Assembly (NCBI RefSeq): GCF_032191835.1
Contig: NC_083243.1
Span: forward strand, 67,270,001-67,334,000
Direction of reading: 5' to 3'
Source: Heteronotia binoei
Lineage: Eukaryota
Length of the DNA stretch: 64,000 nucleotides
Shown here: piece by piece, positions 1 to 64,000 of the stretch
Numbering within the stretch: position 1 is the first letter of the stretch
Layout: each line of letters opens with the position of its first letter
Position numbers and translations under genes: made by a program
Notes under the pieces: generated by a model
Seen by the model: only the letters and a program-made list of their open reading frames with translations
Told to the model about the DNA's origin: nothing
Database searches by the model: none

Positions 1-1392
1 TAGAGCTAGGTGTGGTGGTCCACCACTTCTCTTGTTTGAGACTAGAGTTGTGTTGTTTGGGGCAGGGAAGCTGGCACCTGGGTGAGAGACCCAGAGGCAG
101 CATGCTTGTTGTGGTTGGCCAGCTCTCCCCTTGTTGTTTGGGGCAGGGCTGGAGAGCTGGCATCTGTAGATTGTGTGTTCTGTGGCAGGGAAGCTGGCAC
201 CTGGGTGAGAGACCCGGAACCAGCAGGCTTTTTGTGGTTGGCCAGCTCTCCCCGTGTTGTTTGGGGCAGGGCTGGAGAGCTGGCATCTGGGTTTGCTGCA
301 GCCAGGTCTGCAGAGCAGACCTTGAGCAGATTGTGTTTTGTGTGGCAGTGACATTGGCAACTGGGTTTATATTGGTGCCAGGCCTGCAGGGTTCATAGAT
401 TAGATAGAGGGATGTAGTGCATTTGGGGCCTATAGAGATTCTCTGGTGTGAAGTTAGGTTTGGCTTTGGGTGCCCCAGGAATTGGACCCCCTGGTCCAAT
501 TTTTTTTGGCCTTGTGGGTTTTGTGTGGGACAGTGCCCTGAAGCTGCACAGCAGTTTGGGGGGCTCTCCTCAAAACCTCCTGCTCCCCAGAGCCACTTTT
601 CCCACGACAATTGCAGTGAGGAAATGGCTCTAATTGGTTTTTTCTCACCATTGGGAGCAGTGTTCCTTTTGGGGTGCCCACAGATGGGTGCCGTCTTTTG
701 GGGCCAGGGGGGTTGCATGATGGGGAGTCCCCTGAAGCTGCCCTGCAGTTTTGGGGCCTCTCCCTCAAACCCCCCTCTTGCCAGAGCCAATTTTCCCACA
801 GCAATTTTAGTGGAGGAAGTGGCTAATTGGGCTTTCCGCATCATGGTTGGCAATGGGCCTTTTGGGGAGCCCAAAGACAGGGACCCCCTGGCCCAATCTT
901 TTTGGGACTTGGGGGGTTGGATGGGAGAGTCCCCTGCAGGTCCTCTGCAAATTTGGGGGCTCTCCCTCAAACCCCCTGCCCCCCAGTAGCCTCTAATTAT
1001 GCCCTATGTTGCCATTGATTTCAATGTCCCTTAGGGTGTAATGATGGAATAGGGGCACCCTCTTTGGGTGCCCCTGGAATGGAATCCCCTGGACCAATCT
1101 TTTTGGGACTTGGGGGTGTTGGAGGGGAGAGTCCCCTGCAGGTCCCCTGCAAATTTGGGGGCTCTCCCTCAAACCCCCCCTCCAGGCGGCTTCAAATATA
1201 CCCTATTTGCCATTGATTTCAATGGCCCATAGGGTATAATAGGGCCGTATATTCGGAAATAGCTGCGCATTACCGTATATGCGGCTATTCCGAATACGGT
1301 ATTCAGTAGTACACGGGGAATCCGAATTTTTTTCCCCCGTGTACTTCCAAATCCGTGTAATTCCGAATTTTTTTTTTTTTTGCACATCCCTA
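1..1392. mobile_element. Right-hand part of a long non-autonomous hAT-like DNA transposon with internal tandem repeats; left end lies outside the window
   Basis: Ends in ...TGCACATCCCTA, the reverse complement of a TAGGGATGTGCA hAT-type terminus. Contains ~124-bp repeats (about 60-167 and 185-290) and ~95-bp repeats (about 883-980 and 1087-1180). The ORFs in the track here show no recognisable motif. Confidence 0.6.
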
Positions 1393-1393
1393 G

Positions 1394-2776
1394 TCTATAT
1401 GTGACTTTTGTTGACCTTACCAAAGCTTTTGATACCGTTAGCAGGAATGGCCTGTGGAAAATCTTGGAACGTCTAGGATGTCCCCCAAGGTTCCTCAGTA
1501 TGGTCATCCAGCTACATGAAGACCAGCGAGGCCAAGTTAGACACTGCAACGATCTCTCGGAGCCCTTCCCAATAGGCACAGGTGTAAAGCAAGGCTGTGT
1601 TCTTGCGCCAACTCTCTTTACGATCTTCTTTAGCATGATGCTTCAAAGAGCCGCAGCAGATTTAGATGATGACGATGGTGTCTTCATCCGCTGTCACACC
1701 GATGGCAGCCTGTTCAACCTGAGGCGACTAAAGGCCCACTCCAAGACAATGGAAAAACTTATCCGAGAGCTACTGTTTGCTGATAATGCTGCACTTGTCT
1801 CCCACTCGGTATCAGCTCTGCAGCATATGACGTCCTGCTTTGCAGAGGCTACCAAGCTATTCGGCCTAGAAGTTAGTCTGAAGAAGAAAGAAGTTTTCCA
1901 CCAGCCTGCACCCCAGGAAGATTATCACCCTCCTTGCATCACTGTGGGTGAATCAGTTTTGAAGATAGTCCAGCAGTTCAGCTACCTGGGGTGCATCATC
2001 TCCTTAGACGCCAAGATCGACAAGGAGATTGACAATAGACTGGCAAAGGCAAACCGTGCCTTTGGCCAACTGCATAAAAGGGTGTGGAGCAACAAGCATC
2101 TGAAAAAAGGCACAAAGATCAATGTTTACAAAGCGGTTGTGATGACAACCCTCATCTACGGCTCCGGATCGTGGGTTTTATACCGTCATCAACTGTGACT
2201 CCTTGAGCGCTTTCATCAGCGCTGCCTTCGCACCATCCTCAACATCCACTGGAGTGACTTTGTGACCAACACTGAAGTCCTCAAGCGGGCGGAGGTTACA
2301 AGCATCGAGGCATTGCTGTTGAAGACGCAGCTGCGCTGGACAGGGCATATCTCCAGGATGGAAAACCACCGTCTTCCCAAGATTGCCCTGTATGGCGAAC
2401 TTTCCACCGGCCATCAAAATAGATGGGCACCAAAGAAGAGGTACAAGGACTCCTTGAAGAAATCCCTTGGCACCTGTTGCATTAACCATCACCAGTGGTC
2501 TGACCTAGCCTCAGATCGCAAAGCATGGAGGCACACCATCCACCAGGCTGTCTCTTCTTTTGAGAACGCACGCACAGCTGGTCTTGAGGACAAAAGGAGA
2601 TTGAGGAAGAATCGTACTGCTACAGCTCCAACCCCAAATCAGACTTTTCCCTGCAGCCACTGTGGCCGGACCTGCCTGTCCTGCATTGGTCTTGTCAGCC
2701 ACCAGCGAGCCTGCAGCAGACGTGGACTACTGCACCTTTCTTAAATCTTCGTTCGCGAAGTCAAGCCGAGAGAGAG
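1394..2776 (+). mobile_element. RTE-clade LINE, 3' part (RT plus C-terminal C2H2-like finger)
   Basis: Motifs FVDLTKAFDTVSR, KQGCVLAPTLF, LLFADNAAL, FSYLG and CSHCGRTC...SHQRAC; (GA)n tail. Nearly identical to the copy at 44836-48721. TGA at 2196-2198 corresponds to CGA in the other copy (CpG decay). Confidence 0.95.
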
Positions 2777-3800
2777 TGATGGTTCTCATTGTTGTAGTGA
2801 GTTGGTCTTCAAGTTTGTAAACATGGGGGCTGTTGAGCCACACTGAAGCACTGTATTCCACAGTCCTATACACCATGCCTAAATCTAAGTGTTGTAGCAG
2901 ATACATACCAAGTTGTACCACATAATTTTTGGAGAAAGTTGTTTTGTGTGCATAGTTTCATTGCTACTTTGATAAGATGCTGTTTATAGTTCATGATCCT
3001 GTCCAGGGTAATTCCAAGGTACTTAGCAGTGTTCCCTCTAAACTGAGTTAGTGTGAGCTAGCTCACACTTTTTTAGCCTCTGACTCACACATTTTAGTCT
3101 TAGCTTTGGAAGGATGGCCTCAGAGCAAACTAATGTATGCAGCAGCCACATTGCTCACTGACAACATTAACGCTAGTAGCTCTCAAAGTAGAATTTTTGC
3201 TCACAAGACTCCACAGGCTAGATGAAGCATTGGTACTTAGGTGTGTGGTTGTTTGTACACTTAGTACCATTAAGGTATAACTTCAGTTAACAGTTGGCAA
3301 TATTGTTATTGAGATGAAACAGGAGCATTCTGTTTTTCCTAGACTTGGAATGAGTGGCCATTTACAGACAGCTAAAATGTTGAGGTTCCTAGTCAGTATT
3401 TCCTCTGACCTTCATTCAGTTCGTGCCGTACAGTAATCACCATGTCATTAACATAAGCAAACTTTCTGAATATCATCTTATGAACACCAGAGATGTATAG
3501 ATTGAAAAAGAAAATGAACCAAGGACCAAGTCTTGAGGTAGCCCATTATTCAGTTTCTTCTGTTTGCTGATTGACTGACTCATAATTACTTGGAAAGTTC
3601 TATCACTCAGCATGTTATTTAGAATTTGGAATAATGTTCTGCAGTGGAAAACTTGTAAAAACTTGTACAGCAGACCATCCCTCCAGATTGTGTCATAGAC
3701 CGCAATTCTATCTAGTCTTCTCATGGTGTACCCTGGATAACCCTAAAGAGCTAGAACTTCTGGCTGCTAGACAAATCTCTTGGCTACACTACACACATGG
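2777..3800 (-). mobile_element. Decayed Vingi/Ingi-like (I-group) LINE RT fragment, interrupted by a MITE
   Basis: Minus-strand pieces YDTIWRDGLLYKF, LNNGLPQ, KFAYVND, PKYLGITLDR, VEYSASVWLNSPHV occur in RT order with stops and frameshifts. The clade call rests on motif resemblance only. Confidence 0.7.
3027..3232. mobile_element. hAT MITE (CAGTGTTCCCTCTA family)
   Basis: Perfect 8-bp TSD GTACTTAG at 3019-3026 and 3233-3240; imperfect TIR. A related copy lies at about 36092-36270. Confidence 0.9.
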
Positions 3801-4099
3801 AAACTGGGCATTGAGTGTACTGGGTGGATAAATATAATGCTGAAGTTCACTGAAGTTCTTAGAGGTGAATCTTCAAACAATAAATAACTTCCTTCCATTG
3901 GATAGCATGTATGAGGCAGAGGTGACACCACACCATAATCCCATTTCCCCCTTCCTTGCCATTTACATTCCAAAACAATGGGAAAAGTGACAAATACAAT
4001 AGGATTTTAGAGTTTCTGAAGTATTTTTTATACATCACCTCAGTACCCATAGTCATAATCCTGTAAAAATACACCACATGTCTATATTATCATTACCAT

Positions 4100-4225
4100 A
4101 TTACAGGATAAGGGGAAGGTCAAAGTTGAGAAACAGCCACGTGCCTAATGGTGCCTAATGAGGTGAGATTTGGACCAGGGCTTCCTGGTTCCCAGCTTCA
4201 CTGCAGCTACACCATGCTAGCTATC
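4100..4225 (-). mobile_element. Old tRNA-derived SINE fragment
   Basis: Reverse complement begins with a degenerate A-box/B-box head (CATGGTGTAGCTGCAG...GGGAACCAGG). Confidence 0.45.
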
Positions 4226-4753
4226 AGTTGTATATGAAATGAAAAGAAAGAGTGACTGGATGGATGACTTGGTGAATGTAATGACAATGGCACAACAACA
4301 TTTACTAATCTACTTCTTTCACTTGTGTACTATAACTGCATTTCATTTTTATTATTTCATTTAGAACTCCTATTACCATGGACTCCAGTGGCCACTTCTA
4401 TGATCTCCCTGCCCTCTCTGGTTACATACTGTATTGAAAAAGGATCTGCAGCAGCTGTGTAGCAACATGTTTTATTCATTTCCCCTAATGCCACTCATCC
4501 TAGTATTATTCATAGTGTTCTGCGATGATTTTATTTCTAGCTTCACTAATTTTGTCTTAATATTAATTTGGAGCTTATTATTCCTGCTCTGCCAGAACTG
4601 TCATTTTACTTATGTTGTTCCCACACCAACAATTTATTTTCTGTTGTTTTTCTTCTTATACTTTTCCTTATTTGAGATAATTGTTTATGTGTCCTGACCC
4701 CAGTAATGATTATAGCCACTTCTAGATACTATATGAGTTTTCCCCAATAGAGC

Positions 4754-5471
4754 TAGGCTTGCCAGTCCCCAAGTCCCAGTGGGGGATCCGCTGGTTTTGC
4801 AAGCTGCCCCTTGCCCCCAGCCAGCTGGCCAATGGCAGGGAGCCCCACCCCAACAGCAACTATGCGCCTTTAGATCTCCACAGGTTTAGAAGCCTGCAAA
4901 CTCCTTGTGTTTTAAAATGTGTGAGTGCCTTTAAATTGGAGCAGGAAGTGAAATCTGCATTGGGAGGGGCCAGCAACAGAGCCATCTGTGTGAGTAAGAG
5001 CACATTCCCTCTGTTTCGCTTTCCTTTCAGACATCTTTGTATAGGAACCAGAGTCAGTAAGTGTATGTGTGTGTGAGAGAGAGAGCACAGTCTCTGTGCT
5101 TGTTTTGCATTCATTTCAGACATCTTTGTATAGGAACCTGTTTATGGGATGGAGGAAAACTCCACCTCTCTCTCTTTTAATTTGCCTGTGTTAGTCTGAT
5201 GAAGTTGGTGGAAGTACAGCAGCTCCTGTAAGTAAAGCCCCAGTGAGATCACAAAAGTGTTGCTTGCAAACTCTGTTTATTTTGGCTGCTTTGTGAGCGT
5301 GTGTTCACTTTCTTTTACTAGAATTGCAGCTGCTGGAGGACAAGGAAATGAAGTCTATTCAGGGGAACTGCACTGCCATATTTTTATTTTATTTTAGGGA
5401 ATGGGAAAGTCTCCTGGCTCCACCCCCAAAGTCCCCAGGTATTTTTTTTTAATTGGACCTGGCAACCCTTA
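4754..5471. mobile_element. hAT MITE (TAGGGTTGCCA family)
   Basis: Termini TAGGCTTGCCA / TGGCAACCCTTA; degenerate TSD AATAGAGC/AGTACAGC (6/8); internal 25-bp direct repeat TTTCAGACATCTTTGTATAGGAACC. Confidence 0.75.
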
Positions 5472-5974
5472 AGTACAGCAGACTGCAAATATATTCAATA
5501 CCTATAAATATAGGATTTGCTGCTCATATTAAAACAAAACTGATAACAGATTTGGAGATTCCTCATGAAGTAAAACATTCACACTCAGAATAGGAGCAGT
5601 TTCTTGCATCATTTATCCTAGCCATGGTCTAATTTGTGGTCCAAAGTTCTAAGTAGTTGAAACACCAGAATATGTGTATATTCTTCTGTCAGGATTCCAG
5701 AATGAATAGAGATTTAAACATAACTATGTTAAGAATTCCTCCCCACTTCAAAAGTAACCACTTCTTGTCATCCTGGACCATTTAATGGAGACACAGGTGT
5801 GGACACTAGACTCTACAACAAATCAAGTTGCCAAATTTGCCCCAATATACACTTAGGAAATGCTGTAACAGAAGTCAGCAACCTCAGCAGTATCATCTGG
5901 AGCTGAATCACTTGCTCTTCTTCCGATGTGATATATGTCATCATGTGTCAAAAATGTTAGTCTGCTCTCCTACA

Positions 5975-6172
5975 CAGGGCTTTTTTTGAGCAGGAACGCA
6001 CAGAAATGCAGTTCCAGCTGGCTTGGCCTTAGGGGTATGGCCTAATATGCAAATGTGTTTCTGCTGGGCTTTTTCTACAAAAAAGCCCTATGTGAAACAA
6101 TGGTGGCATCAGTGGTATGTGACCTAATATGCAAATGAGTTCCTGCTGGGCTTTTTCTGTACAAAAGTCCCG
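5975..6172. mobile_element. hAT MITE (CAGGGCTTTTTT family) carrying two ATGCAAAT motifs
   Basis: Perfect TSD CTCCTACA at 5967-5974 and 6173-6180; internal duplication. Confidence 0.9.
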
Positions 6173-6409
6173 CTCCTACATAAGATAATGGCAGAGGTCC
6201 CTGGCATTAAATGCTTCCCCCCTTTTTGTTATTTTTCCAAGAGTCACAAGATTCCTATTTTATTTTAGGTTGAAATGTCTTTTCCATGAATAAAAAATGA
6301 AGCCAGTATCTTAAAACTTTAATAATACGTCAATATTTCACCATTATGGTGTTTATGTCATACTATTAGTCATTAGCCACATGCTGTTGGGTAGCTTTGC
6401 CACCTATGT

Positions 6410-6550
6410 CTGTAAGATTGTTTATTGTGCGGCTCCTGATTTTGTAATGCTTGTTTTTATGATATCATTTTAACTCTGTTTGACTTTACTAAGCCGCCCT
6501 GAGCCTGCTTGTGGGATAGGGCGAGATATAAATCCAAAAATTAAATTAAA
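6410..6550 (+). mobile_element. L2/SINE-type 3' tail fragment
   Basis: TAAGCCGCCCTGAG...GGGCGAGATATAAAT followed by an AT-rich tail, the same 3' motif that ends the SINE copies in this window. Confidence 0.55.
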
Positions 6551-7018
6551 AATTACTTCAATAATGCTTCAATAATCAATATAATGAAGCTGAATATATA
6601 TGTGGTGGATTTTTAAGAGACAGTTCAATTCATTTTGGACTATGATTGAGGATCACAAAGGGGTTTTCAAATATGTTCCCTCAAGATTCTTATGTATTGA
6701 ACAAAATTCATCTGTATTGTTACTGATTAGCTCTTGTATTTTGCAAATGTAGAAACATAAATTACCTGAGTAAACTGCATTGGATTGACAGACAAAATTG
6801 TTAGGCCTATTTAGAGTAGTTTTATAAATTGTTTTTATATGTCCCATATCTATCGAGTATAGAAAGCCAAATTTTATTCTAAAAGATGTTTGCTGGACAA
6901 ATTGTTCAGAAGATACTAAGAAGCAGACAAATGTTTTATTGGTTTGCACAATAATATTTAGAATTATGTAGATTAAATGTATATAACTAATAATAAATAT
7001 AATTAGAATAAATATAAT

Positions 7019-7177
7019 CAGGGGTTGTTTTGTAGAAAAATAGGTGGTGGAGCTCATCCAGGGATTGTTATGCAGCTGTACCTATTATTCAATGGACAAG
7101 ATGGGAAGGAGGAAGTGGAATTCTCAGAAAGGTTCAGGAGCTGTGCTCCTGTGAGTTCCCGCTGAATCCGAGGCCTG
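7019..7177. mobile_element. hAT MITE (CAGGGG...GGCCTG variant)
   Basis: Perfect TSD AATATAAT at 7011-7018 and 7178-7185; a longer relative lies at 16853-17309. Confidence 0.9.
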
Positions 7178-7344
7178 AATATAATATTAACCAAATTATG
7201 TATTCACTGCCTGAAGCCCTCTTTATATGGAGGAGAAGGGAAATATATATACAAATATAAACATGTAGATAAATAAACATCACAATCCAGATTTGATGGA
7301 AGGGTGTATTCTAAGCTACACCCTAAACATCAGCATACAAAGAA

Positions 7345-8650
7345 ATACAAAGAAATCAATAAGCCATTGATGGATCCTGCAGATCTGGCCAATTACCACC
7401 CAGTATCAAATCTACCATTTCTGGGTAAGGTAACTGAGAGAGTAGTAGTTGAGCAGCTCCAGGGCTTCCTGGAGGACACATCAGCACTAGATCCATTCTA
7501 GTCAGGCTTCCACCCTAGCCACAGGACTGAGACTGTTCTGGTCATTCTAATGAACGATCTCCAAATGCAGTTGATTGAGGTGGGTCAGTGCTGCTGCTAT
7601 TGTTAGATCTTATGGCAGAGTTCAACACAGTTGACTGTGATCTGTTAACTCACCTCATTGCTGATGTGGTTGTACATGGGTTGGCCTTACAATGGCTCTC
7701 GTCATTTCTACACAGATGGGGACAGAGAGTGGCGAAAGGGGAGGATGTGTCCTTGAAATACCCTTGGTCTGTGAGGTCCCTCAAGGGACACTCCTTTCCA
7801 TGATGCTGTTTAACATCTATATGTGCCCCTTGCCCAGAGCTGCTATGGAGCTTTGGGCTAGGGTATCATCAATACACAGATGACACTCAGCCCTGATCAG
7901 CTTCAGTCCCATCATCTCTGGCTGAGGGTCTGGAAGCCATGGTGGGCTGGCTAAAGCGGAGCAGGTTGAAACTGAACCCTTCAAAGGTGGAGGTTCTGTG
8001 GCTGGGAGGACTGGGGTTGGAGTTGGAGCACAGACTGCCTGCTCTTGATGGGGCACTATTAACACCAGTGCCAACCATCAAAAGCCTAGGAGTGACCTTG
8101 GATGCTTCTCTTGCAATGGAGGCCCAGGTCACACATATTGCTAAAACAGCAGTTTTCATCTACGCCAAGCTAGTCAACTGGCTCCCCTCCTGCCTTGCTC
8201 AGACCTAGCCACAGTAATCCATGTGACAGTCACCTCCAGGTTAGACTACTGTAAATCTCTCTATGCCTGGAAACTCCAATAGGTCCAGAATGCGGTAGCA
8301 TGAGTCCTGATGGGAACTCCATGGACAGCACACATTCTACCTGTGCTGTGCCAGCTACACTGGCTTCTGGTTGCGTACCAAGTCAGATTCAAAGTTCTGG
8401 TTATGACCTTCAAGGCCTTAAACAGTCTGGGACTGACGTATCTATGGGACCGCCTCCTCCACTATGTCCCTGGAAGGGCATTGCGCTCTATAGGTCATAA
8501 TCTTCTGTTGATCCCTGGCCCTAAAGAGGTCTGGCTGTCCTCAACAAGGGCCAGGACTTTTTGAGTCCTGGTCCCAACTTGATGGAATGCTGTCCCGGAA
8601 GATACCAGGGTCCATGTGGATGTTAGCAGTCCTTTGCAGGAGAGGGGGAA
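7345..8650 (+). mobile_element. Decayed L2 LINE (RT and C-terminal region)
   Basis: Motifs NYHPVSNLPFLGKVTERVV, LLLLDLMAEFNTVD, VPQG, LKLNPSKVEVL, SLGVTLDASL, LHWLLVAYQVRFK spread across several frames. Confidence 0.9.
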
Positions 8651-10212
8651 TGGCTTCTGTCAGTTTGCTCCTTTTCTTCACACATACAAACCAAGTTTTC
8701 AGATTTACCACATTCCTGGGCAATTTCAAAACCCTACAAGAAAACACTGAGATGATATGTGTGGCTCCCCTGGAGAATTTGTGGTTGATGTTGAGAGAAT
8801 CAAAAACCAGACCACCCCTTTTTCTTCCCTCAAAATTATTTAAATATGTTTTGTGTTGTTATTTTGTTTTTTTAAAATCACTTGATGCCATTATAGCCAC
8901 AGACTAGGCTCTAAAATGGACTCTGATATGTTCTAGAGTCTTCATGATGAATTTTCCTTCATAGTTCTAGAATTTCTTAGCATTTCATTGTTTGCAAGTT
9001 CTCAAAGTAACAGGAAACTGAAAAGATTTTTAAGTGTGGATAAGGAAGCTTGGGAACAATAATCTCTACTGCTCCATGTGGCATCCTGATTCCATGGGCT
9101 CATTAAATAAATAGCATTGTCAGTGGCAATTTGCCACCCATGTCACCAGGAAATTCCCCCAGAACAATTTGGATTCATCATTCTCTAAGGATGAACTATA
9201 GTAAGATGATAACACCAAATGTGACTGCCAAATAAAGTTTTGTATAAATAGTACTATAGTACAGTCAACTGAGATCAAAACCTAGGGATCTGGGTTTTTT
9301 GGTGATGATTTAAATAATGGAATAACTTTCAGCTTAGGAAAGCATATTAAACAATGAAAAATAATGTACAGAGACTATATCACTAACTAAGGTCTTTTAC
9401 TATTATCCCTAGGATTCCTGTATCCTAAGTGAATAATTAACCTTTCTATTTCTGATACAATTGTATCCAAGCAAAACATTCTCTTGGTGTCTGCTTTCTT
9501 ATTCAAGCCTTTGCAGTCATTCACTGTATTTTTAGCTCAGTTCTAAATGATTGACTGACTCTGTCTCTAACTATCTAAACAAACATATAGAGACATATTT
9601 TTTAAGCTTCACACTCAAGCCAATAAGACATTCAGTTTACCGACTTAATGTTTCATAGGCAAGTCAAGCAGCAACCAGTCTCCTTTCAGGTCCTCTGCAG
9701 CGATTTTTATAGCTCATCCACTTATAAAATTAGCAATGGGAATTTCATGAGAAAATCATTTCTTGACCAAGGATAAGGAACCAAGAGCCATATTTGTGAG
9801 CTGACTGAGGGAGGGACAAAAATAACAACATAATTTCCTGGAAAAGTAGAATTTATAAATCACTTAATCAAACTTCTTGCTTAATGCAGGAAAACCAAAA
9901 CTAGATCCTCTAGAACAGATGGAGTTCCAGCCTCTGCTTGAAGACTTCCAGTGAGGGAGAACTCTGCACCCGCCAGTTAATTTGTTAATAAAAAAATCTA
10001 TCCTCCTGTAACTAAAGTCCATTAGGTATAGTCTTAGTCCCTGGAGCAGCAATGAACAAATCCTTGCTCTTTCATCTATGTATTCAGGTATTTGAAGAAT
10101 ACTATTATGCCCCCTACTCAGTCTTCTCTATTCCAGGATAACATAGTTTCTTTCTCCTCTTCTCATGAGTTGTTTTCCAACTTCACTGTTTTCCTTGGAA
10201 CTCACTTGTGGT

Positions 10213-10406
10213 CAGGACTTTTTTGGTAGAATAAGCCCAGCAGGAACTTATTTGCATATTAGGTCACACCCCCTGACCACCATTGTTTTGCACAGGGGGT
10301 GTGATCTAATCAGGGACTTGTTTGCATATTAGGCTACACCCCCTGATGCAAAACCAGCCGGAACTGCGTTCCTGTACATTCCTGCTAAAAAAAAAAAAAA
10401 CCCCTG
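10213..10406. mobile_element. hAT MITE (same family as 5975-6172, opposite orientation)
   Basis: Perfect TSD CTTGTGGT at 10205-10212 and 10407-10414; contains ATTTGCAT. Confidence 0.9.
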
Positions 10407-12696
10407 CTTGTGGTGACACATTCTGCATAATTTTGTGTCACAGTATACACAGATTAGTGCTTCCAATGATGCAGGTTTCTTGCTTATATTTCAATCAGCC
10501 TGGCCATCATACTGGGGACAGAGAATGCAGATAAATAGATTTTACTAGAACCAAAGATGTTAAGATGTTAGACCAGGCCCTTTAAATAGCATTAAGCAGC
10601 ATCCTTTGATATACCAATCAAAATTGCTAAATTGCTGTTCAGCATTTCATTCAAAAAGTCCACATGCAGAATGTGACATGCTGATTAATAGTCAAATAGA
10701 CCTTGCAAAAAAAGTAGGTCGGAGGATCTAAAAATGTTTGATGTGCTACTTTTGCCAAATTCACTACCAGCTATCCCATATTCTGCCACCAAAGGAATTG
10801 TGCATTCGGAATGAAATTGTGCAATAATAATACATTAACCTTCTGGACATTCAGTAAAGTAACTGGATGGAAGTACGTGATATACACACATAAACTGAGG
10901 ACATCCTGATCATATACACTTCTGTGTGTATGTATGGGAGCCTTACTAAGTTTTGAATTCTGGTTTGTATTTTTAACATGAGCATTCTTTATGTTAATGT
11001 ATTGTTAATGCTGTATGATATATTCTATAATACTGCAAAGCAGTTACTATATATGGGAAAAACAGACCAAATCTTTTCCTTTCAAGTAATAGATCCCTCA
11101 TATATATAAAAGTGAATTAGTTCACATTAGCAGCTATCAGTGGTAAAAACAATGCATTAAAAACAATCACCTAAAACAGTGTTTTCTAACCAGCTGTTAA
11201 ACCAAGTAATGTATTTATTTTATTGCACATTTGCATAATAGGGCAAACTAGAAAGTCTCTCTAACAGATGTGGTAGTGGCGGGGAGATTTCATTACTGTC
11301 CTCTGTTATTAATCACTACACAAATCTTAAATGATTTGTTTCTACAGTCTGATCAATTTACATCAGAGCCCTTGCATTTATGCACACAATGTGGAGATAA
11401 AACATCTGTTCACACCTTTGCTGGCAGCATTGATTTTCTTATCAGGCTTGAAGTTCTGCAGTAAGTGAGGCACAGGAGAATTCACCAAGAGACTGATAAC
11501 TTTGGAAAAGGAAGATTCACTGTTAGCACTGAGAATAATTCATAGCTGAAAGATATTTCTCATAACCAGTAATATCTGTAGTGTGCTTATTAGGGAGTCT
11601 CTTGAAAGCAGCCAGTATAGAGAAAATCCATCACTGCTTCTGAAATTTCAGCCAATTAATGTATAGGTATGTGCATATATAGATAAATGGTATTATATAT
11701 TTATATACCATATAGACTTACTTTATTGTACAATTCCCCCCACAAAAAAATTAATTTCGTATTTTATATGCATATACATAATGGACTATATATTCCAATA
11801 TGCATGCATCTATTATAACCTCTTTGACAGGCAATCTAAGGGCTTATAATAATGTGCAATATCATTGTTAAGAATTTTATAGAATTTTTTCTTTTCCTTG
11901 CAACGTAGAACTAAATTGTTCAATATAGCATTTCTAATTTGCCTTTAGAATTTTAGAGACTGAATGTAATTCAGATGAGTGTTTTCTGGATGAAGCTATA
12001 TTCTAGACCACACACACACACACGTACAGAAATAATAAATATTATTTTTCCAGTTATATGTGATAAATATCTTGTGAATACATTATATATAATGTGGGAG
12101 ACAGCTTTAGTTGGGAAGGCTGCAAGCATGTTTAAGTAACATCCTTAAGGGTTAACACACAAGTAGGCCTGACTGAGAAGAAGAAGAAAGACAGAAGAGT
12201 ACCAAAACACTAGTCTTATCTTTAACCTTGCACTATGCCTTATTGTATTTCTACTGTGTTTCTAGGCAACAATAGAAGTAAGGGATTCTTATAGCCCAAA
12301 CTGGATTTATCTGGTCCACATACATCAAAGTAGATTTTTTTTTTGCCACACCAGTTTTTTAGCCAATGAACTTAGCCTGGCAAAGTGTATCAGTACTGTG
12401 TAGCTGGCTCTTGTGATGAAATTATGCTGGATGTTTTAACCAGTTAGTGTGTGTATATGCTAACATGTGCCAATGTGTCATCAAGGGTATATAAAATTGT
12501 GACCATTTTGAAATAGAGCAGCTTGGTATGCAGGCCTTTGGCTTGGCTCTGCTCTCCTGTTATTACAATAAACATTTTATTTCTTCCTTCTTAAACTGGA
12601 CTCTGTCTGTATGTTTTTTAATGGTGAAGGACATTCAGATTTCAGATTTGTACAACAATAATACTTTATAGATGATATTTTGATATTGTATAAGGT

Positions 12697-12888
12697 ATAG
12701 CCAGGCTAGCCTGATGTCATTTGGAAGCTAAGCAAGGTCAACCATCACTAGAGTTTGGATGAGAGACCTCCAAGGAAGCCTAGGGTTGCTATGCAGAGGT
12801 AAGCAATAGCAAACGACCTCTGAAAATTGCTTTGAAAAACCTATGCGGTTGCCATAAGCCAGCTGTGACTTAATGGGTGCCAAAAAAA
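12697..12888 (+). mobile_element. 5S rRNA-derived SINE
   Basis: Head GGAAGCTAAGCAAGGTC...TTTGGATGAGAGACC resembles the 5S rRNA internal promoter region (GGAAGCTAAGCAGGGTC...CTTGGATGGGAGACC); Sauria/RTE-like tail GGTTGCCATAAGCCAGCTGTGACTT. Confidence 0.75.
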
Positions 12889-13593
12889 GAGATATAGATC
12901 TACTTTATAGATAGATAATGTTTGGATCTTAAATTCAAAGGAGACCAGAAATCCATCTAATCCAGTATACCTTATCATTAACCACCAAAAAGTTCCCTAG
13001 AAAAACAGACATGTAGGTTGAAAGAAAAGGCAATTCAGATATAGATAGAGGGATCCCCTCTGCACTATAACTCTGAATAGGAGATTTTGCTGTTTCTTTC
13101 TCTTCATTTCTTGAGACTGAACTGCATAATCCCCTCACCCCCCATTTGAGGAGGTGAGTCTTCCTATCTCTTAGTATGTATAGGATTGAAGCCACAACTG
13201 AATGACTGCAATCTCTTTATTTCTCTACCTGCTTTGAAATAGGGACAAAGTTGCCTGTGAGCACAATTTTAGGCAGGGTCACTCAGCAGAAGGGCTGGAT
13301 CCATGATCCCTTTCTATCAGAAACACACAAAAAATCCACTCATTTCCCAATATTTCAACAACTAAATTAATAAAAAAGATTTTAAAAAAGAAAGAAAACA
13401 CTTAAGCGCATGCAAAGAAAAAAATAGTGATTTTTTTTTTTGTTTTTTAATGATGCTCTTTTTTATGTGTATTTGTGTGGCTTCCATAACTGGAGTAGAT
13501 GGAGACTAGCAGTAACTGAAACTGCATTGAAACTTTTGGTAAGACGTTATGCCTATTCAGGGCTTCAGTTTTAGCTGTCATATACAGCTAGGG

Positions 13594-13635
13594 GAGAGAG
13601 AGAGAGACTGACTGACTGACTGACTGACTGACTGA
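13594..13635. repeat. (GA)n-(CTGA)n microsatellite
   Basis: Read directly from the sequence. Confidence 0.95.
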
Positions 13636-16389
13636 TTAGATTTTAAAACAGGGCTTTTGGAGACTTGGATTTTCCCTGGAACAAACCTCTAACAAACAGA
13701 GAGGCATTTGAAAGGTAAAGACTCTTAAGGAGCCTTTTTTGTGTACCAGGTGCAATCAGAAGTTTGGATCAATGCACTGAAAACTGGATTTAACTGGGAC
13801 ACAGCCATGTACCCTGCACACACTTGTCATAAAGAACTGCTTGAACCCTGTTTTTGACTCCTGCCCGTCTTGCAATGTTTGTTATTGGCAGTATACTTCT
13901 GCAATAGATGCAGGGCCCTTCTGGTGGCCCTTTCAATCTCATCGAAGCCTCATTATACTCTGAAGCAAATACTCATTAGAAGATAAGAAAGGAAATGATT
14001 AGAAATTATTTTTTTTAGAACAGCAGAAGCATTTTCTGATTAAGTTTGTTTTAATGTCACAACAAAGATGCCATTGCCTTTTTGATGGAGATTGTTTTTT
14101 TGTAGAGCAATAACTGATTTTAGCATTACTGTTACTGCTAATGAAACTGTAGATGATAGTTTCCAGATTCACAGCATAAGTATTCCATGACAGTCTTTTT
14201 GATGTGTGCTGCTCCATCAGCACCCTTGCATTTTATAGAATGACATCAGCCACAGACAGCTCCTGCCCCGAGTTTACAATCTCAATATATTACAATCTAA
14301 ATGATATTTTCTCTTCATGGAGCCTCTCAAGATTGGTGCTCTTTTAAGAGGTTTGTAATAGCTAAGGAGGTACTTGGAAGCAATGAGGGCATCTCCCTAT
14401 AAAAAGGCTATAGCACTGTGCCCTCAAACTTTTACAGAGACAGAGAAGTAAACTGCCTTACAAAGGTTTCCATGTAAACTCTGCACATTTTTTGGCTGAT
14501 CCAGTTTCAGGAGAACTGGGAAAACAGAATGCAAAGAGCTGGAGGATAGTGCACAGCAGATAGCCAACAAACTCCATTACATTCCCAGACCCATCCCCAA
14601 AGTCATTAGCACAGTAGCCTGCAGTGTGTGCTAAGGAGCCAGATGTCACTCTTCCGCAGCTTGTTGTCTGATGGCTGCCATTTAAGCAGAAGGAGGTGGA
14701 AAGCTTTGTGCTGAGCTACACACTGTGTGGAAAGCCATCCTTTTACCCACTGCAGGGTCTCTTGTTTATTTTATGAAACGCTAGAAAAAGCATTCTCCAC
14801 TAAGTGGGAGGGCTAGATCAAGAATGCCTCTTCTAGAGCACCTTATTGGGGGAAAACATCCTCATCCCCCCTCCCATTTGCACTTATTCTGACTCAGATT
14901 AGAGATGGTAGGTGGTTTGTTGTATCCATCCCACCTTCATGCTACTAAGACAGAAAATTCGAGACTAGGATAATGCTGGCTTGAAGGGCTCTTGAACAAG
15001 GCTCTCTCATTGCCTTGGATAGGGGAGGAACATTCAGACCGATTTTGCACTCACTCTACGCCGCTCTCACGTTCATCTTCTCAGCATGGTGCCCTTCTGA
15101 TTTCCCACTATCTGCCCCGGGGCTGCAGCAAAGATCAGCATTTAAGCGCATCAAACAGAAACTGGTTTGCTGCACTTAAACGCCAATCTTTGCTGCAGTC
15201 CCAGGGCATATAGTGGGAAATCGGAAGGATGCCACGCTGAGAAGATGAACATGAGAGTGGCATAGGTTGAGTGTGAAATGAGTCTCAGTCTAAAATTTCT
15301 CAATTTTTCAAATTTCCTTGCTGCCCCATACAATGTGAAAGTGGTGGTGGCTTGTAAAATGCATGCCCCTCTAAAGTTAGCCAGAGAATCATGACCAGGC
15401 TACATGCAATAAATGTAATTGCAAAAGAAAGATGTCAGATTCCCATGGCAATTCTAACATGACTTAATCAAAATTCTGAGGCCTCTTACTCCCTGGCCAC
15501 AACATTTATGGGATAAAACCCAGATTTTCTAAGTCATCTCAGAAATATCTCTCACACTGTGAGCTTCTCCTTGAAGGCTCAGTCACTCTTCATCTCCTGA
15601 CACATCAGTACTCCCTCAGGCTGGATGCCAGTCAGAAAGACTGTCCTACAAGAGCCCCAACATATCTGTCACTGGCAACTTTGAGTCACATGACCCATAA
15701 GAAATCTCAGACAATAACACAGAGTTCCAGATACATCCCCAGTGCAATGATCAGCCATTATCCCTGTGGAAGTTATAAAATGCCTCCCTTTTTGTTTCAA
15801 TCCTTGAACCTTTTCTCATCACCAGCAGGAGATCACGATCTGTTCTTCAGGACAGACCGCATGAACTAATTTCTTCCTTACTCCTTCCTTCCTAATACCA
15901 TGCTTCAGCATCCTATCACACCTTCCATCTTTTTAGCTCCAAACTTCTTTCCTGCCTTTTGGCAAGCTGGATTTGATCTTCTTGCCAGCCTCCCCTAATA
16001 TGGACTCCTTCTCCTCTATTCCCACTCACCCCCTCAACTGTCACTCACATTTCTATTTAGGAATAATCCTTCAGTTTTCTCAGTTCCAAGATGTTTTTTT
16101 TCCTTGGAATACCAACATGGGAAGAGCACATTATTTTAGGAGGAAATTAATTTTATTTGAATACTAGGATTATTATAAAAGTTTCTTAGGTAAATTGCTG
16201 CCTCTGTAATCACTTAACTGTTGAAAATTGCCATCTGCACCTGCTGTTTAGGACTGATCTATATATGAAACCTAATACTTTCCCTTATCTTTTGCTACTT
16301 GTATTTTGGTTAGGACAATAGTTGCAATCTGTTTAAGCATCCATCTCCCTCCCTTTTCTTCATTGGAGGTATATAAAGTTTTGTCATGC

Positions 16390-16785
16390 CTATGTAAACC
16401 AAAGCCCCCCACCTCCCCGGTTGTCAGACACCCTTGTGGAGGTGGGAGTCCCTGCCTCCCAGCTCTGCTCCCCAGCTACTCATCAGCTGGCCAGTGGGGA
16501 GGGATTTACCAGAAGAAAGAGAAAAGCCCAGGCCGTGTCATGAATTTCACATAGGAAGTGATGACATCTCACCAGCAATTTCCAGGTGATGCTGTGGTAT
16601 TTGGGTAAAAACTCTATGGTAGAAGCTGGTTTTACTATAGAGTTTTTTCTCAAATATCAGAGCATCACCTGGAAGTCACTATCACAATTACATCACTTCC
16701 TATGCAACACTAGCAATGTGGGCTGGACCTTTCTCTTTCTCCTGGTAAGTCCCTTCATCCCTCACTGGAAGGACCTGGTAACGCT
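16390..16785. mobile_element. Palindromic MITE (TAGGGTTGCC-related) with an internal ~155-bp imperfect hairpin; left boundary approximate
   Basis: Right end GGACCTGGTAACGCTA; paired segments CATAGGAAGTGATG/CATCACTTCCTATG, TTCCAGGTGATGCT/AGCATCACCTGGAA and AAAAACTCTATGGTA/TACTATAGAGTTTTT. Confidence 0.7.
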
Positions 16786-16852
16786 ATGGGCAACCTCTTT
16801 CTGTATAGGTTTGGTGCAGGCCAGGAAAAGCAATAAGACCTATGGCCATATT

Positions 16853-17309
16853 CTGGGGTCTTTTTGTAGAAAAATAGGTGGTGGAGCTCATTATCATAAC
16901 TCATTAGTGAATGCTGTCCCCCAACCAGCCAAAAGCAACCTGATGCAAGAAAGGAGAGCCCCGGGTGAGTGAGGCTTGGGTTGGCTAGAGATCCAGCCAG
17001 CTCAAGCAGGCCTCGCTCACCTGGAGCTCTCCTTGGCCACCTCCACCCCCACAGTCAAAAGGCCAGCAAGCCACCTACCACCCAAAATCACATAAGAAAT
17101 GGAGAAAGGGTGGTGTGGGCTTCTCCAGGGGTTAATGAGGGCTGCTGGGAGTGTGGCAAAGCCCCTGGTGGCTGGCTGGCTGCCTGCTCTCCTAATGCAG
17201 GGATTGTTATGCAGCTGCACCTACTATTCAATGGACAAGGTAGGTGGGGAGGAAGAGGGGGAACCCTCAGAAGAACCCTCCTATGAGCTCCTTGTGAATT
17301 CAAGGCCTG
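16853..17309. mobile_element. hAT MITE, long relative of 7019-7177
   Basis: Shares both ends with 7019-7177; degenerate TSD GCCATATT/GCCATTAT (6/8). Confidence 0.75.
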
Positions 17310-19253
17310 GCCATTATAAAATTTGAGTCAGGGTGCAGTTGCCCAAATGCTGGCAAACCTCAAGGGATAGTCATATAGGGAACCCACAAACTGGGGGAGT
17401 TCAGCATTCAGATTATAATAATTAACCTACACATTTTATTTTGTATCTTCATTTGGGGGGCATAATGGCAATTAGCAGTACTAAGTCCTTCCCTGGTCTA
17501 ATTCACTACTTTGTCTGACAAGAAAAACTGCTGTACACATCTAGTTCTGAGCTGCAGATAGAAAAAACATGCTCTGTCCTCTGGTACTTTCCTGACAGCC
17601 ACAGATTCCTAACTGGTTTCCCCCTTTGGATAGATTTCCTTTCAGAGTATATGGCTCTGTTTAAAAATTCAGTTGTGTATTATTAAAATGGGATTCAGGA
17701 TTGGCATGTTTGGAAAATCTGATTTCCTAGAGCTGACCTTCTGAATACCCATGGTAAATACATGCTTGCCTTCATGGGTAGTAATCAAGACTCAAAAGAG
17801 TAGGCAGCATTAAATCACCCTTGAAGGAGCTAGGGAAAGTTTTATGCAACCATAAACTTATTTAGGGGCAAAATATCAGCACTCAGATTTTCTGCCTAGA
17901 AAATATATGCACATCCTCAAGCAGGTAATTGGGTTCTAGAATCTTGCATATGCATGAACAAAATGAGTAATTGCATGTGCAGGCTACTGCTAGTGCGTGA
18001 AATTACCTGTTTTGCAAGTGTAAATTGTTGTTTTTGCATGCACATTTACCTGTTTGCTGTGTTTATATTTTGCTGGTTTGAGTTAGCTGCCTGTGTTTGA
18101 AAATTTTGATCCTAAGGATATAAACAAAAAAGTCAAAGCAGAATTAATTGTGAGTGGGAATAAAACAAATACTGCATTCTGTGTCTTTTTTTTTTAATGC
18201 TGTAATGTGGCAATGTTTATCTCGTACAATATTTATCAAGCACCTATACACTGTGCCATTGCCAATGCTCCTCTCCGCATTCCTCAATACAAGAACATTT
18301 ATCTACACAGAGGAACTATTTTGTATAAACTGAGCACTGGTTTAGATGACAGAGTATAGGTGTTTCTCCCCTCTTTCTTTTAAAGGAATAAATTATTCCT
18401 GTGTTTCAGTTCATCTAGACTGAAACAAAAGGACTGGGCAACATTGTTTAGTGCAAGTGATTGAGTACAGAGAATTCTGTGATGAAAGCAGAAGCCAAGT
18501 GCAAGCTATGAAATATGTTGGTTTTCCAAATGCTATGAATTTAGAACATAATTTATAATCCCCAATTCAGCTATGCACCAGCCCTACAATTTATCCATGA
18601 CATGTACGGTGCTGCTGATAGCACTCATGCAGTTAAATTCTATTCACCACACAGCACTGCTGGGGTTGGTTTCTCTAGAGCAGAACAAAATATTAATTTC
18701 GATTTATTTTCAGTTTCCTAGGTGAATATTAATATGCCAGGACAGCAGCACCTGTGAGACAGCCAGCAGTGTGAAGCCAAAAAAGAAAACACCAGAACTC
18801 CATGGTGCTTAGACCTGTGAACAAACCACTTTCACATTTGCAGGTACAGATTATCACCAGTCTCATTCTCAGGTGCTTCCAAAATTCTCCAAATCAGAAT
18901 ATCTTCCCACATGTTGGAGCTGTGAATTACCTGGTCTGGTTTCTGAAGTAGGATCAGAACAGATCTTACATTGTGCTCTCTCTCTCTCTCTTCTGCACAG
19001 AGCACTGTCCATGTGCAGTGTGCCACAGCTTCACCCTTTCTACATTAGCAAAGCACACATAGGTTAAAAAAACCCACTGTATACACATCATTATCCCTAT
19101 CTCTAATAAACAAGAGCTGGTTTCTATAAGGACAGGCAAATCCACACAAAGCAGCTGCTTATGAGATTCTACAAATCCAAGGGGAACTCCATCTTTTTTA
19201 AAAAATGAGGATACAACCTCCTGAAAAGCTAATAGCAACATCTGCACATGACT

Positions 19254-19475
19254 TAGGGTTGCCAGCCTCCAGGCAGGGTCTGGAGTTCACCTAGAATTAC
19301 AACTGATCTCAAGAACACAGAGATCCGTTCCCCCAGAAAAAAATGGCAGCTTTGGAGGGTAGACTTTATTTCATTATACTGTGTTGAGATCCTCCCCTCC
19401 CTTTCCAAAACCCTGCCCTCTCTAGCTCTGCCCCAAAATCTCCCGGAATTTCTCAACCCAGAGTTGGCAGCTCTG
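19254..19475. mobile_element. hAT MITE (short TAGGGTTGCCA family)
   Basis: TAGGGTTGCCA...TTGGCAGCTCT termini; similar to 49197-49383; TSD not recognisable. Confidence 0.7.
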
Positions 19476-20181
19476 GCACTTGTGCAACCCTGCGTCCCCC
19501 AACCCTCTCCCCTCAAAGTTTTGGAAACATTTTATCATCAGTCTAAAATGACACAGTAAAACATGTCAATGGCCATCAGGAGCAACCAAGAAGGGAATAT
19601 TGAACCTGGTTTTAGACTGCTTCCTTCCTCCCACTTCTCCTTTGCCTTGTTGAAGGAGGAGAAAAAAGTGGGCAGAAGAGGATAGGGATAGGGAAGCCAG
19701 AGCTGGTAGGGGGAAGGAAGCGGTAATGCCAGGCTTGTCTTTTGCATTTCAGCCTGACACAAGGCTGTCAGCAGAGAGTTTGACACAAAACAGACACAAA
19801 CCCTGGTAGCAAGGAACTTCAGAGCCAAGGTTCCTGATTGCCATGATTTAAGCAGCAGCTAACAAAACAGTTTTAAAATGTTTATGAAAGTTTATTAAAA
19901 TGGTGCATAGTTCTAAAAGAGAAAAGCAATTAACTGAAAGACAATAAAGACAGTAAAACTTCTAGTACACTCTTATGTCTGGTGCATCTAGAAGGCAGAT
20001 TACCAAAGAGCTCAGTCAGAAAACAGTAGCCGCAGCATTCTGGCAGACCACCCAGGAGAAGCAATCTTGGAGAATCTTCCTTCAGACTGATGTGGTGACA
20101 GTCTGCATCCCGAAGAGACCTGACAACCAGGGGAAATCATAAGTTTTTATAAGAAATATCCCCCAGGGCAGGAACCCAATA

Positions 20182-20480
20182 GAAGAAGAAGACCACAGAT
20201 TTATACCCCACCATTCTCTCTGAATCAGAGACTCAGAGCGGCTTAGAATCTCCTTTATCTCCTTCCCCCACAACAGACACCCTGTGAAGTGGGTGGGGCT
20301 CAGAGAGCTCTCCCAGAAACTGCCCTTTCAAGGACAACTCCTACGAGAGCTATGGCTAACCCAAGGCCATTCCAGCAGCTGCAAATGGAGGAGTGGGGAA
20401 TCAAACCCCGTTCTCTCAAATAAGAATCTGTGCGCTTAACCACTACACCAAACTGGCTTAACCACTACACCAAACTAGCC
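20182..20480 (-). mobile_element. tRNA-derived Squam1-like SINE with duplicated head
   Basis: Reverse complement of the copies at 20647 and 25113; 22-bp head segment repeated at about 20435-20478; (CTT)n tail. Confidence 0.9.
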
Positions 20481-20646
20481 AATCAGAAGACTCCTGCTAG
20501 CTTAGGTCATCACAACAAAGAGCCATGCTTTTGTTAAATAAATTGGTGTTTTCTATGTGCTGGCATTAAGATTAAACTGATCTATTTTGGATAGAGGGGG
20601 GATCTGAGAAAAGGAGCGTTCAAATTCCCACACTTGTCTCTCTTCT

Positions 20647-20921
20647 GGCGAGCCAGTTTGGTGTAGTGGTTAAGTGTGTGGACTCTTATCTGGGAGAACC
20701 GGGTTTGATTCCCCACTCCTCCACTTGCACCTGCTAGCATGGCCTTAGGTCAACCATAGCTCTGGCAGAGGTTGTCCTTGAAAGGGCAGCTGCTGTGAGA
20801 GCCCTCTCCAGCCCCACCCACCTCACAGGGTGTCTGTTGTGGGGGAGGAAGGTAAAGTATATTGTGAGCCGCTCTGAGACTCTTCGGAGTGGAGGGCGGG
20901 ATATAAATCCAATATCTTCTT
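20647..20921 (+). mobile_element. tRNA-derived Squam1-like SINE
   Basis: A box TGGTGTAGTGG, B box GGGTTTGATTCCC, tail ATATAAATCCAATATCTTCTTCT. Confidence 0.92.
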
Positions 20922-21928
20922 CTCAAGGCCAACAGTGCCTGGCCAGCTAAGCTGTAATTGCTGATAAAAGGAATTGCCCATTAGTATAACCTAAAAAGTG
21001 ACACACCAGAGGACTTATAACCTTATTTTAATTACAATTTCACTACAGAAGCCAGGTCAGCAAGAGGGTAAGAACAGGCAGACCAGTCAAAAGTGGAGAT
21101 GCTGGGGTAGGGAGGAAGCTGGAGACAGAATTGAATGTGGAGCAAGATGTGATAGTAAGAAGGGAGATAAGACAATACCCACTTCTCACAAGTCCTTATA
21201 GGTCTGCCTTGTGAACTTATCTTAAAAGCATCTAACAAAGTAAGTGCTGTACAAAAATTGAAAGAGCAAAAGAAAAATCTTCATGCAAAGATGTGTACAA
21301 CTTTATTGATTGTATATCAGTTTTTTTCTATGCACATCAACAAAACTGATAGAAATGAGCCACTTTGAGTTCTGCTGATTGAATAGAAAGTGGGATATAA
21401 ATATTTTAAATATATTAAATAGTATCAAAGTAAAACAGTACATAAAGAACCTTTTGAATCATGACTTCTGGATGACAAAACTGAGAGCTTAAAAACCTCT
21501 GTAGCGAAATGGGCTATTTGATAATGAAGCATGATGTAATACGTGCAGTAGTGTAGATCTGCCTCAACCACATCCTCACTCCAATATAACCTGATGCTCT
21601 CTTGAAACACAAACTACCATTTGCCAAAGACCCACACCATTTTCTGTCATTGTGTTGGTGGTGCCATTTTACCCTCACAAATGCACTACTTTTAAGTGCT
21701 GTCAAAGTGAAATACGTTACCACCATAATTAGATGCTCTTCTTTCATACTTGAGATGCTTTAAAAAAGACTGGGTTGTTTATGTGGTTGGGTCAGTCCAA
21801 ATGCTTTCTTCAAATTAATATTCAGGCCATTTTGGCTTGACCATTCATGAGCAGTACCAGCAGAGCAAGAAATATTTCCCATTCTGGGTTGACGTTCCAC
21901 TTCTTATATATTCATTTCCCATCCCAAA

Positions 21929-23222
21929 TGTGAGGGAAAAAACCCCTTTCCGAACATCGTAGTCACCAGCATGGTTGCCAGAGCACCTGGAGAAGTAACT
22001 CACACACGTCTGGCCAGAGAGTGTGGGCAAACCTATCCAGGGACTTAAAGGACTTATGTGTACAAGCAGCCACAAGTTACCTAGGCACCCTAGACTGGTA
22101 CAAGAGTGCCTACTAGCATAACGGACGTCTTCCCATCGTCCCGTATGCCAGTCATGGAGTGGAAGAAACTGCTCCACCAAGGAGCTATCCAGGCAAACGG
22201 TTATGAAGCACTGACCATGGAATCCACCGTGGAGGGCTAACACCACACGCAGCCATCTTCCCGCCAGGCTTGACTCCATTTCAGTGTAACAGAAGGCTCA
22301 TGTACACACCAGATGTCATCTTTAGCCTACAAGCAACCCATTTACCCAAAGAATGGTTAATTATCCAACAGTCACTCTCTTTGTTCAATGGAACAAAGAC
22401 CAGTGCCCAGAAGAAGACAGAAGAAGGAAGACCATCTTGAGCCAAGGGCCAAGTCCTTTGTCTAAGTCGGGTGTTACCTAGGCCAACATATGACTCTCTA
22501 TTGTCACCCTTTTAGATAAGCCCATCTAATCTTAAGTGTCCCCCACCCAGTAGTTACCTCTATTCTTCTTCCCAACTGTCACTTTGGAGCTGCCCTCGGG
22601 GCCGTTTTAACCTGAAAGTTCTCTCAGGTACACAGGATCCAGGCAAGTCCATTGGTCAAGAGCAAGCACCCAATTAGGTTCCACCAATGAACTTTCTATT
22701 GGCTACTGCAGTAGTCCAGCCCTTATGGTCACTGCAGAGCCTCCCTTTTCTACTCCCTTGTACCTCCCATCCCCTAAGGGCTCAAGAGAGTCCTTATAAC
22801 CTGTGGACTAGCTACCCACAGGTGTGCTTCTATCAATATCCCACCTTCCGCTGCATAGATCCATCCCTGATTCCTGATCAGTTTCAGGTCCTTTACCCAT
22901 GCCCTCACTCGTCACCAATTGGAGCCTTCCTCGAAGACTACGATAGGTAAATATTACCCTGTGTGTCTACCCTTTTTGTTCCCCTATCCATCTATCTATA
23001 TTTCCTAGGACTGTATGTGTGATTGTATGAGCATTTTATCTTGAATGGAAGTCTATATTTTCCCAATAAATTATAATTGATTTTACTAAATTAGAGTCCC
23101 CAAGCATTTTAAGCATTACTCTCTGGATGTGTATCTTGTATACATTGGGAAAAGATCCCTAGTGAGCCAGGTGCCCACCTGACTAATTCCCCAACCTCGT
23201 TTTGAGGGCATTTTGGCTTACA
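21929..23222 (+). mobile_element. Putative solo LTR (1294 bp)
   Basis: TG...CA ends with imperfect terminal IR (TGTGAG/CTTACA); 4-bp TSD CAAA at 21925-21928 and 23223-23226; CCAAT/ATTGG boxes, a TATAA motif and AATAAA in the expected order. Confidence 0.65.
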
Positions 23223-24358
23223 CAAAGCAAGTGCAGACTGATTTATCACTAAAGAGATGTACTGTTGTATTTTGTTGATAAACAATTCTTGAAATTTCCT
23301 TAGATGTATTACATATTACAGTTAATGATGAACAATAAACCTTCACCAGATTTCATGATTTTCAAGCCAAACGTTGTCTGCCCAGTGTTCTTACCTGAAT
23401 CTTTCAGGAAACAGCTAAGCAAACTGCATGAAAATCAAAATATTCCTCAGCATTTTCTCTTTTACATAAATCACCAAACTTGATTTTTAATTCTTTTGAG
23501 AGCTGCAGTGTTGGAGCTACCACATATGATCTGGTCAGCTATTCTAACACATCTTTGTTATGCCATTATTGATTTGTTATAATGGGTCTATGTACAATTT
23601 ATACAAACAGTAGATACCAGTTGCAGTATTCATTAACCACTTATCTCTTCTCTACATCCATGCCAATTTTTTTTTCAGTCTCTCCCTCCCACTTAATTTA
23701 TCCTTAATCAAAATTCCTTATATGTTAGATACTTTAGACTCTTGTGTTTGAATTTCCCTACTCAGTTAAAACAGGAAGATAGCTCTGAAGAGTGGAGAGA
23801 TCCTTGGACTAGTGTGTTAAGAAATTGCCTTTTAAATCCAGAGGAGCCAGTTAAAACTCAAGAAGAGTACTGGTGTGTTTAGTGAAGGAGTTTGTGTACT
23901 GGGCAGAGTATCCCTGCCTTCTGGAAACCAAAAGAACCAGATATGCTCAAGAAAGTATACTGGAGTGTTTGGGAAACACTGAAACAGAAGTCTTTCATTT
24001 TATTTTAAGTCATTATGAAAAGTTTAAGAAATTCTCAGTTGCTTGAAACATATGAACTATAGTCTGTGTCTATATTGATTTATCTCAGAAATTTTACCCT
24101 CATTTCACCTGACCTTTCCCTTCATTTCATGGTTTAAGTTAAAGGGGACCTCAACCCTTTCCTCAGGTTTCTGGGCTGAGCCAGCAGCAAAATTTCATAC
24201 TGTGACAAGGTGGGCCAGCCATGGTTATGCAAAAGGGAAAAAAAGAAATAAATAGGGCTGCTCAATCAGAAAGGGAGAGAAAAATGGAAGAGGTCATCAG
24301 ATACATATTAGTGAAACAAAATAAACAGAATTTCAGGTTTTCACGGCTGGTAACAACA

Positions 24359-24519
24359 TTAGGGTTTGTAGAGTCTTTCGGGATCAAGTGCCGTGTTCTA
24401 CTGGAGAAAGTTTTCCTTCCAGACGTTTCGTTCTCCGCAGCTGAGAACGAAACGTCTGGAAGGAAAACTTTCTCCAGTAGAACACGGCACTTGATCCCGA
24501 AAGACTCTACAAACCCTAA
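24359..24519. repeat. Perfect palindrome (two 77-bp arms, 7-nt loop) derived from a Penelope-like element terminal repeat, containing the 3' half of a hammerhead ribozyme on each strand
   Basis: 24359-24435 is the exact reverse complement of 24443-24519. The centre reads GTTCTC-CGCAGCT-GAGAAC-GAAACGTC, i.e. stem II, the GAAA core and a GUC triplet. Confidence 0.9.
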
Positions 24520-25112
24520 AAATAAACAGGCATTTTCTTATGGTTTAACTTGTTTTTTCTGGTGCTGTACACATTTTTTGTGAGATTCAACTTTTGTTGA
24601 ATAAATTGGTGTTTTGGAAAGAGGTGGTTAGAAAAATGTTTATGAAATTATTTAATATCTGTCTGAAGAGATTGTTTTCTTCTTCTGCCACTGTTCTGGC
24701 ATCATTTTTTTTTACTTCCTCACTAAGTGATTGCAGACAATTGGAGATCATGTAGGGAGCAAGATGATGCCATGGCTTCATGTAGCCAATAATATTTAGT
24801 TTTGTAATGATATCTCTGAGGGTAAACAAAGTTCTCCCATTTTCTTACCTGTTGCCTCAGCAACCATACAGATACCCACCATGGTAGTACACTCATTACC
24901 TGCCAGAACTGTGTGGTAATTCTGCACATAATTATATATAACTACTTGGGGCAGCATGTGGATGGAGATGTAATTCAAATGCACATCCATATTCAGTACA
25001 AACTAGTCAAATAAAATGAATCAGAAGAAGGAAAAATGGCTCAGTTGCCTCAACAATTAGGATATATTCCCTTTTCTCTTGACTATCATCTCTTTGAAAA
25101 TCATATAAAGCT

Positions 25113-25412
25113 AAAGCCAATTTGGTGTAGTGGTTAAGTGCGCAGACTCTTATCTGGGAGAACCGGGTTTGATTCTCCACTCCTCCACTTGCACGTGCTA
25201 GAATGGCCTTGGGTCAGCCATAGCTCTGGCAGAGGTTGTCCTTGAAAGGGCAGCTGCTGGGATAGCCCTCTACAGCCCCACCCACCTCACAGGGTGTCGG
25301 TTGTGGGGGAAGAAGGTAAAGGAAATTGTGAGCTGCTCTGAGACTCTTCAGAGTGGAGGGCGGGATATAAATCCAATATCATCTTCTATCTTCATCTTCA
25401 TCTTCATCTTCT
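25113..25412 (+). mobile_element. tRNA-derived Squam1-like SINE
   Basis: Same A/B boxes and body as the 20647 copy; (ATCTTC)n tail. Confidence 0.92.
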
Positions 25413-25904
25413 AAAGGGATGTAAAAACAGAATGTTCCGTTTGCAGCAAGTGAAATTTTTCACAAAGTTTGGTTCACTATTTCTTTTAATGAATCAGAAG
25501 TCTCTAACAAATTTGATGGATGGTGTTGCTAAAAACTAGGATTTACTCTCCAACCATCCTCCCTATTCCCTTTTCTTCCATACACAGTCCACAACAGATG
25601 ATGTCTTGAAAGCCTAGTGTTACAGTGTTATTCTAGCAGCATGATATATATTATAGCTAAAATGACCTCTACATCTTCAAGGTTTGCTAAATCTTAAATT
25701 TAAGCTACCTGCTTCAGAAAAAGTATCTGAAACAATAACTTTTTATGTTGCAACAAACATTACATTTAATGAGTATAGTGCACATGTAATGATACACTGA
25801 ATCAGTATGAAGCCTCAAATAATGATTTCTGTTGGCACTATAAAAGGAATGTAATTTTTCTTGTTGAAATACCATTTTTCAGTTACTGCATGACTGATGT
25901 GGTA

Positions 25905-26180
25905 NNNNNNNNNNNNNNNNNNNNNNNNNNNNNNNNNNNNNNNNNNNNNNNNNNNNNNNNNNNNNNNNNNNNNNNNNNNNNNNNNNNNNNNNNNNNNNNN
26001 NNNNNNNNNNNNNNNNNNNNNNNNNNNNNNNNNNNNNNNNNNNNNNNNNNNNNNNNNNNNNNNNNNNNNNNNNNNNNNNNNNNNNNNNNNNNNNNNNNNN
26101 NNNNNNNNNNNNNNNNNNNNNNNNNNNNNNNNNNNNNNNNNNNNNNNNNNNNNNNNNNNNNNNNNNNNNNNNNNNNNNNN
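25905..26180. other. Assembly gap (276 N)
   Basis: N run; ORFs spanning it are artefacts. Confidence 1.
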
Positions 26181-26801
26181 AAGTTTGGCAGATTAGTTAC
26201 AAAAGAATAAAGATTACTTTAAAATTATCTGAACTGAGACATAAGTTCTTAAAATGTAAATTTATTTGTTTTATAGCAATATAGTTTATCTTCAAGGTGA
26301 GTCATACGTAAGCAGAGTTTTTTTTTCTTTGCTGCCTTTTTTTACACATGCATATCTGTTGGTGAGGAGTATGCATATACTGAGGGGGTGAGAGATCAGT
26401 AATGAATGATGAAGAACTGTATATATAGCATAATCACTTGATACAAGGCTATGCATTTTTTCTTAGTAAGATCACAAAAATGATTTCCAGTTGTGCAGTA
26501 AACACAGGTCTCTTGCTAATGCAGTCAACAAATATAGCTTCTAGGCAACAGCACGTATGTCAGGGCACAATAAGCTAGATTTTCAGGCAGGAAACTATAT
26601 AAAAGGCAGAAATATCAATGACAGGGCTCTACTTATCAAAGCATATCAGTAGACTAATCCTTAGTAAATAGGAAGGTGGTATATTTGTGTCCAAGCAACA
26701 ATTTATTCTAGCAAAAAACAAAGCCTATACATATAGGTAAATACTTATTTGGGGTGGTGCTATCAATATATAGAGTGTGTAGGATTTATAAGATTTGTAA
26801 G

Positions 26802-27310
26802 ATTTGTTTTTGTGTTAAGTGCCATCAAGTTGCTTCTGATTTTTGGTGAATCTATTAATTGAATCTATCTTTAACAGTCTTGCTCAAGTCTTGCAAACTG
26901 AACGTCTTTACTTAATTGGTTAAATCAATCCATCTTGTGTTGGGTCTTCCTTTTTCCCTGTTACCTTCAACTTTCTCTAGCATTGTGGTCTTTTCCAGTG
27001 ACTCTTGTCTTTTCAGAATGTGCCCACAGAACGATAGCCTCAGTTTAACCATTTTAGCTTCTATGAAGAGGTCAGGCTTGATTTGATCTAGAACCCACTT
27101 ATTTATATTTTTGGTGATGCATGGTATCTGTAATATTCTTCAATATTGCATTTCAAATGAATCAACCTTCTTCCAGTTAGCTTTCTAACTTTCAGTTCCA
27201 TATGTAATAGGGAATACTATGGTATTAATTATCTTTATCTTGGTCACCAGTGACACTTCCCTACACAAAAATCTTTTCTAGTTTCTTTTGCATTCTTTTA
27301 TGTCAATAAC
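26802..27310 (-). mobile_element. Old RTE/BovB-like LINE 3' fragment
   Basis: Same architecture as the BovB 3' end at 42271 (ATCCATCTTGTGTTGGGTCTTCC...GTGGTCTTTTCCAGTGA) but more diverged. Confidence 0.7.
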
Positions 27311-28682
27311 AATGTCCTTTCACCCTAAGTCCAATTACATTATTAAGAATACTGCTATTCTCATCATATGGTTTTCAAAGTAAGAGATGATCAGAAGTGC
27401 TTTACCATTGCCACCTTCTGCACAGTACTGACCAAAATTAGCAGAAGTGGCACTGCCATTGTTTATTAAAGATCTTCCACCAGCATCACCTTCCACTACT
27501 GCTGCTGTGCACTAACTACACTTCAAAGATTCCTCCACCTCCATCACCATTTGAACTGTTCTCTTTTGCTGATGCAGCCATTAATTCCTTAAGGGGGTGG
27601 ATGCATCTGAGTCTGTTGTCTTGAGTGAGCCTGCCAGGAGTTCAACCTCTTGACAAGATCTAATCTCCTTACAATATTGCTCTCAACTTTGTTGACACAC
27701 ACAAACCCCCTCATCAAGTTAAGGGGTGCATCCAAAAGGCGGTTGTAACCTTTGCTGGGTAGTAAATAGTAACAAACCAAGCTGCTATATTTGCATTTCC
27801 TAAGGCTGATAAACTCAAGTTGAGGCACATGCACAATTTCACTGACATTTTCAATGAAATTATCAATAATCTGTGTGGTAATGGTGGAATGGCATTTAGA
27901 TCCCCCTGATCAATGCTGTCTCATTCATTGACAATCATATGGGGTGGTGTATCTGAAGCTGCTCAGTAAGCTACTTCAGCTTTGAAAGTTTATGCATGCA
28001 GTTCCTTATGTGATTAAGAATTTGCACTTAGAATTCCATAGGGTTTCAGCTTCCTTTTCAAGCCATGAAGGTCTTGCTTTTTCAAGCTTTTTCAATGACA
28101 TTGAGCCAGATCTTTGCCCTATTTTGACTGTCATTAAGGGGGGGGGGATCAGAAATTTCATTAGCCATCACTTGTCCTTCCAGTCATTGAAATATCATTA
28201 ATAACATCTAGGGCTGTCAAACCATTAATGAATTTTAATTGATTCACCATTTGCCTTTCCATTAATTAATTAATTTACCAATTCAATTAACTAATTGTCT
28301 GATACGTTCAAATAAATATGCATACTAAAAACATGAAATAAGTTACAATTTAATAAACAAAAGTTACCACTCATGCTAAGAATTAAAGAGAGGTCATCTT
28401 TAACAGGAGTGGTTTTCATAACCTGGTATGAAATGTAAGTGTTGGTCTGTTGACTGATAATTGGATCTCAGAAAATAATGTCCATTGATAGAATTTCCAT
28501 CTGTGGAGGATGGCTCCTGCTTTGTATGTAGTCCCCAAAGGCCTAAGAAAGTTTTTGGTAAATGAGTTTTTCGTAAATGAGAGCACTCTCAGGAGCAGCT
28601 CAAGGACTGCAATGGTAGGGGAGATTTTATGAATATAACTTTCCCTTCCTTCAAATAGAAATGTTCCATATGATCAAAATAA

Positions 28683-28875
28683 GTGTTATTAAAATCACAG
28701 AGTTGGAAAGGACCTCCAGGGTCATCTAGTCCAACCTCCTGCACAATGCAGGAACTTCACAAATACCTCGCTCACACACATGCATCCTCAGTGACTCCTG
28801 CTGTATGGGCAGAACATGGGAAAGACCTCCAGGATCCCTTGCCAAACTGGCCTGGAGAAAAAATGCTGACTTACT
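28683..28875 (-). mobile_element. CR1 LINE 3' end (continues at 32385-32570)
   Basis: AGAGTTGGAAAGGACCTCCAGGGTCATCTAGTCCAAC is the reverse complement of the CR1 tail seen on + at 42925-42980. Confidence 0.8.
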
Positions 28876-29740
28876 TGTTGTGTATGCGGACCAAAGTGAA
28901 GACTTATCTGTGTGTTCCTGCTGGGTTCATTGGAGCCATAAGGACTGAGCTTGGGAACTCGGGAACAATGGGCAGCAGGATCCAAATCCCTGCTGCCCTG
29001 CTCCACTTACGGGGCCCCTGCTGGTTTGAATGATCCAATAACGTGCTTGTACAGGAACCCTGAGTTGTACGTAGTTGGCCCTGTGGGCCCAGTTAGCCAG
29101 TCTTTTGAGTTCAGCCCTATACTGTGCTGTACCTTAGTGGTTCCCAACCTCTGGGCCCCAGACCGATGCCAATCCATGGCCCATCAGCAACCAGACCACC
29201 AGCCTCACTGCCTCCCCATGGCGCCCTGCAGCCTCTCACCCCCCCCCCATGTCACCTCCGCCTCCCTCCGTTTTTATGATATTAAGCCGGGGAAAGAGCT
29301 TTCTGGACTCTTTAAAAGCTCACCCCCACCCCCACGGATCAGCTGATCCTGAGGGAAAACAGTGGCAGCAGTGGGGAGTGACCACTGAACAAGTGGCACT
29401 GCCCTTGCCTCCGGAGGCAAGGGCAGCGCCGCTTGTTCAGAGGATTGCTCGCTGCTGCCGCCACGGAGAGGGGGTGAGCTAGAGCCCTGTAGGCGCTTTC
29501 CCTGTTTAACATCATAAAAATAGAGGGGGGAGGAGGCGCTGCAAAGGGGGCAGGGTGGTGAGGATGCATGGTGTGGGGGGAGGCCAAATTCAGTTTCCCC
29601 ACCCTGCTAGCCCTGGGGCCGCAGTGGGTGGGCCGGCAGGTCCCTGGTGCCAAAAAGGTTGGAAACCACTGCTGTACCTAATAAAGAGCTATGATCACTA
29701 CCACCTCGCCTCTTCCTTGTGTTGAACCCACTATATTATA
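28876..29740 (+). mobile_element. 5' LTR of a Ty3/Gypsy element, split by a MITE
   Basis: Starts TGTTGTG; AATAAA at about 29680; followed by a degenerate PBS-like segment and gag. The right boundary is approximate. Confidence 0.65.
29135..29671. mobile_element. Charlie/Buster-type hAT MITE
   Basis: TIRs TAGTGGTTCCCAACCT / AGGTTGGAAACCACTG; perfect TSD CTGTACCT at 29127-29134 and 29672-29679. Confidence 0.93.
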
Positions 29741-32380
29741 GTGATGATGAGAATGGGATCTGGATGAGTGAAGCCCAGGACCAACAGGCATCGACCAAGC
29801 TCCAGCGCCGCTGTGCAACTGACACCAACACCCAGCCCAACCATGGCTGCTGCTCCCAGAATGCACGGCTACATCCGGGTGTTCAACCCAGACCACCTCA
29901 AAGACTTGGACACCTGGGAGAAGTGGCTGATCTACTTCATCCGGTACTATAAGATCACCGATGAAGACCAGAAGTCGCTCCTGCTCAGCATCTGCGGTAT
30001 AGCAACCTTGCAGTTGGCTGAGGGCTTCATCTCTCCTGCCACACTCAAGGATGCCATGTACAAGGCGATAGTGGAGAAGCTAACCAACCACCTTTTGTCC
30101 AAGCCAACACTCACAACCAGATGCATTGAATTTTACAAGTGGAACCAGAGGCCATGGGACACTGCCACTGTTTTCCTTGTGGAGCTCCGCCTCCTGACCC
30201 TACATTGTGCATTCTTGAACCTTGAAGGAGCCCTACTTGATCTTTTCATTACCGGCCCCCAGGATGAAAAGATGCAGCGAAAGCTGGCGATCCACAAGGA
30301 CCTCACATTAACTAAAGCATTCAGTGATGATGACGCTTACGAGAAATCACACAAGAAGAGACTCATGATCGGGGTACACCAGGCCGCCATTGCATCTGCC
30401 TCAGAGGACTCCGATGGCGACGACACCCTCAAACTTAACCATGCGGCTTCGAAGCACCTGTCACCATGTGCCACTGAAACAGCGCTTGCCTGAGAGTGTG
30501 CCAGCTGTGGGGAGCCCTACGAGCACTGCTCCTGCAAATTCCAGGATGCTGTTTGCAACCAGTGCAGAAAGACAGGCCATCTGGCACAAGTTTGCCATTC
30601 CAGATCAACCCACCAGTCATCAAGGGGAGCAACGAAGTGACAAAATGGCGGACCCCATGAGGTCAGCATTGTAGAGGAACTGCACTCCCTCACAGCAATG
30701 ACCAGTCAGGTATGCCAACTTTCTATTCCCTCCCCAGAAAAACTTAAAACCACAGTCCAAATAGAGGGTGCTCCATGCAAAATGCAAATAGTCTCAGAGG
30801 CCACCTATACAGTCATCTTGGCCCAGACTCTCAGACAACTGTGCCTTGGGGGACCCCAGCTGCACCATTCCCAGTCATTGTCCAGGACTTCCAGAAGCAG
30901 GAAATTGCCATACTAGGGGTCGGGCTTTTCTGGGTAATTTACAGACAGTTGTCAGGAACTCTACCCTTGCTAGTGGTGGATGGGAAGCTTTGTAGCTTAT
31001 TAGGCCGGGCTTGGTTTGGTCCCTTGGGAATTCGGGTGACGGGAATCCACCAGACCCCCACAAGCATGAATTTTCAGCAAATTTATGGGGAGTTCCCATC
31101 CATGTTTGATAGGAACCTAGGGACTTATACGGGTTCCCCAGTAGCATTGCAGCTTAGCCCCAACATGCAGCCCATATGGCTGAAGGCCCAGTGCATCCCC
31201 TTTGCCTTGAAACTGCCTCGTGGCGCAAGGGGTTTTGAAGCCGGTCGCCAATGTACATTGGGATACACCCATAGTCACCCCAGTAAAGTCCGATGTCTAT
31301 GTTTGCATCTGTACAGACTATAAATGCACCTTTAACAGGGCACTATAGGACCATGCCCACATGGTCCCAGTGGTCAGCCACGTTTTGGAATCACTGGCAG
31401 GGGCTAAAATCTTTGGCAAGTTGGACTTGGCCCAGGCCTATCAGCTGCTCCCAGTAGATGTTGCCACAGTCAAGGCACAAATGATTGTAACATACAGGGG
31501 CGTTTTCAAAGTCAAGCACCTTCTGTTTGGGATCAGCGTGGCTCCGGGGGATTTCCAGAACTTAATGGACTGTCTTTTAAAAGGTATCCCTGATTATATG
31601 CTGATCACTGCCGCCACTGAGGAGGAGTTTACCTTCCACTTCTGCGCTTTGCTCCAGCATTTTGACTCCACGGGCCTGAAGGTCAAAAAGAAAAAGTGCC
31701 TCCTGGGGGTCCCAAAAATAGACTTCCTGGGCTACCCGGTGGATGCTGGCAGCTTCCACCCTTCTCAGGAGAAGGTCAGGGCCATCTGTGACTCACCAGC
31801 CCCCACAAACAAGGAGGAGCTGCAAGTCTTTCTCAGCCTCTTGAACTTTTACCACACCTTCCTACCCCACAAGGCAGCCATGGCTGAGCCTTTCCACAGC
31901 CTTCTGAACAAGAGGGCTCTGTGGGTTTGGGGCCGCCAGCAAGCCACTGCCTTCCAGGCGGCAAAGGATCTCATCACCTCCAACAGTTTGCAGGCACATT
32001 TCAATGAGCAGCTGCCTGTCATTTTGACCTGTGATACCTCTCCATATGGGGTGGGAGCAGTCCTAGCGCACGTGCTGCCTGACAGCTGAGAGGTCCCAGT
32101 GGCTTACTATTCCAGGTCCCTACAGAAATTGGAGTGCAACTATGCACAGATTGTTAAGGAGGGTCTGGCCATGGTAGCGGGAGTCAAGATGTTTCATAAT
32201 TACCTTTATGGCCAGCCCTTCACCCTCCTCATGGACCATAAACCCTTCCTGGCCTCTTTGCCTCCTACTGCCAAATGCCCCAAATGCTGTCACCGTCTTG
32301 CAGTGGTCCATCTTCCTAGCAGGGAACCAATACGCCCTCCAATACCACCCGGGGAAGGCAATGGGTCACACAATGGGCCA
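29741..32380 (+). mobile_element. Decayed Ty3/Gypsy (Mag-like) gag-pol, truncated after RNase H
   Basis: Gag (LLLSICG...ELRLLTLHCAF...KDLTLTKA), Cys/His knuckles CASCGEPYEHCSC and CNQCRKTGHLAQVC, degenerate protease (IEGAPCKMQIVSEAT), RT (KLDLAQAYQ, GISVAPGDFQ, FLGY) and RNase H (CDTSPYGVGAVL, KEGLA, DHKP). No integrase or 3' LTR. Confidence 0.92.
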
Positions 32381-32384
32381 ATGG

Positions 32385-32570
32385 GCTAAACATACCCAGC
32401 TCCCTCAACATAGGTGTTGGTTTCTAAACCCCTCACCATTTTCATTGCCCACTCTGGACATGTTCCAGTTTATCTATATCCTTCCTAAATTCCACTGCCC
32501 AAAACTGAACACAGTACTCTAGGTGAGGTCTAACCAGAGCACAGTAAAATGATACCATTAGTTTTACAAA
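32385..32570 (-). mobile_element. CR1 LINE internal fragment
   Basis: CTCTGGACATGTTCCAG...AACTGAACACAGTACTCTAGGTGAGGTCTAACCAGAGC matches the typical minus-strand CR1 RT 3' region. Confidence 0.75.
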
Positions 32571-33190
32571 TGGATGACTTCTCCTAAAGTCCAACACAAC
32601 CATTTGGTTTCAGAAGGCAGGGGCAGTCTTATTCAAAGGGCAGTAGGGGCAGACACTCCAGGATCAAGAACTGAGGGGCAAAAAACCACCTGAGTGGCTG
32701 CTGTCACCACCCACCTGCATAATATGGGGCTCAGGAAGTTGGCTTCCAGTGGCAGTACTGGCCCTTGTCCACCTCAAATGGTTAAGAGCCACCCCTTGCT
32801 TAGCCCCGGCAATGGGGACCAAGCAGTGGAGTAGAGGTGATTCTGGGGTCTCGTTTTGGACTTTTAGCCAGAACCCCAGAATCAATATGACAGCCCCAGG
32901 AATAATACATTTCTCAAAAATCGGGGAATTAATAAAAAAGTAGCTAAAAATGGAGGATAAAAAGGATTAGTTTTCCTCAGGATGCCTGAAAATAATTTAC
33001 ATCCACTATAATGGGGAAAATGCGGAAAGTGGGAATAAAAAATAATCAAGTGATTGTTTCCTCTGCAAGAAAAAAGCTAAGGGGCTTTGAAAGAAAAGAC
33101 AGGGAAGGTAAAATAGAGGGATATGAAATTAGCCATGAAGTAGAGATAGTAGACTGTAAGTTTTTCTCACTTTCCCATAACCCTAGAACT

Positions 33191-33728
33191 TAGGGTTGCC
33201 AAACCCCAGATGGGGCAGGGGATCCCTGGGCTTGGAAGCCCTCCCCCTGCTTCAGGGTCATCAGAAAGCGGAGGGGGGGAATGTTTGCTGGACACTCCAT
33301 TATTCCCTATGCAGACTGATTCCCTGGATAGGGTATAATGGAGAATTGATCCACAGGTATCTGGGGCTCTGGGTAAAATGCTTTTTGAGGTAGAGGCACC
33401 AAATTTTCAGCATAACATCCAGGACCTCTCCCCAGAATACCCTACAAGTTTCAAAAAAGATTGGACCAAGGGATCCAATTCTATGAGCCCCCAAAGTAAG
33501 TGCCCCTATCCTTCATTATTTCCAATGGAGGGAAGGCATTTAAAAGGTGTGCAGTCCTTTTAGATGTGATGGCCAGAACTCCCTTTGGATTTCAATTATG
33601 CTTGTCACAACCTTACTCCTGGCTCCACCCCCAATGTCTCCTGGCTCCACCCCCCCCCCCCCAAAAAAGTCTCCTGGCTCCATCCCCAAAGTCCCCAGAT
33701 ATTTCTTGAATTTGATTTGGCAACTGTA
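33191..33728. mobile_element. hAT MITE (TAGGGTTGCCA family, long form)
   Basis: Perfect TSD CTAGAACT at 33183-33190 and 33729-33736; homologous to 52332-52815. Confidence 0.92.
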
Positions 33729-34039
33729 CTAGAACTTGTAGGTACCCAGTGAAGTTGACAGGCAGTAAGAATAAACAAAAATAGTCTTCACTCAATGAAG
33801 AATGAACTTCCAGAATTTACTGACACAGAATGTAGTGCAGGCCACTTGTTAAGGTATTAAACAAATTCATAGGGGATAGACCCATCAAAGGGTAAGGGAT
33901 TATCAAAAGCTGTTAGACATGGTATGAAATTTTCATGTTCAGTTGTAGCAACTCAATACCAGTATGGGAGGCAGAATCTGGAGGGGAGGCTTGTCTTCCT
34001 TTACCTATGTGTAGCCATTCTGGAGGCCAGCAGAAGTGT

Positions 34040-34720
34040 CTAGGGGAGTGAATTCTTAAAAGTCCTTAGGGCAAGTCCTGCCTGGGAAAGCATCAGCCAC
34101 TGTTCATTGCTGAACAATCTCTCCTCTTGTCCAATGCTGGCCTCCATGGCCAACTCACGCAGGGTATGCTTCAGTTCTGTAAGTTGCTTGAACATAATGT
34201 AATCAGGGTTTTAGCAGGTGATCATGTTGCTGAACATGCAATGCTCTAACATGCCAACCTGCATCTGCTTCTCAAGCAACAGACTGCTGGTTTTCGCACA
34301 GTGTGATCTCCTCTTAGGTCTCTAGCAGATGCCACAGTCCAGCATTCTAGCTGGGCTTCTCCAAGGAACCCAAACCAAGAGCATCTGTTACCACTTGGTT
34401 AAGGAAGTGGACTGTGCAACAAATTTCCTCCTAGTCCATAATGCCCATAACTGCCTTAATGTTGGCACCACTGTCAGTCATCATTAAGTTCTTGATCAGA
34501 GGATTGCCTACCCAGTCCTCTAACTGCTGCTGGAAGGCACTTGAGACAATGGCCACAGTGTACTCTATGTCCACAATCTGGCTGTGGAGCAAGGCCAGTG
34601 TGTAGCTGACCAGATGGCTCTTTTCCTCCTTCTCAGCATTGCTCTGCTGTTTACCCACAGCTTCTTAGGATTGTCACTGCTACACAGACAGTGAAAGGCA
34701 TGCATGCTGCAATTTGAATC
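34040..34720 (-). pseudogene. Decayed hAT (Ac-type) transposase fragment
   Basis: Minus-strand TLALLH...QQQLEDW...MMTDSGANIKA (first catalytic D region), then LLEKQMQVG and FSNEQWLMLSQ; many stops. Confidence 0.7.
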
Positions 34721-35697
34721 TGGTCCAGAAGTCCTTTCCCCAGCTTAGAATAGCTGTAACTTCACAAACTCCTTGGCAGCTCAGTAGAAGGATAGCATCA
34801 TGGCCCTGCTTAATATAATGAGAGCAGGACTATGTACCAAGGAAATACGAACTGGAGCAGCCTACAGAACCCAAGGTCCTGAGCTATGGATAATGGACTT
34901 CTATCCAAGGATATCACCAATCAGGCAAGCAACCTTCTGCACTCCCTGCTTCTGCTGCTTCTGCTGCTTCTGCTGCTCCTTTGGCATCCTAGTTACAGTA
35001 CCAAACAGATGTTTTATGCCTCTTGCATGGAGACCTGGAGAACAGAGAGGGTAATGGAATGACCCCCCCCTTTACTGCATGGCCACTCCAACACCACCTC
35101 TCTCCCCTTGAAGAAGCACAGCCTGGTGGTGCTTTCTCAAATGGTTCCTGAGCCTGGATAGCAGATGAATAAGGTCTCTTCCATGATCAACCCTTGCCCT
35201 ACACACCTGGGTGTTTATATCTTCTGGAAATACAGAGTTTGTGGAGCACCCACATTGGCAGCTGTGAGTGTATGATCCTCCTCTGCAGAACAGATTGGGG
35301 GAAAACCCTTGCTGCTCAGGGGTGCCAGCAGAAAGAGAGAATGGGTTCAGATTGCAGGAGCATTTTCTGGGAAGTGGTTGACCAAGGTCCCTCTGAAACC
35401 CCTCTGATTCCTCCTCTTTGCCAAAGAGGATTGCCTCATTAGCCAGATCCAGCTCTGCTTATGTTTCTCTGAGATCAGATCAGAATTGCCTCATTCCACT
35501 CACCCTGTTTCCCAGGAAATGGAACAGGGGGAAAAAACCAAAGCAGGAAGGGAGGGCTCTGATATTCTCAAAATAATTCCCCCAAACATTCAGTAGTTAA
35601 TTTTGGAATCCCAACTATTTTGGTATTGAAATGCCTCGGTCTGTTCGACATATCTGCAAGCCAAAATAAAACACGAAATTTCAGAAATAATTATGGC

Positions 35698-35815
35698 CAG
35701 GGCTTTTTTTGTAGAAAAAGCAAGCATAAACTCATTAGTATATTAGGCCACACCCCCAATGCTAAGCCAGCTGGAGTTGCATTCCTATGTGTTCCTGCTA
35801 AAAAAAAGCGCCTTG
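35698..35815. mobile_element. hAT MITE (CAGGGCTTTTTT family, short)
   Basis: Perfect TSD ATTATGGC at 35690-35697 and 35816-35823. Confidence 0.9.
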
Positions 35816-36091
35816 ATTATGGCTCAGAAATATCTGAATGCATACCCCTATCTATTAATCAGTTAACTGTTGATGTAAGCATTGACTTTAGATTAAGTAC
35901 CTAGATCTCATGTACATTTTAAAAAATGCTGATTGCTGACTGGTTGCATTTGAATGTCTATTGTAATTCTTATTTGTCCCAGAAAATGCCCCAAATATTC
36001 TTCAAATACAAGATATCCTGAAACCATTTGTTGCAATGAAACTGGTGATTACAAGTCATTTGGATGTAACATAAAGTGTGTTATGCCCTAA

Positions 36092-36270
36092 CCAATGCTC
36101 CTTCTAAGCTGTGGAGTCTTGTGAGCAAAAATTCTACTTTGTAAACTACTGGCATTAAAATTGTGAACTGCTGCATAAATTAGTTTGCTCTGAGGCCATT
36201 TTTTTTGAGCTAATACAAAAATGTGTGAGCTGGAGGTTAAAAAAATGTGAGCTAGCTCATACTAATTCTG
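36092..36270. mobile_element. hAT MITE fragment (family of 3027-3232, inverted)
   Basis: GGAGTCTTGTGAGCAAAAATTCTACTTTG is the reverse complement of a segment in 3180-3212. Confidence 0.8.
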
Positions 36271-36384
36271 CAGTCATACCATATGCTGTACTCTGCCCTG
36301 AGCCCTATGGGGAATGGGCAGAATAGAAATATACTAAAATAAATAAATAAATAATTCAGTTTAGCAGGAGCACTGGCTGTAACT

Positions 36385-39300
36385 CAGGGGTGTCAAACAT
36401 GGGGGCTGAATTAGAACCTGGAGGGCTCCTATCAGGCCCCCGAGCAACTGGCTGTCATCTGCTTCCTTCTCCCTCTCTCTTGCTTCCTTCTGCCTAACAA
36501 TAATAAAGCAGAACACAGTAGAAAATTCAAACCAAAACAACAAAGCAACTGTGTGGCCAAACAAATCACTTAATATCTTGAATAAATTTACTTCAATAAC
36601 CTTCTATACAAAAGTACCTTATGCAAGATATCTCCACCTTCTGAGCACGATGATGAAGCTCTCAAGGCGTTCGTCGACTTGGCTTGCTGCGCATTTCAAA
36701 CAACCACCCGAGGGCAGTTCCAACTTTTTCAAGAACCTAAATAAACATATTCACATAAACCTCCAGTGTTACAATGTTAAGAAAATGCAAACAATGATAA
36801 CTTTGTACATAAGTAGATCAGAACAGTTCTTAACTCCAGTCCTCAATTTGGCTTGCCTCACAATTGTCTGGGGATATCCACGTTGGGTAAAAAACCCACT
36901 AATCCTTCTACACCCGTCATCAAAATCTGCAGGTGATGTGTTATTCCGTTTCAGTCTCAGAAACTGGCTCGCCAATGTTTATGGCCAAATTAGAACAGGA
37001 ATATATATGCAGTCCTCAACATAATCCCCATTGGGGAGATGTTGAGCTATATTTTAGGTTTATTGATGACGTCTTTCTGGTGATTAGGCATGCTGATACC
37101 ATTCCCCATTTAGTTGAGGTCATGAATTCGTTTCATAGAGACATCAAGTTTACTGCCCAATATGATTTAGATATTATTAGTTTTCTTGATACGTTAGTTT
37201 ACAGGAAAACTAATAATACTTTAGCAGTTAAAATTTTTCGTAAGACTGTAGATAGAAACACTTACCTTCATAATTCTTCTTTTCACCCACCGGGTCTGTG
37301 CAATAACATTTCTTATGGCCAGTTTCTCAGGCTGAAACAGAATAACACATCACCTGCAGATTTTGATGACGGGTGTAGAAGGATTAGTGGGTTTTTTTAC
37401 CCAACATGGATATCCCCAGACAATTGTGAGGCAAGCCAGATTGAGGACTGGAGTTAAGAACCGTTCTGATTTATTTATGTACAAAGAAAAGCAGAACATT
37501 GGTAACAGACTCATGTGGTCTTTGGATTTTACCCCTAGAGCTTCAGCTATCAGAAATATTGTGCAAAAACATTGGCATGTGGTCCAGCATATACCGGGTT
37601 GTCAACTTTTGGCTTTAGTGGCTTTCAAACGAACGTAGGATACATGTTGACAATAACCCTTTTGGACATTTTCGCTGCAAGAATTGTAAAGCTTGCAAAT
37701 ATATGGTGGTTTCTTCCTTATTCACAGAGCCTAGAATAGGATATGGATATGGGGTTAGATCTAAAGGTTTTTCTAATTGTTCCACTAGGGCCACCATATA
37801 TTATGCTTTTTGTTCTTGTCCTATGTCGGGTGCACAATGAGACCCTTAAAGAGCAATCTCTTGGAGCATGTTATTATGTAAATAGCTCTGACACTATATT
37901 TGGGAAACTGCCGGCGAAATATGTGAATTTTATGATTTATTAATTTTGAATTGGATGTAATCTATAGGTTTTTGAAATCCCGATCTATATGCTTTTTTTG
38001 AGAGAGATCCTTTTTCTTTGTTAAAATTTGTTGATAATATTGAGTGTGACGGTACATGTAAGGCAATGTCGTAGACCCCATGTTGGGGCGTGTTTTTGGT
38101 TATTGGAATGTTATTTAAATTTCTTTAATAAAATTTAAATTTAAAAAAGAAATGATGTGCCAGGTGCTCCACTTACTGATCATTTTAGAATGTGTAAACA
38201 TGACCCAGAGTCCATTAGATTTTTTGTGTTGCAAAAAATTGAACCCAGATCCTCTGGTGGGGACATTCATAAAATTCTTTTACAGAAGGAGGCAGAATGG
38301 ATTCACAAATTACAATCTCTAGAACCAGATGGTTTGAATGTACAACATGATTTATCCTGTTTTTAAAGAAATTTGAGACACAGGCTTTGATGTGGGGTTG
38401 ATATTTCTTTAAGACCATGTGGGATTCACCAAGCAGGTGCTGCAAATTGCTAGCATTTGTTTGGGTTGTTTGAGCATTCGCCTTGAGCATGAGCCACTGT
38501 AGAAATGTTTTCCTAATTTCAGTACAAAGGAGGATGTTTTCATTAATTTGTAAGTAATAAAGTTATCATTGTTTGCATTTTCTTAACATTGTAACACTGG
38601 AGGTTTATGTGAATATGTTTATTTAGGTTCTTGAAAAAGTTGGAACTGCCCTCGGGCGGTTGTTTGAAATGCGCAGCAAGCCAAGTCAACGAATGCGTTG
38701 AGAGCTTCTATCTTCATCGTCATGCTCGGAAGGTGGAGAGGAGAGAGAAGGACTGTGCTGCAGTCATCCTCTGAACATATTTTCACCGCTCCGTTCATGT
38801 TTGAAACTATCATGGCTTGACCACACCTTAGTGGTTTTTTACAAGACTCTTTGGACTTTGAGATTATTTATGTGTTGCCTTGTGGCACTTTGTATTGCAT
38901 AAGATACTTCTGCTTTGCAAAGCTTGCTCAATCACACAGAAGCTACAGAGCAAAACTTCTATTTTCTCCATTGGTGAAGGCTCCTCCCTTTGGGAGGAAG
39001 GGGAGAGGAAACAGAGATTGCTTTGCCAGGCTCTCTCAGTTGCACAGATGAGCTACTGAGCCAAGCCTCTCTTCCATTTATTGACTGAGGCTCCCCGCCT
39101 CCTGATCCCCTGGGAAGGGAGGGAAAGAGTCAGCTTCCTTTGCCCAGTTCCCTGGATCCCACAGGAGAAATACAAAGAAAGCACCTTTAAGACCAACGAG
39201 CACTAGTGTTTTAAGCATGTTTTAAGGTGTTTTTTTAATATTTAATTGTGTTTGTCTGTGTCCTTTATAAAGTTTATATCTCTGCAACCTAATCTTAAAT

Positions 39301-39392
39301 AGGAACACATACGGCACAGCACGACATGGCTCAGCCCAACGTCTCATTTATGTCAGATCTGGCTCTCATAACAAATGAGTTTGACACCCCTT
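36385..39392. mobile_element. Charlie/Buster-type hAT non-autonomous element containing a Penelope-like insertion
   Basis: TIRs CAGGGGTGTCAAAC / GTTTGACACCCCTT; degenerate TSD CTGTAACT/CTCAAACT (6/8). Confidence 0.75.
36631..38739 (+). mobile_element. Penelope-like element (Neptune-like), 5'-truncated, with inverted 5' segment
   Basis: RT C-half FMAKLE...YFRFIDDVF...FLDTLV...FRKTVDRNTYLH...SFHP; GIY-YIG remnants YYAFCSCP, YVGCTMRPLK and APLTDHF...KEAEWIHKLQSLEPDGLN. 36631-36968 is an inverted copy of internal and terminal sequence. Confidence 0.9.
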
Positions 39393-39741
39393 CTCAAACT
39401 GGTGGCAGCAGAAATTATGAACTCTTATCTCTATTATACCATAAAACTCAATGAGCTAATAAAGGTCAGTTGATAATTTCATTTCCACCAGATCTTATTT
39501 GCGCAAATCATCCCCATGAACTTTCTCAAGTACCATACCAGCTGGAAGTATATAGAATTCAATGATCAAAGCAGTGCTAGATGTCGTACTGTGAGTGTGA
39601 AGAAATGTACTAAGAACTACATCTGTAAAATAAGTGTTCACACAGTACTTTACTTTGTGACTGTATGGGCACGTGTGTGCCTGACTAAAACTTCATGGAC
39701 AATTTTTTCTGTGATAAAAATAAATGTAGGAAACAGCAATG

Positions 39742-39743
<2 letters not shown>

Positions 39744-39825
<82 letters not shown>
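39744..39825. repeat. (TA)n microsatellite
   Basis: Read directly from the sequence; explains the YI-repeat ORFs in the track. Confidence 0.98.
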
Positions 39826-39829
<4 letters not shown>

Positions 39830-42270
39830 CACATAAATCTCATGCACATTTTAAAAAATACTGATTGCTGATGGGTTGCGCTCTCTCTCTCTCTTCATAC
39901 ATACATACTTACATACATACATACAGTATCTAATTTGGTTTGGGCCCTCAAGCCCAGTGTATTGATAGTGAACCAGCAAATTTTGCTTGCCCGGCCTAGA
40001 CCATGTATCGCTTTACCAACAGAGCAGTCTAAGCGGCATGTGAAATCCATTAACAGTATACAGAGTTAATTTTAGGATACACTTTAAATTTTAAGATGTC
40101 CCTAAGTTATAATAAAAATAATAAAATATGTAATACCGTATAGAATGTAAAATAAATTCCTAGTGATACTTAATAGAACCCATCATAAGTCTCATTTGCA
40201 CTCCCTGTTGATATTCACACAGGATGAGAGTTCATTTTCAGCAATGTTCTTGCCCTTGCATCAAATGCCACAATGAAAAAAGCACACCTATTTTCAAAGA
40301 AAATAGTATTCCCAGTGTTCAACAAGATACTGTTTATTAAATGCATAGTTAAACAAAAAATTCAGTGAGAGACTATCCACAAAGTACCTTGCAAATAACA
40401 GATTCATATATTGAATTGATAAGAGGAAGATAATTTCTACAGAAGGAGAATTTATCATGCTAAGAAACTGCAAAAAAGGGAACAAAGACTGTAGCATTAA
40501 TATTAGCAAAAGAAGTGTATAAGCAACACTTCTCAGTGTATCAGATCAGCAGAAATAAATGTGATAGTTTCCTAAGCTTAGTCATTACAGATTCATACAT
40601 CCATGGTATCACTTGCTGATTTACATGAGTTTGTCGACAATCACGTTATGAAACATTCATTTCTTTTTGAACTCAAATGTTAGATTCTGTAAACTGCAAA
40701 TGAAATGAGTTTTCAGAAGTGATCTTTGCAACTTCCTCTTCCCATTGATGTCCTTTGAGAAGCTGCTCTGTGCTTCAGGATGATGTGGGATGTGACTTTA
40801 GTAATAAGTGGGAATTACAATAATTGTCATTCCCTGTTCTTGTCTGAATTGTTCCATGAATGGAGCTACAACTTAGACAAAAGATGGCGGCAGGGGTACT
40901 TTTCTCAGCTTTCCTTGTCCTATGCCATCTCAAGCTTCTTTGATCTTCAGAAGTGACTGTTCAGGGGACACAGAAGACAGAAATCTGAAGAGACAAAGTT
41001 CCCCTCTGTAAATACACTCTGTTCACAGCTGGTTACATCCAGTCCAGTATTCCTAGTAGAATCAATTCACAGAATTGTGTGCTATCAAATATTGATGAAT
41101 CAGTTATAAAGAAATCAAGCAATGCATGTCCATGTGTGAAGTAGCCCTTAGTTATTAGAAATTAGAATTGTGCTTACTTAGTCGTGCATCTATGTAGTAA
41201 CAGGTTCTGTAATTTCTGCTTATTCAAATCTCCAGTTGTCAGAACACTTTGTCTTTATCCTCTGGGCATTTGTTTGGGGAGAAACAGTTTTGATTGCACA
41301 TAACCAATTTCAAAAAGAAACAGAAATTCATCTTCTTGAAGACAAAAACGTTACCACTATGAGCTGAAAAGTATAACTGCCTGTTAGATTCTTTTTCACT
41401 CACAAGAGCCATTTACGGTTTTCTTGCCAACCAGCTAGTAAATGTATATATGAATTGCTTGCTACAGTAAGCCTAGCAGTGGGAATGAGAAGAGTACAAA
41501 GATTGAGTCTGACAATGAAGACTTAATTGCCCTTGGTGTCAGAATGACACAGTGGCTTGGGTTCTTAGATTAATGACAAGGTAATGAATCTGATTTGCTG
41601 TGCAACTGGAAAAGGAACCTGAAGAAAAACACAGCCAAGCCACAGGTGGTTTATGCATATGAGCACCTCTCTACAAAACTGCTGAGCCAGCACCCTTCAC
41701 TATTTATTTATAGTCACATTCTAGGCATGCGTGGCTTTACACAACAGATTGGAGCTATTCCATAATGGAAGGGCAGCCTACTGATGAGTAAGACAAGGAA
41801 GGCAGATTTAATGAAAATCAATTGGTTCTACAGGTACATTAAAATAAATTCTGAACCAAGAGATTAAAAAGTCATGCAGTTACCATTTGCATAAGCTGCA
41901 CGTCAGCAGGGCAAAACATTTTATTATGACACTTAGGGCTTTGAAATATGGCCCACCAGTGTGCACTTTTGAAGGTCAGTGCCAAAAGAAAATGCAGCAA
42001 AAGGGCAGTGAAAAGGGCAAGAGAAAGGCCTTGAATCACAAGGAAACCATTTTCTAAAACCAATGGAAAATGACCAAGGCTGCAATCCTAGGAGCATTTA
42101 CTCAAATCTCCTCTCCATTAACTTCCAAGTTAATATGCATAGGTTTAGGCTGCATATTCCATGCCAGCAGTCCCAATATCCACAGTTACAAAGCATGAAA
42201 CAATTTTGTCTACTGTATACAGATGGCACGGCCCCTTTCCAGGTAATCAGTCATATATTATATAGTCTTT

Positions 42271-43050
42271 TTGTTGTTCAGTCACACAGTTGATTCCAAC
42301 TCTGCAAGCCCATGGACCAAGTCACGCCAGGCCCTCCTGTCTTCCACCATCCTCCGAATTCTGCTCAAATTCATGGTAGTTACATCAGTAATGCTGTCCA
42401 GCCATCTCTTCTTTTGCTGTCCCCTTCTCCTTTTGCCTTCTGTCTTTCCCAGCATCAGGATCTTCTCCAGAGAGTGCTCCATTCTCATTTGGTGGCCAAA
42501 GTATTTGAGCTTCAGCTTCAGCATCTGACATTCCAGGGAACAGTCAGGATTGATTTCCGTTAGGACTGGCTGATTTGATCTTCTTGCAGTCCAAGGGACT
42601 CTCAAAATTCTTCTCCAGCACTACAGCACGAAAGCATCTATTCTTCTGTGCTTGGCCTTCCTTATGGTCCAACTCTCACAGCCATACATTACTACTGGGA
42701 ATACCATAGCTTTGACTATATGGACTTTGGTTGACAGGGTGATGTCTCTACTTTTTATTATACTGCCTAGGTTCATCATAGCTGTCCTCCCGTCTTTTAA
42801 TTTCATGGCTACAGTCACCATCTGCGGTGATGTTGGATCCCAGAAATGTGATCCATGTCTCTGACAGCAATGAAGATCCTGTGAATTTTGGAGGAAGTAT
42901 TTGTGAGTTCCCTGCATTGTGCAGGGGGTTGGACTAGATGACCCTGGAGGTACCTTCCAACTCTATGATTTTATGATTCTTCTCCTTCTATTTGCCAAGG
43001 ATTGATGGGGCCGGATGCATGATCTTAGTTTTTTTGATGCTGAATTATAC
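42271..43050 (-). mobile_element. BovB (RTE) LINE 3' fragment
   Basis: KSRDITLSTKVHIVKAMVFPVVMYGCESWT and LKLKYFGH...LEKILMLGKTEGKRRRGQQKKRWLD, the characteristic BovB C-terminus; (CAA)n-type tail. Confidence 0.92.
42865..42980 (+). mobile_element. CR1 3' tail inside BovB
   Basis: GGGGGTTGGACTAGATGACC...TTCCAACTCTATGATTTTATGATTCT; BovB sequence resumes afterwards. Confidence 0.85.
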
Positions 43051-43180
43051 AGTGTAATCCTATGCATTTTACTTGTTTGGAAGGCCTGTTCAGTTTTGGA
43101 AGATCTGAAATTCAAGAATGCTCAGCTGGGAGGACTTCTATGGGAGATAAGCAGGGGAGCCTAGGCATAAAGTTACATCA

Positions 43181-43458
43181 GTCTGGTGTAGTGGTTTGGT
43201 GTAGTGGTTAAATGTGCGGACTCTTATCTGGGAGAACTGGGTTTGATTCCTCACTTCTCCACTTGCAGCTGCTGGAATGGCCTTGGGTTAGCCATAGCTA
43301 TAGCAGGCGTTGTCCTTGAAAAGGCAGCTGCTGTGAGAGCCCTCTCAGCCCCACCCACCTCACAAGGTGTCTGTTGTGGGGGGAGAAGATATAGGAGATT
43401 GTGAACCACTCTGATTCAGAGAGAAGGGCGGAGTATAACTCTGCAGTTTTCTTCTTCT
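43181..43458 (+). mobile_element. tRNA-derived Squam1-like SINE with duplicated A box
   Basis: TGGTGTAGTGGTT occurs twice at the head; body as in the other copies. Confidence 0.92.
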
Positions 43459-43741
43459 GTCTGCTCAAGAAAGTTCTGTTCTGCTTTATGTTACTGACGA
43501 GAGGTTGAATGTCTTAATCAAAAATGCCTAATTGAGTAGCTAGCAAGTTACATAACACTAAAAGAAAGTTTCACTCAGATCCACCCAACTTTTTTGCTAG
43601 TGATGAAGAAAGGAGGGGTCTCATTTGTGCACCAAAAATGTGCTGAGGATCATGGGATATGTATATAGAATAGCCATGGGGGACAAGGCTATAAGGCAGA
43701 GAACTGGACAACATTGAATGGCTGATCCAACCCATCGAGAG

Positions 43742-44439
43742 TGTCCCGTCCTGGCTGAGATGGGACTCTGCCGGGGGCCCCCCCACACACACCCCTGGCT
43801 GTGGTGGGACATCGCTGGGATCCCCCCCACTCCCCTGAGACCCCGACTGACCTTCTGGCCGCCCGACGTGGTTCGCCTCTTTGAGACGCCAACTGGAGCC
43901 AAGAACTGACAGGCCCACCCCCAGGCCCAGGCAAGGTTGCCGAGCCATGGCTGTGGCTGGGGGAGGGAGAGAGCAGGAACACCACCCAGCTGAGAGGGAG
44001 GGAAAGGCAGGAGCCCCGAGCCACAGCGGCTGGTGCCGCCGCACCCAGAAGCAACCTCAACACCCCTGTCCGCACGCCTTCCACAGGAAGACCCCGCCCC
44101 AGGGAGCCTTCCCTCGGCATCCCTGCTTATAAGCGGGGGTGGAGCTACCCGTGGGTGGGACCAGGGTGGCAGGGAAGGGATCGGGGGAGGGATAAAAGGC
44201 CGCAAGGCTGAAAGGTTAGGGAGGAAGTGGCTACTGTGAGAAACAGGCTGCCAAGACAGAGAGAGAGTGGAACCCCAGCACAGCCAGGGAGGACATGAGT
44301 ATAAATGGGTGAGGCAACATGACTCTGTCCTCCCACATTCTGAGACCTCTGGGACACCTAGCCGGGCTCCGGCCCAAACCAGGTCACTAAGCGAGCAGCA
44401 GTCTCCGCGGGGTCAGCCGGGGCCTGCAGGGGCGTGACA
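43742..44439. mobile_element. GC-rich putative solo LTR
   Basis: TGTCCCG...CGTGACA inverted termini, sharp GC/CpG contrast with the flanks, TATAA-like motifs; TSD not clean (only GAG shared). Confidence 0.5.
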
Positions 44440-44835
44440 GAGCATCAATGAACTTTTGTGCATGTGGCTAGAAAGCTGGGTTTTGGTGCTTGGTCACCTG
44501 AAGGCTAATTGTACATGCAGATTACTAGTTATGTCCAGGGAAGTTAGGTGGAGAAGTTTAGGAATTATTTTTCAAGACCCCTGAAGGGTTAACCTGACTA
44601 TGGTTAACAAGTTCTGCCCAAGAGCAAATATCCTCCCCCCCTTACAGAGGTAAAATTTTCTTTCTTTGAAGGGAGGGTTACCAGGAGAGAAGGCTGGTAA
44701 GCAGTAAGGTGCATGTGCAAGCCCCATTTTTAGTCAGGAACAAATATGAAGTGGTCTGAGCTAATAAAAATGGGGCAAGCTTTTCAAAAGTGAATTACCT
44801 TGAAAGTTCTCCACTAAAAAATTCATCAGCATCAT

Positions 44836-47800
44836 CTCTCTCTCTTTCGGCTTGGCTTCGCGAACGAAGATTTAAGAAGGGTGCAATAGTCCACGTCTGC
44901 TGCAGGCTCGCTGGTGGCTGACAAGACCAATGCGGGACACGCAGGTCCGGCCACAGTGGCTGCAGGGAAAAGTCTGATTTAGGGTTGGTGCTGTAGCAGT
45001 GCGATTCTTCCTCAATCTCCTTTTGTCCTCAAGACCAGCTATGCGTGCGTTCTCAAAAGAAGAGACAGCCTGGTGGATGGTGTGCCTCCATGCTTTGCGA
45101 TCTGAGGCTAGGTCAGACCACTGGTGATGGTTGATGCGACAGGTGCCAAGGGATTTCTTCAAGGAGTCCTTGTACCTCTTCTTTGGTGCCCCTCTATTTC
45201 GATGGCCGGTGGAGAGTTCGCCATACAGGGCAATCTTGGGAAGGCGGTGGTTTTCCATCCTAGAAATATGCCCTGCCCAGCGCAGCTGCGACTTCAACAG
45301 CAGTGCCTCGATGCTGGTAACCTCCGCCCGCTTGAGAACTTCAGTGTTGGTCACAAAGCACTCCAGTGGATGTTGAGGATGGTGCGAAGGCAGCGCTGAT
45401 GAAAGCGCTCAAGGAGTCGCAGGTGATGACGGTATAAAACCCACGATTCGGAGCCATAGATGAGGGTTGTCATCACAGCCGCTTTGTAAACATTGATCTT
45501 TGTGCCTTTTTTCAGATGCTTGTTGCTCCACATTCTTTTGTGCAGTCGGCCAAAGGCACGGTTTGCCTTTGCCAGCCTGTTGTCAATCTCCTTGTCAATC
45601 TTAGCATCTGAGGAGATGATGCACCCCAGGTAGCTGAACTGCTGGACAGTCTTCAGAACTGATTCACCCACAGTGATGCAGGGAGGGTGATAATCTTCCT
45701 GGGGTGCAGGCTGGTGGAGAACTTCTGTCTTCTTCAGACTAACTTCTAGGCCGAATAGCTTGGCAGCCTCTGCAAAGCAGGACGTCATATGCTGCAGAGC
45801 TGATACCGAGTGGGAGACGAGTGCAGCATCATCAGCAAACAGTAGCAAACAGTAGCTCTCGGATGAGTTTTTCCATTGTCTTGGAGTGGGCAGATGTAGA
45901 CACCATCGTCATCATCTAGATCTACTGCGGCTCTTTGAAGCATCATCCTAAACGTTCCAAGATTTGCCACAGGCCTTTCCTGCTAACGGTATCGAAAGCT
46001 TTGGTAAGGTCGACAAAAGTCACATACAGAGCCTTGTTCTGTTCCCTGCATTTCTCTTGGAGCTGCCTGAGAACAAATACCATGTCGGTGGTGCTCCTGT
46101 TAGCTCTGAAGCCGCACTGGCTCTCTGGGAGGAGTTTTTCTGCAATGGCAGGCACCAGTCTGTTCAGGAGTATTCTGGCAAGGATTTTGCCTGCGATGGA
46201 GAGCAGGGTTATCCCCCGGTAGTTGGAGCAGTCTGACTTTTCCCCTTTGTTCTTGTATAGGGTGATGATGATTGCATCGCGAAAGTCCTGTGGTAATTTG
46301 CCTTGTTCCCAGCAGGTGACAAGTACTTTGTGAAGTGAGCTATGTAGTACTGTGCCCCCATGCTTCCAGATCTCTGGTGGAATTCCATCAACTCCTGCTG
46401 CCTTGCCACTTTTCAGTTGCTTGATGGCTTTAACAGTCTCTTCTAGAGTGGGGATCTCATCCAACTCTGTTTTCACTGGTTGAAGTGGGGTGAGGTGAAT
46501 TGCTGAATCTTGAACTATGCGGTTGGCACTGAAGAGAACCTGAAAATACTCCGACCACCGGTTCAATATGGATGCCTTGTCTGTGAGGAGCACTTGGCCG
46601 TCTGCACTATGCAAGGGACTCTGAGTCTGATATGATGGACCATATACTGCCTTCAGGGCTTCGTAGAACCCTCTTAAATCACCAGTGTCTGCACACAGCT
46701 GGGTTCTCTCAGCAAGCTTGGTCCACCACTCGTTCTGAATGTCTCGAAGCTTGCACTGGAGGTTGCTACATACAGCGCGAAAGGTTGCTTTTTTCCCAGG
46801 ACAGGAGGGCTGAGCAAGATGTGCTTGGTAGGCAGATCTCTTTTTCGCCAGTAAATCTTGGATCTCTTGATTGTTCTCATCAAACCAGTCCTTGTTCTTC
46901 CTTGTGGAGAACCCAAGGACTTCTTCAGAGATCTGCAGGACGGTAGTTTTTAGGTGTTCCCAGAGTGCTTCTGGAGAAGGGTCTGTGGGGCAACTGGGGT
47001 CCTTAATTCTTGACTGGAGTTTTGCCTGGAAGGCAGCTTTAACTTCGGCTGACTGGAGACTGCCAACCTGAAACTTCCTCCGAGGGATACCTCCTCTCCT
47101 GGGTGTGGGTTTAAAGTGAAGACGGAGACGGATGATCCGTATGACATTCTGCACTGGGCATTACTCGGGTGTGTAAGACATCTCGAAGGTCTCTCTGGCG
47201 CACCAGAATGTAGTTGATACGGTGCCAGTGCTTGGACCGTGGGTGCATCCAGGTTGTCTTCAGACTGTTCTTCTGCTGGAAGATAGTGTTGGTGATGGTG
47301 AGCTGGTGCTCCATGCAGAATTCTAGCAGGAGGCGCCCGTTGTCATTGCAGTTGCCAATGCCGTGTTTGCCAAGTACTCCTTTCCAGGCTTCCGAGTCTT
47401 TACCTACTCTGGCATTGAAGTCGCCAAGGATGATCACCTTGTCCTCTGTAGGGGTCTTCCATATGAGGTTGTGTAGATCAGCATAGAACTTGTTCTTTTC
47501 TGCAGGATCTGCTTGAAGGGTTGGGGCATACACACTGAAGAGTGTTGCATGCTGCTTGTTTTGAAGTGGGAGGCGCATAGACATGATGCGATCTGAGTGA
47601 CCTGTTGGCAGGTTTTCGAGTTTGGAGGCAATGGAGTTCCTGACCATGAAGCCAACGCCAGAAAGGCGGCTCTCACCCTTTGACTTACCTGACCAGTAGA
47701 GGGTATAGCCAGCACCGTGTTCTTGAAGACTACCTTCCTCAGGGAAACGGACCTCACTGAGAGCTGCTATGTCGATATTCAACCTGAGAAGTTCGTGGGC

Positions 47801-48721
47801 AACTAGAGCAGAGCGTCGTTCAGGGCGACCACTGTCTACTGTGTCAAGCATGGTTCTGATGTTCCAACACGCAAGCTTTAGTCTTTGCACACTTTGTGAG
47901 GCAGGTGCATGCCTTTTCTTTGTTGTTATTTTTTGACCGCAAGTAAGGATGCCCATTGACCGCGGCTAGCCAACTGGGGTGGAGGAGACGAGCTTTGTTT
48001 AGGCCACCTTTTCTAGGCCCCTCTCCGTGTGGAGCAAGTAGTGCTGTCCCTAGATAAGGCTGCTTGGTCATTCAGGGTGCTGCCGAAAAATGCTTTCGTC
48101 TCCGGGTTAGCATCAGGTGACCAATACCCTGAACCGCCTACATGCAGGATCGGGACTGCGGCTTCCAGTGGCACCTCCCACCTGCCGTTTCGCCCCTTGC
48201 CCATCGCTGCAGGACTTGATGCATTGTGGGTTGTGTATGTGGATATGCCCTTCAGGCCTGCGCAGAGGAATTTTTTAGGTGAAGCCCAGTGTGCGCGGTA
48301 CTGGCTCCACCCTTTCACCTGGGGGTCATCTGCCATGGCCCAGTAAGCCGGGACGCCGGCAACGAGTCCTCCAGGTGATAGGTGTTACATTAACGAGCTC
48401 TATCTGCCCGGGTTTGATGTTAGAGTTTTCCTTCTCTTAGGCTGGCAAGGTTGGTGGGCCCAGCCTGCCCATCTGGTTATACCACCGGACAATTCGGTCG
48501 CACCATGACGGAGCAAACTCTGTGAAAAATGGGGGGGGGGGGGACCAGCGAGAAGGTGTTGCTACGGATGCAGTAATGCAGGAGAGGCCATTGCAGTGAC
48601 CATCTGCCAGGCATAGCCAGACAGTGACCACGCGGCATTCACTACACCGGGAGAGGAGAGGCTATGTATTGCACATACACTTTCCCTGGGGGGGTAGGAT
48701 ACCCAGAGGGAGCCCCCCCCC
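44836..48721 (-). mobile_element. Full-length RTE-clade LINE (3886 bp), inactivated
   Basis: 12-bp TSD CATCAGCATCAT at 44824-44835 and 48722-48733; 5' UTR, APE, RT, C2H2-like finger and (GA)n tail are all present. Confidence 0.96.
44872..47956 (-). pseudogene. RTE ORF (APE endonuclease, RT, zinc finger), disrupted
   Basis: APE motifs WNIRT, LSEVR, SVYAPT, GDFNARVG, ECHTDH; RT FVDLTKAFD and FADD. Frameshift near 47140, two internal deletions, a 10-bp duplication and a 1-bp deletion relative to the copy at 1394-2776. Confidence 0.93.
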
Positions 48722-48733
48722 CATCAGCATCAT

Positions 48734-48880
48734 AAGACCATAAGAAAAGCCATGCTGGATTAGGTCAGTGGCCCCTCTAGTCTATCAACTTGTCTCACAC
48801 AGTGGCCAACCAGTTCCTCTTGAGATCCAGTAACAGGGCATAAGGGCTGAGGCCATTTTCTGATGTGGTCTTGTGACATT
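48734..48880 (-). mobile_element. CR1 3' tail fragment
   Basis: CATAAGACCATAAGAAAAGCCATGCTGGATTAGG...CACACAGTGGCC, a typical reverse-complement CR1 tail. Confidence 0.7.
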
Positions 48881-49044
48881 GCTTTCTACATCACTACTTT
48901 ATCCATTCCAGGCCACAGAAAGCATTATATCAAGAATCCATACTGGCAACAACTGCAGAAGCGTAACAATGAATGCATCCCATCCATGCTCTAAAGAACT
49001 CAAGGCAGTGCATCCCCACTCCATTTTATGCTCATGACATCAAC

Positions 49045-49410
49045 ATATGGTGACCCTGTAGGGTTTTCAAAGGCTAGTGATGTCCAGAGGTTATTTCCAC
49101 TGCCTGCCTCTGTGTAGCAACCCTAGGCTTCCTTGGTGGTCCCTCCTCCCATCCAAGTACTAACCATAGTTGACCCTGAATAGCTTCAGAGATCTGTAAG
49201 GTTGCCAGCTCTAGATTGGGAAATACCTGGAGATTTGGGGATGGAGTCTGGGAAGGGCAGGGTTTATGGAATACAGTCCACCCTCCATAGCTGCCATTTT
49301 CTTCAGGGAAACATCCCTATTGTCTGAAGATCTGTTGTAATAGCTGGAGATCTCCAGGCCACACTTTGAGGCTGACAACCCAAGAGATCTGATTATCTAG
49401 GGCTAGCCAT
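49045..49410 (-). mobile_element. 5S rRNA-derived SINE interrupted by a MITE
   Basis: CCCATCCAAGTACTAACCA is the reverse complement of the 5S segment TGGTTAGTACTTGGATGGG; homologous to 12697-12888. Confidence 0.75.
49197..49383. mobile_element. hAT MITE (short TAGGGTTGCCA family)
   Basis: Perfect TSD GAGATCTG at 49189-49196 and 49384-49391. Confidence 0.9.
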
Positions 49411-50720
49411 TACAGTGGTTTGCCATTACAATGAGCAAAATGTCCACTGGGCTTTAGTATAGCCACCTCTTAAAACAAAATATTCTGGCAACGAAGATAA
49501 TTATGGATCAGAGGGCAGACCTCACATTGAGGCCAAATTTTATACCAATGGATAAATTATAGCAGATTATTTCAGGCCCAGATACAGAAGAGCTCAATGG
49601 ATTACGATAGGACCAAGATGGGATTTGGATGGCTTTCTCATGCAATATGTACACATTTTTTAAAAAGAAGATTAAGGAAGGTAGGAAAAAGTTCTCATGC
49701 TTTTCTGGCAGGCAGTCAGCAAGGGGGAAAAAACAGACCCCAAAACTAGCCGGATTGAACTGTCATAAGCCCTTTGAGAGAGTCTTAAGAAGACTTACAT
49801 TGATCTAAGGCTATTAAAGTCAATGGCCTAGGTTTAGGATTGCATTATAAGTAACATAAGTAGCTTTCTGGAACCTTGCTTATGTATGGCACAGATTGCA
49901 ATACCTGTGTTTTCACAGGTCTGTGTAAAAGAACCATAGAAGAAAACCTTCTTTTAAAAAAATGTGAAAAAAACATTTTTGCCAGATGGAACAAAATACC
50001 TCTTTGAATCTTGGCTAATATATTTTTTAAAAATATTGTTGCACATGAGTGAATGTTTGTATGAAATAGAAATAATTCTTCAGCTAAAGTATAATCAATT
50101 AGTCTGCACTAGTAACAGCCAGATTCTGGGTGCCAGAATATTGCTTCTTTGGCAGCTGTCTGTTTTTGTTTTCTGTTCTTAGTATTTGGCTGCAAATAGA
50201 CACCACCTGCAGAATTCCTGTTCTGCTAATCTATAACTTTAGTAGGCCCTAGCTTCCATGCAACCAGCCTCAAACCCACATTTTTCATCTGTCCAGGCAA
50301 CATGGCCAGTTGATTAGGTTGGCTTGCCCCCTGATACTCAGCAGCTTTGTCTCTTGCCCAGTGCTTTCATTACCCTTTCACACACTCAAAAGCTTTGCCA
50401 AACCCCTTAGCACATCCTCTAGCCTGGCCCAACAATTCATGCTCTACCCATGTTTCATTGATGTTTTTACAATTCGCAGTTACACCTGGGCCCATGTGCC
50501 TGGCTGCATTTAAATCAGCCCCATGTTTTTCATATACAAAATTGCCCCCTGAGCTATATTATAGCAAGTTCTTGGTGACTTTTGCAAGGCTTTCATTCTA
50601 TTGTTGCACTGATTTAAATGAATTTAAATGAACAGCATATATAAGTCATTGGTGGCTGGTTTTCTTGATGTCACAAGGCTTTGAAGAGGAAGGAATGGTG
50701 TGTGTGCTGTTAACAGAAGA

Positions 50721-50786
50721 CTCATAGTCAGAAATTTAACAGCTCATAGTCAGAAATTTAACAGCTCATAGTCAGAAATTTAACAG
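50721..50786. repeat. Minisatellite, 22 bp x 3 (CTCATAGTCAGAAATTTAACAG)
   Basis: Three perfect tandem copies. Confidence 0.97.
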
Positions 50787-51210
50787 TGAAGTGGCATGGT
50801 CATTTGCCAGATTTCCATAGGGTAGGGCCTGTTGATGACTCAGGGGAGATTTCCTGGGGCTGGACATGGTGTTTCAGATACTGAATAGCAATACTACTAC
50901 TAGTAGTATGTTCAAGAACCACTAAGTATGTACCACATGGTATCTCATGGCATAAACATCTGAAAATAAAATCTTGGATTCCAAAATTATGGGATATTGC
51001 AAAACTATCAAAATGATCAGAACTTGTTCAACTGAGAGATAATCATATAAAAAAGCATATTTTTCTGGTAGCTGGAAATCTTTTTTTTTTTTTTAAATGG
51101 AAGCAGGAATTAGATATGATGCTAGATTTGTACAATTGTGCCTCACTTTTATATTAAATAGGATAATGAAAATGAGTAGTCAATATGAGCATTACATAAT
51201 TAACAGCAAA

Positions 51211-51605
51211 CTTTAAATGTTGTATTCACAACATTTTAATGATTATAATTTTGTTGTTAAGGGTGAGTTTTCAAAATAAAAATGTGATTTAAGATTGTAT
51301 TATACTGTAATTTTTTCTTTTGAAATAAATATTATCTTTAAAATAAATTAACAACATTGAACGAACTATGTGTTAAATGAACAATGTAGCTGGGTTGCTA
51401 GTACCATATTTTTGCCTGTCATCTTCAGTCTGCATCTGCAGTAGCTACCATATGGAGGCATGCATAGAAGTCATAGAAGATGTCATGTATCTGTAATATG
51501 GAATACAATCCAGGGAAAAATGATTTGCTTTTAGCTACCCTGAATTTAGCTACCCTTAACAACAAAATTATAATCATTAAAATGTTGTGAATACAAAATT
51601 TAAAG
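51211..51605. repeat. 54-bp inverted repeat pair (1 mismatch) separated by 287 bp
   Basis: 51211-51264 versus 51552-51605; the inner 45 bp match perfectly. Confidence 0.93.
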
Positions 51606-52331
51606 TAATGAATTTCTTATGAGTGTTCCTATATTCTCTGTGGTGGCAACCAGCCCTCAAGGAGCTCTTGGTGTCAGTTGCCACTGTGGCCAGGCCCCAA
51701 GTGTCTCCTAGTGTCCCTTGCTGCCATGACTGGGCCCTGAGCAGCTCCCAGCATGCCACGGTGGCAGCTGGGCCCTGAGCAGCTCCCTGTGTCTGCTGCC
51801 ATGCTTGCTGGGCCTTGATCAGCTCCTGATGTCTACCACTGTAGCCGACAGACCCTAAACAGGTCCTGGTGTCCACTGCTGCTCAGGACTCCTCTGCAGC
51901 TATGGCCAGGCTCCAACAGAGCTCCCAGCCTCCACAGATATAAAGTAAATGTATTATCTGCGCATATCATGCCCTCTCAAACCTTCTGCTGTATTTCCAG
52001 CCCTGTAGTAAGAGGTTGAGGAGTTTAAACCTGCCTGACCATAATATCTCTCTAGTTTTTTAGCCATAATCCAGGATTCTGTGGGAGTTAAGGACTAGGG
52101 ATGCCCAGGTGCCTTGCATTACTAAACAAACTATGGTGTAAAGATTATAACCATTAAATACAGGGCACAATGTGCAGAAAAAATCTAACTGTAATGTTAG
52201 AAAAAAATTGAACACCACATAATATCACTTTGCCAATATACATCAGTTATCAAGGTTGCTATACAGTATCAGTTTTGTTACAACAGTACAATGTTCCACA
52301 CTCAAATCCTTTTTCTTATCTCTACAAGGTA

Positions 52332-52815
52332 TAGGGTTGCCAATCCCCAGGTGGGGGCAGGGGATCCCCCGGTTTGGAGGCCCTCACCCCCGCTTCAGGG
52401 TCATCAGAAAGCGGGGGGAGGGGAGGGAAATGTCTGCTGGGAACTCTATTATTCCCTATGGTGATTTATTCCCATAGAAAATCATGGAGAATTGATCCGT
52501 GGGTATCTGGAGCTCTGGGGAGGGCTGTTTTTTTGGGTAGAGGCACCAAATTTTCAGTATAGCATCTAGTGCCTCTCCCCAAAATAACCCCCAAGTTTCA
52601 AAAAGATTGGACCAGGGGGTCCAATTCTATGAGCCCCAAAAGAAGGTGACCCTATTCATTATTTCCTATGGAAGGGAGGAATTGAAAAGATGTGCCGTCC
52701 CCTTAAATGTGATGGCCAGAACTCCCTTTGGAGTTCAATTATGCTTGTCACAGCCTTGATCTTGGCTCCACCCCCAAAGTCCCAGATATTTCGTAAATTG
52801 GACTTGGCAACCCTA
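52332..52815. mobile_element. hAT MITE (TAGGGTTGCCA family, long form)
   Basis: TIR TAGGGTTGCCAA/TTGGCAACCCTA; perfect TSD ACAAGGTA at 52324-52331 and 52816-52823. Confidence 0.95.
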
Positions 52816-54050
52816 ACAAGGTAATAAATCTTACATCTTAAACTAATATAAATTCTATGCAGTATATTTCTCATACACAATTAGAAAGACCAAACATAGA
52901 TCTTCAATATCTTAATAATTTGTATAGCTGATAATCAGCAGAGGCATGGTTTGAGAACAGCACAAAACAAAGGTCTCTTCCAGCTCCAGAGGAAGTGTTT
53001 TAAACACAGGCAAAGATCTCAAGGACTGTTAGAGCCTTCCAACTTAGGCAGTTTATAAGTGAAATTGATCAGCATTTCTTAGCATTTGCTCATGGTGCCA
53101 TTTCAGAGTATTCTTTTCCCTTTGCTTGCCTCTCTCTCTCTCTCTCTCTCTGCCTGTTCCATTATTTCTGTCACTGTGGCCGGGCCCCAAGTGGCTCCTA
53201 CTGTCCCTTGCTTGCCTCTCTCTCTCTCTCTGCCTGTTCCATGATTTCTGCCAGCCCCTCTTCTAAGTCTCTGAATCAGTAGTTCTTGTGCTCAGGCTTC
53301 ATAGTGTTGGGACCTTAATGGAGTCTTTCATTGATCAGGATAACTGATCATAAACATGCTACATGGAAGTAAATCCCTATGATTTCATTCACTCATCAAT
53401 CAGCTTGCCTATGTAAACTTTCCAGCGCAGTCCTAAACTGCTCACTTCACTAGACTTTGAAGGATATGATTAGGAGTTCACTGTACATGTATTCATTCAA
53501 AATTATTTGTTCTTTGTTTGCTAAAACTGTTTTCTGTTTGAGGAAGAAAATGAAGGGTTGTTGTGTTATTGTTCTCACAATTATTTTTTTAAAAGCAGCA
53601 ATTTCAAGTTGGTTTTTATATCACTGATCACAGATTGCACCACCATACGGAATAAAAACGCAGACAACGTACTTGGGAAAACCGGGCCACTTTATTAACT
53701 TTAACACAACCTGGCAAGGCAAACTGAAATAGGACGAGCCCTGGGGTCACACCTGACCCCGCCAAGTCCTACAAGGGCGAGGCACCCTACCCCTGGTCAC
53801 AGCCATCCGAATGTGGCCAGAACCGGGCCGGCAGACCAAACATGCCCTCCCTTTACCCCTGGCCCGATGCCCAGAAGGGGGCAACCAAAGGGAGGCATGA
53901 AACCCGATCCGTATTTCAGGACATTGAGCCGTGAAGCCCATCTGCCATTCCTACGGATCGCATGCACAACACAGGTGCCTAGGCCTGGGTGCTCACCGGC
54001 AAGGTCTAAACCCCTTGCAAATTCCGCCACCGCAAATGCCAAGCCTCTGC

Positions 54051-54652
54051 TTAGGCGTTCGCGACCCCCGGGAGGCCCAGAGCCTCCCGAAGACCTTGCT
54101 GCAACTCCAACAAAAAGGCCTGATTTCCCACATCGAACAGATGCACACCATCTGGCCGATATAACTCAGCCCGGTCAACCCTAATACGAGGGTGTGGAAG
54201 GAATGTGCCCAGACCTTCCTCCAGGGCCAACCGCAGGGCCCGATTAGTCTTCCTCCTGGCCCGCTCGATCCCAGCAGGGTTCCAAGCGGCACGCCAGACT
54301 CGGCGAGGCAGAATAGCAGACCAAATGATCCGTACCCCGGGCCACCTCCGCACGATGACCTGCAGGTCAGCAATCGCCTGCAAAGACAGGGCCCTCCCCT
54401 TCAACAAGCCCAGGTCATTCCCCCCGAGGTGGATGACCAGCATGTCGGGCTGGGGACAGGCCCTTCCAACAAATAACAATGGCAACAGCTCAGCCCATCT
54501 GAGCCCACGTCGCCTCAACCAGTCGACCACAGCTCACTCGCTCAACCCCAATTGCGAGCCGACTGACAATCTTCTGGCGAAGTGAGCCACCAAAAAACCA
54601 TGCTGCGCCCGCATACGAGGATCCTCAGCCTGCCATGACGAGCCACAGCACC
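54051..54652 (-). pseudogene. SGNH/GDSL hydrolase ORF of Ngaro, N-terminal part frameshifted
   Basis: Block I ILVCGRSMVFW (54622-54590), block III VIHLGGND, block V RPDGVHL. Confidence 0.85.
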
Positions 54653-54700
54653 TGAAACAACAAAAACATAGTTAGAACAGAACAACAACCAGACCCCTCC

Positions 54701-55636
54701 TTAGGGGCACAACAATGGACGCACATAGGCACGATATGCCGTGGACCTCCACCGCCCTACCCGCTGGATAGTTGGGCCCGGATATCCCATGGCTGCAGCC
54801 ATCGACGCCGCCCCAATCCGAAAGGAATGGGTCCCAAACTTGACTCCCCCTAAACCAAGCTTACCCAGTGCATGGGCCGTCACAGTCCAAAATTGATATT
54901 TCGTGAGGGGGGACCCATCCTCATGGCGGAAAAAGGGGCCTTGCAAGGTCCCACGGGCCTTTACATATTGCAATAAGGCTTGAACCAGACATAGCCCTGG
55001 CTCAGTACAAGGGCCAAGCTTGATTGTAGTGCCCTTCTGACGCTGATCCATTTTGGACCGATGTACATGCAGCAAGACATGCCTGTCTTAGAACAAAACG
55101 TCACCACCCTGCAATGCGGTGTCAGATGGGTCACTACGCAAAGGCTGCACTAATCCGCTGACCCGCAGGGCTCCGAAAAAGGCCATTAGAGCTGCCGCAT
55201 AGAACAAGACAGCCTCATAATCTGAGCTGCAAACCTCGGACCAAACACCGCCCAGACCCCGCAAAATAGAAGGAGACATGGGCTGCCTAGTATCAGCCCT
55301 GGCCCCTTGCTCCCTAGACCAACCCTCGAGCATCTTTCTGATTCTAAAATCGTCGCCCGAGGCCGGGTAACCCTGGGCCTTACTAAAAAAGGCTAAAGCC
55401 ACCAACTGGCCCCGGATGGATTTAACCTTCATACCTTTAGACTTTTGCAGTACACAGAACTGCATCAAGTGTGCAACCAGGATGGGCCAAATGTCTTCCA
55501 GCCCCGAGGAGGTGCGAAATACCTTAAACTGAGAAGCTGCGCGGTCATATGCCCTCCGAGTGCTCGGGGCCAGTGCTAAGAGGATTGCCCTACCGGCTTC
55601 GGCCTGCCAAGCTGCCAAAGGTCGGGTGGCATCCAT
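54701..55636 (-). pseudogene. Tyrosine recombinase with one in-frame stop at 55088-55090
   Basis: AFFGALRVS (catalytic R), RSKMDQ, HSFRIGAA (HxxR), GRWRSTAYRAY (W and catalytic Y). Confidence 0.93.
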
Positions 55637-57435
55637 GACGGGCGAGGCTCGGCCTCCGGGGCCAACAGGCGAAATCGCTCCATCTGCCAGCGAGACAGGG
55701 CGTCCGCCACCCCGTTATTAATTCCCGGCACATGCTTGGCTAAGAACAAAATATTTAAATGGAGGCACCGAAGGGTAAAAACCCTAACTAGGGTCATAAC
55801 CGGCTTAGATTTAGAAGACAGGGAGTTAACTACATGCACAACCGACAGGTTGTCACACCAGAAGTGTACAACCCGGTTGGCAAGCTGCTCCCCCCAAATA
55901 AAAACTGCCACTACAATCGGAAAGAATTCCAAGAAGGTCAGATTTCTACAGATGCCGCTGTCTTGCCAATCTTCCGGCCACTGTTCCGCGCACCACTGCC
56001 TTCTGAAAAATACGCCAAAACCTGTGGAGCCGGTGGCATCAGAGGAAATCTGGAGGTCCACTTTGACCTTCATGTCCTCCCTCCAAAAAGACACCCCGTT
56101 GAAAACCTCTAAAAACTTTTCCCAAACTTCAAGGTCCTTACGCATGCTTTCAGTTATGCACGCCCTATGGTGTGGCAAACGGAGATTCACCATGGCATCG
56201 CAAAGGCGCCATATAAATGGCCTGCCTGGAGCAACAACTCTACAGGCGAAGTTTAGATACCCCACAAGCTGCTGCAGCTCCAGGAGTGAAACTTTCCGTT
56301 TCGCCTTTAACGCCGCTAGCCACGCCGTGAGTTGTTGGACCTTTTCCTTCGGCAACCGAGAGGTCTGCTGCACAGTGTCCAGTTCAATACCTAAAAATGT
56401 GATGCAGGTCGCAGGACCCTCCGTCTTCTCATGAGCCAGAGGTACCCCCAGCTCACCAGCCAGCCGTGTAAACAGCTTCAGCAGCCACGCACAGCGCCCT
56501 GAACCTGGCGCGCCAGCGAACAAGAAGTCATCCAAATAATGCACAACCTCGCTGCGTCCCGACCTGTCCCTCACAAGCCATTCTAAAAATGAACTAAAGT
56601 GTTCAAAAGCGGCGCAGGACACCGAGCATCCCATTGGCAATGCTCTATCCAAATAATAATAGCCCTCAAACTGAAAACCTAACAACTCGAAGTCAGCGGG
56701 GTGAACCAGCAATAGCCGAAATGCAGACTTGATATCGCATTTTCCCATTTCCGCACCCCACCTGCAACCCCGTATAACTCTGACCGCCTGGTCGAACGAT
56801 GTGTAACGAACAGAACAGAGGTGATCAGGAATGCCATCGTTCACCGACCCCCCCGGAGGGATAGGACAAATGATGGATCAACCTAAACTCCCCCGCGGCC
56901 TTTTTAGGAACAACGCCCAATGGGGAGACCTTTAAATTAGGCACTGGCGAGGCTCTGAAAGGACCAAGGACCCGCCCTTCTGTGCATTCCTTTGCAATTT
57001 TGTTCCTAACCACTTGCTCCATACCTACAATGGAACGTAAATTGGAGGCCGCGGAGGGGCCCGAAGCCCCCCGAATGGGATCTGGAAACCACATGTAAAT
57101 CCCTCCAACAAATGAATCCTGTCAGCAACCCTAGGATAATTCTCCAAGAACTGCTCAAGAACCCTCAGCCGAATGGGGCTGGGACCCTTTTCCCAGAGGT
57201 TGTGAACCGCCGCCACCCCCGGGCCGCTTGGGCCCGCCTTTCGGCTTTGCCTTATTGCATGCTGAGAAAGCGTGAGAGCCCCTGCAGAGCGGGCACTTGT
57301 GCTTAAATTTACATGCCTTCCTGGAACAGACCCCCTGCGAGGTATACTCCCAACATAACAGCCGGGGTTGAACCGACTGACCCACCGTGGAGCAGGCTGC
57401 TGGGGTACTTGCCTGTTTGTGGACCAAATGCCCAC
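55576..57435 (-). pseudogene. pol: Ngaro RT/RNase H with two frameshifts (near 57060 and 56850)
   Basis: SPLGVVPKK, FRLIHHLS, KCDIKSAFR, LPMG, YLDDF, FLGIELD, SSDATGSTGFG, LEFFPI, WCDN, HVPGINNGVADALSR. Confidence 0.93.
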
Positions 57436-57937
57436 TATCCACCTTATCCCCGAAGCTGGGCTTAGCCAGGGCCATCAGCTGTAACCACAACTGTTGGTTA
57501 ATCTGGTCCCACGGCAACAATGGATTAATGGCCGCCCTCATACGAAATGTTTCATCATACTGTAACCAGGCCGGCCCTGCGAAATCAATATAAGCCCGGT
57601 ATATGATGTCACAGTATTGAAACAAGGGGGCAGCCCTGCTCGGCTGAGCCCTGGCGATAACCCCCGCGTAAATGAGAAAACCTGGAAGCCAATTGGCCCA
57701 GTTTTTCTCGACCTTATGACACCTAAGCTTTTCCTTCTCCTTCTCATCTAGTTCATCTTTACTTTTCTTTTCCAGCTCTCTGTACAAGAGACTAAAGACG
57801 TCCACATATTCCCCTCTCACTATCTTTTCTCTTGTAGCTGGAGTGAGGTGGTCCCCCAAAGGCATTGCTGGGTCTCCAAACGGGCTGGATAACAAGGGGA
57901 CAGACCCATAAGGGTTATGATTAAGATTATGATAAGG
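57155..57937 (-). pseudogene. gag: Ngaro gag-like ORF, C-terminal part (split by L1)
   Basis: KIVRGEYVDVFSLL, W...FLIY, WLQYDETFR, and a Cys/His finger CWEY...C...C...HKCPLCRGSHAFSAC. Confidence 0.88.
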
Positions 57938-58045
57938 AGGGGCGGGGCAACGTGTGTAATGGAGGATGCCTGAAAAAGCTTCTCCCGACAAACTGTCCCT
58001 TCGCGCTCCCCCCGCTCCCACAGAACGCGTCAATTTCACCTAGGC

Positions 58046-59026
58046 ATGGGCAGACGCAGCGTTGGAACTCCTAAGGCTACCAAAAAATCGTCTTCTACTA
58101 CTCAGCAGGTACTGACTTTCCCCCCAGTGAGCTCTGAAGTTCCCGCTCCCTCGCCTGGGCCTTCTCTTCCCCTGGGGAAAATGGCGTCTGACTCTCTCTT
58201 GAGCCCAGAAGAAAGCTCCCCACTAACCTTCCAGTCCTTCCAAGCAGCCATGACCCGGCTAGAAGAGACTATTGGGGAGAAAATCTCCAAAGCAACAGCC
58301 CCTATTCACTCTGAACTTAAAAAAATAAACGAAACATTGGTGGCTGTTACTCAAACTGCGAATGCAGCTTTTGAAATGGCTACTAAGGCACAGGAGGCAG
58401 TGGAGAGCCTCCAACGCTCTGATTTATGGCTTCATGAAAAGGTCCTATATCTGGACAATAAATTAAGGGCGGCAAATTTAAAATTCAGAGGGCTGCCTGA
58501 GCAGGCCGAAGAAAATCAAGAGATCAAGACCTTCATGGCGTCCTGGCTGGCTTCTGCCCTCCATCTCCAAGATGGCATTGCCCCCCTTATTGACTCTGCT
58601 TATCGTTTAGGCGCTTTACAACCCAACTCAAAAGACTTTCCACATGATATTCTGACTACAATTCCAGACTCTAGGGCCAGAACCTCAATTCTACAAAAAG
58701 CCCGGTCTGAAAAAGGCTTACTTTATGAAGGGAAAAAGATCCTTGTTCTGGCTGACCTTTCCCCAAAGACTTTGCAGCACAGAAAAGACATGAAACCCAT
58801 CTTAAACTTACTGGCTGAACACAAGATCCATTTTCGCTGGTCATCTCCTACCCAAATCTTGGTGGTTCACCAGGGTCTTCGTCTGACAGCCTTTGACTTT
58901 GCTTCTGGATGTGACCTTCTTACCCGCCTTCACATTGACCCGCCTTCAGCTACTGACCCAAACCTGGCTAATGGACTCCGACCATCTAACAAGCCATTTT
59001 TTTCTAAACCAAGAAGACGACGCTAG
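58046..59026 (+). CDS. ORF1: L1 ORF1p (coiled coil, RRM, CTD), intact, 326 aa
   Basis: ATG to stop uninterrupted; LDNKLRAANLKFRGLPE, IDSAYRLG, ILVLADLS, FRWSSP. Confidence 0.92.
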   Translation: MGRRSVGTPKATKKSSSTTQQVLTFPPVSSEVPAPSPGPSLPLGKMASDSLLSPEESSPLTFQSFQAAMTRLEETIGEKISKATAPIHSELKKINETLVAVTQTANAAFEMATKAQEAVESLQRSDLWLHEKVLYLDNKLRAANLKFRGLPEQAEENQEIKTFMASWLASALHLQDGIAPLIDSAYRLGALQPNSKDFPHDILTTIPDSRARTSILQKARSEKGLLYEGKKILVLADLSPKTLQHRKDMKPILNLLAEHKIHFRWSSPTQILVVHQGLRLTAFDFASGCDLLTRLHIDPPSATDPNLANGLRPSNKPFFSKPRRRR

Positions 59027-59789
59027 ATGTACTCCATGTGGTCGACTAGCCTAATGTATATCCATATTTTTACTATAAGCCCACTGTTAGCATCATGCCC
59101 TAGCTCTATTTTCACATTCTAAAAAGGAGCGGGGGGAGGGGAAAAATCTTTACTTTTAAAACTTCATTTGGTTGGGACAGTTGGGAGGTCCCTTTTTCTA
59201 GCCCTCCTCCTTTTGTTGTACTTTGACTGTTTAAGCAAAATTTCATTGTTCTCTACCCTGAGACAATGAACAGTTTAGAAAGTTTTGAGTTTTATTTAAT
59301 GTTGTGTGTCTATTTTTTCTTTAGGAGGGAAAGCCATAGGCTGGAATGGTTCCTCCAGCTTGCTAGTTCTAACCACTTTTGGCCAGTTTTGCTAATTTTT
59401 AGTTGTGATTCATGTGTCAAATGGATCCCCCCAGCTAAACAATGGTCTTTAGAACCTTTGGCCGTTCAGAAACATTTTATGAGATTAAGTTTGAAGTATT
59501 CGGTTTATGCCTATGGCCTTGAACATTGGCTTATGTCCTTACTTCTAGTAGGTGTTGGCCTAAGGGTTTCATTGACTCCATATACTTTTGCCTTGAACTT
59601 CGTTTTTTCTACATCCACAGGTGTTGTTTATATTCTGCAAAAGGTGCACGTTGTTGTAATACAATGTTGGGTGTTACTTACCTGGTTATATCTTTTATAT
59701 TTGGCTTTGAAGAAATTTAGTGCCTGGCTATTAGGCCCCCCAATGTTGCTTAAGCTTAAATTTTTACTACTTTACGATTGGTTGTGGCT

Positions 59790-62700
59790 ATGTCTGAGTT
59801 GAAATTAATCTCTCTTAATTGTAGAGGCCTTAATAATGTTATTAAGGCCAAAAGACTCTCCTCTGCGTTAACAAAATTACAACCTGACCTTCTTTTTTTA
59901 CAGGAAACCCATATTAAAAAGACAAACTCAGACATCCTTCGTTCAAAATGGTTCCAAACACAGTTTATAGCTGCTGGCTCATCGAAGTCACGTGGCGTTG
60001 CTATTATACTATCTAGGAGAACTAGATTTGTCCTTTTGGCCCAAGAAGTTGACCCTCAGGGAAGATATATTTTCGTTAAGGGTATGCTTAATGATTCTTT
60101 ATTTACTTTGGCTTCCCTATACGCCCCCAACTCAGCATAACTTACCTTCATAAAGTCCACTTTATCTAGACTTGCCCTCTTCCAGGAGGGGGCAGTTGTT
60201 ATAGGTGGTGATTTTAACCAGATAATTGACCCTATCTGGGATAGATCTTTCAAGTCGCACCCCCCCACAACTGTTCCCTCCGCACCCCTGCAAACCATTT
60301 TTCAAAATTTTAATTTATGTGATATCTGGAGAATTCACAACCCTGGAGTTAAGGATTACACGTATTTTTCAGCTGTCCACAATATTTTTACAAGAATAGA
60401 CTATTTCCTTATTTCTCCCTCTTTATTGAACCAAATTTCCCATACTAATATTGGCCTCAGAACTCTCTCTGACCACGCTTGGTTAGAGTGCACGTTAAGT
60501 ACTGCCTCCCAGGATAAACCTTGTTATAATTGGTCATTGAATAGGTCACTTCTTTTAAATCAAGAATTTTGCACACAAATTGAGCAAGAGATCAATCTTT
60601 ATTTTGAAAACAATTCTGAGTGCGGGGTCTCTGCCGACATTGTTTGGGATGCAATGAAGGCTGTTCTGCGAGGCAAGTGTATTTCTTTGAATTCGGCCTA
60701 CAAAAAAAGAAAATTGGAGCTTAGCCAACATCTATTGGATAACATCAAATTATTAGAACAAAAGCATAAACAAACCTGTTCAAAAAAGATTTACCACAAA
60801 CTCTTGTTAGAAAGGAAAAAGTTAGATCTAATGGAATCCTCTACCATCAGGAAGAACCTTCTTTTTTAAAAACAGAGGTATTGGTACAATCACCCTCGCT
60901 CATTGAAATTATTATCTTGGAAACTCAGAAAAGAACTAGGGGAGAGACAAATTAATGTTATCATGGATCACACTGGTAAAAGGCATTCTTCTAATAAAAA
61001 AATCCTAGATGTTTTCCATGATTATTTTCAAAAGTTGTATACTTCAACTAATCCTTCTCCTTCTTCAATAGATCACCTATTACAGAACCAACCCATTCTT
61101 AATCGCCTATCACATGATCACCAACACTTTTTGGACTCTCCCATCTCCCCCATAGAGGTGCTTGACGCTATCAAATCTTCTAAGCCTAACAAAACACCAG
61201 GTAGGGATGGCTTGCCTTCAGAGTTTTACAAAAAATTTGGCCAGTCCCTAACTTCCCACTTTACTTCGATCTGTAATCTAGTGTTGGAGACTGGTTGTAT
61301 GCCCTCTTCATGGTCTCAGGCGAAAATAATTCTCATACCCCAAAAAGATAAAGACCTCTTAAATACCAAATCCTATCGCCCTATTTCTTTACTTAATAAC
61401 GACTATAAGTTATTTACATCCATCTTAACAGCTAGACTGAACAAAATCATTGGTTCCTACATCCATATAAATCAATCAGGATTTATACCAAACCGTGACA
61501 TTACAGACAATACGAGACAAACAATTAACCTAATTCAATATTGTACCTTCCAAAACTTTGAATCTTGTATTTTAGCCCTGGACATTGAAAAGGCCTTTGA
61601 TAGCATAGAACCACTTTTTCTTCGCATGGTCCTATACCATATGGGCTTTGGCCCAAAATTTATGAAGGTTATTGATTCCCTTTATTTGGACCCATCAGCC
61701 TTTTTACAAGTTAACGGTCAACAGTCCTCTGCGTTCAGTCTGGAGAGAGGGACACGCCAAGGCTGTCCCCTCTCTCCGGTTTTATTTGCATTGGTTATTG
61801 AACCGTTCGCAAACCTGATTCGTCTTTCTCCTGAAATCCCAGGCTTGTCGGTTCAAGGCTCCACATTTAAAATTAGCTTATTTGCCGATGACATAGTTTT
61901 ATATATTTCAAATCCTCTGCAATCCTTAGACGCTATCTCCACTCTTTTAGACAATTTTGGTAAACTCTCTGGACTCCAAGTCAACCATTCTAAATCTATT
62001 CTTTACCCAATCAATATTTTTCCTAACTCAAAGAAAGAAATATCCACCAAATATCCCTTCCATTGGGTAACTGAAAACTGGCCATATTTAGGGCTAAAAA
62101 TCCCTTTAAATCTCTCCAATTTATTAAAGACAAATTATAGTGCCACTTTATCAGACATTTCTATTACTTTGAAACAGTGGGACAAATTGCAACTGTTCTG
62201 GATGGAAAGAATCCAAACGGTCAAATCCTTTATTTTCCCACGTTTGTTATATCTGTTTCGGGCCCTTCCCATTGTGATACCTCAAAAGATGTTAAACTCC
62301 TGGCAACAAACCTTGACTTCCTTCATTTGGAAGTACAAAAAAGCCAGAATCAAACTAACTACTATTTGCAGATCTAGAGCAAAAGGAGGTCTGGCGGTCC
62401 CAGACATTACTCGCTACTACAAAGCTGTTATTCTCTCCCAAATGACTAAAATTTTATATCAGCGCCCTCCCCCAGCATGGGCACTTATTGAAGAGGCCCA
62501 TTTTACTCCCCTTAAATATTACGAACTATTATGGCTCAAGAAAAATGACCGTCCTTTGTGGCATTTTGTAAACCCATTTCTTAAGGCACTTCTTTCTACA
62601 TGGGATTCAGAACGTTCTTACCTTGCCCCAGGTTTTTCTATCATTGCTTCGTTTATCGGTCAAAAATGGTTTCTCCCGGCCCAACTCCCCTCTTCTTTTA

Positions 62701-63638
62701 AAACTTGGCGAGACTCCTCAATTGTCTTCCTTTTTGACCTCCTTTCCTCTTCTAGGCAAATTCTACCCAAAGATAAATTAGACCAAAAATTACTAACCCC
62801 ATTGCCTTGGTTCCAATATTTCCAAATTAGATATCTTCTCCAAGACACCCAACTAAAATCGTCACTTTCCCGCCCAACGACAGATTTTGAACATTTGATT
62901 CTCCATTTGCAAGATAACGTGCAGTCAAAGGGGCTTATTTCACGAATATTTCGTATCCTTCTTACCAAATTGGAATCCTCACTTCCCTCTTACACGGCCC
63001 TTTGGCATAGGGACTGCGGGACCATACTTTCTCCAGACCAATGGGACTCTATCTGGGCTAGCGAAATTCTACACTCCAACATAATAAATATTTCACAACA
63101 GAACTTCAAACTTATGGCCCGTTGGTACCTTACTCCTACCCAACTTTCACATATGGTCACCTCGAACTCCCCTGATTGTTGGAGAGACTGTGGTCTCAAA
63201 GCCTCCTACATTCATTGCTGGTGGGATTGCCCCCAAATAAGACCCTTTTGGACTGCAATCTGCTCTCACCTTTCAACTTTATTGGATACCATAATTCCTG
63301 AAGACCCCACTGTGATACTTCTTAATCATTGGCCCGGTTCTAAATTGTCACCTTCGAAAAGATCTCTAATTGCCAAACTTTAAACAGCTGCAAAAACAAC
63401 GGTAGCCCAATCTTGGAAAAACGCTAACAACTTGTCCCTTGATACCTGGCTCCTGAAAATTTGGGACCATATAGCAATGGACAAAATCCAGGCGACATTA
63501 GACACTATTGACCCCTACCAGGCTTATTCCAAGTATATAGCGACCTGGTTCCCTATCTTAGAAAAAATCGATAGTGATCCATTTTATATTAATTCTTACA
63601 ACAAATCTAAATTATATAAAGTTTTTTTGTGGCTATAA
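59790..63638 (+). pseudogene. ORF2: L1 ORF2p (APE, RT, CCHC), 1283 codons with three in-frame TAA stops and no frameshift
   Basis: SLNCRGL, LQETH, GGDFN, RIDY, SDH; YRPISLLN, LDIEKAFD, RQGCPLSP, FADD, YLG; CWRDC...HCWWDC. Stops at 60138, 60867 and 63381; the track ORF pieces share one frame. Confidence 0.95.
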
Positions 63639-63826
63639 TTTACTTTAATATATTTAACTATGTAAGCCTACTATTGGTTTTTCTCCTTTATTTTCTATGT
63701 TTAATGTGTGTTATTGTATTGGTTATTTTTATTAATGTATGTAACTTTTATACTTATCTATGATATGTTCATTTTCAGAATTTTCATTAATAAAATCATT
63801 TGAAATTTTAAAAAAAAATGATAAGG

Positions 63827-64000
63827 GGTGCAAGACACTGCGGGCCATGCCAATGGAGGAGTAACTGGCATTTGGCCCCCCCATAGCAGAACTCCGGCTA
63901 ACACCGCCGGTGGTGTATGCTCATGAGCGGCCGCCGCCCCTCCCGTGGCTGGAGGCACCTGGCCCCACCCTGCTTGCATACACTGTGCACGCCCCATTGG
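63827..64000 (-). mobile_element. Ngaro element continued (5' part of gag), running off the window
   Basis: GC-rich sequence beyond the L1 TSD; its reading frame (...VSCTPYH) joins gag in frame across the TSD. Confidence 0.85.

Follow-up and report, generated by a model that had tools for sequence, protein, structure and literature searches.

The locus examined here raised the question of what kind of element leaves a perfect palindrome whose centre coincides with stem II of a hammerhead ribozyme, of which only one half is present, and how such a structure was made. The window, i.e., the whole stretch of DNA analysed, was 64,000 nt of the Heteronotia binoei contig NC_083243.1 (positions 67,270,001 to 67,334,000 of the forward strand), and all coordinates below refer to it. 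An earlier note on this DNA had proposed a Penelope-like element (PLE) origin, with cDNA snapping back on the stem II hairpin and priming itself. The sequence of the locus was compared with Poseidon_Ac (PAc), the Anolis carolinensis consensus from Frangieh et al. 2024 (PMC11167929). Reads from three WGS runs (one sample; about 1x, 0.6x, and 0.6x) and one RNA run (X19) were placed on 23990–24889 at ≥90% likeness; the sampled organism was taken as the species of the window from the ~1x coverage on the unique right flank alone.

Structure of the palindrome

The palindrome (24359–24519, 161 bp) was composed of three parts: (i) a left arm (24359–24435, minus strand), which was antisense, contained ~29 codons from the start of the PLE ORF together with the GAAAC–GUC half of the hammerhead, and had the stem II 5′ strand GTTCTC at 24430–24435; (ii) a 7-nt spacer CGCAGCT (24436–24442, plus strand), which was hammerhead loop II in sense orientation, contiguous with the right arm; and (iii) a right arm (24443–24519, plus strand), a sense copy with the stem II 3′ strand GAGAAC (24443–24448), GAAAC (24449–24453), and GTC (GUC in RNA; 24454–24456), followed by ORF codons and ending at the tail-less reverse transcription (RT) start site (...AACCCTAA). 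The two arms were exact reverse complements over 77 nt with 0 mismatches, just as the earlier note had described them, and the symmetry was broken only at 24436, 24439, and 24442, all within the spacer. Pairing ended abruptly beyond the arms, with the outside bases unpaired. The RNA fold of the palindrome was calculated at −153 kcal/mol (z = −25.7 vs. dinucleotide shuffles), and a transcript of the locus from either strand would be a 77-bp perfect hairpin. No second copy of the arm was found within the 64-kb window, and a 26-nt piece of it gave 0 matches in exact-pattern scans of metagenome and viral contig collections.

Target-site duplication and limits of the insertion

The sequence AAATAAACAG was found at both 24319–24328 and 24520–24529, making a target-site duplication (TSD) of 10 nt, or 11 nt with A24318 and A24519 counted (left copy AAAATAAACAG at 24318–24328, with its 10-nt core at 24319–24328). 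Between the left copy and the left arm lay a 29-nt PLE "tail" (24330–24358, minus strand), present on the antisense arm only, and A24329, which was ambiguous as an extra base or the last tail base. The TSD, AAA(A)TAAACAG in AT-rich DNA, abutted both family-defined termini (see below) once this one-sided tail was included. The statement in the earlier note that no TSD was visible was therefore wrong; the duplication lies beyond the asymmetric 29-nt left extension. Chance predicts 0.36 occurrences of the 10-mer in the window, which contained three; two of these abutted element ends, and none of 200,000 random flanking 10-mer pairs at the same spacing matched.

Because the TSD abutted both family termini, the insertion was tail plus palindrome (24329/24330–24519; reported length 201 bp) and not just the 161 bp of the palindrome. 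It consisted of two head-to-head copies of the 3′-terminal insertion unit of the element (ORF start plus hammerhead 3′ half): one copy had the tail terminus, the other the tail-less one, and the sense 5′ ends of both met at the palindrome centre, giving a head-to-head inverted 5′-truncated copy. A complete PLE insertion could hardly be smaller: the locus was a minimal "solo" insertion in head-to-head form.

These limits bear on a palindromic MITE or fold-back DNA transposon, or a miRNA-like hairpin RNA gene, either of which is scarcely credible here. The inverted repeat is long and perfect and has a sub-threshold Rfam mir-2041 match at 46.5 bits, as would suit them, but there was no TSD directly at the palindrome edges 24359 and 24519, the duplication standing outside the asymmetric 29-nt tail; the arms were PLE coding sequence; most family reads were non-palindromic and extended into CTGAGGAT; and the miRNA scores (mir-2041, 46.5 vs. 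gathering 70 bits; mir-4659, 45.5 vs. 92) were such as any perfect hairpin obtains. The MITE TSD types TA, TTAA, TWA, and 8-bp were considered at the palindrome edges and rejected on inspection.

Relationship to Poseidon_Ac

The left arm plus 24330–24358, read in sense, aligned to nt 16–120 of PAc with 69 identities in 95 positions (73%) and a score ~12 sd above 2000 shuffles, which supported the PLE origin claimed in the earlier note. The alignment covered the hammerhead 3′ half, the ORF start, and the tail, and its common blocks included GAAACGTC, CCCGAAAGAC, ACAA(C)AACCCT, and CC(A/G)GCC(G/A)TGAAA(A/G)CCT; the tail, equivalent to PAc nt ~85–119, aligned as CCAGCCGTGAAAACCT in the locus against CCGGCCATGAAAGCCT in PAc. 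The arm in frame read FSAAENETSGRKTFSSRTRHLIPKDSTNP (NVVTSRENLK), where PAc read MPAIDVGETSGENASGTWPHSPKDIQQP..., and the same frame gave ..ENETSG..IPKD.. in the locus and ..VGETSG..SPKD.. in PAc, with ETSG and PKD in common. In both elements, the ORF began at the first bases of stem II. Homology and shared frame thus identified the arm as the beginning of a PLE ORF plus the hammerhead 3′ half, although the locus belonged to a different family from PAc, with stem II, the loop, and about 27% of positions differing.

The single TTAGGG/CCCTAA hexamer that the earlier note had remarked on at the arm ends was indeed present, but a telomeric meaning was unlikely: the outer CCCTAA represented the codons AAC CCT AA(T) and hence was not a telomeric repeat. 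The telomere-repeat reading was rejected on the ground that the hexamer was single and lay in element coding sequence (AAC CCT AAT), at a place where the PAc homologue read AACCCTGTG.

No ORF for telomerase-like RT plus GIY-YIG endonuclease was present at the locus, which held the first ~29–38 codons only, as expected for a 5′-truncated copy. Nor was an autonomous PLE parent found in the window, whose RT ORFs were of LINE or LTR type without GIY-YIG. On balance, the locus is best taken as a short, dead-on-arrival insertion of a high-copy Poseidon/Penelope-type PLE, made in one retrotransposition event, presumably through two-strand priming (see below).

Hammerhead motif in the parent family and at the locus

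The parent family, as reconstructed from reads, had the motif CUGAGGA, an unpaired U between positions 9 and 10.1, GUUCUC–CGCAGCU–GAGAAC, and GAAAC–GUC, with ACGU for helix III. Minimal type I PLE hammerheads are characterised by an unpaired base between positions 9 and 10.1, G10.1–C11.1, a 6-bp helix II, and a palindromic ACGU instead of helix III (Cervera & de la Pena 2014, PMC4209133), and the parent family showed every listed trait. The parent family carried a complete minimal PLE hammerhead, while the locus kept its 3′ half only. CUGANGA just upstream of GTTCTC, predicted for intact copies in the earlier note, was present in 3152–4207 DNA reads per run.

At the locus, helix II with G10.1–C11.1, followed by GAAA and the GUC triplet, was present at 24430–24456; compared with the minimal type I hammerhead, the CUGANGA box and the helix I 5′ strand were missing on both strands. 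No CTGANGA occurred in either strand of 24300–24560, and no CTGANGA..GAAAC motif occurred anywhere in the window. Rfam hammerhead models gave no match at E ≤ 10 in 23800–25100 and none at gathering score in the whole window. With its catalytic CUGANGA box missing in both strands, the locus was not a ribozyme. Its description in the earlier note as a half ribozyme with the symmetry centre at hammerhead stem II was correct, GTTCTC/CGCAGCT/GAGAAC occupying the centre and GAAAC and GTC following it.

In the right arm, the cleavage site would come after 24456. Hammerhead self-cleavage as the origin of the centre was considered and rejected, because the centre lay 18–26 nt 5′ of GUC. No pile-up of inverted joints or RNA ends was seen in the reads at 24456/24457.

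Anatomy of the family in sequencing reads

Depth on 24330–24519 was ~2000–2700 per mate orientation, compared with ~1 on the unique right flank, and the PLE family therefore comprised several thousand copies. Directly 5′ of 24430, the family consensus was CAACGCCACTGAGGAT, seen in 4207, 3231, and 3152 DNA reads of the three runs plus 102 RNA reads with an agreement of 0.92–0.95; the 4207 reads, from run X24, ran on 5′ of 24430 as ...CACTGAGGAT. Upstream of 24430, the loose ends of reads entering from that side gave the consensus ...GCAACGCCACTGAGGAT, whose mirror image was seen behind 24448. Family reads crossing from CTGAGGAT into GTTCTC–CGCAGCT–GAGAAC agreed with the sense loop orientation at the locus.

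Two kinds of family terminus were recognised: (i) a terminus with the tail at 24330, marked by 2640 loose reads in X24, and (ii) tail-less termini at 24357/24358 and 24519/24520. Reads past 24519 often went on with TGATGTTAC, which was the tail start, and some reads beyond 24330 went on as ...ATCAAAG, presumably from longer copies extending into the ORF. The two termini, about 30 nt apart, are interpreted as two alternative PLE 3′ ends that match internal RT start sites, and PAc likewise has two RT start sites with this spacing.

Family transcripts in the RNA run X19 covered 24330–24519 in both mate orientations at roughly 50–100x. Family RNA passed the hammerhead uncleaved, the 102 RNA reads extending into the sequence 5′ of stem II, and no RNA-end pile-up was present at the GUC site in this run, as is also reported for PAc (PMC11167929). 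Within the sequencing-run index, no run contained the unique flanks of the insertion, and runs of several organisms contained two or three of nine sampled words of the arms-plus-tail stretch only.

An assembly artefact, in which a chimeric or fold-back read made the palindrome, is very improbable. Assemblies are known to have difficulty with the inverted structures of PLEs (PMC8557442), and the unique-flank coverage was ~1x with short reads only; against this, a complete insertion with TSD, tail, and family termini lay inside unique flanks on both sides, and single short reads appeared to pass from the arms into both flanks (bins 24290–24319 and 24530–24559).

Two-strand priming as the proposed source of the palindrome

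In PAc, both target strands are cleaved and extended, and the two internal sites at which RT starts bound the tail (PMC11167929); this two-strand priming was seen in vitro only, in an element 73% identical to the family of the locus. Applied to the present family, both-strand cleavage and two RT starts together would account for one tailed arm and one tail-less arm, a staggered-cut TSD, and head-to-head orientation. In the proposed sequence of steps, the PLE protein would cut both target strands with a 10–11-nt stagger, and RT of element RNA would be primed by each 3′ OH, from the distal (tail) start in one case and from the proximal (tail-less) start in the other. Once stem II had been copied, both cDNAs would stop at the counterpart of 24430, 1 nt short of the CUGAGGAU core; the 19-nt stem II ends of the two antisense cDNAs would then anneal, and each would be extended on the other to give a perfect palindrome centred on loop II. 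The resulting three-position loop heteroduplex would be resolved to one orientation, either orientation being possible. Annealing is placed at the 19-nt stem II ends since pairing between two antisense cDNAs requires a self-complementary stretch. That top- and bottom-strand cDNAs become joined is a proposal made here and lies outside the in vitro work on PAc.

Stem II begins at position 24430 (PAc +3), one base short of the core, and read junctions clustered there, although this pile-up could partly represent one amplified structure. Blunt 24430|24430 head-to-head joints with no shared letters were found in 32, 13, and 20 reads of the three libraries and scaled to roughly 40 genomic copies, accompanied by near variants running from 24430 to 24431–24437. 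Because snap-back cannot put a joint outside the hairpin loop, the blunt joints implied two cDNAs both ending at 24430. The paired 19-nt cDNA ends were calculated to form a −16 kcal/mol duplex, compared with −3 kcal/mol per hairpin (DNA). The core must be unfolded for RT passage, as suggested by Frangieh et al. (PMC11167929, Fig. S2C legend), and the locus hints that the 5′ edge of stem II is a frequent stopping point of RT.

The main competitor, namely that a single cDNA from one target strand folded back at the stem II hairpin and primed itself, with the ends made by trimming or repair, is possible but rather doubtful. A cDNA ending at 24430 was predicted to have a flush 3′-terminal stem II hairpin (GTTCTC/GAGAAC) in both the MFE and centroid structures, perfect arms would follow automatically, and Arkhipova et al. 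2013 (PMC3846280) inferred self-priming from palindromes at PLE inverted junctions. Other inverted joints in the reads (24409>24412 and 24405>24417, with 2–5 shared letters) lay in the loop of a second predicted cDNA hairpin; they are compatible with hairpin-guided joining, though fold-back during library construction may have produced them instead. The points against a single cDNA are these: the loop orientation makes the tail-less right arm the primary cDNA, whose copy could not carry the 29-nt left tail; the inverted right-flank copy that would be expected was absent; the blunt joints in the reads were incompatible with it; and the stem II hairpin is weak as DNA. A pre-formed snap-back cDNA with tails on both arms, one of them lost by endonuclease "resolution" (PMC8557442), would give the same product.

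Under both models, the self-complementarity of stem II set the centre of the palindrome. The proposal of the earlier note that stem II was the inversion point held at the locus, but stem II was not the only pivot, as the reads showed other inverted junctions; its snap-back self-priming was plausible, but it was not the best fit to the tail asymmetry and the loop orientation, and the idea had already been published (PMC3846280). Two-strand priming with annealing at stem II is accordingly the reading we lean towards over single-cDNA snap-back. What is new here is that the palindrome pivot is the ribozyme stem II, that tail asymmetry and loop orientation fit two-strand-primed cDNAs better, and that junctions in the reads concentrate at the initial base of stem II.

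Identity of the arms and age of the insertion

The locus carried minority alleles of the family at mirrored positions of the two arms: the locus allele was present in about 2% of family reads at the pair 24373/24505 and in about 20% at the pair 24383/24495, while that at the pair 24415/24463 was present in about 53%. In the tail, a difference at 24356 was shared by about 3% of family reads. Since each minority allele occurred in both arms and was carried by other copies as well, the two arms share a single template lineage, a minor subfamily. The ongoing arm-to-arm conversion suggested in the earlier note was not needed to explain arms that share alleles occurring in ~2% and ~20% of reads.

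Fold-back template switching is known to occur at short inverted repeats, of which stem II is one. The palindrome could on this basis have arisen by post-insertion inverted duplication of a 5′-truncated PLE, through fork template switching or hairpin-mediated repair at stem II, with conversion keeping the arms identical. The proneness of such repeats to template switching and the perfect arms agree with this, but it is improbable: both outer ends were canonical family termini with abutting TSD, duplication would not recreate a tailed terminus inside the TSD, and the shared minority alleles (present in ~2–20% of family copies) make conversion unneeded.

The 0 differences at 77 paired positions and the intact TSD point to a young insertion, which at typical vertebrate neutral rates would probably date back a few million years at most.

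Comparison with known PLE and L1 structures

As a structure of a known kind, the locus was an ordinary outcome for a lizard PLE of very high abundance, and self-priming at PLE junction palindromes was already proposed in 2013. A "typical Penelope structure" comprises an inverted 5′-truncated copy, a tail at one end, and a short TSD (Arkhipova et al. 2013, PMC3846280), and PLEs in general were described likewise by Craig et al. 2021 (PMC8557442). The locus resembled Pen2a_Av of Adineta vaga (PMC3846280) and the general PLE scheme (PMC8557442) in having a head-to-head inverted 5′-truncated copy in an AT-rich target, and it resembled typical Penelope/Poseidon elements in having the optional ~30-bp tail at one end only, a TSD of about 8–12 bp, and a palindrome at the inverted junction. 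Unlike typical Penelope/Poseidon elements, it had no ORF body or direct pLTR between inverted copies; it was made up of two 3′-terminal units (77 nt each), so that the whole insert was one palindrome plus the tail.

In L1 twin priming, reportedly described by Ostertag and Kazazian in 2001, a second priming on the other target strand is said to produce an inverted 5′ segment within one TSD, with a microhomology junction. Both the second priming on the other strand and the inversion within one TSD-flanked insertion find their likeness in the two-strand priming favoured for the present locus. The two differ in that the parts of RNA copied in L1 do not overlap, whereas here both arms copied the same segment to give a true palindrome, and in that the "microhomology" here was a 19-nt self-complementary hairpin sequence.

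Implications for PLE retrotransposition and annotation

The formation of PLE tandem and inverted structures was called "undefined" in PMC8557442. The locus is an in vivo footprint matching the 2024 in vitro findings of both-strand priming and two RT start sites (one per arm), and it also carries a staggered double-strand cut (TSD) and a cDNA-to-cDNA joint at self-complementary sequence. The thousands of young copies in the genome would permit a junction census weighing two-strand priming against snap-back.

A wider reading, which is speculative and seems to us a long shot, is that the conserved hammerhead motif of endonuclease-bearing PLEs serves DNA joining as much as RNA cleavage: its core, folded or bound by protein, would stop RT at the initial base of stem II, and stem II would let antisense cDNAs from opposite target strands pair and prime each other. 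If true, such a joining role would give PLEs their characteristic head-to-head inverted repeats, and it would help explain why the hammerhead is retained although its cleavage is dispensable for PLE insertion in vitro and cleaved ends were unseen in vivo (PMC11167929).

For annotation, perfect hairpins of such type are PLE debris and not ribozymes, miRNA genes, or MITEs, and PLE mini-palindromes in transcribed DNA are potential sources of hairpin dsRNA. The Rfam mir-2041 consensus, aligned to 24401–24477, has ACGUUUC and GAAACGU mirrored about a short central stem, as in the palindrome; mir-2041 itself might be derived from a PLE fold-back, the match being sub-threshold (46.5 vs. 70 bits).

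Surroundings of the locus

The left flank (24020–24290) was moderately repeated, with a depth of 5–40 in the ~1x WGS reads and many fixed differences; the repeat stopped near 24290, about 30 nt before the TSD. No convincing exon was found in the gene context of the palindrome. An 80-aa ORF at 24587–24829 (minus strand), about 70 nt from the palindrome, had a weak COG4_C Pfam match (E = 0.033, below cut-off), and a neighbouring ORF at 24796–24990 (minus strand) ended at a donor-like site CAG|GTAAGA; these two ORFs may be exons, which would place the hairpin in an intron. At 25905–26180, 1.4 kb downstream of the palindrome, 276 consecutive N marked a gap or mask.

Three other retroelement regions were recognised in the window. 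The ORFs at 28683–31323 gave no Pfam match and lay upstream of an LTR-type retroelement fragment at 31361–32089 (plus strand) that comprised RT and RNase H (RT_RNaseH_2). Adjacent ORFs at 45943–47956 (minus strand) contained an AP-type endonuclease (Exo_endo_phos) as well as the first part of an RT domain and represented a second LINE, apparently frameshifted. An uninterrupted 826-aa ORF at 60903–63383 (plus strand) contained RVT_1 (E = 2.8e-35) and, at the C-terminus, an L1-type Cys/His motif; without a GIY-YIG domain, it was not a PLE and was possibly a young LINE copy.
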